Positions 1 to 64,000 of a DNA stretch of 64,000 bases are shown piece by piece; the first letter of the stretch is position 1; every line of letters starts with the position of its first letter. The position numbers were made by a program, and so were the translations under genes. Origin of the DNA: Candidatus Pollutiaquabacter sp. (lineage in GTDB: Bacteria; Bacteroidota; Bacteroidia; AKYH767-A; 2013-40CM-41-45); contig CANIAS010000002.1 of the NCBI GenBank assembly GCA_947465495.1, forward strand, positions 14,274 to 78,273, given 5' to 3'. A model generated the notes under the pieces. It was not told the origin of the DNA, made no database searches, and worked only from the letters and a program-made list of their open reading frames with translations.

Positions 1-1871
1 GCCATTAACACTTGACGATTAATAATTCTAACTTTTTCGCCACCGTACATCTGCTTTTCTTTTACCAGCGAGAACTCGGGTTCAATCCCGGTAGTATCGC
101 AATCCATTAACAATGCAATGGTTCCAGTAGGAGCAATGACAGTTACCTGAGCATTTCGAAAGCCATTCTTTTCACCAGACACCAACGCATCTTTCCATGC
201 AGCTGTGGCTAATTTTTTAATGGTTAGTAGGTCTATATCCAAGTCGCCCTTGATATTTTTTGTACTAATGGTCTGATTTAATTTGTCTAATTCAACCTGA
301 TGCTTTGTCAACACACGAGTCATCTCGACTTCATTTTCTGCATAGCATTTAAATGGGCCAACCACTCCTGCCATTTCAGCTGATGTCCGGTAAGCAACTC
401 CAGTCATTAAAGCAGTGATTGAAGCAGCCAATTCTCTAGCAGATTCACTATCATAGGCTATTAAATTTGACATGAACAAGGCTCCAAGATTCGTATAGCC
501 CAAGCCGATCGTCCGATAGTTATAAGAACGACTGGCCACTTCTTCAGAAGGGTATTGTGCCATTAGTACCGAAATCTCCAAGATCACGGTCCAAAGTCGG
601 CATGCATATTCAAAACCCTCAACATCAAAGCTTCCACTAGATTTAACAAAACCCATAAGATTCAAGGAAGCCAGATTACAAGCAGTATCATCCAAAAAGT
701 GATATTCAGAACAGGGATTGGATGCCAGGATACGACCACCGTTCGGGCAAGTATGCCAATCATTGATAGCTGTATCGAACTGAACACCTGGATCACCGCA
801 CTCCCATGCCGCACAAGACAACTCTTCCCAAATTTGAGACGCATTTACATAAGTAACCGTATTCGAATCGGTACGAGACGTCAGCTTCCATTTACCATCT
901 TTTTCCAATTGATAAAAAAACTCATCAGTAATTCGAACTGAATTGTTGGAATGTTGTCCGCTAACTGAAGCATAAGCTTCTCCTTCCATTCCTCCGTCAT
1001 AACCTTGTTCAATCAGCGCCTGTGCTTTACGCTCTTCTAATGCTTTCCAACGTATGAACGAAATGATCTCGGGATGGTCGATGTCCAAGCAACACATTTT
1101 TGCAGCACGGCGGGTAGTACCTCCTGAGCGGATGGCCCCTGCAGCGGCATCACCGACTTTTAAAAAGGACATAAGGCCCGATGATGTTCCACCGCCAGAC
1201 AATCGCTCATGCCGTGATCGAATAACAGAATAGTTAGTTCCTGCCCCTGATCCATATTTGAATACCCTGGCTTCGCGTAAAAAAAGATCCATAATGCCGC
1301 CTGGATTTACAAGGTCATCTTTAACAGAAAGAATGAAACACGCATGTGGCTGCGGCCGCTCATAGGCAGAAGTGGAACGCGTAACTAATTCTGTTTCCGG
1401 GTCGATAAAATAATGACCTTGAGGAGGACCTGAAATACCATACACATCAAATAATCCTGTATTGAACCACTGTGGAGAATTTGGCGCGACCTTTTGCGCT
1501 AGCATCATGTAGACTGATTCATCATAAAAGATATCCGCATCTTTTTGCGTAGCAAAATAATGATAACGTAAACCTTGATTCCTCCAGGTTGAAGCCAAAC
1601 GATGCACTACCTGCTTGACAGAATATTCCATGCCAATTCTTCCATGCGAAAGCGGAACACCCGATTTTCTAAAATACTTTTGAGCCAGCACATCCGTTGC
1701 TAATTGTGACCAGCCACTCGGAACTTCTATGTCTTTCATTTCAAAAATTACGTTACCATCTGGAGTGGTAATCTTTGAATCCCTTTTCTCAAAAGTAAAT
1801 AATTCAAATACCGGAACTTCTGAACTGGTAAATCGTCTTTGAAAATGAAGTCCGGAAGCAGAAAAATCCAT
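1..1871 (-). CDS. nrdJ: Adenosylcobalamin-dependent (class II) ribonucleotide reductase, N-terminal ~620 aa. The ORF runs off the window start, which is why it is absent from the ORF track.
   Basis: My own minus-strand translation from the ATG at 1869-1871 gives MDFSASGLHFQRRF... and continues without a stop to position 1. It contains the RNR active-site loop SNPCSEYHFLDDTACNLASLNL and a GGGTSSGLMSFLKVGD segment. There is no N-terminal ATP-cone. Confidence 0.75.
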   Translation of the reverse strand, partial: MDFSASGLHFQRRFTSSEVPVFELFTFEKRDSKITTPDGNVIFEMKDIEVPSGWSQLATDVLAQKYFRKSGVPLSHGRIGMEYSVKQVVHRLASTWRNQGLRYHYFATQKDADIFYDESVYMMLAQKVAPNSPQWFNTGLFDVYGISGPPQGHYFIDPETELVTRSTSAYERPQPHACFILSVKDDLVNPGGIMDLFLREARVFKYGSGAGTNYSVIRSRHERLSGGGTSSGLMSFLKVGDAAAGAIRSGGTTRRAAKMCCLDIDHPEIISFIRWKALEERKAQALIEQGYDGGMEGEAYASVSGQHSNNSVRITDEFFYQLEKDGKWKLTSRTDSNTVTYVNASQIWEELSCAAWECGDPGVQFDTAINDWHTCPNGGRILASNPCSEYHFLDDTACNLASLNLMGFVKSSGSFDVEGFEYACRLWTVILEISVLMAQYPSEEVASRSYNYRTIGLGYTNLGALFMSNLIAYDSESARELAASITALMTGVAYRTSAEMAGVVGPFKCYAENEVEMTRVLTKHQVELDKLNQTISTKNIKGDLDIDLLTIKKLATAAWKDALVSGEKNGFRNAQVTVIAPTGTIALLMDCDTTGIEPEFSLVKEKQMYGGEKVRIINRQVLM

Positions 1872-1898
1872 TATTGAAAATTATAAAGAAATAAACGG

Positions 1899-2774
1899 TC
1901 AAAATAGAGGAGTTCCCGATACTTGCATAGCGTGAAAAGCCAACACTGGAACTTCTGAATGATTGACTAACTTCTTGGTTAAACTTCTTGAAGTAAGTCG
2001 ATCAAAGAAATTCCGTCGACGCATTGAAACGGCAATCAAGTCATAAGATTCATTCGCACAATGGCTATTAAGTGCAACTTCTACTGATTCGCCTTTGAGC
2101 AATTGGAAGGTAATATTACTATAGGGAATACTACCCTGCACTTGTTTTTTAAACCAATCCATCAATTCAACCTCCACCGTATGCTCATCGGAAAGCTCCA
2201 CATGCGCTACAACTATTTCTGGTCCAAAATCCCGGAAATATTGCGTCAATAAATAGATAGATTGAAAATCATTGTCGGCATAATTGGTGGCAAACAGCAC
2301 TTTCTTGATTGCGTGAAAGTCTGAAACAATCGGGACAGCAATTACCGGACAACCACATTTCTCAATAATCTCCGAGGTATTACTTCCAAGCAAAATCCCT
2401 GATAATCCTCCTGCACCGTGAGTAGCCATCACGACCAAATCGAATTTTTCATCGGAAGCATAGGCAGCAATCTGATCGACCAATAAACCGGTTCCAGATG
2501 CTGTTTCCAAATTCTCAAAACCCGTTTCAACCTTAATTGCATGCTGCCAGGCCCAAAGTTGGGCGACTGCCTCCTGTTCAATTTCCGCTAAAGAGGTTAC
2601 AGCAATTAATTCCCGTTGACTAATTAAAGGGAGATGCACGGCATGAAATAAAACCACGCGACTATCCATTTTAGTAGCCAATCCTACCGCGTAATTCAAT
2701 GCTTTCCGTGAATCCTTAGAAAAATCTACAGGAACTAGGATCTTTTTAATGGGATGAATCTGATGAATTTTCAT
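1899..2774 (-). CDS. Universal stress protein, tandem UspA domains
   Basis: 291 aa. The N-terminus KKILVPVDFSKDSRKALNYA and a second half with ATHGAGG-like nucleotide-binding glycines are typical of a tandem Usp. Confidence 0.85.
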   Translation of the reverse strand: MKIHQIHPIKKILVPVDFSKDSRKALNYAVGLATKMDSRVVLFHAVHLPLISQRELIAVTSLAEIEQEAVAQLWAWQHAIKVETGFENLETASGTGLLVDQIAAYASDEKFDLVVMATHGAGGLSGILLGSNTSEIIEKCGCPVIAVPIVSDFHAIKKVLFATNYADNDFQSIYLLTQYFRDFGPEIVVAHVELSDEHTVEVELMDWFKKQVQGSIPYSNITFQLLKGESVEVALNSHCANESYDLIAVSMRRRNFFDRLTSRSLTKKLVNHSEVPVLAFHAMQVSGTPLF

Positions 2775-2933
2775 TAATTAGTATTGTCCAATAAAAGTAA
2801 GGCTCTAATTTTTCGTCGATTATGACTTAAATCATGTGCAACCACGATAAATGGTTGGAAATTCGCTAAACGTAAGAAACAAACGTCAAACTGGTGGATA
2901 TCAATTATATTTGAAGAACGTGACATCCCAATT

Positions 2934-4853
2934 ATGAATCAAAAGCGAAACGTCCTTCTTTCCGCAACCTTACTTGCCTTTGCCATTTTCTTAGGTAGCA
3001 TTTACCTGCCAAATAGCATTCACGTAGAATTCCTCTACCCACTAATCGTACTACTTTCCATAACGCTGCACGATCGCCGTTCCACGTTTGATATCAGCGT
3101 AGGACTTACTATTCTTCTTGTCCTTGATTTTTTTATTTCCTCCGATTATACCGCACTTCAAACGCGAGTTATTCCTTCGTTACTTCCGATTCTCTTCGTA
3201 TGGAGCTTTACTTTCGCAGTATTAAAATACAAGGAATCACAATTGAAATTATTGCGTAGTACAGAGCACTTGAATGCCATGTTTCAATACGCAACAGAAG
3301 GCATCTTAATTAGCAATCAAAAAGGAGAGATCATACTTTCAAATCCCATGAGCTCGAAACAATTCGGCTATGAAGAAAACGAATTGTTAGGAAAACGAAT
3401 TGAAGACCTTGTTCCAAAACGGTTTGCCGAAAAGCACCCCAAAAACAGAACGGAATACTACGGAAATCCACACAACCGACCCATGGGTCAAGGAATGAAG
3501 CTCTTTGGAAGAAAAAAGGACGATCAGGAGTTTCCCATTGAAATAAGTCTAAGTTCATTCAAAATTGGTCAGGAATTATTCGTAATCAGCTTCATTATTG
3601 ATATAACTGAGCGCCATCGACAAGAGGAAGCTATCAATAAATCCAACGAAGAACTTGAATTCCGTGTATTGTCAAGGACTATGGAATTGGCGGCGGCGAA
3701 CAAATCACTTGAACAAGCAAATGACCATCTAAAAGCTGAAATGCAAGAGCGAAGTAACGTAGAAGAAGCACTTAGAGATAGTGAAAGACTATACAGTACT
3801 ATCGCTCACAATTTTCCAGATGGTATCATTTGCGTATTAAACCATGCCTTAGAGATTGTTTTTATCGATGGAAAAGAATTGGAGGAACTTAAAATCAACA
3901 ATTCCGATATGCATGGAAAATACTGGCGTTCCCTTAATCTATGCGCTGATGACAAACGCGATTACTTAGAAAGTGTTTTTCGAAAAGTATTTTCCTGGGA
4001 AAATGCAAACATGGAATGTGAATACAATCATCGTAATTATGCCTTAAATGCTGTTCCGCTACCAGATGACCGAGGAAATGTAAAGGAAATACTGCTTGTC
4101 ATTCGCAATATTACCAGAAGAAAAATAGCCGAACAAGAAATTTTAATCTCTTTAGAGAAAGAACGTAATTTAAATGAAATGAAATCGCGTTTCGTTTCGA
4201 TGGCATCGCATGAATTCCGTACACCATTAAGCACAATTCTTTCATCTATTCAACTTGTAGATCGCTATCAGGGTGCCGAGAATCGTGATAAACAGCTAAA
4301 ACACATTGATCGTATTAAATCTTCGGTTAAAAATCTTACTGAAATTCTAAACGATTTCTTGTCACTTGAAAAATTAGAAGCAGGAAAAGTAGAAGTACAA
4401 CTCAACAATGTAAACCTTGTAGAATTCTGCCATGAAATGAGCGAAGAGTTACAAGGAGTAGCTAAGGCTGGTCAGAAAATCATCTACACACATCAGGGAG
4501 GCGACAAAGTAATCCGTACCGACAAACAACTTTTGCGCAACGTGCTTATCAATCTACTTAATAATGCCATTAAATATTCCAAGGAAAACGAAAACATATA
4601 TTTCACGTCACTGGTCAACCATGAAATCTGCATAAACATTTCTGATAACGGAATTGGAATTCCCTTCGATGAACAACCTCAGCTTTTTGAACGTTTTTTC
4701 CGTGCCACCAACGCCAACAACATCCAAGGAACAGGACTAGGGCTTAACATTGTACAACGATATACTAAATTACTTCAGGGAAATATTTCTTTTACCAGTC
4801 AAGAAAACAAAGGAACTACATTCACCGTCCAATTACCTAACATTTTAAACTAA
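2934..4853 (+). CDS. Membrane-anchored PAS/PAC sensor histidine kinase
   Basis: 639 aa. It has 3-4 N-terminal hydrophobic helices, two PAS-like segments, the H-box SMASHEFRTPLSTI and an HATPase_c with NLLNNAIKYS, DNGIGIP and GTGLGLNIV. Confidence 0.9.
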   Translation: MNQKRNVLLSATLLAFAIFLGSIYLPNSIHVEFLYPLIVLLSITLHDRRSTFDISVGLTILLVLDFFISSDYTALQTRVIPSLLPILFVWSFTFAVLKYKESQLKLLRSTEHLNAMFQYATEGILISNQKGEIILSNPMSSKQFGYEENELLGKRIEDLVPKRFAEKHPKNRTEYYGNPHNRPMGQGMKLFGRKKDDQEFPIEISLSSFKIGQELFVISFIIDITERHRQEEAINKSNEELEFRVLSRTMELAAANKSLEQANDHLKAEMQERSNVEEALRDSERLYSTIAHNFPDGIICVLNHALEIVFIDGKELEELKINNSDMHGKYWRSLNLCADDKRDYLESVFRKVFSWENANMECEYNHRNYALNAVPLPDDRGNVKEILLVIRNITRRKIAEQEILISLEKERNLNEMKSRFVSMASHEFRTPLSTILSSIQLVDRYQGAENRDKQLKHIDRIKSSVKNLTEILNDFLSLEKLEAGKVEVQLNNVNLVEFCHEMSEELQGVAKAGQKIIYTHQGGDKVIRTDKQLLRNVLINLLNNAIKYSKENENIYFTSLVNHEICINISDNGIGIPFDEQPQLFERFFRATNANNIQGTGLGLNIVQRYTKLLQGNISFTSQENKGTTFTVQLPNILN

Positions 4854-4860
4854 CACTACC

Positions 4861-5916
4861 ATGAAAAAAATTTTATTGATTGAAGACAACAAAGAAATGC
4901 GCGAAAACACGTGCGAAATTCTGGAACTTGCCAACTACCAGGTGATTACAGCCAGTAATGGCAAAACAGGCGTAGACATTGCGCTAAAAGAGGTGCCGGA
5001 CCTTATCATATGCGATATTATGATGCCCGAATTAGACGGCTATGGTGTCTTATATCTTATCAGCAAGAACCCTACTACTTCGGGCATTCCATTTATTTTC
5101 CTAACCGCCAAAGCCGAAAAATCAGACATGCGTAAAGGCATGAGCATGGGCGCTGACGATTATTTAACAAAACCATTTGAAGAAATGGAATTGCTTAATG
5201 CTGTGGAAGCACGTATGCGGAAAAATGAATTATTCAAACGTGAGTTTTCTAAAAACGTAGACGGTTTAAATGAGTTTCTGGCAAATGCCAAGGGGATGGA
5301 GGAGCTTACGAAATTATCAGCAGAACGTAAACCTCACCATTACAAGAAAAAAGATGCTATCTACATGGAAGGTGACGAACCAACAGGGATTGTCTTCATT
5401 AACAAAGGAAAAATAAAAACGTTTAAGTCAAACAATGACGGCAAAGAATTCATTACAGGCATATATGGTGCCGGCGACTTTATCGGCTACAACGATCTAA
5501 TAGAAAATAAAGAACACAAAGAAACAGCTGAAACATTAGAAGACAGCGAAGTGGTAATCATCCCTAAGCAGGACTTCTTCTCACTACTCTACTCCAACCG
5601 TGATGTTGCCGCTAAGTTTATCAAACTACTTTCAAATAATCTCCAAGATAACGAGGAACGACTGTTAAATCTCGCGTATAATTCCGTGCGTAAACGCGTA
5701 GCCGATGCACTACTTAATTTGCAAGGTCGGTACACAATCGCGGGAAGTCCGCAACCTTTCAATGTATCTCGGGAAGATCTGGCAAGCATGGTAGGCACTG
5801 CGACAGAATCAGTTATCAGAACACTTTCTGATTTCAAGGAAGAAAAGTTAATCGAGATAAAAGATCGAAACATAGTCATCGCCAATACCGATCGCCTTAC
5901 ACGTCTCAAAAACTGA
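4861..5916 (+). CDS. Response regulator with a REC receiver fused to a cNMP-binding (Crp/Fnr) domain and a Crp-type HTH
   Basis: 351 aa. The REC domain reads KKILLIEDNKEMRE...DLIICDIMMPELDG...LTAK. A cNMP-binding beta-roll (IYMEGDEPTGIVFINKGKIKTF) follows, then a C-terminal HTH (SREDLASMVGTATESVIRTLSDF). The start is 8 nt after the kinase stop, so the two are probably one operon. Confidence 0.85.
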   Translation: MKKILLIEDNKEMRENTCEILELANYQVITASNGKTGVDIALKEVPDLIICDIMMPELDGYGVLYLISKNPTTSGIPFIFLTAKAEKSDMRKGMSMGADDYLTKPFEEMELLNAVEARMRKNELFKREFSKNVDGLNEFLANAKGMEELTKLSAERKPHHYKKKDAIYMEGDEPTGIVFINKGKIKTFKSNNDGKEFITGIYGAGDFIGYNDLIENKEHKETAETLEDSEVVIIPKQDFFSLLYSNRDVAAKFIKLLSNNLQDNEERLLNLAYNSVRKRVADALLNLQGRYTIAGSPQPFNVSREDLASMVGTATESVIRTLSDFKEEKLIEIKDRNIVIANTDRLTRLKN

Positions 5917-5944
5917 TTCTATACTTCTTAATTAAACACACAAA

Positions 5945-5979
5945 AATCCCGGCCGAAAAAATCGACCGGGATTTTAATT
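5945..5979. terminator. Bidirectional intrinsic terminator between the convergent REC-Crp and Hsp20 genes
   Basis: An 8-bp perfect inverted repeat, aatcccgg ... ccgggatt, has an A-run upstream and TTAATT downstream. Confidence 0.5.
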
Positions 5980-5998
5980 AAAAGAACAACACCAAAAA

Positions 5999-6433
5999 TC
6001 AGGCTATGGCTATTTCTTTCACCTTCTTGGCATACACCGCCGATTTAACAATTGACAATCGTAAGACACCATTCTCATAATTCGCCTTAATATCGTCTTC
6101 TTTGGCATTTTCAGGAAGTGTGAATGACCTTGAAAAGGATGAATAATTAAACTCTTTGCGAGTATAGTTCTTATCCTTGGTTTCCTTTTCAGATTTCTTT
6201 TCAGAACTAATGGTTAAGAGACCATCTGCCACTTTAACGTGAAAATCATCTTTTCGTAACCCAGGAGCCGCAAGCTCAATATCATAGGTCTTTTCAGTTT
6301 CAGAGACATTAACCGCAGGGACCCAATCGGAAGGAAACAAATCATCAAACCCTAAATTTTCACTTTCAAAAAAATCCGAAAGCACATTACGCATTACCGG
6401 AAAATACCCGTTACTTCTTTTCATGATTGACAT
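5999..6433 (-). CDS. Hsp20 / alpha-crystallin small heat-shock protein
   Basis: 144 aa. The alpha-crystallin core (YDIELAAPGLRKDDFHVKVADGLLTISSEKK...NGVLRLSIVK) is present. Confidence 0.85.
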   Translation of the reverse strand: MSIMKRSNGYFPVMRNVLSDFFESENLGFDDLFPSDWVPAVNVSETEKTYDIELAAPGLRKDDFHVKVADGLLTISSEKKSEKETKDKNYTRKEFNYSSFSRSFTLPENAKEDDIKANYENGVLRLSIVKSAVYAKKVKEIAIA

Positions 6434-6553
6434 AATAATTAATTTTTAAGTGTTAGAATAAAAAATAAATAACACTTCAAAACTACGCGAAGGTATCACC
6501 CTAACCGATGATGCCTATCAATGTCAATTTTGATTGATATCAGCGATTTGCCA

Positions 6554-7399
6554 TTAATCTAAAGGTCGATCAGTATATTTCAGGGACAACAACGGCAGCT
6601 CCACCCTATGCGACATTAATCGTGTAACGCTCGGATGAAACATGGATTCAGGAAAATGACGTTCATGTGTAAAAAGGACCAATAAATCGATTTTCATTTT
6701 TTTAATAAATTTTTCCAGCCCTTTAGAAACCACAGTATCCTTTGCAATGTATCCTGAAATTTTAGCATATTTTACGCTAGAGCGAATACGCTTAGTCATT
6801 TTATTAATGGCAAGATCATCGTGCAAAAGATGCTTATCATCTACAAACACAAAAGAAATTTCAGCATCAAATAGCGTGGCGAACGGTATGATCATGGATG
6901 CGGCCCGTATATTGTCTTCTTTGAGATCCGTGGAATAAGCTATTTTCTTAAACCCTTTGAATTTTACATTCATTGGAACCGTTAGAACCGCACAATGGGC
7001 ATCACGAATAACTTTTGCAGTAGTGCTTCCTACCAACATTCTGCGCCATTTGCTGGTACCGGTAGCGCCGACGATAATCAAATCCACACCTTTTTCATCG
7101 GCGAATGATACGATCTGATGATAAGAAACGCCTTCCGAAGAGACAGCCTCAGCTCTCAAACCAGGATGATTGCGTTTTAATTTATTTACCAAACGTAAAA
7201 GTTTCTTTTGAGACAGTTCATGCAACTGCTTGGTAGCATCACGAACTACGGTCATCGGGGCGTCGGTAAACATGGCCGGAACGTCATAAGCATGTTGAAT
7301 AATCAAATGTGCTTCTATGCGTACTGCTAATGCAGCGGCAAAATCCGCTGCAATCAGCGCGTTTTTCGAAAAATCAACCGGACACAGGATTAGTTTCAT
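6554..7399 (-). CDS. Universal stress protein, tandem UspA domains
   Basis: 281 aa. It has MKLILCPVDFSKNALIAADFA, GATGTSKWRRMLVGS and a second Usp half. Confidence 0.85.
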   Translation of the reverse strand: MKLILCPVDFSKNALIAADFAAALAVRIEAHLIIQHAYDVPAMFTDAPMTVVRDATKQLHELSQKKLLRLVNKLKRNHPGLRAEAVSSEGVSYHQIVSFADEKGVDLIIVGATGTSKWRRMLVGSTTAKVIRDAHCAVLTVPMNVKFKGFKKIAYSTDLKEDNIRAASMIIPFATLFDAEISFVFVDDKHLLHDDLAINKMTKRIRSSVKYAKISGYIAKDTVVSKGLEKFIKKMKIDLLVLFTHERHFPESMFHPSVTRLMSHRVELPLLSLKYTDRPLD

Positions 7400-7427
7400 C
7401 GCGTGCTTTTATAAATCTTTAAATTGA

Positions 7428-7631
7428 TTAAGCACGCAATTTATTTTGCAATTGACTGCTAAGTGCGCCTATCGCTTTGGAAAGCGCAAGGAGAGAAAGA
7501 AAGATGGCCAACAAGGCCACCATTAAAACACTATAAATGCCAAAATCATCATTTTGTACTGGAGCAGTCGACTGCGCAAAATTTAACAACGGAGTAATAA
7601 GAGTAAAGCAAATCAATAATAGGCGTTTCAT
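7428..7631 (-). CDS. Small hypothetical secreted/membrane protein
   Basis: 67 aa. A signal-peptide-like N-terminus (MKRLLLICFTLITPLLNFAQS) and a C-terminal hydrophobic helix are present. It sits 28 nt upstream of the Usp gene on the same strand. Only the ORF and hydropathy support it. Confidence 0.3.
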   Translation of the reverse strand: MKRLLLICFTLITPLLNFAQSTAPVQNDDFGIYSVLMVALLAIFLSLLALSKAIGALSSQLQNKLRA

Positions 7632-7836
7632 GACGAGTTTCTTTTTAACAATAATATAGTGACTCCCTTTAACCCATCATGACGAATATCAGTAAGTACA
7701 ATGAATTTGATCAATTTTATTTGTGAACTACATGTAATACTGTTAAAAAAAAACTGTAAACATCATGCATACATCTTGATATCGCTCATAAAATAATAAG
7801 CGTGCAAAGCATAGTTTTACAAAAAATATAATTAAA

Positions 7837-8061
7837 ATGGAAACAACATCTAACAACAACGGCCGCCTATTTGCAGCGCTATTAGGCGGTTTAGCAGCAG
7901 GAGCACTGCTTGGTGTACTACTGGCACCTAACAAAGGCTCTGAAACACGTCGTAAAATTGTCGATGAGACCAAAAAAGCCGGTGACAAAGTAAAAGGTAA
8001 GTTCCGAGAAGTTTATGAGGCGGTAAGCGGAAGCGGTGGACGAATGAACGACATGGCCTAA
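7837..8061 (+). CDS. YtxH-domain general-stress protein
   Basis: 74 aa. The N-terminal Gly/Ala-rich helix LFAALLGGLAAGALLGVLLAPNKGSETRRKI is followed by a charged tail, which is the YtxH pattern. Confidence 0.7.
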   Translation: METTSNNNGRLFAALLGGLAAGALLGVLLAPNKGSETRRKIVDETKKAGDKVKGKFREVYEAVSGSGGRMNDMA

Positions 8062-8069
8062 ATTAAATA

Positions 8070-8453
8070 ATGATTACTTTGCATAGAAATCATGCAACCA
8101 TGTCCGACAGTAATCACATCGACCAATTGGTGAGCAATACCAAAGAATACCTGGAAACCAGGGTAGAGTTGGTCAAGCTACAGATGATCGAAAAGGGAAG
8201 TGAAATGAGTGGCGCTGTAGTGGCCAACCTCACATTCATTTTCCTTTTCATGATCGTCCTTTCCTTCTTTAGCATAGCAGCAGCGCTATATTTAGGTGTC
8301 ATTTGGGGCGCATATTACTATGGTTTTCTTTTTGTTGGCGCGTGCTATTTGGCCGTCTGCTTACTTTTGTATTTCAATAAAGAAAGTTGGATCAAACGAC
8401 CTGTTTCCAACACCATCATCAAGGCCGTATTCAAAGAAACCGACCATGACTGA
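8070..8453 (+). CDS. Holin-like small membrane protein (the 'phage holin family' / Holin-X-like protein that accompanies YtxH in Bacteroidota)
   Basis: 127 aa with two hydrophobic helices. The real start is probably the ATG near 8100 (MSDSNH). It is conserved next to YtxH. Confidence 0.55.
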   Translation: MITLHRNHATMSDSNHIDQLVSNTKEYLETRVELVKLQMIEKGSEMSGAVVANLTFIFLFMIVLSFFSIAAALYLGVIWGAYYYGFLFVGACYLAVCLLLYFNKESWIKRPVSNTIIKAVFKETDHD

Positions 8454-8814
8454 ACATCGAATTCGAAACATTGATGAACTGCGTTCCGAAATACGCAGAA
8501 TGAAGCACCGTGCCAATGATCAGGAAAAACGAATCGCCGAAGACATTCAAGCCATCCGAGAAAGCCTTCGACCTGAAAACATACTCATTCGAGCACTGTC
8601 TAACATAACAGGAATCCAAATCAACAAAAGTGAGTTTTTGAAGAATGGTGTGTTAATGGGCATTGGTTTACTCCTCCAGCGCTTTGCTTTCAAATCGGAG
8701 AATGCCTTAGAACATAAAGTTTATCACTGGGTTGATCGATTATTCAATAAGTTGAAATCGTATGTGGCCCGTTTTACCAGTTCTCGTTCTGAAAAGGTAG
8801 ATGCGGAAAGCTGA
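8446..8814 (+). CDS. Hypothetical protein, third member of the YtxH operon
   Basis: The ATG at 8446 overlaps the upstream stop (ATGACTGA), indicating translational coupling. The product is 122 aa, charged and helical (MTEHRIRNIDELRSEIRR...). The longer track ORF from 8296 overlaps the previous gene and is rejected. Confidence 0.5.
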   Translation: MTEHRIRNIDELRSEIRRMKHRANDQEKRIAEDIQAIRESLRPENILIRALSNITGIQINKSEFLKNGVLMGIGLLLQRFAFKSENALEHKVYHWVDRLFNKLKSYVARFTSSRSEKVDAES

Positions 8815-8818
8815 TAGT

Positions 8819-9433
8819 TCAAACATGCAAAAGTGTAATCACCTGCTCGTCATTGACCTGCGGGAAATACGTATAAAACTCGCCTACTCCGACAAATTGC
8901 TCCGGTGTGTGTAAGCAGATAAATTCATCCACTTCCTTTTGAATTCGAACTGCTGCTTCGCGTGCTGCCACCGGAACTGCCACGATAATTTTTGTAGGGT
9001 TATATTTACGCAAGTATAAAACTCCCGCTAATAATGTTCGTCCAGTTGCTATTCCATCATCCACAATGATGACGGTTTTACCCAATAAATCTAACTGAAC
9101 ACTTTCTTGACCATATAAATTAGCGCGATCCTGGAGCATCCTGCGCAATCGGTATACTTCATTCTCCAAATACAAATTTGAAACAGGCTCCACCAAATCA
9201 TCCAGTAAAACTTGATCAAGTGAAACAGCGCCAATTGCATACTCTGTATTGGTAGGATGACCAATTTTTTTAATTAACAATGGCTTCAACGGCCAATGCA
9301 AATGATCCGCAAGTATTCTTCCTATCGGAACTCCGCCTCGGGGTATTGCAAAAACAACCCCATCACCTCCAATATACTTGCGCAGTAAGGGTATTAGCAA
9401 CTCAGCCGCGTGTTCGCGGTTTCGAAACTCCAT
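8819..9433 (-). CDS. Phosphoribosyltransferase (type I PRTase fold)
   Basis: 204 aa. The PRPP-binding loop VIIVDDGIATGRT is present, with FAIPRGGVPIG before it. Confidence 0.8.
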   Translation of the reverse strand: MEFRNREHAAELLIPLLRKYIGGDGVVFAIPRGGVPIGRILADHLHWPLKPLLIKKIGHPTNTEYAIGAVSLDQVLLDDLVEPVSNLYLENEVYRLRRMLQDRANLYGQESVQLDLLGKTVIIVDDGIATGRTLLAGVLYLRKYNPTKIIVAVPVAAREAAVRIQKEVDEFICLHTPEQFVGVGEFYTYFPQVNDEQVITLLHV

Positions 9434-9450
9434 CGCTTAATACGTTTAAA

Positions 9451-9660
9451 TCACGTTCGGGGCAAGGTTGACCCGCCAAACAACGTGTATAATGGGCAAA
9501 AGGAGATAAAGCTCGTAAGCAATAACACTCCTGCTAGGACAATAAGTATAACTCCCAAAACACCAGTGACAAAATTCGACAAATACAAAGAAGCTAATAT
9601 AGCCGCTAAAAAAATTCGCAAGAAGCGATCGGTTGATCCCATGTTCTTTTTCATAGTCAT
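9451..9660 (-). CDS. DUF2892 (YgaP-like) small inner-membrane protein
   Basis: 69 aa. MGSTDRFLRIFLAAIL followed by two helices matches the DUF2892 pattern. Confidence 0.7.
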   Translation of the reverse strand: MTMKKNMGSTDRFLRIFLAAILASLYLSNFVTGVLGVILIVLAGVLLLTSFISFCPLYTLFGGSTLPRT

Positions 9661-9727
9661 TCAATTTTCTCACAATCTACAATGTGCCAGAATCCATAAG
9701 TATGACCTAAATCAGTAAATATGTAGA

Positions 9728-10999
9728 TTAACCAAAAACTACCACTCCTATCAATGCTACTGCAGCTGCGGTCATTACCAGTAATGTAATCGCGCCAAAA
9801 ATATTAGACCACCGCCTATTGGTATATCTACCCATGATCGTTGAGTTATTACAGATAAGAAGAACAATTGCAATAATTACGGGTGAAGTCAAACCATATA
9901 GTACAGCAGTGTAAAGCAAAGATTGCACAGGTGATATCCCAATAAAGTTAATTAATAACGCAACGCTTACAGAGCAAATCATCACAACATAAAATCCTCG
10001 AGCTTCATGAAACTTTTTATTCAGTCCTTCGGCCCAACCGAATGTTTCTGAAGTTATATAGGAAAGCGAACCTGCCAATACAGGTATTGCTAAGAATCCT
10101 GTTCCCAGAATTCCTATTGCGAACAACCAATACGCCGAACGTCCAGCCAATGGCAGCAATGCTCTTGCCGCTTGCTCTACCGTGGTTATTTCCGTAAGTC
10201 CGACTGGATGCAAAAGTGCTCCGGTTGAAAGCATAATAAAGAACATTACTAAACAAGAAAAGAGCATACCAAAATCAACATCAGTACGCATATCTGATAA
10301 AATCCGCTTGTCAATAATGAGTTGATACTGCTCCTTCTCTTCCACCTCCATGCTGGTTTGCCAAAAAAACATGTAGGGGGAAATGGTTGTACCCAATACG
10401 CCCACCAGAATTAACAAGTAATCGCGACTAAAGTGCAATTCGGGTATAAAAGTCATTTTAACGACATCGTTCCAATTCACATGTGCTAAAAATGGCACAA
10501 TAATATAGGCTAACAAGGCTACGCAAAGCCATTTCATGATCCCTGCTAATTTCCGATACGGAAGATAAATTATCGTTACTAATAATAACATGGTAAAGAA
10601 GACCGAAAAGAATGCAGGATGAACAGAGGGCACCAAAAGATTTGCAACGGCTCCCATTCCTGCTATATCAGCACCAATGTTCAACGTAATTGCAGGAAAA
10701 CTAAATGCAATCATTACATAAAGCAGTGACTTAGAATAATGTTTTTTCAAAACGCCTGTTAAACCCGTACTTGTGACTAAGCCAATACGAGCGCACATTT
10801 CTTGCATGGACGCCATTAACGGAAAAGTCAACCAAGCGGTCCAAAGTGTTCCGTAGCCAAAAGCAGCACCTGCCTGACTATACGTAGCTATGCCAGAAGG
10901 ATCATCGTCACTTGCACCAGTAATTAAACCCGGCCCTAGCTTTTTCCAGAACCCCTTCGCATCCTGCTTTTTCGTAGTTCCATTCGCTTCCATTATCAA
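9728..10999 (-). CDS. mntH: NRAMP-family divalent metal (Mn2+/Fe2+) transporter
   Basis: 423 aa polytopic. The NRAMP signature GPGLITGASDDDPSGIATYSQAGA is present. Confidence 0.9.
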   Translation of the reverse strand: MIMEANGTTKKQDAKGFWKKLGPGLITGASDDDPSGIATYSQAGAAFGYGTLWTAWLTFPLMASMQEMCARIGLVTSTGLTGVLKKHYSKSLLYVMIAFSFPAITLNIGADIAGMGAVANLLVPSVHPAFFSVFFTMLLLVTIIYLPYRKLAGIMKWLCVALLAYIIVPFLAHVNWNDVVKMTFIPELHFSRDYLLILVGVLGTTISPYMFFWQTSMEVEEKEQYQLIIDKRILSDMRTDVDFGMLFSCLVMFFIMLSTGALLHPVGLTEITTVEQAARALLPLAGRSAYWLFAIGILGTGFLAIPVLAGSLSYITSETFGWAEGLNKKFHEARGFYVVMICSVSVALLINFIGISPVQSLLYTAVLYGLTSPVIIAIVLLICNNSTIMGRYTNRRWSNIFGAITLLVMTAAAVALIGVVVFG

Positions 11000-11158
11000 T
11001 GCATCGCAGTGCGCACCATTTTTTAAAATAATTATTATGTGTCAATATTACTTAATTATACTATTCAATAAATTTTCAAAACCATGATATTCATCATATC
11101 GACACCGCGGCCGTTGCCTAATTTTAACATGAAATACCAATTACTTTAAAATATTGAT

Positions 11159-11965
11159 TTGGTCTATATGTCTCCATTTTCGCTTAATGTCTCCAAAATT
11201 TTCCGTTCCTCCTGGAATAATTTCTTTGAAGAAGTTGGAGCTACTGCGCAATTTGCTGCTGATTTTTCCAAGCAATTATTTTTTCCGCCTTATGAGACAA
11301 AAGAAACGATCAAACAATGCTATGAAATTGGCTATCGTTCCTTTCCATTGGTTGCTATTACCTCTTTCATTATCGGACTTGTTCTGACGCTGCAATCCAG
11401 GCCAACACTCATCGAATTTGGAGCAGAAGCTTGGCTTCCGTCCATGGTTGGAATCTCTATTATTCGCGAAATAGGACCAGTGATTACCGCGCTTATATGT
11501 GCCGGTAAAATTGGATCAAGCATTGGAGCCGAGCTCGGTTCAATGCGTGTCACAGAGCAAATCGACGCGATGGAAGTTTCAGGAACAAATCCATTCAAAT
11601 ACATAGCAGTCACGCGCATGATCGCAACTACGCTGATGGTACCGGTTTTGGTTGTGCTAGGAGATGCTATTGCCTTGTATGGATCCTACCTTGCCGTAAA
11701 CTTAAAGAGCACGATTACCCTGAAGCTTTATTTCAATCAGGTTTTTGAATCCTCGGATTTTAGCGATGCCATTCCATCCATTATAAAATCTTATTTCTTC
11801 GGTTTTGCAATCGGTTTAACGGGATGTTATAAAGGGTACAATTCCAGAAAAGGAACAGAAGGAGTTGGACGATCAGCAAATAGCGCAGTTGTGGTATCAT
11901 CACTGCTCATTTTTATTATTGACCTCATTGCGGTTCAAATCACGGAATTCCTTGGTCTTATATGA
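11159..11965 (+). CDS. mlaE: MlaE-family ABC transporter permease
   Basis: 268 aa. The MlaE/YrbE pattern (REIGPVITALICAGKIGSSIGAELGSMRVTEQIDAMEV) is present. Confidence 0.85.
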   Translation: MVYMSPFSLNVSKIFRSSWNNFFEEVGATAQFAADFSKQLFFPPYETKETIKQCYEIGYRSFPLVAITSFIIGLVLTLQSRPTLIEFGAEAWLPSMVGISIIREIGPVITALICAGKIGSSIGAELGSMRVTEQIDAMEVSGTNPFKYIAVTRMIATTLMVPVLVVLGDAIALYGSYLAVNLKSTITLKLYFNQVFESSDFSDAIPSIIKSYFFGFAIGLTGCYKGYNSRKGTEGVGRSANSAVVVSSLLIFIIDLIAVQITEFLGLI

Positions 11966-11975
11966 AAAAGAAATA

Positions 11976-12722
11976 ATGTCCACCGAACCCATCATAGAAG
12001 TAATCCATCTTAAAAAATCATTTGGCAAAAACCAGGTAATGACCAATTTCAACCTAACCGTTGTTCGGGGTGAAAACGTGGTGGTGCTAGGGCGATCGGG
12101 ATGCGGCAAATCGGTCCTGATCAAATGTATAGTGGGATTACTGCCCTATGATGAAGGATCAATTCGAATTTTTGGCAAAGAAATATGCACTTTGCCGAAG
12201 CAGGAACTGGATCAACTTCGTGCACGTATAGGTTTCGTCTTCCAAAGTAGCGCACTTTATGACAGCATGACCGTTGGTGAAAACCTGGAATTCCCGCTAA
12301 TCAGACATCAAAAAGACAAAAGTAAATCTGAGATCCAGCGCATGGTGCAAGAAACTCTTGCCAACGTTGGGCTAGCGCACGCCATTAATTTAATGCCCGC
12401 TGAATTATCTGGAGGAATGAGAAAAAGAATTGGCCTTGCGAGAGCGCTGGTATTAAAACCTGAAATAATCCTCTACGATGAACCAACGACAGGACTTGAT
12501 CCTATTACTGCTAAGGAAATCAGTCAACTAATGCTACAGTTACAACGCACCTACAATACCACCTCAATTATCATCTCCCACGATATGAACTGTTCACGTT
12601 TGACAGCAAACCGAATGTGCGTGATGATTGATGGCATTAACCACGCAGAAGGAACGTTCGAAAGTTTAAGTACTTCGTTGGACACAAAAGTCAACTCCTT
12701 CTTTGAACAAACCCAGGCATGA
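11976..12722 (+). CDS. mlaF: ABC transporter ATP-binding protein (MlaF-like)
   Basis: It has Walker A GRSGCGKS, the signature LSGGMRKR and Walker B ILYDEPTTGLD. The start is chosen at the ATG at 11976 (MSTEPIIEV...) rather than the overlapping upstream start in the track. Confidence 0.85.
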   Translation: MSTEPIIEVIHLKKSFGKNQVMTNFNLTVVRGENVVVLGRSGCGKSVLIKCIVGLLPYDEGSIRIFGKEICTLPKQELDQLRARIGFVFQSSALYDSMTVGENLEFPLIRHQKDKSKSEIQRMVQETLANVGLAHAINLMPAELSGGMRKRIGLARALVLKPEIILYDEPTTGLDPITAKEISQLMLQLQRTYNTTSIIISHDMNCSRLTANRMCVMIDGINHAEGTFESLSTSLDTKVNSFFEQTQA

Positions 12723-13684
12723 ATACAACCACCAACCATCGCATCAAGTTAGGGATGTTCCTTTTCACTGGCTCTATTTTACTAGTGGTAGGATTATATA
12801 TGATTGGAAAGAACAAAAGCTTGTTTGGAAGTTCTTATACACTAATCGCACATTTTGATCAAATCAGCGGTTTACAGCCGGGCAACAACATCCGGTATTC
12901 AGGAATTGATATCGGCACAGTAGAGGATATTCAATTACTAAACGATACCACCATCGAAGTAACCATGACTATTGCAAAAAAAATGGCTGTGATAATTCGA
13001 ACCAATTCCATTGCTTCCATTGGCACAGATGGATTAATGGGTAACAAGCTTATTAATATAGAACCTGGAACTGTCTCGAGTCCCATGGCCCAGGAGGGAG
13101 AAATACTTCCAAGCATAAAATCTGTGGATACCGAAGCAATGCTTAGGACACTCCAATCAACTAACACCAATGTAGAAAGGATATCAACCGACCTGATGGA
13201 ATTGACCATGACGATTAACAAGAGTAGGGGCACCCTTTACACCATGCTACTGGACACCAACCTAGCCCTAGGTTTAGAAAATACACTTTCCAATGTCGAA
13301 AAAATCAGCATCCACTTAAATAGCTTTTCATCGGGACTAGCAAAAATGAGCAGTGACATACAGCACGGGAAAGGCGCCATAGGAGCACTTCTGAATGATA
13401 CTGGCTCTGTGGTGTTAGATCTTGAGCAAACGATGCGAAATTTACATTCTTCCAGTGAGAAAATTGATAAAACCGCAACATCACTAAACAGTTTAATGCA
13501 AGAAGCAAAAGAAGGCCATGGAAGCCTTACTGTAATCCTACGCGACACTGTAACTGCCAATCATTTAAAACGCGCGTTAGAATACATTGACTCTAGTGCT
13601 TATAATTTAAATTTAAACATGGAAGCATTAAAACATACTTTTCTCATGCGAAACTACTTCAAGAAGTCCAAATCAAACCAATAA
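12719..13684 (+). CDS. mlaD: MCE/MlaD-family substrate-binding protein
   Basis: 321 aa. An N-terminal TM helix is followed by an MCE domain (GLQPGNNIRYSGIDIGTVEDI). It overlaps mlaF by 4 nt. Confidence 0.85.
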   Translation: MNTTTNHRIKLGMFLFTGSILLVVGLYMIGKNKSLFGSSYTLIAHFDQISGLQPGNNIRYSGIDIGTVEDIQLLNDTTIEVTMTIAKKMAVIIRTNSIASIGTDGLMGNKLINIEPGTVSSPMAQEGEILPSIKSVDTEAMLRTLQSTNTNVERISTDLMELTMTINKSRGTLYTMLLDTNLALGLENTLSNVEKISIHLNSFSSGLAKMSSDIQHGKGAIGALLNDTGSVVLDLEQTMRNLHSSSEKIDKTATSLNSLMQEAKEGHGSLTVILRDTVTANHLKRALEYIDSSAYNLNLNMEALKHTFLMRNYFKKSKSNQ

Positions 13685-13721
13685 ATAGAAGACTTCAACC
13701 TTTTAGGCACTATACTCAATT

Positions 13722-14774
13722 ATGAACTCCTCCGTAAAAATAACGCCAACCCTCAAACTCCTTCAGTTAATTGTATTTGCCAGTATCATACTATACTTTG
13801 GGAAGCCGATTTTTGTACCAATTAGCTTTTCCTTGTTGATAAGCTTCATACTCTACCCAATATGCCAAGCTCTTGAAAAAAAAGGTGTTCCTAGAGGATT
13901 AGCAATCGGATTCAATTTGCTATGGCTAAGCGCACTATTAGGACTAATCGTTTATCTCTTATTCTATCAATTCGGAAGGTTCATAAACGACTGGCCCGCA
14001 TTGAAACAAAAATTATCATTTGCTTATCATGAATTACAACATTACATATTTATAAAGACCGGCGTAACCTTACCAGAACAAGACAACTGGCTAAAACAAA
14101 CTATATCGCAATCATCAGGCAATGTGTTTAAATTCTTAAAGACGTTTATATACAATGCAGCCATCAACGTTGTGCTATTAATTCTTATACCTATACTGTC
14201 AGGATTAATTCTATATTCTAGAGAACGGTGGGTAAAAGTACTTTATATGTTGTTGCCAAATCTTGAACACCAAGAAATCAGAAACATCCTAAAAGAATCT
14301 ATCCACGCCTACTATAATTTCATCAAAGGAATGGGCACCGTATACATTGTGGTGGCAATTCTAAACTGTATTGGCTTAATCATCCTTGGAATACCACATG
14401 CCATTCTATTTGGATGCATCGCCTCTGTCCTCACATTCATACCGTACGTCGGCATCCTTGTTGCCTCCTTGTTACCAATTACAATTTCATGGCTAACTTT
14501 CGACTCCATCTGGTATCCCATAGGTGTTATCGTGATCTTTACAATAGTCCAGTACCTAGAAGCGAATGTGATCTTTCCTTTGGCAGTTAGTAGCCGACTC
14601 AGTTTAAACACCTTTATCACCATTGTTGTGATTTTAGTTGGTGGATTACTTTGGGGTGCAGCTGGCATGATCTTATTTATTCCATTCATCGGAATAATAA
14701 AGCTAATTGCCGATCGAAGCGAAAAACTCGCAGGCCTTTCGATGCTACTTGGGAACGGAAAAATTCATCCATGA
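13722..14774 (+). CDS. AI-2E family (PerM/YhhT-like) transporter
   Basis: 350 aa with about 8 TM helices and the typical AI-2E topology. Conserved FIPYVG and LLWGAAGMILFIPF segments are present. Confidence 0.75.
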   Translation: MNSSVKITPTLKLLQLIVFASIILYFGKPIFVPISFSLLISFILYPICQALEKKGVPRGLAIGFNLLWLSALLGLIVYLLFYQFGRFINDWPALKQKLSFAYHELQHYIFIKTGVTLPEQDNWLKQTISQSSGNVFKFLKTFIYNAAINVVLLILIPILSGLILYSRERWVKVLYMLLPNLEHQEIRNILKESIHAYYNFIKGMGTVYIVVAILNCIGLIILGIPHAILFGCIASVLTFIPYVGILVASLLPITISWLTFDSIWYPIGVIVIFTIVQYLEANVIFPLAVSSRLSLNTFITIVVILVGGLLWGAAGMILFIPFIGIIKLIADRSEKLAGLSMLLGNGKIHP

Positions 14775-14776
14775 AA

Positions 14777-15547
14777 TTATCGGAATTGGCTTTGAGGAAT
14801 TGAACCCACCCGTTCCATATATTTGGAGGCAAAGTCATATCCGACTTTAAAAATATCCTCCATATCTACTTTATCAAAAACACCAAATCGACACAAGTCA
14901 GGAGGCTCAAGGTATAAATCGCATAATTTCTTACGCGCTTTGACGGTCTGCCAAGCACCCAGGGACATCAATCGATCCATTAAGGCAAAGGCAGTATTAA
15001 CAGATCGTCCTTTGACCCATGGATTTACATGCACTCCTACCAACGTTACATCTTCTTCGAGAAAAGGCTCCACCGGTAAGTTATTAAGTACTCCGCCATC
15101 TACCAATTGATTTCCATCAATCAAAACAGGTTCGAACAACACTGGGATGGATGAAGAAGCTAGCAGTGGCCGGATCAATTCTCCTGCCGTAAAAAAATCG
15201 GAATGACCTTGAGTGAGATCGCTGCTGGAAACAATTAAAGGGAAATTCAATCGTTCAAATCTATTATCGGGGAAATAATCTAACAACACATTGCCTAATT
15301 TCTCCAATGTCATTACCGGATGACCATTTTGAGGTTGTAGCAGTTGAAACAGATCTCGTTTTATAAGAATTTGCAGAATTTCATCAGGTGTATATCCTCC
15401 CGCCAAAAAAGCACCTGCTACCGCTCCGCTACTAACACCAGAAATCGCCTCTAGCACCATTCCCCGTTGTTGCAGTGCTTTCACTACTCCCAAATGTGCC
15501 ACTCCACGGACACCACCGCCAGATAGTACTAGATTTATAGGTTGCAT
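14777..15547 (-). CDS. Patatin-like phospholipase
   Basis: The oxyanion hole LVLSGGGVRG, the serine lipase motif GVSSG and a downstream DGG are all present. 256 aa. Confidence 0.9.
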   Translation of the reverse strand: MQPINLVLSGGGVRGVAHLGVVKALQQRGMVLEAISGVSSGAVAGAFLAGGYTPDEILQILIKRDLFQLLQPQNGHPVMTLEKLGNVLLDYFPDNRFERLNFPLIVSSSDLTQGHSDFFTAGELIRPLLASSSIPVLFEPVLIDGNQLVDGGVLNNLPVEPFLEEDVTLVGVHVNPWVKGRSVNTAFALMDRLMSLGAWQTVKARKKLCDLYLEPPDLCRFGVFDKVDMEDIFKVGYDFASKYMERVGSIPQSQFR

Positions 15548-15556
15548 AAGCTGAAA

Positions 15557-16672
15557 TTAGGCATGAAGTGCAACGGTTGCATGCTTTCGCAAGGACTGCC
15601 GATAAGAAACGAATTCCATAATATTTTCAAAATCGAGATATCCCTTAAAAGAACCATTTTCTTTGACCAGTAGCAGAGCAGTTTGATCTGCTTGCATGGA
15701 AGCAAATACCTTTTCCAACGGATCATCGGCTTCAGCTGTTTGAATGCCACGTCTCATACAGGTCTCCACAAAGACATCCTGTCCATGCAAACCTATTTCT
15801 TCAAACAATAACTTACGATCAATTGTACCAACCGGTAAATCCCCCTTAAATACCACAAAACGCTCAGTTTGCGTATGTAACAATTGGTCGACCACTTCGC
15901 GAAGTGTAGAATCTGCAGCAACGGCATCCATGTTAGGCATAATGACATCCTTTACTTTGGCACCTCGCAAGAACTCACGTGATATACTCTGAGTAAGCTC
16001 CATCTGCGCTGCTAACAGAACAAAAACTCCCACAAAAGCCAAGATAGCGTTAGAATATAAACCCGATAATATCATGATCATGGCAATCAACTGACCGATC
16101 CTTACAGCTACGCGTGTAGCCTTTAGACGATCTAATCGCAAGGATAGCAGTCCATGCAAAATCCTACCGCCATCCATGGGATAAGCGGGAATTAAATTAA
16201 AAAGCGCCAGCACTACGTTTGCATAGTAAAAGTGAGCCATCCAATTCCTTATAGTGAGTTCACTCATCACAGAAAACGCTGGCACACCTGAATCAATGAA
16301 AAAGAAAACGTATATCAAAACAGCCAATATGACATTGACTAATGGTCCGGCTAAAGAAACATAAACTTCCTCTTTAGGCACATCGGGTAATCTATCCATG
16401 CGTGCCATTCCCCCAATGGGTAGCAGTACAATATCACGCGTAGTGCATCCATAACGGCGGGCCGTTAGCGCATGTCCTAACTCATGCAAGACGACGGTTG
16501 CAAATACAGCCAATACTAACAGGAATAAGAGCACTGTGGATTCGAATCCTGATTTTAAATAAGCCTGTGACAAACCCAGGTAAATGAAAAGCAACAAAAA
16601 GGTCCAATGGACATAAATGCCAATACCGAATAAACTAATCAGCCTCCACGCTCCTTTTACTGCTTGTTTCAT
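15557..16672 (-). CDS. Site-2 protease family (M50) zinc metallopeptidase with a C-terminal CBS pair
   Basis: HELGHAL (HExxH) lies in a TM helix, a second-site NLIPAYPMDGG is present, and CBS-like domains occupy the C-terminus. 371 aa. Confidence 0.85.
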   Translation of the reverse strand: MKQAVKGAWRLISLFGIGIYVHWTFLLLFIYLGLSQAYLKSGFESTVLLFLLVLAVFATVVLHELGHALTARRYGCTTRDIVLLPIGGMARMDRLPDVPKEEVYVSLAGPLVNVILAVLIYVFFFIDSGVPAFSVMSELTIRNWMAHFYYANVVLALFNLIPAYPMDGGRILHGLLSLRLDRLKATRVAVRIGQLIAMIMILSGLYSNAILAFVGVFVLLAAQMELTQSISREFLRGAKVKDVIMPNMDAVAADSTLREVVDQLLHTQTERFVVFKGDLPVGTIDRKLLFEEIGLHGQDVFVETCMRRGIQTAEADDPLEKVFASMQADQTALLLVKENGSFKGYLDFENIMEFVSYRQSLRKHATVALHA

Positions 16673-17067
16673 TTCAACGTAGTTATTTTCACAGCGAGTT
16701 TCTTTAACAAATCAAGTTCGACAGGTTGTAATCCTCTTGCTGCCACAGCTGTATCCTTCAACAAATGAAGTGATCTTTTCTTAGTTTCTTCAGAAATACG
16801 AACGCCTTTATTCTCCTTCACAAAATTGTCAAAGGAAGAAAGTATCTCGTGCGGCTTTGCATTTTTCTCAAGCATATTTTTAAAAGCAATCTTAGCAATC
16901 AGCACCTCGGCGGCAGCTTCACTATTTTCAGCGTCTTGAGGTCTCATCAACCATTCCCGGAACATGGTGTTTACCCGATTGATTTCCGCTTCTTGAATGG
17001 TGCCGTCAATTGCAGCTACTGCATATACTAACTGACCTAATTGCTCATAGAATTTTCGATGTGACAT
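16669..17067 (-). CDS. TerB-family (tellurite-resistance-like) protein
   Basis: 132 aa, all-helical. VAAIDGTIQEAEINRV matches the TerB pattern. The stop overlaps the S2P start (ATGA). Confidence 0.65.
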   Translation of the reverse strand: MSHRKFYEQLGQLVYAVAAIDGTIQEAEINRVNTMFREWLMRPQDAENSEAAAEVLIAKIAFKNMLEKNAKPHEILSSFDNFVKENKGVRISEETKKRSLHLLKDTAVAARGLQPVELDLLKKLAVKITTLK

Positions 17068-17164
17068 AGCGATGGAGTTTTAAAGGGGAGAAACCCTTAC
17101 ATCAGTATTAAATTTATTTTTGAAAACATAATTAGAATTGAAATGGGAATAAAATTGCACTCAA

Positions 17165-17998
17165 TTAAACTGTACCAGGAAAGACGATAAGCGGAAGTCT
17201 GGTGTGATATGCCATCCTTTTAGTTAAACTTCGTTCAAAGAGTTTACGCATGAATGGCCGATGTCGAATTGTCATTGCAACCATATCCGCATCCACTTCT
17301 TCCAAATAATGATTAATGGAAGAGTATACATCAGTCCCATCCAATAACTTAAAACTTATTTTACTGAAATGGCTATCTTCACGTATACTTTCCATGAATT
17401 TCTCAATGGCATCAAATTCAAATGTGCGATCGTATTTACCACTTGTAATATGAAGGAGTATGATTTCAGCTTGCAGAACGCGAGCAAAATCGATTACCTG
17501 TTCAATATTGCCAAAATCGCCTTCCTCATAACTGGTAGCAAAAACAATACGATCAATCGTCTTCTTTGTAGACAGTTCAGGAATGGCAATAACCGGACAT
17601 GTACTATGTTCAAACACGGAAGCAGTGATGGTGCCAATCAACGCTTCGCGTAAGCCAGAGGCCCCCTTCGTACCCATGATGATTAAATCTGCGGATGATT
17701 CAATGGCAGATTTTGGAATTTCATCTTCAGCGTACCCGGCCGAAGCATGAACATTGAATTTCAAGGCTGGGTACTTTTTCAAATATCGCTTACGGACATC
17801 GCCAAGCCCATCCAGTGAATTTTTCTCCAATTCTGCATCCGAAGGAATGGCTAATGGGAGATCAGTAGCATAAATTGGCGACACGTATGAATGGTGCAAG
17901 ACAATTTCAGCCTTTAACTTTAAGCTTAGCCCGCAAGCAAAATCCAATGCATGGTCAGCATCACGAGAGAAGTCGGTAGGGACCAGTATTTTTTTCAT
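17165..17998 (-). CDS. Universal stress protein, tandem UspA domains
   Basis: 277 aa. It has MKKILVPTDFSRDADHALDFA and GTKGASGLREALIGT. Confidence 0.85.
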   Translation of the reverse strand: MKKILVPTDFSRDADHALDFACGLSLKLKAEIVLHHSYVSPIYATDLPLAIPSDAELEKNSLDGLGDVRKRYLKKYPALKFNVHASAGYAEDEIPKSAIESSADLIIMGTKGASGLREALIGTITASVFEHSTCPVIAIPELSTKKTIDRIVFATSYEEGDFGNIEQVIDFARVLQAEIILLHITSGKYDRTFEFDAIEKFMESIREDSHFSKISFKLLDGTDVYSSINHYLEEVDADMVAMTIRHRPFMRKLFERSLTKRMAYHTRLPLIVFPGTV

Positions 17999-18027
17999 AT
18001 CATTATTTTCATAAGATGAAGAGCTAA

Positions 18028-19113
18028 TTAATAATACTTGACGACTGCTATTTTCTGGAAGTCAGTCAATCGACCATTGGAAACAAATTGTATGTCTCCC
18101 TTACTTCGTAATACCATCTCAATGAGATCATCGACTGCATCAGAAATATTACGGTGGGAGCCAGGAAGAAGTTGATCCACGTGAATGGACATACCATCTT
18201 CCCGGAAATAGGCTGGTTGCACATAGTCTTTTTCAACCAACAACAACCTACATTGCCCCTCCGTAACCGCACGCCAGACCTCCTCCACGCCGGCTGCGTA
18301 ACTTCCTTTACTTACCGCTGAGGCCAGCGACAAAAGGCTTTTCTCCTCTACTTCTTGGTTAACTTTATCTAAAATAGGCTCCAACAACTTTCTTAACTGC
18401 GGTGATGTAGCATGTTCGTAATTACCCTCCACAAAACCAATGGTATTGCGCTCATTAGCAGACTGAGCTTTGATGTAGCCTAAAAACTTCTTGTCGCCCA
18501 TAAAAACGATTGGCGTATCGGAATTGCCTAACGCTTGATGAACCGCATGATCTATTAGCCGCAAAAAATTTCGTATGTTTTTTTCGTTATATGCCTTCGT
18601 ATCAAGGTATTCCCATCCTGGTAATGAATGATTATTTGTTACATCAGCGATGTTATCGGGCATATCCTTGAAAACTACCGGAAAGAAGATTTTTCCATAA
18701 ACCATAGAGGTCCGCACTCCATTCTTTGTAATAGCAACCAATAAAAACTGCTTATTCAGTTTGACGGAATAGACCAAGTCACGCACTTCAAAAGAATCGT
18801 CGACAACTACTTTTTCTGTGACGTTGAATGGCAACTGAACCAATCGAGCATGATGAGGAGAAACGTAAATAGCAAGGCCTTCAGAAAGTTGGGTATAATT
18901 GATTTCGTCCACAGTATCATGTAACCTTCTCATCATCTCTTCTGTTTTTTGTTTACTGTAACGATCATGGAGTTGACTTTGCACTTGTGATACCAAATCA
19001 ATCATATGTTCTCGATCCAACTTGAAAGCAGGATATTGAGGGTGAGTTGGGACGACAATTGAAATCGCAGGAAATTCTTTTTGACCGATCAAGTCTTTTT
19101 CGAGGAGTTGCAT
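18028..19113 (-). CDS. eRF1/Pelota-like protein lacking GGQ (a bacterial baeRF-type release-factor homolog). Hypothetical.
   Basis: 361 aa. Three segments align by eye to eRF1 domains 2-3: FLLVAITKNGVRTSMVYG ~ FGFIVIDGSGALFGTL; GFVEGNYEH...KVNQEVEEKSL ~ ISYGGENGF...NVKFIQEKKL; KGSYAAGVEEVWRAVTEGQCRLLLV ~ [23 protein letters not shown]. No GGQ is present in the equivalent loop. Confidence 0.5.
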   Translation of the reverse strand: MQLLEKDLIGQKEFPAISIVVPTHPQYPAFKLDREHMIDLVSQVQSQLHDRYSKQKTEEMMRRLHDTVDEINYTQLSEGLAIYVSPHHARLVQLPFNVTEKVVVDDSFEVRDLVYSVKLNKQFLLVAITKNGVRTSMVYGKIFFPVVFKDMPDNIADVTNNHSLPGWEYLDTKAYNEKNIRNFLRLIDHAVHQALGNSDTPIVFMGDKKFLGYIKAQSANERNTIGFVEGNYEHATSPQLRKLLEPILDKVNQEVEEKSLLSLASAVSKGSYAAGVEEVWRAVTEGQCRLLLVEKDYVQPAYFREDGMSIHVDQLLPGSHRNISDAVDDLIEMVLRSKGDIQFVSNGRLTDFQKIAVVKYY

Positions 19114-19333
19114 GGCAGATTTATTTTAGATTGAAACTCCTGTAAACGTACGCGTCGAAAAACAGAACACCGATGACTGCGGACAAGGCAAGCAGTGATT
19201 TTGCTCACCCATTTTTAAAAACACTAATTTGATGCGGCAACGCGCTATTGTATAAATAGTCACTATAAATCAATTCTGGAAATCGTGGATTAAAACACGA
19301 ATTTGAACGGATTTTTTTATATTTTTAGTCTCG

Positions 19334-20098
19334 ATGAAAAAGAGACTTACTATTGATTTAATTTACAACTTGGTTTTAGCAGGACTACTATCATGCATGT
19401 TGCCTGGCTGTGAAAATGACACTGTTTATCCATTATCTACTACCAGCACTCTTAAGATTAATGTTTCTAATACGGTAAATGGAACATCTTTGCAACTGGG
19501 GCAAATGGCATACACAAACGTATCAGGAAACAATTATCAAGTTGATCTGTTACGATATTACTTGTCCAATTTCTCGCTTGTGAAATCCGATAGCAACTAT
19601 TATAACCTCCGGAATTACGACTTAATAGACGCCGAAAATGCGGAAAGTTGCAAGATCACCGGCGACAACGTTCCCAACGGGAAATACACCTACCTGTGTT
19701 TTTATGTCGGTGTGGATAGCACCCATAACAATTCCATTGATCAAACCGGCGACCTAGATCCACTGTATGGTATGTTTTGGCCCTGGAATACCGGTTATAT
19801 ATTTTTTAAGCACGAAGGGTATTATGTGGACTCTTTAGGATCGACCAATAACCTACTATTCCATTATGGAACAGCGCCTGCATTGGTTACAGTGGCCATT
19901 CCTGTTAATATTGAACTATCGGGTAGCACTTGCAGCATCGATCTGCAATTTGATTTAAATTCGGTGTATAACACACCGACCCCAATTGATTTTAACGTGG
20001 ACAATTATCATCAATCTGCCTCGGGTAGCGAACGAGATTGGATTGAAACCATGAAGCAAAATCTCTCAACCGCCTTTACCATCACCGCCGTACACTAA
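19334..20098 (+). CDS. MbnP-family lipoprotein (periplasmic copper-binding partner of di-haem peroxidase MbnH). Putative.
   Basis: 254 aa. A lipoprotein signal is present with lipobox Cys (LLSCMLPGC). It lies 8 nt upstream of a di-haem cytochrome c peroxidase, which is the canonical MbnP-MbnH pairing. The assignment rests on context and size, not on verified motifs. Confidence 0.5.
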   Translation: MKKRLTIDLIYNLVLAGLLSCMLPGCENDTVYPLSTTSTLKINVSNTVNGTSLQLGQMAYTNVSGNNYQVDLLRYYLSNFSLVKSDSNYYNLRNYDLIDAENAESCKITGDNVPNGKYTYLCFYVGVDSTHNNSIDQTGDLDPLYGMFWPWNTGYIFFKHEGYYVDSLGSTNNLLFHYGTAPALVTVAIPVNIELSGSTCSIDLQFDLNSVYNTPTPIDFNVDNYHQSASGSERDWIETMKQNLSTAFTITAVH

Positions 20099-20105
20099 TT
20101 TCAAC

Positions 20106-21155
20106 ATGGACTTTCGCAGGGTACTCTTTTTAATAGCATCGATCTACTTAGTCATAGTGGCATGCAACAAAGACGAAGTAGAATCCGTCAGTAACGGCCC
20201 TACGCCATATCAGCTTAGTATTCCGTCATCGCTGCCACCGATGAATATTCCAGGATCAAATCCACTGACCGTGGAAGGCATCGCACTCGGAAGAAAATTG
20301 TTTTACGACCCATTATTATCGGGCAACAATATCCAATCTTGTGGAGACTGCCATAATCAGGCATTCGGCTTTACAGACAACAATTTTGCACTCAGTACTG
20401 GGATTGATGGAATCGATGGAACTAGAAATTCGATGCCGCTGTTTAATTTAGGATATGCTTCTAATTTCTTTTGGGACGGTGGTGCCACCACGCTTGAATC
20501 GCAAGTTGTAGGACCGATTACCAATCCGATTGAGATGCACGAAGACCTTACCAATTGTGTCAACGAGCTTAAATCGCAACCAGACTACCCGGCTCTATTC
20601 AAAGCTGCCTTTCAAACTGATTCGATTACGATTTCTATGGTAATGAAAGCCATTGCCCAATTCGAACGCACCCTGATTTCGGGCAGCTCAAAATACGATC
20701 AGTCAGTAAAAGGACAGGTCGCGTTGACTTCTCAAGAAGAGAGCGGAAAGCTAGTATTCCTCTCTGCCGCAAAAGGCGATTGCACCCACTGCCACATTTT
20801 AGGCAGCACCTTCACCGATTTTGCCTACAAGAATAATGGATTAGATTCTATTTCAGCGGACAGTGGCCGGGCTCGTATTACACTCAACCCAACTGACCTC
20901 GGTAAATTCAAAACACCTAGTTTACGTAACATCGCGGTAACTCCACCCTACATGCACGATGGTCGATTTTCTACCTTGCAACAGGTGATAGAGCACTACA
21001 ATACCGGTTTTCATTACGCAGCCAATCTAGATCCAAATCTTCAAAATGCAGTGAAAGGTCGAATGAGCCCCCAGGAGATTAGTGATCTGATTGCTTTTTT
21101 AATGACCTTGACCGATACCGATTTTCTGTCCAATCCTGCTTACGGACATCCGTAA
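20106..21155 (+). CDS. Di-haem cytochrome c peroxidase (CCP/MauG/MbnH family)
   Basis: 349 aa. There are two CxxCH haem motifs (CGDCHNQAF and CTHCHIL) and the conserved MauG/CCP segment PSLRNIAVTPPYMHDG. Confidence 0.85.
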   Translation: MDFRRVLFLIASIYLVIVACNKDEVESVSNGPTPYQLSIPSSLPPMNIPGSNPLTVEGIALGRKLFYDPLLSGNNIQSCGDCHNQAFGFTDNNFALSTGIDGIDGTRNSMPLFNLGYASNFFWDGGATTLESQVVGPITNPIEMHEDLTNCVNELKSQPDYPALFKAAFQTDSITISMVMKAIAQFERTLISGSSKYDQSVKGQVALTSQEESGKLVFLSAAKGDCTHCHILGSTFTDFAYKNNGLDSISADSGRARITLNPTDLGKFKTPSLRNIAVTPPYMHDGRFSTLQQVIEHYNTGFHYAANLDPNLQNAVKGRMSPQEISDLIAFLMTLTDTDFLSNPAYGHP

Positions 21156-21239
21156 TTATCAATTTTTCTTCTGTTAAAAGCTCCCTATTAACTCCAGGAG
21201 CTTTTTACTATATTTCGAGTTGTTAAACATACCCTGTCC

Positions 21240-23576
21240 ATGAAAAAACACCTATTGTTGCTAGTTGTGCTGTTTTTGATCCAATCACAAAGCTACGCAG
21301 CCTGTCAGACTGGTTACACTGAGGTCATCGTTCAGATTATTCCTGACAGTTGGCCGAATGAGATTTCCTGGCAACTCAGTGAATCCGGAGGAAACATCCT
21401 TCAGAGTGGAACTTCAGAAGGAGATACACTGTGTGTGCCTGTCGGATCCTGTCTGGAGTTTGTCATCAACGACAGCTATGGCGATGGAATTTACGCTCCA
21501 GGCGGTTATTGGCTTTACGTTGATGGCATTCAAGTTGCGACTGGCTACAACTACGGCTCGCAGGATATGGTAGCTCTGAATTGTCCGCCCGGCATGCATT
21601 GCACATCGCCATTAGAAATTACCTACGGTACCCATTGGGCAACCTTCGAAGACACGTGGTTTGTATATACGGCTGACTCATCTGGCACCTATAACTTAAC
21701 CACCTGCGATAGCAACAGCTGCAACACACAACTTTGGTTATACACCAGTTGCCCGACCCTTCCTTATACGGATGGACCGATGGGATCCTACATCTACAAC
21801 GACGATAATAATTGCGGTACCCAAGCCAGTATGAATTTCACCCTGGTAGCTGGAACTACGTACCTCATTCGTATTGGCGACAACGGAGGCGACTGCTCCG
21901 ATTCAATCAATTTTAGCTTCTCTTATTTCGGACCAGTCATGGGTTGTATGGACCCCTCGGCCTGCAATTTCAACCCGCTGGCTACAGTATCCGACAATTC
22001 ATGTATTTATTACCCAAATCCGATGTGTCAAGGCCCTGACCTTCAGTTTGACTCACTGTCGTTCATCAATAGCATCTCCTTACAAACCTTCAGCGCATCT
22101 ACATGCGACGTAGCCGAAGGATGTGTGACTGGATATGGTACACGATACGTATTGTCCTTTACTTCCAAAATTAACAACATAGGGACTCAGGATTATTACA
22201 TTGGAACACCCTCGTCTCAACCAGGCATGTTCAATACCAATAATTGTCACGGACATGCACACTACGAAGGGTACGGCGACTATCGACTGTACGATTCCTT
22301 GGGAACCATTGTACCGGCAGGCCATAAAAACGGCTACTGTGTGATGGACTTATGCGGTATGGGCCAATACAACTGTGGCGACATGGGCATTTCAGCAGGA
22401 TGCTATGATGTGTATGGCGCCGGCACACAATGCCAGTGGATCGACATCACCGACGTAGCAGATGGCGACTATCGCTTGGCCATCCTCATCAATTCCCAAC
22501 ACCTCCCGGATGCGTTGGGTCATTACGAAACCAATCATCTCAACAACGCCCTTCAGATTTGCATTCGAATTACGCATAACGCACAAGGTGTTCCTAGCTA
22601 CTCTATACTTCCAAATTGTACTCCTTACGTCGATTGCAACGGAGTACCAGGAGGAGTATCAGAAACAGATTGCAATGGAATTTGTGGCGGACCTTCTGTA
22701 TACGGTGACCTTAATTCGGATGCCTTATTGAACACAGCAGATATTACTAGTTACATGGATCAAGTAGAATCCCAATTCTCTGCTACAACGTGTAATGATC
22801 TGAACGGAGACGGAGAGCTAACCATATTCGATGTAGCACAATCAAATTGGTGTTATTACGGCAATCCGAATATTCAAGGCGGCACTCACAATCATTGCCA
22901 ATTTCCGCGCAACCTAATTAGCTTCACTGACACTTCCGAATTGAGTATAGTCGCATTCGATCCTATTAACAACTACATTGATGTTGGCTTGAAAAATCCG
23001 CGCGTAGGGATCAAAGGATACCAATTTACGGTGAGTGGCATCGATGTGTTTTCTTACATCAGCATGATCAACCCATTGCAATTCCAGGCAGACGTGCGAT
23101 ACATTCCTGCTACCCATGAGGTCATTGCATTTGGCCTGAACGACTCCACGATTCCTAGATCTACATTACCACGTCCATTGATCCGTCTGTTCTACAACAA
23201 TGTAACAGATACAGTGGTTTGTATCAGTTCGATTTCTGACATCATGAACGAACGTGGGGAAGGTACCATACCCGCACTCGCAAACAACTGTCGCAGTTTC
23301 AGCACAACCAATGTAAGTTCCCTGTACAAAAACGCTGCACTGATGGTGGTTCCAAATCCTGCGAAGGACGAAGCTTACTTACACATATCAGAAGGATTCA
23401 ATCCGGGTGCTACCATCATGATGGTCGACATAACTGGAAAACAATTCCAAGTTTCTGTAGCGCAATTGCGAAAAGATTGGGTGAAATTAGACTTGAAGGA
23501 ACTTCCAAATGGAGTTTATATGATTCGAATTCTGGATGGCGATTATGCCGGTACAGCGCGAGTTGTAAAACTCTAA
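21240..23576 (+). CDS. Secreted multidomain protein with a lysyl-oxidase-like copper amine oxidase catalytic domain, dockerin-like Ca-binding repeats and a T9SS C-terminal sorting domain
   Basis: 778 aa with a signal peptide. The LOX copper/LTQ core is [18 protein letters not shown] (vs human LOX CHQHYHSMDEFSHYD), [10 protein letters not shown] (vs GHKASFCLED) and [27 protein letters not shown] (vs [27 protein letters not shown]). The dockerin-like repeats are [13 protein letters not shown] and [13 protein letters not shown]. The T9SS CTD is [14 protein letters not shown]...GVYMIRI...RVVKL. Confidence 0.8.
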   Translation: [778 protein letters not shown]

Positions 23577-23580
23577 GCCA

Positions 23581-24285
23581 TTACATACAGGCAGTCTCAA
23601 GAGCCACTTCCACCATTTGGCGAAGTCCGTTCTGTCGTTGCTCGGCGGTCATTTCTTCGCCGGTACGTATGTGATCGCTGATAGTAAGGATGGCGAGAGC
23701 GCTTGCACCATACTCGGCGGCAACACCATAAAGACCTGCAGCCTCCATTTCAACACATAGAATTCCCATTCGTTCTACGTGATCGTATAGGTCTTTGATA
23801 GGACTATAGAAATAATCGGAAGAGAAGCACATTCCCGTGCGCACTGTGAGTTTCCTGCTGCGACCAGCATCAACCGCACGACGCACCAGCTCAAAATCAG
23901 CGCATGGTGCGAAATCCAAACCAAGCAGACGGGAACGATTGACCATTGAATCTGTACTTGCCGATAGTGCCACTACAAGATCGCCCAACTGGGTGCCTTT
24001 CAATCCACCGGCAGTACCGATTCGTATAATATTTTTAACGCCATATTCGGTAATCAACTCCTTCGCATACAACATGCAGGAAGGAATGCCCATTCCCGAG
24101 CCCATGACAGAGACTCGTTGCCCATGAAAATTGCCCGTGAATGCAAGCATATTTCTGATCTCGTTGACCTGCACCACCTCTGACAAAAAGGTATCCGCGA
24201 TAAATTTGGCTCGTAGCGGATCACCAGGAAATAGAACAGTTTTGGCGAAGGCACCTTCAGGAGCGCCGATATGTATGGTAGACAT
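23581..24285 (-). CDS. deoD: Purine nucleoside phosphorylase, DeoD type
   Basis: 234 aa. The PNP-I pattern MSTIHIGAPEGAFAKTVLFPGDPLRAKFIA...VMGSGMGIPS...RIGTAGG is present. Confidence 0.9.
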   Translation of the reverse strand: MSTIHIGAPEGAFAKTVLFPGDPLRAKFIADTFLSEVVQVNEIRNMLAFTGNFHGQRVSVMGSGMGIPSCMLYAKELITEYGVKNIIRIGTAGGLKGTQLGDLVVALSASTDSMVNRSRLLGLDFAPCADFELVRRAVDAGRSRKLTVRTGMCFSSDYFYSPIKDLYDHVERMGILCVEMEAAGLYGVAAEYGASALAILTISDHIRTGEEMTAEQRQNGLRQMVEVALETACM

Positions 24286-24430
24286 AGCAGTGTTTATTGA
24301 ATGAATGATTCAGATTGGAATGATATTGAATTAAACACTCCATCTACATCAACAAGGTAGGCCAAATTAGACTTTGCTTTTCGTTGATTTTCAGGTATTT
24401 TTTAAAAAAAGAGCTTTTTTTATTCCAATT

Positions 24431-24462
24431 TTTGATTTTCAGTGAAAAGAAATGTACTTTTG
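24431..24462 (+). promoter_or_regulatory. Bacteroidota sigmaA-type promoter (-33 TTTG / -7 TAnnTTTG) driving the tRNA-Gly/tRNA-Leu pair
   Basis: TTTG at 24431-24434, a 20-nt spacer, then TACTTTTG at 24455-24462. This sits about 30 nt upstream of tRNA-Gly. Confidence 0.5.
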
Positions 24463-24495
24463 AGCTCGCTTTTACGGTAGTATCGTAGGCAACAG

Positions 24496-24571
<76 letters not shown>

Positions 24572-24613
24572 AGTTAGAGATCCCTCGTACCAGCGGGGGA
24601 TTTTCTTTTAAAT

Positions 24614-24698
24614 GCCCGGATGGTGGAACTGGTAGACACGAGGGACTTAAAATCCCTTGGCCATTGCGGCCGTGCAGGTTCGATTCCTGTTCCGGGTA
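24614..24698 (+). tRNA. tRNA-Leu (anticodon TAA), type II with a long variable arm
   Basis: The acceptor is gcccgga/tccgggt, the anticodon stem aggga/tccct with loop ctTAAaa, followed by a long variable arm and a T-arm gcagg-ttcgattc-cctgt. CCA is not encoded. Confidence 0.8.
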
Positions 24699-24741
24699 CT
24701 TTAATATAGAGGTGAAGTTTGCTCTTCCAGAGCCTTCACAC

Positions 24742-27531
24742 CTACTTACCTCCTATCACCTTTTTAATTTCGTTCAGCATATTTAAGGCCTGAACAGGTG
24801 TTAGGTTGTCCAAATCAGCTTTCAAAATTTGTTCCCGTACTTGTTCTAGTACCGGATCATCCAACTGAAAAAAGCTCAATTGAAAATCCGGGTCACTAGC
24901 TGCTTTCTTTTTACTTCCAGCAGCACTGGTCGATGACAACTTACCAGCAGTAGCTGAATTCGTCGAAGCGCTGGCTGAGCTGGTCGAAGCGCTGGCTGAG
25001 CTGGTCGAAGCGCTGGCTGAGCTGGTCGAAGCGCTGGCTGAGCTGGTCGAAGCCCGACTTGCCTCCAACTGTTTCAAAATCTCACTCGCACGCTGCACCA
25101 CTTTTATCGGGATGCCCGCCATCTTCGCAACATGTATTCCGAAACTATGCTCGCTCCCACCCGGCACTAACTTTCGCAAGAATAAAACATTCGTACCTGT
25201 CTCTTTGACTGCTACGTGAAAATTACGGATTCGCTGCATCTCAGTAGCCATCTCATTCAGTTCATGATAATGAGTAGCAAAGAGGGTTTTCGCGCTGACA
25301 GTAGGATGTTCATGAATATACTCGGCAATCGACCAGGCGATGCTAATTCCGTCGTAGGTGGCTGTGCCTCGTCCTATTTCATCCAATAAGACCAGACTAC
25401 GATCAGACAAATTATGAAGAATACTGGCGGTCTCATTCATCTCCACCATAAAGGTCGACTCCCCGGAAGAGATATTGTCGGATGCGCCAACACGAGTAAA
25501 AATCTTGTCGACGATTCCAATGCGAGCTGAAGTTGCCGGGACGAAACTTCCCACTTGCGCCATCAAGGTAATTAAAGCGGTCTGCCGCAATAAAGCCGAC
25601 TTACCAGACATATTGGGTCCAGTGATCATGAGCACCTGCTGCACATCAGGATCCAGGTAGATGTCATTAGCGACAAACTTCTCTCCTATTGGCAGCTGTC
25701 TCTCAATTACTGGATGACGACCATCCTTAATGTCAATGATACGTCCTTCATTTATTTCAGGACGTACGTACCCTGATCGTGTAGCGGTTGAAGAGAACGA
25801 TTGCAGTACATCCATGCGTGACAATAAAGCGGCATTCAGCTGCACGGGCTGTATATATTCCAACAATGCGACCATTAAATCAGCAAACAAACGCTCCTCG
25901 ATGGCCAAAATCTTCTCCTCTGCTCCGAGTATCTTCTCTTCGTACTCTTTTAGTTCCGCGGTGATATAGCGTTCGGCGTTTGTCAATGTCTGCTTACGGA
26001 TCCACTCCAAAGGAACCTTGTCTTTGTGTGTATGTGTCACTTCAATGTAATACCCGAAAACATTGTTGAAGCCTACTTTCAAGGATGTAATCCCGGTACG
26101 TTCCGCTTCACGTTGCTGTATTTTCAGTAAGACATCCTTACCATGGAAGGCTATGGCGCGTAACTCATCTAGCTCATGATGGACACCGGACCGAATCACA
26201 CCTCCTTTATGGACAAGTGCAGGAGCTTCCGGGTCCAATTCGCGTACTATCCGTTCGCGCATGATTTGACATGAGTTAAGCTGATCACCAATCATCCGCA
26301 AGGAGTCCCGGTCACTGTTTAGCAGCTGTTCACGTATCCGTTCAGTCATTTCCAATGAACGTCGAAGTTGCAAGACATCTCTTGGAGATACTTTGCCAAG
26401 TGCGACCTTAGAAATCAACCGTTCCAAGTCGCCAACCTGCTTCAACGAATCAACAAGCGTTGCCGTGAACTCATCGTTTTTCAATAAATAATCTACAGCA
26501 TCCAACCGCTCCTCTATCGCTGTACGCTCCTTGAGTGGAAGCATGATCCAACGTTTCATCAGTCGTGCGCCCATCGGAGTGACCGTCTGATCGAGAACAT
26601 CGACCAGCGTAACAGCGTTCTCATTGGACGAGCCGACCAATTCAAGATTTCGTATGGTAAACTTGTCAAGCCATACATACCGATCTTCTTCCAACCTTGA
26701 AATCGCGGTGATGTGCTTCAATTGATCTTGACGTGTGTCTGAAACATAATGAAGCGCAGCTCCAGCAGCAACAATGGCAGCTGGGAATTCTTCGACACCA
26801 AAACCTTTCAATGATTTGGTACCGAAATGGCGCAATAACAATTCGCGTGTATAATCGGGTTGAAACACCCATTCATCGACTGCGTAATTATAAAACCTAG
26901 TGCCTATCCGATCTTGTAAGTCCTTCTTTTGAACACGGGAGAAAATAACCTCCGTTGGTTGAAAATTCTGCAAGAGCTTTTCCACGTAATCCATGGATCC
27001 TTGAGCTGCATAAAATTCACCGGTTGAAATGTCTACAAAAGAAACGCCAGCCACTTTCCCGTCTACATGCAGTGAGGCCAGGTAATTGTTTTTTTTATGC
27101 TCAAGAATTTTGTCGTTGTATGAAACCCCGGGTGTTACAAATTCTGTCACTCCCCTTTTAACGATTTTCTTGGTCAATTTAGGGTCTTCCAGCTGATCGC
27201 AGATAGCTACTCGCATTCCTGCACGCACCAACTTAGGCAGATACGTATCCAATGAATGGTGCGGAAATCCGGCTAACTCAATAAATGTAGCTGATCCATT
27301 GGCACGACGGGTAAGGACGATTCCAAGGATGGAGGACGCCTTCACTGCGTCCTCGCCAAAGGTCTCGTAGAAATCACCCACCCGAAACAATAATAAGGCG
27401 TCCGGATACTTCGCCTTGATGCCGTAGTATTGTTTCATGAGCGGAGTTTCCACTACCGCATTTTTTGTCTCTTCTTTCAACAAGATTTTTCGCTTCTTTG
27501 TCACTGGAAACCCAGTATGCGCAAGATACAA
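24742..27531 (-). CDS. mutS: DNA mismatch repair protein MutS with a C-terminal (ASASTSS)n low-complexity insert
   Basis: 929 aa. It has the N-terminal mismatch-binding domain PLMKQYYGIKAKYPDALLLFRVGDFYETF, Walker A GPNMSGKS and the HTH region. The true start is probably downstream of 27531 (GTG at 27504 or ATG at 27438), because 27517-27531 overlaps the divergent TrmH-family gene. Confidence 0.9.
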   Translation of the reverse strand: MYLAHTGFPVTKKRKILLKEETKNAVVETPLMKQYYGIKAKYPDALLLFRVGDFYETFGEDAVKASSILGIVLTRRANGSATFIELAGFPHHSLDTYLPKLVRAGMRVAICDQLEDPKLTKKIVKRGVTEFVTPGVSYNDKILEHKKNNYLASLHVDGKVAGVSFVDISTGEFYAAQGSMDYVEKLLQNFQPTEVIFSRVQKKDLQDRIGTRFYNYAVDEWVFQPDYTRELLLRHFGTKSLKGFGVEEFPAAIVAAGAALHYVSDTRQDQLKHITAISRLEEDRYVWLDKFTIRNLELVGSSNENAVTLVDVLDQTVTPMGARLMKRWIMLPLKERTAIEERLDAVDYLLKNDEFTATLVDSLKQVGDLERLISKVALGKVSPRDVLQLRRSLEMTERIREQLLNSDRDSLRMIGDQLNSCQIMRERIVRELDPEAPALVHKGGVIRSGVHHELDELRAIAFHGKDVLLKIQQREAERTGITSLKVGFNNVFGYYIEVTHTHKDKVPLEWIRKQTLTNAERYITAELKEYEEKILGAEEKILAIEERLFADLMVALLEYIQPVQLNAALLSRMDVLQSFSSTATRSGYVRPEINEGRIIDIKDGRHPVIERQLPIGEKFVANDIYLDPDVQQVLMITGPNMSGKSALLRQTALITLMAQVGSFVPATSARIGIVDKIFTRVGASDNISSGESTFMVEMNETASILHNLSDRSLVLLDEIGRGTATYDGISIAWSIAEYIHEHPTVSAKTLFATHYHELNEMATEMQRIRNFHVAVKETGTNVLFLRKLVPGGSEHSFGIHVAKMAGIPIKVVQRASEILKQLEASRASTSSASASTSSASASTSSASASTSSASASTNSATAGKLSSTSAAGSKKKAASDPDFQLSFFQLDDPVLEQVREQILKADLDNLTPVQALNMLNEIKKVIGGK

Positions 27532-28050
27532 AACGCTGATTTAGGGCGGAAGACCGCCGACGAATTTCACGCTTCCGAGAAACGACCAATCACCGTGGTC
27601 TTGGACAATGTGCGTAGTTTAAACAACATAGGATCCGTTTTCCGCAGTGCGGACGCATTTTTATGTGAAAAGATATGCCTTTGTGGGATTACTGCCACGC
27701 CTCCCCACCGTGAAATCCACAAGACAGCGCTTGGCGCTGAGGAAACTGTGATTTGGGCTCATTACGCAAACACCCGTGATGCGATCCTTGAATTGAAAGA
27801 AAAAGGGTATCGAATCATTGCCGTTGAACAAGCAGATGGAAGCCTGCCGCTGCACCAACTTAAGTACGAACTATCGGACAAGATTGCCTTTGTATTTGGC
27901 CACGAGATCGATGGTGTGAGCGACGAGGTCCTTGAATTACTGGAAGAGGCATTGGAAATACCACAATTTGGCACTAAGCATTCGTTAAACATTTCTGTTT
28001 GCGCCGGCATCGTGTTGTGGGATCATTTTCTCAAAATTTCCAAGGGTTAA
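27517..28050 (+). CDS. SpoU/TrmH-family RNA 2'-O-methyltransferase
   Basis: The start is the ATG at 27517 (MRKIQNADLG...), internal to the longer track ORF. SPOUT motifs LDNVRSLNNIGSVFRSADAF, VFGHEIDGVSDEVL and LNISVCAGIVLW are present. Confidence 0.75.
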   Translation: MRKIQNADLGRKTADEFHASEKRPITVVLDNVRSLNNIGSVFRSADAFLCEKICLCGITATPPHREIHKTALGAEETVIWAHYANTRDAILELKEKGYRIIAVEQADGSLPLHQLKYELSDKIAFVFGHEIDGVSDEVLELLEEALEIPQFGTKHSLNISVCAGIVLWDHFLKISKG

Positions 28051-28192
28051 GAACATTCTCCGACCAGGAGTTTTTCTTCTCTGCGCAATAAGACTAACGG
28101 TTATAAATACCGTAAAACACGCTTAAATCTCACCGCAATTCAGTTGGAATCACAAGAACTGATTTCCTTTAGAAACACCCTAGCAAAAATAA

Positions 28193-28217
28193 GAGGCTGC
28201 CTTTTATGGGCAGCCTC
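28193..28217 (-). terminator. Intrinsic terminator downstream of the ompA-family gene, probably bidirectional with the TrmH-family gene
   Basis: A 9-bp stem gaggctgcc / ggcagcctc has a 7-nt loop. The minus strand reads a T-run (ttatttttg) after the hairpin. Confidence 0.6.
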
Positions 28218-28246
28218 TCACTATAGGACTTTCTTAATTAGCAGGA

Positions 28247-29578
28247 TTATTTAATTATTCGGAAATCAACTCGACGGTTCAGGTTAATGTCTTTTGCAAT
28301 ATTATTATCTGCACCTACTGATTTTGTTGTCAATCGAGCTGAGTCCACTCCATAAAACTTAACCAGACGTTCTTTAACTGCATCTGCGCGAGTTTGACCA
28401 AGAGACTTATTATAATCTTGACTAGCACGTGTATCGGCGCTTCCGATGATCTCTAACTTCAGCTCTGGATGATCATTAAGCACCACAACAATGGAAGTGA
28501 GGCTTTCGTCATACTTAGGATTGATTTTAATACTATTAACTTCAAAGAAAATAGAAGGCAACCAGGCGCCGTTGTTAATCATCGTAGAGACATCTTCTTT
28601 AGCCTCTTGACTAGCCTGCACCACCGGAACAGTTGTACCATCACCGTATACTTTCACACCGGCAGGGGTATTGGGCTCTTTATCAAAACGATCTGATACA
28701 CCATCACCGTCCGTATCCATACTTCCTTCGTCCACTTTGGCTTTGCGAGTGGTGGTAACCTGAGCAACCAAATTTTGTGAAGGCTTCGACCACTGCAAAA
28801 CGTTCCGTCCTTTTCCTAAGTGGTAAGCAACACCGACGTTTAGGTAAGAATAGGCATCAGTAGCTGACAAGTGGGTGTAAAAGCCATCCATTTTATCGCT
28901 GGTAGAGAAGCGAACTGAAAAATCTGTCGTAAATGAAATGTTTTCAGAGTAATGGAATTTAAATCCTACTCCAACAGGCAAAATGAATTGATTCAAATTA
29001 TGATAATCCTTTGTATCATCAGTCTTAACTGAATCTAAACCAACGGTACCGATGTAATAATTCTTGGAAGGGTTTGGATCAACGCCTGTACGATAGACGT
29101 TAGGGTCCGTATTGACAATACCTGCTCCGAGGTACCCGTAGAATGCCAAACGCGGATCACGGTTCACATAGGCAAAGTTGCCCAACTGAAACATACCCAT
29201 CACTGCAAACTCATAGTTGATGCGTGAGTCAAATGAGTATTTAGCATTTGATCCTTCCTTACTACCATTACCAACCAATTTACCGGTCAACAATTCAGCA
29301 CGCAACGCGAAAGAATAACTAAAGAACTTGGTAGCGTTCAAGCTGAGCGCCCATGAACAATCACGCGTAAAGCTGGTGGATGAGATATCCATGTTAGGTG
29401 CTGTCAGACCAATCGCTCCACCAATATCCCATGTCCTGAAACTTTTAAGAGTCGGGAGGTTAGAATCCTTGATTTCAACTTTGATTGTATCTTGAGTATC
29501 GGCTGTTTGGGCAATGCTTGAAGCACTGGTGAGCAGTATACCTAAGAAGGGCAATACAGAAAGAAGTTTACGTTTCAT
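28247..29578 (-). CDS. OmpA-family outer-membrane protein (N-terminal beta-barrel, thrombospondin-type-3 Ca-binding linker, C-terminal OmpA peptidoglycan-binding domain)
   Basis: 443 aa with a signal peptide. The TSP3 repeat is DTDGDGVSDRFDKEPNTPAG. The OmpA-C signature is NQAPLDG-like ...DYNKSLGQTRADAVKERLV...NRRVDFRII. Confidence 0.85.
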   Translation of the reverse strand: MKRKLLSVLPFLGILLTSASSIAQTADTQDTIKVEIKDSNLPTLKSFRTWDIGGAIGLTAPNMDISSTSFTRDCSWALSLNATKFFSYSFALRAELLTGKLVGNGSKEGSNAKYSFDSRINYEFAVMGMFQLGNFAYVNRDPRLAFYGYLGAGIVNTDPNVYRTGVDPNPSKNYYIGTVGLDSVKTDDTKDYHNLNQFILPVGVGFKFHYSENISFTTDFSVRFSTSDKMDGFYTHLSATDAYSYLNVGVAYHLGKGRNVLQWSKPSQNLVAQVTTTRKAKVDEGSMDTDGDGVSDRFDKEPNTPAGVKVYGDGTTVPVVQASQEAKEDVSTMINNGAWLPSIFFEVNSIKINPKYDESLTSIVVVLNDHPELKLEIIGSADTRASQDYNKSLGQTRADAVKERLVKFYGVDSARLTTKSVGADNNIAKDINLNRRVDFRIIK

Positions 29579-29653
29579 AGAAGTAGTTTATGGCTATTTA
29601 AGGACGGAAAAATACATATATATTTAGAAAAAAAAAGAAAAAACATAAGTTAT

Positions 29654-30322
29654 TTATAACAAATTGAAGCTTTTTCTTAGGTTTTCACATCGGTTAATTC
29701 CAAAATCATAATCCCGGTTAATTAAGCTCAATACTTTAGCGTAATCTTCCGGATCATTTACAAAATCCAAGTCGTTGGTATCAACAACCAAAATTCGCTG
29801 GTTGGATAGCTGTTTGAAAAAATCCCAGTAGCCACGCTCAATATTTCGGAGGTAATCATTCGGAATATTCTGCTCAAAGTCTCTACCGCGTTTACGGATA
29901 TTGTCCTGGAGTCTTGGCACATCTTTGTGCAAATAGACTAACAGGTCGGGCTTGGGCAACTGCCCATGGATGATCTGGAACAATCGCTGATAAAGCTGGA
30001 ACTCGTCCTCTTTCAAGGTAACCTGGGCAAAAATCAAGGATTTACTCAAAATGTAATCGGCAACCGTCTGTTGACGAAATAGCTCCCTGGGCTTCAACTC
30101 ATCATTCAGCTGCTGAAATCGATCAGCCAAAAAAGAAAGTTCTAATGGGAAAGCATATCTCACCTGATTGTCATAGAACTTTGGCAGAAACGGATTGTCG
30201 GCAAATCGCTCAAGAACCAGCTTCGCATCGTATTGATTGGATAACATCTGAGCCAGGGAAGTCTTTCCTGAACCGATGTTTCCTTCAATTACTATATAAT
30301 CGTAGTGCAATCGCTGATTCAT
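29654..30322 (-). CDS. Deoxynucleoside kinase
   Basis: 222 aa. It has the P-loop IVIEGNIGSGKTSLAQML and the dNK-family ERFADNPFLPKFYDN... and DRYxxx-like motifs. Confidence 0.8.
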   Translation of the reverse strand: MNQRLHYDYIVIEGNIGSGKTSLAQMLSNQYDAKLVLERFADNPFLPKFYDNQVRYAFPLELSFLADRFQQLNDELKPRELFRQQTVADYILSKSLIFAQVTLKEDEFQLYQRLFQIIHGQLPKPDLLVYLHKDVPRLQDNIRKRGRDFEQNIPNDYLRNIERGYWDFFKQLSNQRILVVDTNDLDFVNDPEDYAKVLSLINRDYDFGINRCENLRKSFNLL

Positions 30323-30822
30323 GAACCGGAGGAATGAAATACCCTAACTTCGAGTGGATCCCGCAACTCCGCCAATAATGATGATATGGACTTGCGAAGA
30401 ATGGGGTGACGAAATTCGGGAAAAATTTCGCAAAGCGGAACCAGGGTAAATTTACGCAAATGCAACATAGGATGAGGTAATTTTAATTGACTATCATCCA
30501 CCACCTGATCGTCGAGAAACAGTAAATCAATGTCAATCGTCCTTGGCTCCCATTTCTGCTCACGTTTTCTTCCTAAAGATTCCTCGATTTTGAGCGCAAT
30601 TCGCATAATTTCCATCGCAGGTAATTCCGAGTATCCGCTAACCACTTGATTTAAAAAAGCCGGCTGATCCATTTTACCCCAGGCATCAGTTTCATAAATC
30701 GAGGAAATAGTGTCGACTCCTCCAATTTGCCGTCCGATACCAGCAATGGCTCCTTGAAGGTATTCTTCCCTTTGCCCTACGTTGCTCCCTAATAGAATGA
30801 AAAACCTTGCCCGGCCGTGCAT
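30319..30822 (-). CDS. folK: 2-amino-4-hydroxy-6-hydroxymethyldihydropteridine pyrophosphokinase (HPPK)
   Basis: 167 aa. The HPPK motifs ILLGSNVG, RTIDIDLLF and LPHPMLHLRKFTLVPLCEI are present. It overlaps the dNK start by 4 nt. Confidence 0.85.
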   Translation of the reverse strand: MHGRARFFILLGSNVGQREEYLQGAIAGIGRQIGGVDTISSIYETDAWGKMDQPAFLNQVVSGYSELPAMEIMRIALKIEESLGRKREQKWEPRTIDIDLLFLDDQVVDDSQLKLPHPMLHLRKFTLVPLCEIFPEFRHPILRKSISSLLAELRDPLEVRVFHSSGS

Positions 30823-30897
30823 GATTTAAATTTTGATTGTTTAACAAAAGTAATTCATTGATGCATCGTAACTTTACTTCGTTAAAAATAACCACCC

Positions 30898-32670
30898 ATG
30901 AGAGATTTTTTCAAATACGTATTCGCTTCTGCCATTGGCTTCATCCTTGGTAGTTTTTTACTTTTCGGACTACTAATGGTTTTACTTACGGCTGCTATCA
31001 CTACGTTATCCAGCGAATCAGAAGTGGACGTAGCGGATGGAAGTGTCCTGCAACTGAGACTTGACCAACCATTTTCTGAACGTACCTCTAAAAATCCGTT
31101 TCGCAATCTCGACTTCTCGAACCTTGGAACTACGAATACCTTGGGGCTTACCGATATTATTAAAAACATCGAAAAGGCAAAACGAGATCCACACATTAAA
31201 GGCATCCTGCTGGACTTGTCGACCGTGCCAGCAGGGATGGCATCTATGGAAGCTATTCGCTCGTCGTTGAATGACTTCAAAAAATCCGGTAAATTCATTT
31301 ATAGTTACGGGGAATATTACTCACAAGGCGCCTATTATTTAGCAACCGTTTCCAACCGGATTTATCTGCACCCACAAGGAGCAATCGATTTCAAAGGTCT
31401 GCACGCGGAACTAATGTTCTTCAAAGGCGCTCTTGATAAATTGGAAATCGAGCCTCAAATTATACGACACGGGAAATTCAAAAGTGCTATTGAACCATTC
31501 ATACTCGATAAAATGAGTTCTGAGAATCGTGAGCAGATGCAAGTCATGATGGACGGCTTGTGGAATCACCTGGTGCAACAAATTTCAACCAGCCGAGCAA
31601 TCCCTGTTGATAGCTTGCACGCTATGGCTAACGCATTTGATGGTCGCAATCCAGAAACAGCGCTCACTAAAAAACTGGTTGATCGCGTCGCCTATTACGA
31701 TGAATTGTTGGCAGATCTTCAACAAGCTTGCAACTGGAAAAAGGATGAAAAGCCCAAAATGATAGCTGTCAACAAATATGACAAGTCAAGTGTGAAATCA
31801 GATCGACCATTTTCCAACAAAAAAATTGCTGTCATTTATGCCGTAGGAGAAATCGGCGAAGGTGAAGGCTCGGATGAGAAAATCGGATCGGCTACAACAG
31901 CTGGCGAAATCCGAAAAGCGCGTCTCGACACGTCCATCAAAGCGATTGTTCTGCGTGTTAATTCACCCGGAGGAAGCGCACTGGCTTCCGATGTCATCTG
32001 GCGCGAAATCATGCTAGCTAAAAAAGCCAAACCGGTCGTCGCCTCCATGGGTGACTATGCAGCATCTGGTGGATATTATATAGCATGCGCAGCGGATTCA
32101 ATCGTAGCTGAGCCTACTACCATTACTGGCTCTATTGGAGTGTTCGGACTCCTGTTCAATGCCCAAAAAATGTTTAACAATAAACTAGGTATCACCTTCG
32201 ATACGGTAAAGACTTCTCATTTCGCGGATATTGGCTCCATGAGTCGTCCGATGCGAGACGATGAACGGGCAATGATCCAACGTGAAATCGAACATGTTTA
32301 CGATGTTTTCATATCCCACGTCGCCGATGGTCGCCGCATGAGCAAAGCGAATGTAGATAGTATCGGCCAAGGACGAGTATGGACGGGAACAGATGCTGTC
32401 CGATTGGGTCTGGTGGATCGTATCGGTACACTTCAAGATGCCATCGAGGTGGCAGCCAAACTTGCTCGACTGGACAACTACCGCACCATTGAACTCCCCC
32501 GTCAAAAAGAATTACTTGAAGAGCTTATGCAAGACCTAAATGTCGAGGCAGTAACCTACTTCGCTAAAAAAGAACTGGGAGAAAATTACAGGTATTATTC
32601 GGAGTTTAAAAAACTGATCAACGAACAAGGCATTATGGCGCGAATGCCATATTATGCAGACATCCGATAA
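30898..32670 (+). CDS. sppA: Signal peptide peptidase SppA, 67K type (S49, protease IV)
   Basis: 590 aa. An N-terminal TM helix is followed by two S49 domains. The second carries the catalytic region ASMGDYAASGGYYIACAAD. Confidence 0.85.
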   Translation: MRDFFKYVFASAIGFILGSFLLFGLLMVLLTAAITTLSSESEVDVADGSVLQLRLDQPFSERTSKNPFRNLDFSNLGTTNTLGLTDIIKNIEKAKRDPHIKGILLDLSTVPAGMASMEAIRSSLNDFKKSGKFIYSYGEYYSQGAYYLATVSNRIYLHPQGAIDFKGLHAELMFFKGALDKLEIEPQIIRHGKFKSAIEPFILDKMSSENREQMQVMMDGLWNHLVQQISTSRAIPVDSLHAMANAFDGRNPETALTKKLVDRVAYYDELLADLQQACNWKKDEKPKMIAVNKYDKSSVKSDRPFSNKKIAVIYAVGEIGEGEGSDEKIGSATTAGEIRKARLDTSIKAIVLRVNSPGGSALASDVIWREIMLAKKAKPVVASMGDYAASGGYYIACAADSIVAEPTTITGSIGVFGLLFNAQKMFNNKLGITFDTVKTSHFADIGSMSRPMRDDERAMIQREIEHVYDVFISHVADGRRMSKANVDSIGQGRVWTGTDAVRLGLVDRIGTLQDAIEVAAKLARLDNYRTIELPRQKELLEELMQDLNVEAVTYFAKKELGENYRYYSEFKKLINEQGIMARMPYYADIR

Positions 32671-32725
32671 ATTCACCAAGCAACATCCTTGACCTGTACT
32701 CGGATTTTACATTTAAATTCACATT

Positions 32726-34402
32726 GTGTCGAATAAAGAAATTGCACGTGCCTTCCGACTAGCTGCTCAGCTGATGGAATTGCATGACGAGAATCCTTTT
32801 AAGATTCGTTCCATGCAAAATGCCGCATTCAAAGTAGAACGGCTACAGCAGTCATTAGCATCCATGGATGCGGCTGAATTATCGGCCGTAGAAGGCATTG
32901 GTAAAAGTCTTTCACTGAAAGTATCCGAATTAATTCAGCGCGGATCCTTCCAGGATCTCGATGATTTACTGGAAATGACGCCTATAGGCGTGGCGGAGAT
33001 GTTATCCATTAAAGGTATTGGTCCGAAAAAGGTGCGCGCCCTTTGGAAAGAGCTCGGACTTGAATCCGTTGGTGAATTGTTATACGCCTGCCATGAAAAC
33101 AGATTGGTGGAACTAAAAGGATTCGGAGCTAAAACCCAGGAGCTGATTCGCCACTCCATCGAATATGCCAATTCCAATCAAGGTAAATTCCATTATGCAG
33201 TAGCAGAATCCTTGGGCATGCAATTAGTTCACGACCTAGAAGCGACAAACACTACATCTCGAATTTCTATTACCGGAAGCCTTCGCCGGAAGTGCGAGAT
33301 CATCACGAGCATTGACCTCTTAATCGCCACCGAAAACACGGAAGCAATCACTGATTTTTTTTCTACGCATCCTCTGATTCATCAAGATTCCGTTCAGATG
33401 ACCGGGAATCAATTGACAGCGCAATGCGGAACTGGAATTGCAGTGACTTGCTGCATATGTACTTTGGCAGATTTCGAATCGACTCTTTTCGATACAACTG
33501 GCACGGCGGAACATTTGCAACAATTACAACTTCCTTCCAATTGGCGCGAGCTTCGCTATGAAAATGAGGCTTCCATTTATGCCTCCGTGCGCCTTCCCTA
33601 CTTAGAACCTGAATGGCGCGAAGGAATGTTCGAATTCGAATGGGCAAAAAAAGGACAACTACCTTCTTTGGTCGCCGATCTTGATTTGCGCGGCACACTT
33701 CATAATCATACGACATACAGCGACGGAGTTGACTCACTCAAAGAGATGGCTTTGTATGCCCAAAAAATGGGTTACGAATACCTGGGCGTCTGCGACCACA
33801 GTCAAAGTGCATTTTACGCCAACGGAATGAAACCAGACCGGGTATTTCAACAACACGTTGAAATCGACCAATTGAATCGTGAAATGGCGCCATTCCGCAT
33901 ATTCAAAGGAATAGAATCAGACATTCTGAACGATGGTTCATTGGATTATTCGGACGACATCCTGGCATCCTTTGACTTCGTCGTAGCATCTGTCCATTCT
34001 GTCTTGAGAATGGATGAAGCCAAAGCGACCTCACGTCTGATCAAAGCCATTGAACATCCAGCCACAACTATCCTTGGGCATCCTACCGGAAGATTACTGC
34101 TGGCACGGGAGGGGTATCCATTGGACTTCAAAAAAATCATCGACTGTTGTGCTGCCAATGGAGTTATCATCGAACTTAATGCAAATCCATATCGCTTAGA
34201 TATAGACTGGCGTCACATCCCATACGCTTTGGAAAAGGGTGTACTTATCAGCATCAATCCTGATGCGCACCGAAAAGAAGGATATCACGACATGCATTAC
34301 GGCGTTTGTGTAGCCAGAAAAGGCGGTCTATCTGCTGCAGCCACCTTCAATACTTTTACCAAGTCTGAAGTAGAATCTTATTTCACGAATAAGAAGCGAT
34401 AA
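32726..34402 (+). CDS. PolX-family DNA polymerase (Pol beta-like HhH domains plus a C-terminal PHP phosphoesterase)
   Basis: 558 aa from a GTG start. The HhH region is IKGIGPKKVRALW and the PHP region is LHNHTTYSDG...DHSQS...SVHS. Confidence 0.8.
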   Translation: MSNKEIARAFRLAAQLMELHDENPFKIRSMQNAAFKVERLQQSLASMDAAELSAVEGIGKSLSLKVSELIQRGSFQDLDDLLEMTPIGVAEMLSIKGIGPKKVRALWKELGLESVGELLYACHENRLVELKGFGAKTQELIRHSIEYANSNQGKFHYAVAESLGMQLVHDLEATNTTSRISITGSLRRKCEIITSIDLLIATENTEAITDFFSTHPLIHQDSVQMTGNQLTAQCGTGIAVTCCICTLADFESTLFDTTGTAEHLQQLQLPSNWRELRYENEASIYASVRLPYLEPEWREGMFEFEWAKKGQLPSLVADLDLRGTLHNHTTYSDGVDSLKEMALYAQKMGYEYLGVCDHSQSAFYANGMKPDRVFQQHVEIDQLNREMAPFRIFKGIESDILNDGSLDYSDDILASFDFVVASVHSVLRMDEAKATSRLIKAIEHPATTILGHPTGRLLLAREGYPLDFKKIIDCCAANGVIIELNANPYRLDIDWRHIPYALEKGVLISINPDAHRKEGYHDMHYGVCVARKGGLSAAATFNTFTKSEVESYFTNKKR

Positions 34403-34413
34403 CAAAGTGTTAT

Positions 34414-34737
34414 TTAGGAAGCAGCATCACCTGATTTCTCGGTATCACTGGTTCCGGAATTAACGGAGCCGGAGGTTGTCACCGAACCAGTCGGCGCTGT
34501 TGGTGGATTAAAAGAAGTTGTTGCAGGCGGAACGCTTTTCGGAGTATCCGTATTAGCCGCATCGCGAACTTCACGCTCAATACCACCCATTGCATCCTTG
34601 AATTCACGCATTCCTTTTCCGAGGCCTTTAGCGAGTTCTGGAATACGTTTTGAGCCGAAAAATAGCAGCACTACAACGAGAATGAAAAAAACTTCACCTC
34701 CGCCGAGGTTGAGGAAAAGTAGGATGGAATTGAGCAT
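34414..34737 (-). CDS. tatA: Twin-arginine translocase subunit TatA/E
   Basis: 107 aa. It has a TM helix, then the amphipathic [23 protein letters not shown], and a Ser/Thr/Pro-rich tail. Confidence 0.85.
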
Positions 34738-34860
34738 TGGGATGGATTTGAAGGTGTAAAGTTATGGATATTAAATGAAGCCAAGGTGTAGCAGAACCTC
34801 CTCAAGATTCAAAGATTGAGGTGATTTTTCAGCGTGATAAAACACCGAAAAAAAAGGAAA

Positions 34861-34885
34861 AGTTGACACGTTTTGTGTCAACTTA
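34861..34885 (-). terminator. Second hairpin followed by a T-run between secDF and tatA. It is either a terminator or an attenuator-like element.
   Basis: A perfect 9-bp inverted repeat agttgacac / gtgtcaact has a 5-nt loop. The minus strand reads ttttcctttttttt after it. Confidence 0.4.
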
Positions 34886-34914
34886 TTCTAGGACGCTACA
34901 GTTGAATCAAAAAA

Positions 34915-34939
34915 AAGGCTGTCTTATTCAGACAGCCTT
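34915..34939 (-). terminator. Intrinsic terminator of secDF
   Basis: A 10-bp stem aaggctgtct / agacagcctt has loop tattc. The minus strand has an 8-T run directly after the hairpin. Confidence 0.7.
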
Positions 34940-34959
34940 TGAAGATTCAGTGCTTAGGA

Positions 34960-37900
34960 TTACTTCTTAGAAGTATCGCCTTTTTGGAAGTCGATAACGA
35001 TTGGAGTGGCGATACAGATGGATGAATACGTACCGATCACGATACCGATCAACAGCGCGAATGTAAATCCACGAATAACTTCCCCTCCGAATACGAAGAT
35101 GGCGAGGAGTACGAAGAAGATTGTGAGCGATGTATTAATCGTTCGGCTTAAGGTTGAATTCAAGGCATCGTTGATGACCTTTTTCTGATCCTGAGAATGG
35201 TGATGAACACCGACGAATTCACGAATACGGTCAAATACCACCACGGTATCAGTCATGGAGTAACCCATAACAGTTAAGATGGCGGCGATGAATGCCTGAT
35301 CGATCTCCAGTGAAAACGGCAACACGCCGTTGAAGATAGCGAAGAAAGCGAGTACTACTACTGCATCGTGCAACAACGCCACAACGGCACCAAGACCGTA
35401 TTGCCAACGCTTGAATCGAATGAAGATGTAGATAAACATCAAAGCACAAGAAATCAAGATGGCCCATACGGCAGACGACTTGATATCGTCGGCGACGGTA
35501 GGACCGACTTTTTGAGTACTCATGACTTGGTACTGATACCCCGCTAAGGACGAAAGTCCTTCCGTAAGCTTATCCGAAACTTTTTGTTCAGCATCCGGAG
35601 AAGCATCTTCGATCAGGTATGTAGTGGTAATTTTAACCTGGTTGTTATCGCCAAAGGTTTTCACTTCAGGCGCTTTGGTCAAAGGCCCTTTTAACGCATC
35701 GATAACTTGTACCGTAGAGACTTCCTTGTCAAAACGTACAACATAGGTACGACCACCTTTAAAGTCGACACCGAAGTTCAATCCTTTCACAGCGAAGGCG
35801 CCGATACCGGCAAGGATGATCGCAGAGGAGATCATGTAATACACCTTACGGCGAGCCACGAAATTGATGTTGATGTTTTTGAAAGCACCCTTCGAGAAAT
35901 TACTCCAGAAACGAATGTCCTTGTTACGATCCGTCATCCAGTCGAAAATCAAACGAGTGATGAAAATCGCGCAGAAAAGCGACGAAAGAATACCGATGAT
36001 CAACGTGGTGGCAAATCCCTGAATAGGTCCGGTACCGAAAGTATACAGAATGATACCGAGAATAAGTGTTGTGATGTTGGAGTCAATAATTGATGAGTAA
36101 GCATGCTTGAAACCATCAGAGATGGCGAGGCGACCGCCTTTCCCAAGTGCCATTTCTTCACGTACACGTTCGAAGATAAGAATGTTCGCATCCACCGACA
36201 TACCGATGGTAAGGACGATACCGGCAATACCAGGTAAGGTTAACACCGCTCCCAAAGAAGACAGGATACCCATTACAAAGAAGACGTTGGCGAAGAGCGC
36301 GATATCCGCTACAAGTCCGGCGTTGTTATAATAAGACACCATGAACAACAGCACGAGGATCAAAGCAATTACGAAAGAAAGTAGACCAGAGCTAATAGCT
36401 TCTTTACCGAGCGTGGGACCAACTACCGTATCTTCAACGATACGTGCAGGTGCAGGAAGTTTACCTACTTTAAGAATGTTTGCCAAGTCATCAGCTTCTT
36501 CAAGAGAGAACTGACCGGTGATACTGGAGTTTCCTCCTGCAATTTCTCCTTGTACGACAGGGTATGAATAGACATATTCATCCAGGACGATAGCGATGGA
36601 CTTGCCCACGTTGTCACGGGTCAAGCGTTTCCAAACGCGAGCACCTTCAGCATTCATACTCATGCTGATCTCCCAATTATCGCTGAATTGACCCTTTTGT
36701 TTGCGCGCATCAACAATGGCTGAACCATCGAGTGGAGCCTGATTATCACGGGCTGGAACACGGATAGCGACCAACTGCAGAACACGTCCATCTTTATCAA
36801 TCGGTTTTACCGACCAATAAGGTTTAAAATCTTTAGGGAACTTGGAACGAACTTGTTCCATGGCAAAGTACGCATTGACCTTGCCTGTATCTTTCACCAA
36901 AGAGGCACCGATGACTGGTCCTTTACGAAGTTCGGATTGACCTTTTTCATTCTGACCAACGGAAGGAGTAAGTACGCCAAAGAGTGGATTCTCACGGGCA
37001 AAATCTTCAAACGTTTTTGCTGCTTTAGAAGTATCTGTCTTAGCTGCTGTATCTGTCTTAGCTGCTGTCAACTGATCTTCAAGACTTGATTTCTTCGTGC
37101 TATCAGCCATGGCGAGTGAATCTCCAGCAGCTTTAACGGTGTCGGTACTCGCCGTCATGGAATCCATCGCTATTGCAGGAGAAGCGGTTGCATCAGCATC
37201 CACCACCAACTTGAGCGCCTTGTTGGCTTCTTCCAACTTAGGATAGATATCCATGTTGTCGTAGGTTTCCCAGAATTCAAGCTTTGCAGTACCCTGCAGG
37301 AGTTTACGTACACGTTCTGGTTCTTTAATACCAGGAAGTTCAACTAGGATTCGTCCGTTCCCAAGTTTCTGAACGTTAGGCTGGGTCACACCGAACTTGT
37401 CGATACGTGTTTTGATAATTTGGTAGGTGCGATCAAAAGCAGCATCAGCTTCTTTTTTGATGACATTCTTTACTTCTTCATTGGAAGAATTAAAATTGAT
37501 GCGGTCAGAAAGTTCTTTTGTAGCAAAAATGGCGGCCAGTTTTCCGTTGGGATCCAGCTTCTGAAACTCATCCACAAAAAGTGTTACGAAATCCTTCTGA
37601 CTGTTGGCTTGAGCAGCAACAGCATTTTGCAGCGCCTTGTTAAAGGTGGCATCAGTGCTATTGTTAGCCATCGAACGAACAAGGTCAACCAAGGAAACTT
37701 CCAGGGTGACGTTCATTCCACCCTTCAAGTCAAGTCCGAGATTCAACTCATTCTCTTTACATTTCTTATACGTGAAATCGAAGAGCGGATAAACCGGTTG
37801 TGTATTGATTGAATCGAGATACGCACGTTCTTTGGCAACGTCACCTGCTGCATATTCGCGGGCATCGTTTTCGACTCCACGTGTCACCAGCGTGAAAGAC

Positions 37901-37965
37901 AGCTGATAGAGGCACACGAGGGCCAACAGAATTGCAAACAGTTTTATAGCACCTTTACTTTGCAT
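34960..37965 (-). CDS. secDF: Protein translocase subunit SecDF, a fused SecD-SecF
   Basis: It has SecD periplasmic domains and twelve TM helices with conserved SecD/SecF segments such as GLDLKGGM and GFTFALLIGIVIGTYSS. The start is probably the ATG at 37965 (MQSKGAIKLFAILL). The track ORF extends to 38046. Confidence 0.9.
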   Translation of the reverse strand: MQSKGAIKLFAILLALVCLYQLSFTLVTRGVENDAREYAAGDVAKERAYLDSINTQPVYPLFDFTYKKCKENELNLGLDLKGGMNVTLEVSLVDLVRSMANNSTDATFNKALQNAVAAQANSQKDFVTLFVDEFQKLDPNGKLAAIFATKELSDRINFNSSNEEVKNVIKKEADAAFDRTYQIIKTRIDKFGVTQPNVQKLGNGRILVELPGIKEPERVRKLLQGTAKLEFWETYDNMDIYPKLEEANKALKLVVDADATASPAIAMDSMTASTDTVKAAGDSLAMADSTKKSSLEDQLTAAKTDTAAKTDTSKAAKTFEDFARENPLFGVLTPSVGQNEKGQSELRKGPVIGASLVKDTGKVNAYFAMEQVRSKFPKDFKPYWSVKPIDKDGRVLQLVAIRVPARDNQAPLDGSAIVDARKQKGQFSDNWEISMSMNAEGARVWKRLTRDNVGKSIAIVLDEYVYSYPVVQGEIAGGNSSITGQFSLEEADDLANILKVGKLPAPARIVEDTVVGPTLGKEAISSGLLSFVIALILVLLFMVSYYNNAGLVADIALFANVFFVMGILSSLGAVLTLPGIAGIVLTIGMSVDANILIFERVREEMALGKGGRLAISDGFKHAYSSIIDSNITTLILGIILYTFGTGPIQGFATTLIIGILSSLFCAIFITRLIFDWMTDRNKDIRFWSNFSKGAFKNININFVARRKVYYMISSAIILAGIGAFAVKGLNFGVDFKGGRTYVVRFDKEVSTVQVIDALKGPLTKAPEVKTFGDNNQVKITTTYLIEDASPDAEQKVSDKLTEGLSSLAGYQYQVMSTQKVGPTVADDIKSSAVWAILISCALMFIYIFIRFKRWQYGLGAVVALLHDAVVVLAFFAIFNGVLPFSLEIDQAFIAAILTVMGYSMTDTVVVFDRIREFVGVHHHSQDQKKVINDALNSTLSRTINTSLTIFFVLLAIFVFGGEVIRGFTFALLIGIVIGTYSSICIATPIVIDFQKGDTSKK

Positions 37966-38440
37966 GGATGATAGGGAATTTAAATAAAATCGCGATTTTA
38001 AATTAATTTTAGCGTGCAAAGATAGAATTTCACAGCTAAAATCCAATTAAAAGACAAGCCAATTTCGGGGTCAGCCCAAACACCGTCATAAATTAAATAA
38101 CTATTTATTGTTCAACGCCTTAAGGCTGAGCCATGTACTTCACTGCCAGGCAATGAACGAACCGATGAATCCCTGGTTATTAAGCTGACCATCAGAAACA
38201 ATCCTACATAAAAAGCGATTACAATCAATAAATTAACGGGTTGGGGCCATTCCGAGGATCGTACCTTCGGAGTTGTTGGGGTTAAATGTTTCATCGTTTT
38301 TGCATCCAAGTTGGAGGAGCACCCATGATAATCCCGCTTTAGGTATCCATTTCAAGAGATTAGCCGTGGACTTGCCGATTGTAAGGAAACACCTGAAATA
38401 TCCGGAAGGATCACTCCTTCCTCCTTTCCGTTCAAATCGC

Positions 38441-38448
38441 TAACTTTG
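38441..38448 (+). promoter_or_regulatory. Candidate -7 element (TAACTTTG) of the aconitase promoter
   Basis: It matches the Bacteroidota TAnnTTTG motif and lies 25 nt upstream of the acn ATG. No clean upstream TTTG is found, hence the low confidence. Confidence 0.3.
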
Positions 38449-38472
38449 CCATCCTTTTAAAACACGAAAAAC

Positions 38473-40740
38473 ATGGCTTTTGACCTCGAAATGATTCGCG
38501 CACTCTATCAGCGCATGCCCGAAAGAATCCATACCGCTCGCCAGTTGACTGGACGGCCATTGACATTGACCGAAAAAATACTCTATTCCCATTTGATGGA
38601 AGGAGTTGCCTCGCAGATGTATGAGCGCGGAAAATCCTATGTTGATTTCAACCCAGACAGAGTAGCTATGCAGGATGCAACGGCCCAAATGGCCCTGTTG
38701 CAATTCATGCAAGCTGGTCGCCCTAAGGTTGCTGTTCCATCCACTGTTCACTGCGACCATTTAATCACCGCAAAAACGGGCAGTGGCGAAGACTTGGCGT
38801 TCGCTGAGAAGGAGAATGAAGAAGTCTACGACTTCCTTAGTTCTGTGTCCAACAAATATGGAATCGGATTCTGGAAGCCAGGAGCGGGTATCATTCACCA
38901 GGTAGTATTGGAAAATTATGCTTTCCCGGGAGGGATGATGATTGGAACTGATTCGCACACTGTCAACGCAGGTGGTTTAGGTATGATTGCCATTGGTGTT
39001 GGTGGTGCCGACGCCTGCGATGTCATGGCAGGTCTTCCCTGGGAATTAAAATGGCCGAAACTTATCGGCGTTCGTCTATCCGGAAAATTAAACGGATGGA
39101 CCAGTGCGAAAGATGTAATTCTGAAAGTCGCAGGTATACTTACTGTTAAAGGCGGCACGGGAGCCATTGTTGAATATTTCGGTGACGGAGCCGTGAACAT
39201 GAGCTGCACAGGCAAAGGCACCATTTGCAACATGGGTGCAGAAATCGGCGCCACTACTTCTACATTCGGTTATGACGACAGCATGGAGCGTTACCTGCGT
39301 TCTACCGGTCGTGCCGACGTAGCCGATTTAGCAAACAGCATCCGCGAACATCTGACCGGCGATGCTGAAGCCTACGCGAATCCCGAGCGCTATTTCGATC
39401 AAGTCATTGATATCAACCTGGATGAATTGGAGCCCTATGTAAATGGTCCTTTCTCCCCTGACCTGGCTACTCCAATTAGCAAGATGAAGGAAGCTGCTGC
39501 AGCGAACGATTGGCCGACAAAAGTCGAAGTAGGTCTGATCGGCTCCTGCACGAATTCGTCGTACGAAGACATTGCTCGAGCTGCTTCGTTGGCGCAACAA
39601 GCCGTTGATAAAAAATTAGTCCCTAAAGCAGAATTTACGATTACACCTGGCTCCGAACAAGTACGTTTCACCATCGAGCGCGATGGCTTCATTGGCATCT
39701 TCGACAAGATCGGTGCTAAAGTATTTGCGAATGCTTGCGGACCATGCATCGGCATGTGGGCACGCACTGGAGCTGAGAAGCACGAGAAGAACACCATTGT
39801 GCATTCCTTTAACCGTAATTTCAAAGCGCGCCAAGACAGCAACCCGAATACGTTTGCCTTTGTAGCATCCCCTGAACTTGTCACTGCACTCGCTTTAGCT
39901 GGAGACCTTTCTTTCAATCCATTGACAGACACTTTGACCAACACCGATGGCCAAGCTGTTCGCCTTGACCCGCCATCTGGATCAGAGCTTCCGGCAAAAG
40001 GATTTGCTGTTGGTGATAACGGCTACCAGGCACCAGCTGCCGATGGCTCAACTGTAAAAGTGAACGTTGCAGCGACCAGCAGTCGACTTCAATTGCTGGA
40101 CCCCTTTGCAGCATGGGAAGGTACAGAGCTTCATCAGTTGCGCCTGCTAATCAAAGCAAAAGGAAAATGTACGACGGACCATATTTCACCTGCAGGTAAA
40201 TGGCTTAAATTCCGCGGGCACCTAGACAATATTAGTAACAACATGTTGACGGGTGCTACCAACTTCTTCAACGACGCTACCAACTCCGTCAAGAACCAAT
40301 TGAACGGAACCTATGGCGAAGTGCCAAACGTTCAACGTGCCTATAAGGCAGCCGGAATTGGCTCTATTGTGGTCGGTGACGAAAACTATGGCGAAGGATC
40401 CAGCCGCGAACATGCCGCCATGGAGCCACGCCATCTTGGTGTACGTGCAGTCCTGGTAAAATCGTTCGCACGTATCCACGAAACCAACTTGAAAAAGCAA
40501 GGCATGTTGGCATTGACTTTTGCGAATGTGTCGGATTACGATAAGATTCGGGAGGATGATTTACTGGATATTACCGGATTGACAACCTTCGCACCAGGAG
40601 CCGCACTGAATATCGTCTTACACCATGCTGATGGATACTCGGAAACGTTTGCTGTCAACCACACCTACAATGAAAACCAAATCGAATGGTTCAAAGCAGG
40701 TGGCGCACTGAACATCATCCGTGCATCTGTGAATCAATAA
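38473..40740 (+). CDS. acn: Aconitate hydratase (mitochondrial-type / AcnA-family, 755 aa)
   Basis: Fe-S ligand regions CTNSSYEDI and ANACGPCIG are present, and the family is recognisable throughout (e.g. [25 protein letters not shown]). Confidence 0.9.
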
Positions 40741-40757
40741 TTCCAATCTAAATTTTC

Positions 40758-40788
40758 GAGACCCCGCCACACACGGGGTCTTTTTTTT
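40758..40788 (+). terminator. Intrinsic terminator of the aconitase gene
   Basis: A stem gagaccccg / cggggtc with an 8-nt loop is followed by TTTTTTTT. Confidence 0.75.
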
Positions 40789-40808
40789 ACCTTTCTCCAT
40801 CCTGCAAT

Positions 40809-42185
40809 TTGAGCACCGAACAACAACATATCGCCATCATTGGGGGTGGATTCTGTGGTACTATGACTGCCTTTCATGTACTTCACCAAAACCCCTTTTC
40901 GAGCGTATCTCTTTTCGAATCCGGATCGATGCCTGGACAGGGAGTTGCCTATACCACCTATTCTTCAGGGCATTTACTGAATGTGGTTGCGAGAAACATG
41001 AGCGCCCTTCCTGATCATCCTTCCGATTTTGTTGAGTGGCTACACCGCAGGGAGGAATACCGCCACCTCGGCACACCAGAGATTAACCAATTGTATGCCC
41101 CGAGAACTTTGTACGGAATTTACTTACGTAACAAGCTGGATGAACTTAAAAATAAGTTTCCATTGCGCTTCACCATCGTACCAGAACGTATCATTGGTTG
41201 TCGTCTTCTCAACGGAAGTATCGAACTCACCAGCTCAACAGGAAAGCAGCTGGTTTTCGACAAAGTGGTACTTGCCACGGGCAATTTCCTTCCTGGTAAA
41301 CCGAAAGGAATCCCTCAATCATTCACTAGTAGCACAAATTATTTCAACGACCCGTGGAGTGAAAAATCTGTGAGCAACCTGTCCGGAGAATTACCCGTGT
41401 TAATTGTCGGCACTGGCTTGACGATGGTCGATGTAGTCATCGGAATTTCTGAGAAAAGAAAAGACCAAAAGATTATCGCGATTTCTCCAAAAGGCTTTGA
41501 AATATTATCGCACAAACAATATGAACATCAGCCGGCCATTCTGGATGATTTGAAGCCACCCTATCAGTTGGATGAACTTGTTCGTTTGTTTAGAAGCCAT
41601 CTCCGTGCTGTATGGAAACTTGGAATCACGGGAGAAACTGTCGTAGATGCAATTCGTAGTAAGACACAAGAAATCTGGACATCACTGACGCCGACGGAAC
41701 GAAAACGTTTCCTGTCCCACCTTCGTCATCTATGGGGACTTGCACGTCATCGTTTACCAGAGGGCATCCATTCTATCATACGTCAATTGCGGCAGCGTGG
41801 CCAACTGATTGTATTGGCAGGACGGATAATAGATGTCCATGAAGATTCTAATTCCATCGCAGTCACCTATCAGGAACGGTCAACAAAAAACATACGTGAA
41901 CTACAGGTTAGTCGGGTCATCAATTGCACCGGACCACAGACCAATGTAGAACGATTGACCGATCCATTGTTTATTGATTTATTGAAAAATGGAATAGTCC
42001 AGCCAGACCCACTCGGTATGGGAATTTCATGCGATCTAAAAGGTCACCCTATTGATTCAACCGGATCATCCATAAAAAAAATTTTAGCCATCGGCTCCTT
42101 GTTAAAAGGCGATCTTTGGGAAAGCACCGCAGTGCCCGAACTTCGGGCACAAGCTTCCGCAGCAGCGAAGGAATTGTTTTCGTAA
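40809..42185 (+). CDS. FAD/NAD(P)-binding oxidoreductase of unknown specificity
   Basis: 458 aa. The N-terminal dinucleotide-binding motif is IAIIGGGFCGTMTA and a second Rossmann segment VLIVGTGLTMVDV is present. It may be co-transcribed downstream of acn. Confidence 0.6.
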   Translation: MSTEQQHIAIIGGGFCGTMTAFHVLHQNPFSSVSLFESGSMPGQGVAYTTYSSGHLLNVVARNMSALPDHPSDFVEWLHRREEYRHLGTPEINQLYAPRTLYGIYLRNKLDELKNKFPLRFTIVPERIIGCRLLNGSIELTSSTGKQLVFDKVVLATGNFLPGKPKGIPQSFTSSTNYFNDPWSEKSVSNLSGELPVLIVGTGLTMVDVVIGISEKRKDQKIIAISPKGFEILSHKQYEHQPAILDDLKPPYQLDELVRLFRSHLRAVWKLGITGETVVDAIRSKTQEIWTSLTPTERKRFLSHLRHLWGLARHRLPEGIHSIIRQLRQRGQLIVLAGRIIDVHEDSNSIAVTYQERSTKNIRELQVSRVINCTGPQTNVERLTDPLFIDLLKNGIVQPDPLGMGISCDLKGHPIDSTGSSIKKILAIGSLLKGDLWESTAVPELRAQASAAAKELFS

Positions 42186-42275
42186 AACACGATAAACTTT
42201 ACTAGTAACCGTTTGTTAAAGTAGGTTAATTGCAAACTATTTTCTGAACAACCACGTTCCAACTTTAAACGAACA

Positions 42276-42785
42276 ATGAACCGAATACTCCTTTTACAAA
42301 TCATACTACTCTCGCAACTTATTTGCGCTTGCGGACAATCAACAACTAATAGCACACAGGATTTACCCATAACCAATTCAAATACCATGAACGACTCCAC
42401 GCTACCAACCAACCAAGAACTCAGACAAAGACTTACTGCCGAACAATGGTATATTACCCAGGAGAAAGGAACTGAGCGCGCGTTCACTGGCGAATATTGG
42501 GATCATCATGAAAAGGGAATCTACGAATGCGTATGCTGCGGATTGCCGCTTTTCGTATCCGACACCAAATTCGAGAGCGGATGTGGATGGCCCAGTTTTT
42601 TTCAGGCTGTAAAAAAAGAGAACGTCAAAGAGATTCTCGATAAGAGCCATGGGATGATTCGCACTGAAATAACCTGTGGTCGTTGCGGTGCGCACTTGGG
42701 ACATGTATTCAACGATGGACCACCTCCCACCGGACTTCGCTATTGCTTGAATTCTGGTGCGATGCGCTTTGTACCATCAAAGTGA
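42276..42785 (+). CDS. msrB: Peptide-methionine (R)-S-oxide reductase MsrB with an N-terminal lipoprotein signal (periplasmic or surface MsrB)
   Basis: 169 aa. A signal with lipobox ([10 protein letters not shown]) is present. The MsrB zinc ribbon and active site are CVCCGLPLF...GCGWPSF...[16 protein letters not shown]. Confidence 0.85.
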
Positions 42786-42786
42786 A

Positions 42787-45039
42787 TCAATCTTGAATAA
42801 TAATTCGCGTTACCGCTACGGCGTTGTTACGCTCCATTTTTAAGAAATAAATTCCTGACGAAAGTCCTCTTAGCGACAAATTAACTCTGTTATGCCACGA
42901 ATCCATCTGCGTAACACTGCGCCCCAACTGATCCATCAACACTAAACGACTGAGACTACGAGCATCATTGTCATCAAATACAATGAGCAGATTATCATGA
43001 GCGGGATTCGGATAAACAGAAAACTGCAACTGGCTTTCAGGACTTGAAATATCGGACGTGCCATTGTGTTGATACCACAATTGCGCACCTCCGGATGATT
43101 GACCAATCACCAGATCACAGAATCCATCATTATTCAGATCACCTCCGCCCACAGAAACATTAAATCGGATTCGAGAAGATTCTGTTGCATCATACAAAGA
43201 ATCGATAAGCGTATAAGCTCCTAGAATATTACCGTCAATATTACCATAGAAATAAACATTCCCTGCCATGTTGGAAGCGGCCAAACGATATGTACCTGCG
43301 CTGTCATAAACAAAAGGAACTGAATATCCGTCCGTATAGCCTGGTGATTGCAATATGATACGACCCAATGTGTCTTCAGAAGGAATGCTAGAAAAGGCAG
43401 CAGAATTTGTAGTTCCAATGTTTTTATAAAGATTAATAAAACCGTTTTTTTCTCCGGATACAATATCGAGCTTTCCATCACGGTCAAGATCCACCAACTG
43501 CGGCGTTGCATTATTACCAACGTCTATCGCCATAAAATTGGCTACTGCCAGCTGAAAGGCACCCGCATTATTTATGAAATACTGCAACTTGCCATCTTCT
43601 GTCCCCAATAATAAATCTTTGTCGCCATCATTGTCAAGATCACCAAAAGCAGGATAAATGGTGGAATTATATGCGAGCGTGCTAATTCCAGCAAGGTCAT
43701 CATCCATCAGATCGAAGATCGGAGCAGAAGATGTTCCAATATTGTGGAGATAGTAAAGACGGGTCGAGTAATACGAAGTTGCTGTATCGTACACTGAACC
43801 TGCTACAACCAGATCATTCAATCCATCACTATCTAAATCGATCACAACAGGAGCCGCATTTTCACCAACATCGAGCATGGTATTTTGTAAGAAGTCTGTT
43901 GCCAAACGATGAAACACAGGAAGACTAGTGGAACCTTGGTTCTTGTAAATCCATTGAGCCGCTTTGTTCTCGTATTCATTGGGAGAAACGATCAGGTCTT
44001 TCAATCCATCGTTATCTACATCCAGATAAGCATGTGAATGAAATCCATTAAAGATTGCTGGTATATCCATAGAAGGGTAATTGACATCTTGGGAATCCAT
44101 AGCAGCGACTTGTGAAGTACCGCCGTTGTAGACAAGCAACGATGTTAATGCAGAGATATCACCAACCAACAAATCCTTATCGGCATCACCATCAATATCG
44201 ATGGAGAAAATACTAGTAACGGTATCATCGCGTTTAGCTTCTTCGTAGGAATATGACAAAGGATCGTTAAGATACGGATTAGATGACCCACGGCAGGGGC
44301 AACCAAAACAACCCACCTCGTTCGCACCACCAACACGAAATGCGAAATTACCCCAACAAGCGTTGGCGTAATTGAAGATCAACGAATCGCAGATTCCATA
44401 GGTCTCCATGGATTCGTTTTTATGCAAGATGACGCGACCATCAGGAATAGAATTATATCCGAGAATATCCATATCACCATCACCATCGACATCATCGAAA
44501 GCTGGAAGCAACACGCCGGAAGCAAATACCGGAAAAACCGTAGTGCTGAACGACTCTTCCAGAATAGGATCAACCAAGGTAAAACGAAGCCCGGTTGCCG
44601 GCGAATAGTCGTTGCGATAACAAGCAATACACGAAGGGTAGATCGGTGATAATGTGAAGAGATCTTCTTTGCCGTCGCAGTTATAATCATACATCAATGC
44701 CCAACGGTTAATGTAGGGGAATTTTGATGCGTAGGATGGATCATATTTCCACGCACTTAAGGAGTTGCTTCCATCATTGACATAGCACGTCAAGCGGCTA
44801 TTAACACGGTCATAGGCAACCATGTCTTTCACTCCATCCCCATTCAAATCAACCGAATTAAATAGCGGGAAATTTAATCCACCGGCCCATGCATTCTGCA
44901 GTGCTACACCATTTTCAAATAGAGACACAGTATCCTGCCGATCAAAACGCACCTGCGCACGAATGGTAGTCCATCCAGAAAAAGCGAAAATGCATACAGC
45001 AAATAAAATGCTGCGAAATGGAAGTGGTAGGATTTTCAT
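42787..45039 (-). CDS. FG-GAP (integrin-alpha-like) repeat protein with a T9SS C-terminal sorting domain
   Basis: 750 aa with a signal peptide. At least 8 Ca-binding FG-GAP loops are present (DLNGDGVKDMV, DVDGDGDMDIL, DIDGDADKDLLVGD, DVDNDGLKDLIV, DLDSDGLNDLVVAG, DLDNDGDKDLLLG, DLDRDGKLDIV, DLNNDGFCDLVIG). The CTD is VYPNPAHDNLLIVF...GIYFLKM...RIIIQD. Confidence 0.85.
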   Translation of the reverse strand: MKILPLPFRSILFAVCIFAFSGWTTIRAQVRFDRQDTVSLFENGVALQNAWAGGLNFPLFNSVDLNGDGVKDMVAYDRVNSRLTCYVNDGSNSLSAWKYDPSYASKFPYINRWALMYDYNCDGKEDLFTLSPIYPSCIACYRNDYSPATGLRFTLVDPILEESFSTTVFPVFASGVLLPAFDDVDGDGDMDILGYNSIPDGRVILHKNESMETYGICDSLIFNYANACWGNFAFRVGGANEVGCFGCPCRGSSNPYLNDPLSYSYEEAKRDDTVTSIFSIDIDGDADKDLLVGDISALTSLLVYNGGTSQVAAMDSQDVNYPSMDIPAIFNGFHSHAYLDVDNDGLKDLIVSPNEYENKAAQWIYKNQGSTSLPVFHRLATDFLQNTMLDVGENAAPVVIDLDSDGLNDLVVAGSVYDTATSYYSTRLYYLHNIGTSSAPIFDLMDDDLAGISTLAYNSTIYPAFGDLDNDGDKDLLLGTEDGKLQYFINNAGAFQLAVANFMAIDVGNNATPQLVDLDRDGKLDIVSGEKNGFINLYKNIGTTNSAAFSSIPSEDTLGRIILQSPGYTDGYSVPFVYDSAGTYRLAASNMAGNVYFYGNIDGNILGAYTLIDSLYDATESSRIRFNVSVGGGDLNNDGFCDLVIGQSSGGAQLWYQHNGTSDISSPESQLQFSVYPNPAHDNLLIVFDDNDARSLSRLVLMDQLGRSVTQMDSWHNRVNLSLRGLSSGIYFLKMERNNAVAVTRIIIQD

Positions 45040-45163
45040 AGCTCCTAAGATACGGAGTAACGAGGTAAAACTTTCCCTCTAAAAGTCATAAAAACCAAAA
45101 GAATTAACAACCTCCGGAGTTTAACCGTGAATCCGTATTTTTAGGCGACCAATCAAAAACAAA

Positions 45164-45655
45164 ATGGCTTCCTTCGACATCGTCTCCAAAACAGACCTTC
45201 AGAAACTCGACAATGCCATCAACACGGCTGTTAAAGAGATTCTCAACCGCTTTGACTTCAACGGCTCAAAAACTACGGTAGAGCTCGACAAAAAGACGAT
45301 GATGATTCACATTGTGACCGAGAACGACATGCGACTAAAAGCGATCGAAGGTATCATCATCGGTCGTATGGTAAAGCAGCAGCTAAGCAGCTCTTGCCTT
45401 GACTTCGGTAAAGAAATGTACGCTTCCGGAAATATGGTAAAAAAAGATATTACGGTCAAGCAAGGCATTGACAAGGACACTGCTAAGAAAATCGTAAAAA
45501 TCATCAAGGAGAGCGGCAAAAAGGTTCAGGCCTCCATCATGGACGAACAAGTACGCGTCACCGGAAAAAAAATTGATGATTTGCAAGAGATCATTTCACT
45601 GATGGAAGGCCATTCGATTGGAACACCGCTACAGTACGAAAACTACCGTAACTGA
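45164..45655 (+). CDS. yajQ: YajQ-family (UPF0234) nucleotide-binding protein
   Basis: 163 aa. MASFDIVSKTDLQKLDNAINTAVKEILNRFDFNGS is a characteristic YajQ N-terminus. Confidence 0.8.
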   Translation: MASFDIVSKTDLQKLDNAINTAVKEILNRFDFNGSKTTVELDKKTMMIHIVTENDMRLKAIEGIIIGRMVKQQLSSSCLDFGKEMYASGNMVKKDITVKQGIDKDTAKKIVKIIKESGKKVQASIMDEQVRVTGKKIDDLQEIISLMEGHSIGTPLQYENYRN

Positions 45656-45843
45656 GCTGGCTGAGCAATGACGCACGTGCGTGTCATCGACCTGACCTGC
45701 GGCATTATTTACAACGAACGAATTGAAAAGTCTAGTGGTAGCAATTCACAAGTACTTAATATTGGACAACTAACCAAAAGTGTTCACATGCTACGATTGG
45801 AAAAACCCGATCAACCAACAGCATTGAAACGTTTGATTATTCA

Positions 45844-45878
45844 ATAAAAAAACCGGGTTGGCCGCCCGGGATTTTTTT
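45844..45878. terminator. Bidirectional intrinsic terminator between the convergent yajQ and pheT
   Basis: A hairpin ccggg-ttggccg-cccgg is flanked by an A-run upstream and a T-run downstream. Confidence 0.6.
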
Positions 45879-45887
45879 GAACTCCAA

Positions 45888-48332
45888 TTATGCTTTACGA
45901 ATAACCGCAGCGACCTCTTTCTCGAAAGTCAACATCAACTTATCCATTACCTTATCGATTTGCTGATCCGTCAACGTCTGTTGCTCATCCTGCAGCAAGA
46001 AAGCTACCGCATAGGACTTCTTACCTGCTTCAATTTTATCGCCATCGTAAACATCAAAGAGACGAACATCCTTCAGTAATTTTCGCTCGGTCTTGTAGGC
46101 CAATTCTTCAATTCGACCAAATTGCACTTCTTGCGAAATTAACATGGATAAATCACGACGAACTTGTGGAAATTTGGGTATATCGACTACTTGTACCGGC
46201 TTTTTCCTTGCAAGTTTTAATAGGGTATCCCAACTGAAATCAGCGAACACAGTATCGGCGGTGATATCAAATCGTTTCAACATGGAACGTTTCAACGTGC
46301 CAAAAGTAACCACCACCCGATCACCGGATTTCAAGGTGACACCGGAAGAAAATGAAGAATGGTTAGCATCGGAGACGTTGAATTTACCTGCATCGATTCC
46401 ACAATTTTCCAGAACTCGCTGTACGAATCCTTTCAATAGAAAATGATCAACAGCAATATCTTTTGAATTCCACGACGCCTCTTTTTCGGCTCCACTTAAA
46501 AAAAGAACAAGGTGTTTCTTTTCATGATAACCGTCCTGCAATCGATGGTATGATTTTCCGAATTCAAAAAAACGTACATCAGACTGCTTGCGATTGCGGT
46601 TGTATTGAATGGCTTCTAAGCCCGTGTGTAATAACTCTTGCCGTAGTATGCCCAAATCCTGACTCAACGGATTGAGCAATCGAACAGCATCGTCGGGAGC
46701 GTTTCCTGACTCCTCCGCATAGGCGGCTCGTGTAAGGGAATTCGTAAACAACTCATTGAAACCATTGGCTGCTAAAAAGGAGGCAATTTTTTCCTGCAAC
46801 GCTTCCTCATCAAATCCAACTACTGCCGGCAGAGAAACGTTCAGCTTAGCAGGAACCGGAATATTGTTGTAGCCATAAATTCGAAGCACCTCTTCCACCA
46901 CATCAACAGAACGCGTAACATCTACTTTTCCGGTAGGAATGGAAACAGTGCAACCCTTATCTGAACTTCTCACCACCTGCATACCTAATGACTGTACTAT
47001 GATTAACACTGATTCACGATCAATGAAATGTCCACTAAAACGGTCGAGATAATTATAGTCAAGTTCAACCTGTACCGGTTCTATTACGTCTGGATAATGA
47101 TCGATGATTTGAGATGTAATTTTACCACCTGCAATTTCTCGAATAAGCGAAGCAGCTCGCAGTAGCGCATAACGTGTGATGGAGGGGTCAGCGCCACGCT
47201 CATAACGGAACGAAGCATCGGTTTTCAACCCATGAAACTTTCCTGTCTTACGGATGGAAGCAGGATCAAAATACGCGCTTTCCAAAAAAACACTCTTTGT
47301 TGAAGCAGTAATCCCTGAATCCAAACCACCAAATACTCCTGCGATGCACATTGACCGCTCTGCGTTACAAATCATCAGATCATTGGCAGACAATTCCCGT
47401 TCAACCGAATCAAGGGTTACAAACTTTTCAGCGGATTGAGCTCTACGCACATGAACGCTTCCGCCAACAATCTTATCCGCATCGAATGCGTGCAATGGTT
47501 GCCCACATTCATGCAATACATAATTAGTAATATCGACAATGTTGTTGATTGGACCAATACCGATGGCTTGCAATTTCTGCTTTAACCAATCTGGTGAATC
47601 TGCAACTGTCACATCTTCCAAGGTAATCCCCGTATACCTAGGGCAGCCTTTTGCATCGTGTATTGTGACTGATATCGATTTGCCCGGGCGATCAATTTCA
47701 CAGGAGGATACTTCTGGCATAGTTATTCGGAAAGCATGCTGGTTCCTGGCCTTCAGATTAAGTATCGCAGCTAGATCGCGGGCTACACCTAGGTGAGAAG
47801 CTGCATCCACACGATTAGGGGTTAAACCAATCTCGAAAACAATATCATCTTCTAGGTTAAAATAACTTTTAGCTGTTTGGCCAACAACTGCGGTTTCGGG
47901 GAGCACAAGAATTCCTTCGTGGGAACGACCTAATCCAATTTCGTCTTCAGCACAAATCATCCCCTCGGACAATTCGCCCCGAATCTTTGATTTTTTGATT
48001 TCAAAAGATTCACCTGAGGTGGGATGCACCGTTGTACCAACAGGAGCCACCACCACACGCTGGCCCACAGCTACGTTAGGCGCACCACAAACAATTTGAA
48101 GATCCTGACCACTACCTATATCAACGGTAGTCAAACTGAGTTTATCTGCATTCGGATGCCGTAAGCAGGTTTTAACTTGACCAATCACCAATCCCGATAA
48201 GCCACCCTTAACGGTTTGAAAAACCGATGTCCCTTCGACTTCTAGTCCGCAATCAGTCAACAACACAGCTACTTCCTCGGGAGCAAGTTCGACGGGAAGG
48301 TATTGCTTTAGCCAGTTATAAGTTATTTTCAT
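45888..48332 (-). CDS. pheT: Phenylalanine--tRNA ligase beta subunit
   Basis: 814 aa. MKITYNWLKQYLP is the typical PheT N-terminus. The tRNA-binding, B3/B4, B5 and FDX-ACB regions are recognisable. Confidence 0.9.
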   Translation of the reverse strand: MKITYNWLKQYLPVELAPEEVAVLLTDCGLEVEGTSVFQTVKGGLSGLVIGQVKTCLRHPNADKLSLTTVDIGSGQDLQIVCGAPNVAVGQRVVVAPVGTTVHPTSGESFEIKKSKIRGELSEGMICAEDEIGLGRSHEGILVLPETAVVGQTAKSYFNLEDDIVFEIGLTPNRVDAASHLGVARDLAAILNLKARNQHAFRITMPEVSSCEIDRPGKSISVTIHDAKGCPRYTGITLEDVTVADSPDWLKQKLQAIGIGPINNIVDITNYVLHECGQPLHAFDADKIVGGSVHVRRAQSAEKFVTLDSVERELSANDLMICNAERSMCIAGVFGGLDSGITASTKSVFLESAYFDPASIRKTGKFHGLKTDASFRYERGADPSITRYALLRAASLIREIAGGKITSQIIDHYPDVIEPVQVELDYNYLDRFSGHFIDRESVLIIVQSLGMQVVRSSDKGCTVSIPTGKVDVTRSVDVVEEVLRIYGYNNIPVPAKLNVSLPAVVGFDEEALQEKIASFLAANGFNELFTNSLTRAAYAEESGNAPDDAVRLLNPLSQDLGILRQELLHTGLEAIQYNRNRKQSDVRFFEFGKSYHRLQDGYHEKKHLVLFLSGAEKEASWNSKDIAVDHFLLKGFVQRVLENCGIDAGKFNVSDANHSSFSSGVTLKSGDRVVVTFGTLKRSMLKRFDITADTVFADFSWDTLLKLARKKPVQVVDIPKFPQVRRDLSMLISQEVQFGRIEELAYKTERKLLKDVRLFDVYDGDKIEAGKKSYAVAFLLQDEQQTLTDQQIDKVMDKLMLTFEKEVAAVIRKA

Positions 48333-48378
48333 ACGCCAGAATTGAGGCGTAAAGATAATCGTTTCAAGGTCCTATTCA

Positions 48379-50520
48379 TCAGCTGATTCGCCCCCAATTA
48401 CCAGACTTTTTCAGCACTTGTGACAGCTGTTCCTTGACACCTTGATGATGCGGATCATCCATGTAGGGATCCTGCTTGAGCAATGTCATAGCCGCATCGC
48501 GTGCAACTTGGATCAGTTGACTGTCTTTTGCCAGGTCAGCGATTTTCAAATCCATTAGACCACTCTGCTGGGTACCATCAGCATCGCCTGGGCCCCGAAG
48601 CTGGAGATCCATTTCTGCGATTTTAAATCCATCGTTGGTGTCACACATGGCTTTTAAACGAAGGCGTGCATCCTGACTAAGTTTATAGGAAGACATCAGG
48701 ATGCAATAAGATTGCTCCGCTCCACGGCCTACACGGCCCCTTAGTTGATGCAATTGAGAAAGTCCGAAGCGTTCTGCATTTTCAATGACCATTACAGAAG
48801 CATTCGGCACATTAACACCAACTTCGATGACAGTAGTAGCCACCATTATTTGCGTTTCGTGTTTGACGAATCGTTGCATTTCAAAATCCTTGTCCGCTGA
48901 TTTCATTTTACCATGCACAATACTAACATGATAGTTAGGAGCCGGAAAATCCCTACAGATAGACTCATAGCCTTGCATGAGATTATTAAGGTCCATCTTT
49001 TCCGACTCTTCAATAAGCGGATATACGACATAAACCTGGCGTCCTTTTTCAATTTCTTGTTTCAGAGATGCCCATACTTGTAGCCGATGATGGTCCGTAC
49101 GATGTAATGTTGTTACCGGCTTACGACCTGGCGGCAACTCGTCAATTATGGAAACGTCGAGATCGCCATAGAGTGTCATGGCCAGCGTACGCGGAATCGG
49201 CGTTGCCGTCATAACCAACACATGCGGAGGATTTACATTCTTTTCCCAAAGTCGCGCACGCTGCTGAACACCAAAACGATGCTGCTCATCAACCACGACA
49301 AAGCCAAGATCCTTGAAGCGAACCTGATCCTCAATCAATGCATGGGTTCCGATTAAAATTTGAATACTACCATCCGCAACCCCTTCCAGAGCGGCGCGTC
49401 GCTTTGCAACCTTGGCAGACCCCGTAAGCAAAGCGCAAGTAACGCCTAACCCTTCCAACATTTTACCAATAGAATCAGCGTGTTGATTGGCAAGAATTTC
49501 AGTAGGAGCCATCAAACACGCTTGATAGCCATTATCAATGGCAATTAGCATGCTCATCAGGGCCACCACTGTCTTTCCTGAACCCACATCACCCTGCAAC
49601 AATCGATTCATCTGGTTACCAGAACCAAGGTCTTGCCGTATTTCACGGATGACCCGTTTTTGGGCCTCCGTAAGGGGAAATGGAAGACGTTCTTTAAAAA
49701 AAGCATTGAACTTTTCTCCAACAATTGCGAAATTCATTCCGCGGAATTTCTCGGTTCGAACCAGCTTCTGCTGCAATAATCGAAGTTGCAGGTAAAATAA
49801 TTCTTCGAATTTAAGTCGAACCTCTGCTTGCTTCAGCGATTCAGCAGAATCGGGGAAGTGAATAAGCGATAAGGCTTTTCGACGATCGATAAGTCGAAAG
49901 GAGCGTAGCATTTCTTGCGGCAACGTCTCCTTAAGAGAAGGAGACATTTGCAATTGCAACTGACGCTGGAGCCGCAGTATCCCTTTGCTATCAAGGCCAC
50001 GAGCCTTTAGTTTTTCTGTGGAAGCATACACTGGTTGCAACGAACTAGCGGCTTCTTGCGAAACATCGGAGACCAACTCCAGCTCGGGATGTATCACATT
50101 AACAGTACCATTGAATACAGAAGGTTTTCCAAAAAGCACGTATTCAGCATTAAGCCGTATAGATTGCATAACCCACTTTAGACCTTGAAACCATTTAAGT
50201 TCAAGCGTACCCGCCTCATCCTGAAAGAGTCCGGATAAGTGCTTTCGGCGTTTTTCCCCTTTCACAGTTAGCCGAACAATCCGACCCTTGAGCTGGACGT
50301 AAGGCATTTCGGCATTGATTTCACGCGTCGAATAGAAGCGAGTTCGATCGACATACCTAAACGGAAAATGAAAAAGCAAATCGCCAAAAGAATGAATGCC
50401 CAATTCGGTGCGCAACGACTCCGCACGTTGTGGACCTACCCCTTTGAGGAATTCAATCGGTGTCTCAAAAAAATCTGGAGGTCGCATCTCCTGCAAAAAT
50501 ATAGTTTGTGCTGCCTTCAT
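48379..50520 (-). CDS. recG: ATP-dependent DNA helicase RecG
   Basis: 713 aa. It has the wedge domain, Walker A GDVGSGKT, DEAH-like VVVDEQHRFG and helicase C motifs (QLHQLRGRVGRG). Confidence 0.9.
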   Translation of the reverse strand: MKAAQTIFLQEMRPPDFFETPIEFLKGVGPQRAESLRTELGIHSFGDLLFHFPFRYVDRTRFYSTREINAEMPYVQLKGRIVRLTVKGEKRRKHLSGLFQDEAGTLELKWFQGLKWVMQSIRLNAEYVLFGKPSVFNGTVNVIHPELELVSDVSQEAASSLQPVYASTEKLKARGLDSKGILRLQRQLQLQMSPSLKETLPQEMLRSFRLIDRRKALSLIHFPDSAESLKQAEVRLKFEELFYLQLRLLQQKLVRTEKFRGMNFAIVGEKFNAFFKERLPFPLTEAQKRVIREIRQDLGSGNQMNRLLQGDVGSGKTVVALMSMLIAIDNGYQACLMAPTEILANQHADSIGKMLEGLGVTCALLTGSAKVAKRRAALEGVADGSIQILIGTHALIEDQVRFKDLGFVVVDEQHRFGVQQRARLWEKNVNPPHVLVMTATPIPRTLAMTLYGDLDVSIIDELPPGRKPVTTLHRTDHHRLQVWASLKQEIEKGRQVYVVYPLIEESEKMDLNNLMQGYESICRDFPAPNYHVSIVHGKMKSADKDFEMQRFVKHETQIMVATTVIEVGVNVPNASVMVIENAERFGLSQLHQLRGRVGRGAEQSYCILMSSYKLSQDARLRLKAMCDTNDGFKIAEMDLQLRGPGDADGTQQSGLMDLKIADLAKDSQLIQVARDAAMTLLKQDPYMDDPHHQGVKEQLSQVLKKSGNWGRIS

Positions 50521-50565
50521 CGACTGCTTTCGTGCTGATATTTATACTATTTTTCGCATCAACGC

Positions 50566-51321
50566 ATGGAACAAGAAGCACCTGTTAAGCCAAACGAAGC
50601 AGAGAAGCCATCCCCTGCGAAATTCTCCGTTTCCCAGATGTGGGATGCCGCACTATGGCCGTTGCTTTTTGCCGCCATTTGCTGGGCCGTACATTTTATA
50701 TCAGAAAGAAACCCCGGCGCCAATTCCGCCTGGGGGATTTTTCCCCGAACGAGCATTGGTTTATCAGGCATTTTAACTGCTCCCTTTATCCATGCTGATC
50801 TTGACCATCTCTTGGCCAATACACTTCCAATACTTCTAGTCGGAACAGGCATTTTTCATTTTTATCGCTCGCTTGCCTTCAGAGTCATCGCATTAATCTG
50901 GATACTTGGGGGATTCTGGGTATGGTTAATCGCTAGACCATCCTGGCATATTGGAGCTAGCGGATTGATTTACGGTGGCGTTGTATTTCTCTTTTTCTCA
51001 GGGGTTTTTAGACGAGATATACGCCTGATGGCCATCTCATTTTTAGTGGTTTTTCTGTATGGCAGTCTTGCATGGGGAATTTTACCGATACATCCTGCCC
51101 AATCGTGGGAATCACATCTTTCTGGGAGTATGGCAGGACTATTAGCGGCCATCTACTATCGACACGACGGCCCCCAGCGCCAGAAATTCGACTGGGAAGA
51201 CGAACCACTAGCAGATGACACAGAACATTTAGGGGCTCCATCTGAAGATGAGCAAACATTCACCATCAGGTATGAATACAAACCTGACAAAAAGCAGGTT
51301 GCGCCGGGTGAAAATGATTGA
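50566..51321 (+). CDS. Rhomboid-family intramembrane serine protease
   Basis: 251 aa with about 6 TM helices. The catalytic GASGLIYGG (GxSG) and a downstream His in a TM helix (HLSGSMAGL) are present. Confidence 0.75.
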   Translation: MEQEAPVKPNEAEKPSPAKFSVSQMWDAALWPLLFAAICWAVHFISERNPGANSAWGIFPRTSIGLSGILTAPFIHADLDHLLANTLPILLVGTGIFHFYRSLAFRVIALIWILGGFWVWLIARPSWHIGASGLIYGGVVFLFFSGVFRRDIRLMAISFLVVFLYGSLAWGILPIHPAQSWESHLSGSMAGLLAAIYYRHDGPQRQKFDWEDEPLADDTEHLGAPSEDEQTFTIRYEYKPDKKQVAPGEND

Positions 51322-51458
51322 TCTTTGACTGCCTTATTAACAGCTTCATTGTCGAAATGTTGACGTAACGAATACCATAACGTTGCGTACAATGTAGATA
51401 ACTTTGAATCGGGTCAATCTCGGCCTTATTTCAATCTAACCAACCAATTTAAAAACTG

Positions 51459-54400
51459 ATGAAAAAACTTGTATCGGCCATTAAAGGCCTTGCGATGATC
51501 TGTCTGTTAGCATCGTTGAACGCATCTGCACAGACCACAGACATAGGGGTATCTGCCTTGGTGTCTCCGACTACCAATCTTTGCAGCGGCAGTTTGGATG
51601 TCATCGTTATCATTGAGAATTTCGGCACCAACGACGTGAACAACGCAACCATCGACTGGTCGGTGAACGGAATCCCTCAACCAACGGTAGTATACACCAA
51701 CACTCTTCTATCGGGAGTGACCGACACGGTGATTTTGGGAAGTTATAATTTCCTCCCAGGCACCAGTAACACCTTGATTGCTTCCACGGCTAATCCAAAT
51801 GGATTAGTGGATGACGATAGCTCCAACGATACCTTGGCTAGGACTATCAGCATACCTATGAGCGGAACTTACACCGTTGGCGGTACCGCTCCAAACTTTG
51901 CTAGAATTACGGATGCAATCACAGCACTTTCAACATTCGGAGTGTGCGGCCCTACTACATTCGATATCCGTCCACTCATTGATACGGTTCGAATCATCAT
52001 TCCAACAATTACCGGCGCCAGCGCCAGCAACACAATCACCTTTCAAGCAGAAAACGGTGATAGTTCTTCCGTTAAATTCACATTCCGTTCCGACGTACTT
52101 GCTGCCAATCCCAATTATGTCATCTTGCTGGATGGGGCCGACTATATTAACATCAATCACTTAACCCTTGAAAGAACAGGCCTTGAGCCAAACGCTCGGG
52201 TAATTGAATTTAAAAATAGCTCTTGTAACATAAACATCACCGGTTGCCAACTGATTGGTGCTCCTCAAATACAAGTAGCAAATTCCCTGGCAGCCATCCT
52301 CTATTCTTCAGCGGCTACTCCAACCAACGACTCGAATGTTGTCATTTCTGGCAACCTGCTTAAGAACGGAGCCCTAGGTATTTATATGAATGGAGTCGCT
52401 TCTCTAAATCCAGAAAACGGGGTTGTCATCGATAACAATACCTTTCTAAATCAGTATGCAAAAGGTATGGACTTAACGAATCATGGCGGCTTGGTGGTTC
52501 GCGGAAACACAATCACCACCAACACCGCATATACTCAATTTACTGCCATTGAACTGGACCGTTCGCAGCGTAATCAAAACATTACCAAGAACAAGATTTC
52601 TGGCAATGTAAAAGTTGGCTTGAATTTTATCGATTGTTCGGGCTATAATGGCACCCCGGGATTGGTGGCGAACAACTTTGTTCAAGCAACAGACTCCATT
52701 GGAATTCGTGTCAACAATGGTGATTACCAGCACTATTACTTTAATAGCATCAACATGACGGGTGCCAATTCAGCTGCCTTTGAAATCAGCGGCATTGGTG
52801 TTGGAAATAGGGTAATTGATAATATCATGGCCAATTCAGGTGGAGGAATTTCTTACCGTGTAGCCAATTCAGCCACCGCAGGACTACAATCATCAAATTA
52901 CAACGATCTTTTTTCAACTGGCGCTAACGTAGGGTCCTTTAACGCTACACTAACAGCAACGTTGAATGCATGGAGAACAACAGCAGCACACGATACCAAT
53001 TCTGTAAGCGCTGACCCAACCTTCACCAGTATTACCGACCTTCACACTACTTCAACCGCACTTGATAACACTGGAACACCTGTTACAGGAGTTGCTGACG
53101 ACATCGACAATACTAGCCGCAGTTTGACTACGCCTGATATTGGTGCCGATGAATTCACTGGTATTGCACGCGACTTAGCCGTAACAGCCATCATCGACCC
53201 ATTGAACCTTTCCTGTGGATCAACCAACACTCTGGTATCAGCTATTGTCACCAATTTTGGAGGTGCAACTGCTACTGGTTTCAACGTCTACATGACATCT
53301 TCTCTGACCGGCTCCACAGCCACCGTACTATTTAGCGACAGTCTTCCTTCAGGAGTCAGCGATACCGTCACCTTCTCTAATCCAGTGAACACATCCGCTG
53401 GCGGTATCGTTACATTTAGCGTATATACCGGTTTGGCAATTGATATCGATCGTTCGAACGACACCTTAACCGTAACCCGCACCATTACCGCCATTCCTGC
53501 AGCACCAATAACTACTGGAGACAGCATCTGCGGTGGAGGCTTGGCAACATTGACAGCAACTGGAACTGGAAGCATCAACTGGTATAGCGCTTCAACAGGC
53601 GGAACATCCATTTTCAGCGGCAACTCATTTATAACACCTGCTATCTCAGCTTCTACCGACTACTATGCATCAGTCACTTTTGGCGGATGTGAAGGTCCGC
53701 GTGCAGCTGCATCCGTTACAATACTTCCTCAACCAATAGTTTCACTTGGAAATGACACCAGCGCGATTCAAGGATCTTCTGTTACGCTGAATGCTGGCTC
53801 AGGATTCTCTACCTACCTTTGGAATGATGGCTCTACCGCATCAAGCATCACCGTCACTACGGATGGCTGCTATTCAGTAATTGTATCGAATTCCTATGGT
53901 TGCACTGCAACAGATACGGCTTGTGTACTTTTCGTGCTAGCAACCGATCTTTCGACCGGAGCAATCACCTCACCTACAAATTCGCTTTGCACCTCAAGCA
54001 ATACGCCAGTATCAGTTTGGATATACAATAATGGTCCTAACGACGCTACCAACATCACCATCGTTGCAACCATTGCTGGTAGCGTGAGTACTTCTATCAG
54101 TAATGTCTTTGCCGGACCATTAGCAGTACAGGATAGTGTTGAATTTCTAGTAGGCACCATCAATACTACGAATGGAGGAAACCTCAACATTAGCGCTACC
54201 ATTGACTATTCGTCAGATTCTAACACTGGCAACAACACCACTACCGGAAGTTTCTCATTGTTAGTTCAACCCACACCTCCGGTCACTGTTGATATATCAT
54301 TTTGCGGTACGCAATCAGTGGCGCTTAATGCTACTTCAAGCCAAACCATTTATTGGTACGACGCCCCTACTGGCGGAAATTTATTAGGTCAGGGACCCAT

Positions 54401-54977
54401 TGCTATTTCCAATTTGTCACAGTCCACTACCTTCTACGCGCAATCTGGAATTATTTGCACCAATCAAGACCGCTCTCCATTGAATGTAACCGTGAATCCT
54501 TTACCGGTTGTCAATCTTGGACCTGACACCTCTGTCACGCTGCCAATCACCTTGGATGCCGGCCCTGGATTCCTGAACTATTCTTGGTCTACACTAGCTA
54601 ACACACAGACTATCCTAGTAACACAGTCTGGCAGCTATTACGTAACCGTTGAGAATGCGAGCGGATGTTTGGGATCTGATACAGTAAATGTGCAATTTGG
54701 AGTAGGAGTCACGAGTACACCATTCGTAGCGAATGTTAGCATATACCCTAACCCTACTTCCGGACATTTCATCCTGGAAGGAACTTCACTGGTTAGTGGC
54801 CAGGTTAACCTTTCAGTGACGGACTTACGAGGTGCATTGATTTCTACACAACCTATAAAAGTCACTGCAGGATATATTCATGAGGAGATGAATCTGAATG
54901 GACTTGCCAAAGGAGTTTATACCATTAGATTAATCAGCGAAAATGCAACGCAGCAACTTCGTCTAATTATTGAATAA
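51459..54977 (+). CDS. Large T9SS-secreted surface protein with CARDB-like domains, a right-handed beta-helix, Ig-like domains and a T9SS CTD. Putative adhesin.
   Basis: 1172 aa with a signal peptide. About 3 CARDB-like units are present (e.g. DIGVSALVSPT..., RDLAVTAIIDP..., TDLSTGAITSPT...). An N/T-rich beta-helix region has NIT/GN repeats. Two Ig-like domains carry the IC-GG-TLTA...WY-A-TGG...Y motif. The C-terminal CTD is IYPNPTSGHFILE...GVYTIRL. Confidence 0.8.
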   Translation: MKKLVSAIKGLAMICLLASLNASAQTTDIGVSALVSPTTNLCSGSLDVIVIIENFGTNDVNNATIDWSVNGIPQPTVVYTNTLLSGVTDTVILGSYNFLPGTSNTLIASTANPNGLVDDDSSNDTLARTISIPMSGTYTVGGTAPNFARITDAITALSTFGVCGPTTFDIRPLIDTVRIIIPTITGASASNTITFQAENGDSSSVKFTFRSDVLAANPNYVILLDGADYININHLTLERTGLEPNARVIEFKNSSCNINITGCQLIGAPQIQVANSLAAILYSSAATPTNDSNVVISGNLLKNGALGIYMNGVASLNPENGVVIDNNTFLNQYAKGMDLTNHGGLVVRGNTITTNTAYTQFTAIELDRSQRNQNITKNKISGNVKVGLNFIDCSGYNGTPGLVANNFVQATDSIGIRVNNGDYQHYYFNSINMTGANSAAFEISGIGVGNRVIDNIMANSGGGISYRVANSATAGLQSSNYNDLFSTGANVGSFNATLTATLNAWRTTAAHDTNSVSADPTFTSITDLHTTSTALDNTGTPVTGVADDIDNTSRSLTTPDIGADEFTGIARDLAVTAIIDPLNLSCGSTNTLVSAIVTNFGGATATGFNVYMTSSLTGSTATVLFSDSLPSGVSDTVTFSNPVNTSAGGIVTFSVYTGLAIDIDRSNDTLTVTRTITAIPAAPITTGDSICGGGLATLTATGTGSINWYSASTGGTSIFSGNSFITPAISASTDYYASVTFGGCEGPRAAASVTILPQPIVSLGNDTSAIQGSSVTLNAGSGFSTYLWNDGSTASSITVTTDGCYSVIVSNSYGCTATDTACVLFVLATDLSTGAITSPTNSLCTSSNTPVSVWIYNNGPNDATNITIVATIAGSVSTSISNVFAGPLAVQDSVEFLVGTINTTNGGNLNISATIDYSSDSNTGNNTTTGSFSLLVQPTPPVTVDISFCGTQSVALNATSSQTIYWYDAPTGGNLLGQGPIAISNLSQSTTFYAQSGIICTNQDRSPLNVTVNPLPVVNLGPDTSVTLPITLDAGPGFLNYSWSTLANTQTILVTQSGSYYVTVENASGCLGSDTVNVQFGVGVTSTPFVANVSIYPNPTSGHFILEGTSLVSGQVNLSVTDLRGALISTQPIKVTAGYIHEEMNLNGLAKGVYTIRLISENATQQLRLIIE

Positions 54978-54998
54978 TCGAAAATAGTTCAATGCCAA

Positions 54999-55026
54999 GA
55001 AAGGCTGTCCAACTGGGCAGCCTTTC
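54999..55026. terminator. Bidirectional intrinsic terminator between the adhesin and the PDH E2 gene
   Basis: A 9-bp stem gaaaggctg / cagcctttc is followed by ttattct. Confidence 0.55.
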
Positions 55027-55057
55027 TTATTCTATGGAATTTGGCATTAAATAAAAA

Positions 55058-56332
55058 TCAAATGGAAGCCTCTCCTAATAAAACTACCGGATGCTCCAGT
55101 AGCCCTTTGAACGTACGTAAGAACTCCGAACCAGTAGCCCCATCAACAACACGGTGATCGCAACTCAACGTCACTTTCATTTCATTACCTGGAACAACTT
55201 GACCATTCTTAACAACTGGCTTTTGAAGGATTCCACCTACTGCGAGAATGCAGGCGTCCGGAGGATTAATAATGGCGGTAAATTCTTCTATACCATACAT
55301 ACCCAAGTTGGAAATGGTAAACGTGTTACCTTCCCAGTCTGAAGGCTGCAGCTTCTTTTCTTTTGCTTTTGAAGCATACGACTTGACATCAGCATTGATC
55401 TGACGCAATGTCTTTGTATCTGCAAAACGGACTACCGGCACTAATAATCCCTCGTCAACTGCGACAGCGACGCCTATATTAATGTGGTGGTTAGTTCGAA
55501 TTTTTTCACCCAACCAGGAGGAGTTCACTTTAGGATGCTGACGCAGAGCCGCAGCGGCGGCTTTGATCACAAAATCATTAAAAGAAACCTTTGACCCAGT
55601 CACGGCATTGATACTTTCACGCGCAGCAATGACAGCATCCATATCGATGGATATAGTCAGGTAAAAGTGCGGAGCTGTGAACATACTTTCACTCAAACGA
55701 CGCGCAATAGTTTTGCGCATTTGGGAAATAGGAGACTCCTCGTAACTTTCTTTGCTAAGTCCGGCAGGTTGACCTAAACCTCCAGCAACGTATTGACCTG
55801 GCTTAAACCAATCAATATCTCGCTTTACAATTCGACCGTGATCACCGCTGCCCATGACTTGACGCAGATCAATCCCACGTTCAGTAGCCAGTCGACGGGC
55901 CAATGGAGAGGCTTTGGTGCGTCCGTCGGAAACAGGTAACGCAACTGGAGCCGGCACTTGCTCAGGAGCAGGAATAGAAACTATCGGGGTTGGAGCCAAC
56001 GAAGGTTTAACTTCGGTTGGTTTAGGAGCAAATACCACGGGAGCAGAAGCTACTGGAGCTGTTGCCTGAGACAATAGCGCAGAATAGTCTTCTCCGGGCT
56101 TTCCAATGACCGCGAGCACAGCATCCACTGGCGCACCTTTACCCTCCTCAATGCCGATATAGAGTAGCGTACCTTCTTGATAAGATTCAAATTCCATTGT
56201 TGCCTTATCAGTTTCAATCTCAGCGACTACGTCACCCGGTTTGATTGCATCTCCTATCTTCTTATGCCACTTGGCCACGACGCCTTCGGTCATCGTGTCG
56301 CTCATCTTGGGCATACGGATAATTTCAGCCAT
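55058..56332 (-). CDS. Dihydrolipoyllysine-residue acetyltransferase (E2 of the pyruvate / 2-oxoacid dehydrogenase complex)
   Basis: 424 aa. It has the lipoyl domain EIETDKATME, a Pro/Ala linker, an E3-binding domain and the catalytic domain with DHRVVDGA. Confidence 0.9.
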   Translation of the reverse strand: MAEIIRMPKMSDTMTEGVVAKWHKKIGDAIKPGDVVAEIETDKATMEFESYQEGTLLYIGIEEGKGAPVDAVLAVIGKPGEDYSALLSQATAPVASAPVVFAPKPTEVKPSLAPTPIVSIPAPEQVPAPVALPVSDGRTKASPLARRLATERGIDLRQVMGSGDHGRIVKRDIDWFKPGQYVAGGLGQPAGLSKESYEESPISQMRKTIARRLSESMFTAPHFYLTISIDMDAVIAARESINAVTGSKVSFNDFVIKAAAAALRQHPKVNSSWLGEKIRTNHHINIGVAVAVDEGLLVPVVRFADTKTLRQINADVKSYASKAKEKKLQPSDWEGNTFTISNLGMYGIEEFTAIINPPDACILAVGGILQKPVVKNGQVVPGNEMKVTLSCDHRVVDGATGSEFLRTFKGLLEHPVVLLGEASI

Positions 56333-56366
56333 GTTGCAATTGTATTTTTAAATTCAATTTTAGAAA

Positions 56367-57362
56367 TTATTCGGTGATGAATGGATAATCTGCTTGGACA
56401 TAAACATCTGTAAATAGTTCGGATGGATCCGGCCACGGAGATTCTTCCGAGAATTGGACGCTGTCTTCTACGATATCTTTTACCTTATTAATAATCGCTT
56501 CAATTTCTGCTTCAGTCGCATAGTTCTTATCGCGAATCGTCTTCAGCACTACTTCAACAGGATCTTTCGACTTATAATTCTCCACCTCTTCTTTTGTGCG
56601 GTATTTAGCAGGATCACTCATAGAATGACCTTTATATCGGTAGGTATTAAGTTCCAAGAGATAAGGGCCTTTGCCCTCTCGTGCATGATTGACGGCACGT
56701 TCCATGGCCTCGTGTACAGCTTCCACCGACATCCCATCAACAGGCTCACTTGGCATATCATAAGCAAGCCCCAATTTGTACAACTGAGTAACATTGCTTG
56801 TACGTTCGACGGATGTACCCATCGCGTAGTTATTATTTTCAATAACAAAGATGACTGGCACTTTCCATGTCATCGCAATATTAAAGGTCTCGTGAAGCGC
56901 TCCTTGTCGTACAGCTCCATCCCCCATATAACACACGGTCACCGAATCATTGCCTCGGTACATATCGGCAAAAGCGATACCTGCTCCTAATGGAATCTGA
57001 CCACCAACGATACCATGTCCACCGAAAAACCTGTGCTCCGCATCAAACATGTGCATCGAGCCCCCTTTGCCTTTGCTGCACCCGGTGGACTTTCCATACA
57101 ATTCGGCCATCACCGCTCTGGCAGATGTGCCTTTACCTAATGCATGAGCATGATCACGATACGCTGTAATCATGTTGTCTGTTGGGCGGAGTACCGACAT
57201 GGCGCCAGCAACAATGGCCTCTTGCCCGATGTATAGGTGGCAAAAACCTTTGATTTTTTGCATGCCATACAATTGCCCTGCTCGCTCTTCGAAACGACGC
57301 ATTAGCAACATTTCTTCATACCACTTTAGATAATGCTCCTTGGTGAACTTTGATTTTGCCAT
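56367..57362 (-). CDS. pdhA: Pyruvate dehydrogenase E1 component alpha subunit (TPP-dependent)
   Basis: 331 aa. The TPP-binding region is GDGAVRQGALHETFNIAMTWKVPVIFVIENNNYAMGT. No E1-beta gene is adjacent. Confidence 0.85.
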   Translation of the reverse strand: MAKSKFTKEHYLKWYEEMLLMRRFEERAGQLYGMQKIKGFCHLYIGQEAIVAGAMSVLRPTDNMITAYRDHAHALGKGTSARAVMAELYGKSTGCSKGKGGSMHMFDAEHRFFGGHGIVGGQIPLGAGIAFADMYRGNDSVTVCYMGDGAVRQGALHETFNIAMTWKVPVIFVIENNNYAMGTSVERTSNVTQLYKLGLAYDMPSEPVDGMSVEAVHEAMERAVNHAREGKGPYLLELNTYRYKGHSMSDPAKYRTKEEVENYKSKDPVEVVLKTIRDKNYATEAEIEAIINKVKDIVEDSVQFSEESPWPDPSELFTDVYVQADYPFITE

Positions 57363-57526
57363 TTTTTTGTAAATCTACCGAACGGCAAAGATAGTTTTTC
57401 CGTAGAACTCATCAGCATTTGAAAGTTCCCCGAAAATCGGCTTTTGTTATGGTCTATAAATCTGAATAACAGACACTTAAAAGACTCACGGGAATTACCT
57501 ATATTCGCAGTCCGATTTTAGAGCGT

Positions 57527-58660
57527 ATGAAGAAAATACAGATGGTCGATTTGGTCGGCCAATACGAAAAGATCCAAGCAGAGGTAGATCAGGCTGTTTT
57601 AAACGTGATCCGATCCTCTGCCTTCATCAACGGACCCGAAGTCAAGTCCTTTCAAGCCGAGTTAGAACAATACTTGGGCGTAAAGCATGTAATCCCATGC
57701 GCCAACGGCACGGATGCCCTTCAAATTGTAATGATGGCGCTGAATTTGCAACCTGGAGACGAGGTAATCACCGCAGACTTCACCTATGTGGCTACTGCGG
57801 AAGTTATCGCCTTATTGAAATTGAAACCCGTCTTAGTGGATGTAAATAAAGACACTTTTACGTTAGACGTTGAGGCGGTTGAAAAAGCAATTACTCCGCG
57901 CACAAAAGCCATCGTACCTGTTCACCTTTTCGGACAATGTGCTCCGATGGACGAACTGATGAAGGTTGCACAAAAACACAATCTGTACGTCATCGAAGAC
58001 ACCGCTCAAGCCATAGGTGCAGATTACCATTTTCCGGATGGATCAAAAAAGAAGGCCGGAACTATTGGAACTGCAGGATGCACTTCTTTTTTTCCGTCAA
58101 AAAATCTTGGATGTTACGGCGATGGCGGCGCGATCTATACCAACGATGATGAATTAGGTCAAAAAATCAGAATGATTGCCAACCATGGCCAATCCGTTCA
58201 ATATTATCACGATGAGATTGGTGTGAATTCCAGATTGGATAGCATACAAGCAGCCATCCTTCGAATCAAACTTCGTCAACTTGATGGATACGCCAAAGCA
58301 AGGCAGTCCGTTGCCGATTATTACGACCAGGCATTCTCGGGATCGGAAAAAGTAATTATTCCTAAACGCGCCAGTTATTCCGACCATGTTTTTCACCAAT
58401 ATACGCTCGTATTGAATGGTGTTGATCGAACCAAAATGCGAGAATACCTTGCAGCGAAGGACATACCTGCCATGATCTACTACCCGGTTCCATTGCATTT
58501 GCAAAAAGCCTACCGGGACGATCGTTATAAGTCTGGCGACTTCCCTGTCACCGAATGGCTCTGCGCGAATGTTATTTCGCTACCCATACATACGGAAATG
58601 GACGAAGAGACCCTACGCTATATAACAGGACACGTTCTTGATTTCTTAAACGCTAACTGA
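57527..58660 (+). CDS. DegT/DnrJ/EryC1/StrS-family PLP-dependent sugar aminotransferase (WbpE/WlbC-like)
   Basis: 377 aa. The family is recognisable throughout. The PLP-lysine region is FFPSKNLGCYGDGGAI. Confidence 0.85.
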   Translation: MKKIQMVDLVGQYEKIQAEVDQAVLNVIRSSAFINGPEVKSFQAELEQYLGVKHVIPCANGTDALQIVMMALNLQPGDEVITADFTYVATAEVIALLKLKPVLVDVNKDTFTLDVEAVEKAITPRTKAIVPVHLFGQCAPMDELMKVAQKHNLYVIEDTAQAIGADYHFPDGSKKKAGTIGTAGCTSFFPSKNLGCYGDGGAIYTNDDELGQKIRMIANHGQSVQYYHDEIGVNSRLDSIQAAILRIKLRQLDGYAKARQSVADYYDQAFSGSEKVIIPKRASYSDHVFHQYTLVLNGVDRTKMREYLAAKDIPAMIYYPVPLHLQKAYRDDRYKSGDFPVTEWLCANVISLPIHTEMDEETLRYITGHVLDFLNAN

Positions 58661-58675
58661 TTATTTTTCCCATTC

Positions 58676-59989
58676 ATGAAAATCGCAGTCGTCGGAACAG
58701 GATATGTCGGATTAGTTACTGGAACATGCTTTGCAGAAACAGGCAATCAAGTAGTATGTGTGGATATAGATGCCGATAAGGTTAGCCGTATGCAACGGGG
58801 TGAGATCCCAATCTATGAACCACATCTTGACTCCATCTTCGAGCGAAATATCAGTCAAGGACGACTGACCTTTACAACAGACCTTGCTGTTGGTGTAAGT
58901 GACGCCTCGATTGTTTTTCTGGCACTTCCTACGCCACCCGGAGAAGACGGGTCAGCTGATCTTCAGTATATACTTCGAGTAGCTGATCAACTAGGGCACC
59001 TGCTGAAAGACTACAAGGTCATCGTGAATAAAAGCACCGTTCCGGTTGGAACAGCTGAAAAAGTACGAGTGGCAATTGCTAAAAACTGCACCTGCGAATT
59101 TGACGTTGTATCCAATCCTGAATTCCTTCGCGAAGGATTTGCAGTGGATGATTTCATGAAACCAGACCGCGTCGTGGTAGGTACCACTTCCCAGCGTGCG
59201 CGCGACCTGATGTCTGAACTGTATGGTCCTTTTATCCGTCAAGGCAATCCTATTTATTTTATGGACGAACGTTCTTCGGAATTAACTAAATATGCTGCCA
59301 ATGCATTTCTGGCTATGAAGATTACTTTCATGAATGAAATGGGCAATCTCTGTGAAAAAGTCGGCGCTAACATAGACGCCGTGCGGATTGGTATTGGGTC
59401 GGACGAACGAATTGGAAAAAGATTCCTCTTTGCCGGAATTGGCTACGGAGGAAGCTGCTTTCCGAAAGACGTACAAGCACTCAGCAAAATTGCCGAGGAT
59501 TCGCACTATGAATTCCGTATTCTTGATTCCGTCATGGCTGTGAATGAAAAACAGAAGCTCATTCTGATTGACAAAGTTCGTAAGCACTTTGGCGGCTCAT
59601 TGAAAGGCAAAAAAGCAGCCTTCTGGGGACTCGCTTTCAAACCCGATACCGATGATATTCGTGAAGCACCTTCACTCTATATGATTGATGAATTGTTGCA
59701 GGAAGGAGTCTCCATATCCGCCTACGATCCGGAAGCAATGAATAATGTGCGTAAACTGAAAGGTGATGCTATCAGCTACGGAACCGATGCATATTCCGTA
59801 TTGGATGGCGCCGACTTCCTCATCATCGCAACTGAATGGTCCGTTTTCCGCACCCCTGAATTTGAGCGTATGACAACAGCGATGAAACAGCCACTCATTT
59901 TTGATGGGCGCAACCTCTACGATTTACAGCGCATGAAGGAAAAGGGATTCACTTACTATAGTATTGGCCGAGAAGCCGTAATTTCTTAA
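58676..59989 (+). CDS. ugd: UDP-glucose 6-dehydrogenase
   Basis: 437 aa. It has the N-terminal NAD fold [16 protein letters not shown] and the catalytic Cys region [13 protein letters not shown]. Confidence 0.9.
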
Positions 59990-59993
59990 ACGA

Positions 59994-60962
59994 ATGAAAA
60001 GAGTGTTGATCACCGGCGCAGCCGGATTCCTCGGTTCCCATTTGTGTGACCGCTTTATTAAAGAGGGTTACAGTGTGATCGGCATGGACAATCTGATTAC
60101 AGGTGACTTGAAGAACATCGAGCATCTTTTCAAATTAAAAGAGTTCGAATTCTATCATCACGACGTCAGCAAATTTGTGTATGTTCCCGGAGAACTGCAC
60201 TATATACTGCACTTCGCTTCACCGGCAAGTCCCATCGACTACCTTAAAATTCCAATTCAAACACTAAAAGTTGGATCATTGGGTACACACAATCTACTAG
60301 GACTAGCAAAAGCTAAAAACGCTAGAATCCTGGTAGCCTCTACTTCAGAAGTATACGGCGACCCAATGGTTCATCCACAACCCGAAGATTACTGGGGACA
60401 TGTCAACCCAATTGGTCCACGCGGCGTTTACGATGAAGCCAAACGTTTCCAAGAAGCCATTACTATGGCGTATCATAATTTTCACGGATTGGAAACACGA
60501 ATTGTAAGAATCTTCAATACCTATGGACCTCGTATGCGTCTAAACGATGGACGTGTGCTTCCAGCATTCATTGGACAGGCGTTGCGAGGTGAAGACTTAA
60601 CGGTTTTTGGAGATGGCACACAGACCCGCTCTTTTTGCTACGTCGATGATCTAATCGAAGGAATTTATAGACTCTTGATGAGCGACTATCATCTGCCTGT
60701 CAACATTGGCAACCCCGATGAAATTACCATTGCAGAATTTGGCGAAGAGATTATCAAACTAACCGGCGCTAATCAACAACTTGTTTTCCACCCACTACCC
60801 ACCGACGATCCCAAGCAACGACAACCGGACATTTCGCGTGCGAAATCCATCTTGGGCTGGGAACCGACAATCAATCGTTCGGAAGGATTGAAGCGAACCT
60901 ATGCGTATTTCAAAAGTCTTACCCCGGAAGAACTTCACAGGACTGCACACCGATTCGCTTAA
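59994..60962 (+). CDS. UDP-glucuronate decarboxylase (UDP-xylose synthase), SDR-family
   Basis: 322 aa. It has [22 protein letters not shown] and the UXS-typical STSEVYGDP and [10 protein letters not shown] segments. Confidence 0.8.
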
Positions 60963-61041
60963 CCAACATTAATCATATTATTGATAATCAATACATTGAA
61001 ATTGATTTTCAATCGTTAACTTTACAGACAACGAGTACCTT

Positions 61042-61620
61042 ATGGAAAAGCATTATTACAGCCACGAGACAGCGGTCATTGATGATCAAGTCACCATTGG
61101 TAAAGGCACCAAGATTTGGCATTTTAGTCATATCATGAGCAACACCGTCATTGGCGAAAATTGCAATCTCGGGCAAAACGTTGTAGTCTCCCCTGAAGTT
61201 ATACTGGGAAACAATGTGAAAGTACAAAACAACGTATCCATCTATACCGGAGTGACATGCGAAGATGATGTCTTCTTAGGCCCTTCCATGGTTTTTACCA
61301 ATGTTAATAATCCCAGGAGTGCGATCACGCGTAGAGGACTATATTTAAAAACGATTGTAGGCAAAGGTGCCACCATTGGCGCAAACGCCACCATCGTTTG
61401 CGGACATAATATTGGAGAATTCGCTTTCATCGGCGCAGGCGCTGTTGTTACAAAAGACATCCCACCGTATGCATTGGTAGTTGGCAATCCGGCTAAGCAA
61501 CTTGGTTGGATGAGTGAATATGGACACCGCTTAAAATTTGACACCAACGGAATTGCCATTTGTCCTGAAAGTCGGCAGGAATATTTGTTAGAAGGCAAAA
61601 AAGTTAGACGAACCAAATGA
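61042..61620 (+). CDS. Hexapeptide-repeat (left-handed beta-helix) N-acetyltransferase, WbpD/WlbB-like
   Basis: 192 aa. Recurring hexapeptide [LIV]GxxxxI repeats are present. The overall pattern resembles the UDP-GlcNAc3NA N-acetyltransferase family. Confidence 0.65.
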
Positions 61621-62666
61621 GTATCGCGAACCTAGATTCATCCATTATCCGTTTTGCAGTTATCGGAGCAGGTCACATCGGTAAAAGACACGCCGAAATG
61701 GTGCGTAGAAATACCGAAGCGAAATTGGTGGCCATGTGCGACATCAAACCAGCTACTGAACTCGGAATTGAAGTGTCTGAAGTTCCCCTTTTCGCTTCTG
61801 CCGACGCACTCTTCGCATCTGGGATTGAGTTCGATGTCGTGTGCGTATGTACTCCGAACGGACTTCATGCCGAACACACACTATTAGCACTTGAAAACAG
61901 AAAGCATGTAGTCCTGGAAAAACCCATGGCGCTGTCTGTTGCCGACTGCGAAAAAATCATCTTTAAAGCCTTACAAGTTTCCCGACAGGTATTCTGTGTA
62001 ATGCAAAACCGCTACTCTCCGCCATCAATTTGGATTAAGGAAATGGTTCAGAGCGGAAGACTTGGGGAGATCTATATGGTTCAACTAAATTGTTACTGGA
62101 ACAGGGATCAGCGCTACTACAACGGAAAAAACTGGAAAGGATCTCAAAACCTTGACGGCGGAACATTATTCACGCAATTTTCCCACTTCATTGACATCAT
62201 GTACTGGCTCTTCGGCGACATCACTGACATACAGGGAAAATACAACGACTTCAACCACCACGGTCTGACGGAGTTTGAAGATTCTGGGTTTGTGAGTTTT
62301 AATTTTATGAATGGCGGAATGGGAAGTATCAATTATTCTACTTCCGTGTGGGACACTAACCTGGAAAGCAGCATCACCATTATTGCCAAAAACGGCAGCA
62401 TTAAAATCGGCGGTCAATACATGAATGAAGTGGAATACTGTCATGTACGCGACTATGTCATGCCAGAGCTTCCTGCGTCAAGTCCTGCCAATGACTATGG
62501 ATCGTACAAAGGATCTGCAGCTAACCACCATTTTATTATCGAGAATACCATTGACACCATCAAAGGACGGACGACTGCTACCACCAATGCGTTGGAAGGA
62601 TTGAAAGTGGTGGATATCATCGAACGTATCTATTCGCTCCGTGATCTTACTAAATTAAAAAAATAA
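61617..62666 (+). CDS. Gfo/Idh/MocA-family NAD-dependent sugar oxidoreductase, WbpB/WlbA-like
   Basis: 349 aa. The N-terminal Rossmann fold is [17 protein letters not shown] and EKP is present in the catalytic region. It overlaps the acetyltransferase stop by 4 nt. Confidence 0.7.
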
Positions 62667-62701
62667 TAACCCTTGCAGTTGCACTTGCAACTGCTCCTAC
62701 C

Positions 62702-64000
62702 TTGCCCAATATGCATCGGGAATTAATCGAAAAGAAAAAGAAACTGGCAGTATTAGGACTCGGCTATGTCGGCCTGCCGATAGCCCTTGAATTCGCACGC
62801 AAGATTAGTGTTATTGGATTTGATATCAACGAAGGACGACTTGAAAAAATGCGTAACGGAATTGATCCGAGTGGAGAATTGGATAATGGCGCCTTCAACG
62901 GCTGTGACATTACCTTCACCTCCTCTTTGGAAGAATTGCGTGAAGCAAATTTTTACATCGTCACTGTTCCAACTCCAATCGATGAGCACAATTTGCCAGA
63001 CCTCAAACCTTTGCTGGGCGCCACCAAATTTATTGGACAGGTGCTAAAGAAAGGCGACTATGTGGTGTATGAATCTACGGTCTATCCAGGTTGTACAGAA
63101 GAAGACTGCGTTCCTTTGCTGGAAGAGCTATCCGGGTTAAAAGCAGGATCGGATTTCAAATACGGATATTCCCCGGAAAGGATAAATCCTGGCGATAAAG
63201 AACACACCATCACTAAAATCCTAAAAGTGGTTTCAGGATGTGATGAAGAAGCACTGACAACGGTTTCTGAAGTCTATCGTATCATCGTTCAAGCAGGCGT
63301 TTATCATGCGGCTTCCGTTAAAGTAGCCGAAGCAGCCAAGATCATTGAAAACACCCAGCGCGACGTAAACATCGCACTGATGAATGAGCTATCCATCATT
63401 TTTAATAAGATGGGCATTAACACGTATGATGTATTGGAGGCCGCAGGCACGAAATGGAACTTCATTCGGTTTCAGCCTGGATTAGTCGGAGGTCACTGTA
63501 TTGGAGTAGATCCTTACTACCTCACCTACAAAGCTCAGGAGATGGGCTACCATGCACAGGTCATCAACAGTGGCCGCTTTGTAAATGATAGCATGGGATT
63601 TTACATTGCAAAGCAAACCGTCAAAAAAATAATTGCAGCCGGCAAAGACGTTTCTAAATCCAAGGCCCTGGTTATGGGCGCAACGTTCAAAGAAAACGTA
63701 GAAGATATCCGCAATTCAAAAGTAGCGGATGTCGTGAAAGAACTGCAATCCTATGGAGTACAAGTCGACGTGACCGACCCGCGAGCAGATTCGGACGACC
63801 TCAAGCACGAGTATGGTTTCGAACTCGTAAAATCACTAAGCAACTCATACGATGCCATTATCATTACTGTCGGTCATCAGGAGTACAAAGAGTTGGATAA
63901 TGCTTGGCTGAAACGTCATCTAGTTTCCGATGGATTGGTGGTCGACTTAAAAGGTATCTTTAAAAAGAAAACGGACGGATTCACTTACTGGAGCCTTTGA
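62702..64000 (+). CDS. Nucleotide-sugar 6-dehydrogenase of the UDP-GlcNAc/ManNAc dehydrogenase type (WbpA/TviB-like)
   Basis: 432 aa. It has KLAVLGLGYVGLPIALEFA and the catalytic Cys region GLVGGHCIGVDP. The stop lies at the window end. Confidence 0.8.
   Translation: MPNMHRELIEKKKKLAVLGLGYVGLPIALEFARKISVIGFDINEGRLEKMRNGIDPSGELDNGAFNGCDITFTSSLEELREANFYIVTVPTPIDEHNLPDLKPLLGATKFIGQVLKKGDYVVYESTVYPGCTEEDCVPLLEELSGLKAGSDFKYGYSPERINPGDKEHTITKILKVVSGCDEEALTTVSEVYRIIVQAGVYHAASVKVAEAAKIIENTQRDVNIALMNELSIIFNKMGINTYDVLEAAGTKWNFIRFQPGLVGGHCIGVDPYYLTYKAQEMGYHAQVINSGRFVNDSMGFYIAKQTVKKIIAAGKDVSKSKALVMGATFKENVEDIRNSKVADVVKELQSYGVQVDVTDPRADSDDLKHEYGFELVKSLSNSYDAIIITVGHQEYKELDNAWLKRHLVSDGLVVDLKGIFKKKTDGFTYWSL

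Follow-up and report, generated by a model that had tools for sequence, protein, structure and literature searches.

The question raised by this locus is whether a perfect tandem repeat inside a mismatch-repair gene alters the function of the encoded protein or varies in length without consequence. The window (the whole stretch of DNA that was analysed, 64 kb) carries such a repeat in a gene that the preliminary description had named mutS, and domain and profile searches bore that name out. The longest ORF around the gene runs on the minus strand (24742-27531); the coding sequence as in public assemblies occupies 24742-27480 on the same strand, with a TTG start at 27480 and the stop at 24742-24744, and encodes 912 aa. 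Pfam domains MutS_I, II, III, IV and V were all matched in canonical order (E = 4e-38 to 7e-83). The protein scored 1032.9 bits against the NCBIfam equivalog NF003810 (cut-off 480) and 914.3 bits against TIGR01070 (cut-off 641.7), and stayed below the cut-offs for MutS2 and KamC. The translation contains the mismatch-binding Phe-x-Glu motif (…RVGDFYETF…) and a Walker A motif (…TGPNMSGKSA…). Judged by its domains and profiles, the gene is a bona fide mutS, encoding the bacterial MutS (MutS1) mismatch-repair ATPase.

The repeat was delimited using TRF, an exact search for the unit and the codon register. TRF reported a single array on the minus strand at 24962-25053 (period 21, 4.4 copies, 100% matches, 0 indels, score 184); no other tandem repeat in the 64 kb comes near it in strength. 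The units are indeed perfect and head-to-tail, as had been claimed; the limits first given (24958-25054, 'about 4.6 copies') were 5 bp too wide, the actual array measuring 92 bp, or 4.38 copies, with the period broken at bases 24961 and 25054. A pattern search of the window found exactly four full units on the minus strand (24970-24990, 24991-25011, 25012-25032 and 25033-25053) and no further copies with up to 3 mismatches allowed. The chance expectation for this search was 0.00 (100 shuffles), and a perfectly periodic stretch of 92 bp would be expected analytically about 2e-35 times in 64 kb.

On the coding strand the unit reads GCT TCG ACC AGC TCA GCC AGC (ASTSSAS), and the array consists of four such units followed by 8 nt that begin a further one. 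The peptide (ASTSSAS)4 lies in frame within the minus-strand ORF, at ORF residues 827-854 (residues 810-837 of the 912-aa product); the (ASASTSS)n of the preliminary description, also said to be in frame, is the same peptide in another register. The 8 nt (GCTTCGAC), which match the perfect unit and are included in the TRF array, open a fifth, diverged unit, GCTTCGACGAATTCAGCTACT (24949-24969, minus strand; ASTNSAT), recognized by register analysis and by alignment of three alleles. This unit is identical to the perfect one at 15 of 21 positions and is an older copy. Ser and Ala codons vary synonymously within the unit (TCG, AGC, TCA; GCT, GCC), and because these codons differ the unit shows self-identity only at period 21, which indicates duplication by whole units. 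No other ORF of at least 20 aa crosses the array. An overlapping gene on the opposite strand was considered and rejected; the plus-strand frame reads (LVEALAE)n, without an ORF of at least 20 aa spanning the array. A structured RNA was likewise rejected, the Rfam matches being two downstream tRNAs only.

The array lies in the linker between the end of domain V (…ILKQLE) and a putative clamp motif (24883-25062, minus strand), which was delimited from composition, AlphaFold2 and alignment with the E. coli core. In the window allele the linker has 60 aa, of which 24 are Ser, 16 Ala and 7 Thr. The NF003810 profile stops matching at residue 806 of 912 and the first unit starts at 810, so that the array begins three residues past the end of the conserved MutS core; the E. 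coli crystal construct 1-800 aligns as far as the last residue before the linker. AlphaFold2 gave pLDDT values of 34-42, without secondary structure, over units 2-4 and the remaining linker, and values below 50 at fragment residues 134-191 (ORF residues 833-890), flanked by confident helices. The linker that holds the array is thus predicted to be disordered, in agreement with the earlier placement of the repeat in a flexible C-terminal linker outside the core.

The array is followed, 29 residues downstream, by QLSFF (24868-24882, minus strand; ORF residues 884-888), a putative beta-sliding-clamp-binding motif in a region predicted to be unstructured. The pattern Q-L-S-[FI]-[FI] was present in 122/122 close homologues, and the motif is letter-for-letter the clamp-binding motif of B. 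subtilis MutS (bioRxiv 10.64898/2026.05.27.728225), by analogy with which QLSFF may bind the beta clamp here. P. aeruginosa MutS has its clamp motif, 816-QSDLF-820, also in the C-terminal region. Beyond QLSFF, AlphaFold2 places a C-terminal helical domain, QLDDPVLEQVREQILKADLDNLTPVQALNMLNEIKKVIGGK (24745-24867, minus strand), with helices at fragment residues 194-205 and 213-227 (pLDDT 71-87). This domain probably corresponds to the dimerisation/tetramerisation domain of E. coli MutS. No Pfam family matched this tail, even at E = 10, and a second phmmer stretch, between the domain and E. coli …DPDSLTP.QALEWI…, was weak and non-significant (0.2 bits, i-Evalue 7.7e+03). [quoted passage not shown] The linker from …LE to the motif is typically of about 15-25 residues, and of about 11 in E. 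coli (by alignment), whereas here it measures 39-60 residues and contains a live array.

The preliminary description had proposed that the repeat might vary in length between strains, and comparison of mutS across related assemblies showed that it does. One 90% protein cluster contained products of 912, 905 and 891 aa, the latter two differing from the first by 1 and 3 units only. The copy numbers are 4.4 in the window and 3.4 and 1.4 in assemblies from other samples. Every full-length allele comes from a metagenome assembled from short reads, a procedure that can give perfect repeats the wrong size. The samples concerned are SRR24319194, ERR3761200 and the runs behind ERZ27263731 and ERZ28612976. 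Over 20 kb the contigs that carry the alleles share about 99.9% identity, with 14-17 SNPs in 20-22 kb. When the three were aligned at the DNA level (20,175 columns), 17 columns held SNPs and the sole gap fell at 24962-25024. Two of the contigs (L001 and L002) are separated by 6 SNPs but by 2 units of the repeat, which implies at least two length changes on a very short tree. Outside the repeat, the mutS genes of the three alleles differ at two nucleotides (24826 and 26131) and the three proteins are identical, as expected under purifying selection. All three alleles are complete and in frame, and the tether from …QLE to QLSFF has 39, 53 and 60 residues for 1, 3 and 4 full units, respectively.

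A single true copy number, collapsed or expanded differently by the assemblers, could produce the same picture. Besides the origin of every full-length allele in short-read assembly, this reading can call on the fact that perfect arrays longer than k loop in de Bruijn graphs, and Logan contigs do break at the array. However, the assembly that gave the shortest allele is MEGAHIT-style (record k141_…) and its top k exceeds the 92 bp of the array, and that 891-aa allele is recorded on two contigs. Moreover, the three long contigs, with 11, 3 and 3 private SNPs, are from different populations. The ends of the Logan contigs bear on the same point. These contigs derive from k=31 graphs from which singleton k-mers were removed (PMC12424806). 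Contig L090 ends 30 nt into the array and L091 29 nt into it. In a k=31 simulation, a 30-nt end arose only if an allele with at least 3 units was present, and a 29-nt end only if a 1-unit allele coexisted with a longer one. For the L091 end to arise, one 31-mer must be followed in the reads, at least twice each, by two different bases: G, with which the 1-unit allele leaves the array, and C, with which the array continues. This counts against an artefact. In this model the end of L090 points to an allele of 3 or more units, and that of L091 to a mixture of alleles within one sample; for SRR24319194 the mixture inference hangs on a one-base difference in the position of the contig end.

We consider the artefact unlikely. 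Across the assemblies the copy number does differ between near-identical strains, as it does in a coding VNTR, and the pattern expected of an old, stable linker (the same copy number everywhere, with diverged units) is absent. Searches for more alleles added none: neither the C-terminal 230 aa nor the last 82 aa, used as protein queries, retrieved near-identical fragments; the right-hand Logan fragment that would be expected (82 aa) had no exact match on record; and the MutS product of the window itself, looked up in the same exact way, led to no contig. JGI metagenome contigs gave 0 matches to a flank 30-mer and to a 29-mer common to all alleles, the species being absent there or divergent. 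A scan of genome contigs found relatives at 57-68% identity among the matches listed.

Linker length was also compared across homologues. The spacing from the anchor to the motif is 8-18 residues in 119 of 122 close homologues and 31, 45 and 52 residues in this species; its linkers, that of the shortest allele included, are two- to fivefold longer than in the 119. Sporadic spacings of 26-48 residues occur in other Bacteroidota, and linker length appears, from these sequences, to be loose and poorly constrained across the phylum. In two homologues (L012 and L028) weak 7-nt periodicities were seen in the linker, a hint at recurrent slippage as a source of sporadic long linkers.

Our preferred reading, to which we assign a probability of about 0.8, is a coding VNTR resized by slippage within the disordered tether between the MutS core and QLSFF, its changes in length most probably being neutral or nearly neutral. 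The array would have been created and resized by replication slippage, or by unequal misalignment of sister strands, acting between identical 21-bp units; in the 1-unit allele the fifth unit would still supply an 8-bp direct repeat at 21-bp spacing. A hairpin or slipped-structure propensity of the array was sought and rejected (z = -0.17 and +0.60 against shuffles), which fits plain repeat misalignment. The tether would join the core (domains I-V) to QLSFF and the C-terminal oligomerisation helices. Because the unit is seven codons, every allele stays in frame with its domains intact, and only the length of the tether would vary, with core, clamp motif and C-terminal domain preserved throughout. 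We infer slippage as the mechanism, and near-neutrality is assumed since the tether is Ser/Ala/Thr-rich, unstructured and poorly constrained in length across Bacteroidota.

Bacterial MutS repairs insertion/deletion loops of 1-4 nt, as known from the E. coli system. Loops of 21 nt exceed this range, and the instability of the array is therefore probably unrelated to MutS function. The repeat had been called notable for its instability within a mismatch-repair gene; the instability stands, and its significance is to be toned down accordingly. Nothing in these data suggests a difference in repair activity between the alleles.

A mutator switch, in which the repeat number inactivates and reactivates MutS, has been proposed for this type of tandem repeat in a mismatch-repair gene. 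In Salmonella and E. coli mutL, loss or gain of one unit of a 6-bp (x3) repeat toggles MutL between functional and defective (PMC2955026). The mutS array resembles it as an in-frame tandem repeat in a mismatch-repair gene that changes copy number, presumably by slipped-strand events. In contrast to the mutL repeat, it lies outside all conserved domains and profiles, in a segment predicted to be disordered, and leaves the protein intact in each allele: 21 bp equal 7 codons, none of the three observed alleles is truncated or out of frame, and the three proteins are identical outside the repeat. By frame and position the array is not a phase-variable contingency locus of the mutL type, and an on/off switch is largely refuted and highly improbable. 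Most likely the array is a length polymorphism of an ordinary kind and nearly neutral.

A second functional possibility is a rheostat, reversible and under selection, of the rate of mutation or recombination: copy number would set the reach from the core to the clamp-bound or oligomerised C-terminus and thereby grade either how strongly mismatch detection is coupled to the replisome or tetramer geometry. The proximity of the array to the invariant QLSFF, the linkers of 31-52 residues against 8-18 in the 119 homologues and the apparent coexistence of alleles in one sample would fit a tunable tether, and the Salmonella mutL and human MSH3 repeats are precedents with phenotypic effects (PMC2955026, PMC6598626). 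Against it, lengthening a random coil from 39 residues to 60 adds only about 29% to its expected reach (a scaling estimate), other Bacteroidota show wide drift in linker length, and perfect repeats vary whether selected or not. We regard this reading as quite unlikely, although the long linker of the species, present even in the shortest allele, could be a product of selection.

The 9-bp repeat in exon 1 of human MSH3 sits between the PCNA- and EXO1-binding regions, and its alleles are associated with somatic repeat expansion (PMC6598626). Like the present array it is an in-frame, polymorphic array (3-9 units there) of small residues (Ala/Pro there) in a MutS homologue, in a non-core region adjoining the sliding-clamp (PCNA) binding region. 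It differs in being eukaryotic and N-terminal, in having 9-bp units of several types and in overlapping the DHFR promoter/5' UTR, whereas the mutS array is C-terminal with perfect 21-bp units. That slippage yields coexisting subpopulations with graded repair-replisome coupling, as a bacterial counterpart of the MSH3 effect, seems very doubtful. Were it true, subpopulations would have graded mutation or homeologous-recombination rates. If tether length affects recruitment of MutS by the clamp, modulation of repair would be graded, reversible and non-destructive, and the alleles would form a natural series with which to probe the long-puzzling MutS-clamp interaction.

The closest likeness of the nearly neutral VNTR is to the in-frame coding minisatellites in disordered or low-complexity linkers of bacterial proteins (the class used in MLVA typing), which share perfect head-to-tail units of a length that is a multiple of three, copy number that varies between near-identical strains, a Ser/Ala/Thr-rich unstructured site and presumed slippage. 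Unlike those, it resides in a housekeeping repair gene, in the tether before the clamp motif; a literature search of partial coverage turned up no account of a comparable repeat in a bacterial mutS. As a clean, well-documented case of a live coding minisatellite within a gene of core genome maintenance, it can serve as a strain marker for this lineage of uncultured Bacteroidota. Assemblers and annotators may take it as a caution, since contigs break or change length exactly at the array.

The array occupied positions 24962-25053 (92 bp, period 21, 4.4 copies, 100% matches, no indels, TRF score 184). Periodicity, read directly in the sequence, was lost at 24961 and 25054, so that the extent of 24958-25054 in the preliminary description was 5 bp too wide, though otherwise right. 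The array lies in the minus-strand ORF 24742-27531 (start in public gene calls, TTG at 27480, giving 912 aa), whose product has Pfam MutS domains I-V, far exceeds the cut-offs of the NCBIfam MutS equivalogs NF003810 (1033 bits; cut-off 480) and TIGR01070 (914 bits; cut-off 642) and contains the GDFYE mismatch-binding and GPNMSGKS Walker A motifs. Its homologues were labelled as Bacteroidota or Bacteroidia MAGs, and the best named genome match among those listed, a Sphingobacteriales MAG, was just 68% identical. A neighbouring gene encodes a T9SS Por_Secre_tail, and the GC content of the window is 43.5%. On these grounds the source was classed as an uncultured Bacteroidota. The MutS core also holds a conserved, old 7-residue duplication, EEKILGA/EEKILAI (peptide …KEYEEKILGAEEKILAIEE…), still detected as a period-21 DNA repeat in several distant Bacteroidota (contigs L007 4510-4550, L025 4515-4565, L029 3271-3324 and L082 4545-4590).

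The full unit was present four times at 24970-25053 on the minus strand, and no further copy was found in the window even with 3 mismatches. Shuffles of the window gave an expectation of 0.00 unit matches, the analytic expectation of so perfect an array in 64 kb was ~2e-35, and the array ranked first in strength among the tandem repeats of the window. The unit codons (GCT TCG ACC AGC TCA GCC AGC) specify ASTSSAS, four times over, at ORF residues 827-854. Because synonymous Ser and Ala codons vary inside the unit, the DNA is identical at period 21 only. Beyond the four perfect units lie a fifth, ASTNSAT, which shares 15/21 positions with the perfect unit, its first 8 nt being unchanged, and a sixth block of 21 nt, which shares 10/21. 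This arrangement would indicate duplication of whole units, following an earlier duplication round that has since diverged. The sole other perfect tandem repeat in the window (37031-37068; 18 bp, 2.1 copies, in frame, TAAKTD twice) sits in a SecDF-like minus-strand ORF (34960-38046); its copy number was equal in the related strain L002, and no variation was seen there.

The NF003810 match stopped at residue 806 of 912 (…QLE), and the E. coli MutS crystal construct (residues 1-800) aligned as far as …QLE, just ahead of the array, which starts at residue 810. In E. coli MutS the HTH domain is the last core element (residues 766-800), and MutS crystals lack the C-terminal 53 residues (PMC3848065). 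The linker comprises 60 residues (24 Ser, 16 Ala, 7 Thr) and is followed, in order, by QLSFF (24868-24882), QLDDP and two helices. QLSFF is a putative clamp motif, identical in every letter to the reported clamp-binding motif of B. subtilis MutS (bioRxiv 10.64898/2026.05.27.728225). In P. aeruginosa MutS, beta-clamp binding occurs via 816-QSDLF-820, likewise in the C-terminal region (PMC5027486), and the C-terminal domain of E. coli MutS moves on a flexible linker (PMC3783165). The last 230 MutS residues were modelled with AlphaFold2 from an alignment of 59 sequences; because overall confidence was modest (mean pLDDT 59.5), the model was used solely as an indicator of disorder. Fragment residues 134-191 (ORF 833-890) had pLDDT 34-42 and no secondary structure, and were flanked by the last core helix and the two C-terminal helices (pLDDT 71-87).

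The 90% identity cluster of the window's MutS had three members, of 912, 905 and 891 aa, the same except for 4, 3 or 1 full units. These were the window itself (P0122, NCBI MAG contig; 4.4 copies) and contigs of two near-identical strains, L001 (ERZ28612976, MEHR18-2 scaffold_622; 3.4 copies) and L002 (ERZ27263731, k141_1927960; 1.4 copies, the allele being recorded on 2 contigs). Comparison of mutS length with related assemblies thus bore out the earlier suggestion of length variation between strains. The alignment of the three (20,175 columns) contained 17 SNP columns (private to the window, 11; to L001, 3; to L002, 3), and its sole gap (24962-25024) fell in the array. The proteins were identical beyond the repeat, though the mutS genes vary at two nucleotide positions. 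Between L001 and L002 there are 6 SNPs but a difference of two units, which implies at least two changes of length on a tree with a total substitution length of ~8e-4 per site.

Such differences could be an assembly artefact, an explanation weakened by Logan contigs from additional samples, which were located through two flanking proteins, a SpoU methylase and a purine-nucleoside phosphorylase. In a Logan assembly, a k=31 graph, every 31-mer is distinct and k-mers seen once are dropped (PMC12424806). Two contigs enter mutS from upstream and end within the array, L090 (ERR3761200) after 30 bases (…GCTTCGACC) and L091 (SRR24319194) after 29 bases (…GCTTCGAC); their ends (position 1 in each) fall one base apart. 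When k=31 unitigs were simulated for single alleles and mixtures, a 1- or 2-unit allele alone gave no break, any allele of at least 3 units broke after exactly 30 bases, and a 1-unit allele mixed with any longer allele broke after exactly 29 bases. ERR3761200 therefore has an allele of at least 3 full units, and SRR24319194 most simply holds a 1-unit allele plus a longer one; in the latter, both junction k-mers must come from reads and not from an assembler's making. The case that these breaks make against an artefact hangs on a one-base difference and on simulated graph rules. L090 has the SNPs common to L001 and L002, and L091, with 15 SNPs in 3.7 kb, represents a more diverged strain. A perfect 21-bp repeat fragments k=31 assemblies, and the exact end position is informative on the alleles present.

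The motif Q-L-S-[FI]-[FI] was found without exception in all 122 close homologues (at least 68% identity). Its spacing from a fixed anchor was 8-18 residues (median 11) in all but the alleles of this species, in which it was 31, 45 and 52 residues; the linker of the lineage was already long ahead of the current expansion. Across a broader set of Bacteroidota genomes, anchor-to-motif spacing was mostly 10-20 residues and sporadically 26-48, and MutS linker length is thus loosely constrained. Two unrelated Bacteroidota MAGs whose MutS linkers are unusually long showed weak short-period (7-nt) tandem repeats within them (L012 5484-5508, L028 5431-5500), a hint that slippage may be a recurrent source of linker growth in the phylum.

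In the simplest mechanism, identical 21-bp units would misalign, either through slippage during replication or through unequal alignment of sister strands; slippage in the 1-unit allele would act on the 8-bp direct repeat GCTTCGAC, at 21 bp spacing. Neither strand of the array had unusual hairpin potential (z = -0.17 and +0.60), no ORF crossing the array was found on the opposite strand, and Rfam gave no match at the array. MutS-dependent repair in E. coli copes with insertion/deletion loops of ~1-4 nt, and a 21-nt loop would escape MutS. Array instability would then not depend on the product of mutS itself, and the location of the array in that gene looks coincidental, not self-referential.

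Each unit adds 7 residues, or ~25 Å of contour length of random-coil tether, and a scaling estimate suggests that lengthening from 39 to 60 residues would extend the mean reach by ~29%. The core, clamp motif and C-terminal helices are unaffected by copy number, and the alleles were therefore judged functionally equivalent or nearly so. In support of the preliminary interpretation, the disordered clamp tether of MutS contains a genuine coding VNTR that is currently active, and the length variation of the array is most likely nearly neutral. The Salmonella repair gene mutL likewise contains an in-frame repeat, of 6 bp, that is prone to slippage, but in that case a change of a single unit abolishes protein function (PMC2955026), and the on/off toggle that defines the mutL repeat is absent from the window's array. 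The nearest analogue is the 9-bp repeat in exon 1 of human MSH3, also polymorphic, in-frame and small-residue in a MutS homologue; it lies between the PCNA-binding and EXO1-binding regions, and somatic repeat instability has been linked to its alleles (PMC6598626). By analogy with that precedent, tether length might tune mismatch repair, a minority reading of low probability that would be the more interesting one if experimentally supported. The literature searched contained no description of a VNTR in the mutS linker of any bacterium.

Downstream of mutS, and convergent with it, are plus-strand genes for tRNA-Gly(GCC) (24496-24571) and tRNA-Leu(TAA) (24614-24699), with 43 bp between the end of the latter and the stop codon of mutS; two Logan contigs from other samples, L085 and L086, end within the tRNA-Gly gene. 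Precomputed Pfam hits on the identical L001 genes identified three adjacent plus-strand genes, encoding an MbnP-like protein (19334-20098), a di-haem CCP/MauG peroxidase (20106-21155) and a lysyl-oxidase-like protein with a T9SS Por_Secre_tail (21240-23576), which may form a copper-related secreted oxidase module. On the minus strand, the genes for a bacterial eRF1-like protein (baeRF_family3; 18028-19113) and a universal stress protein (17165-17998) are neighbours.
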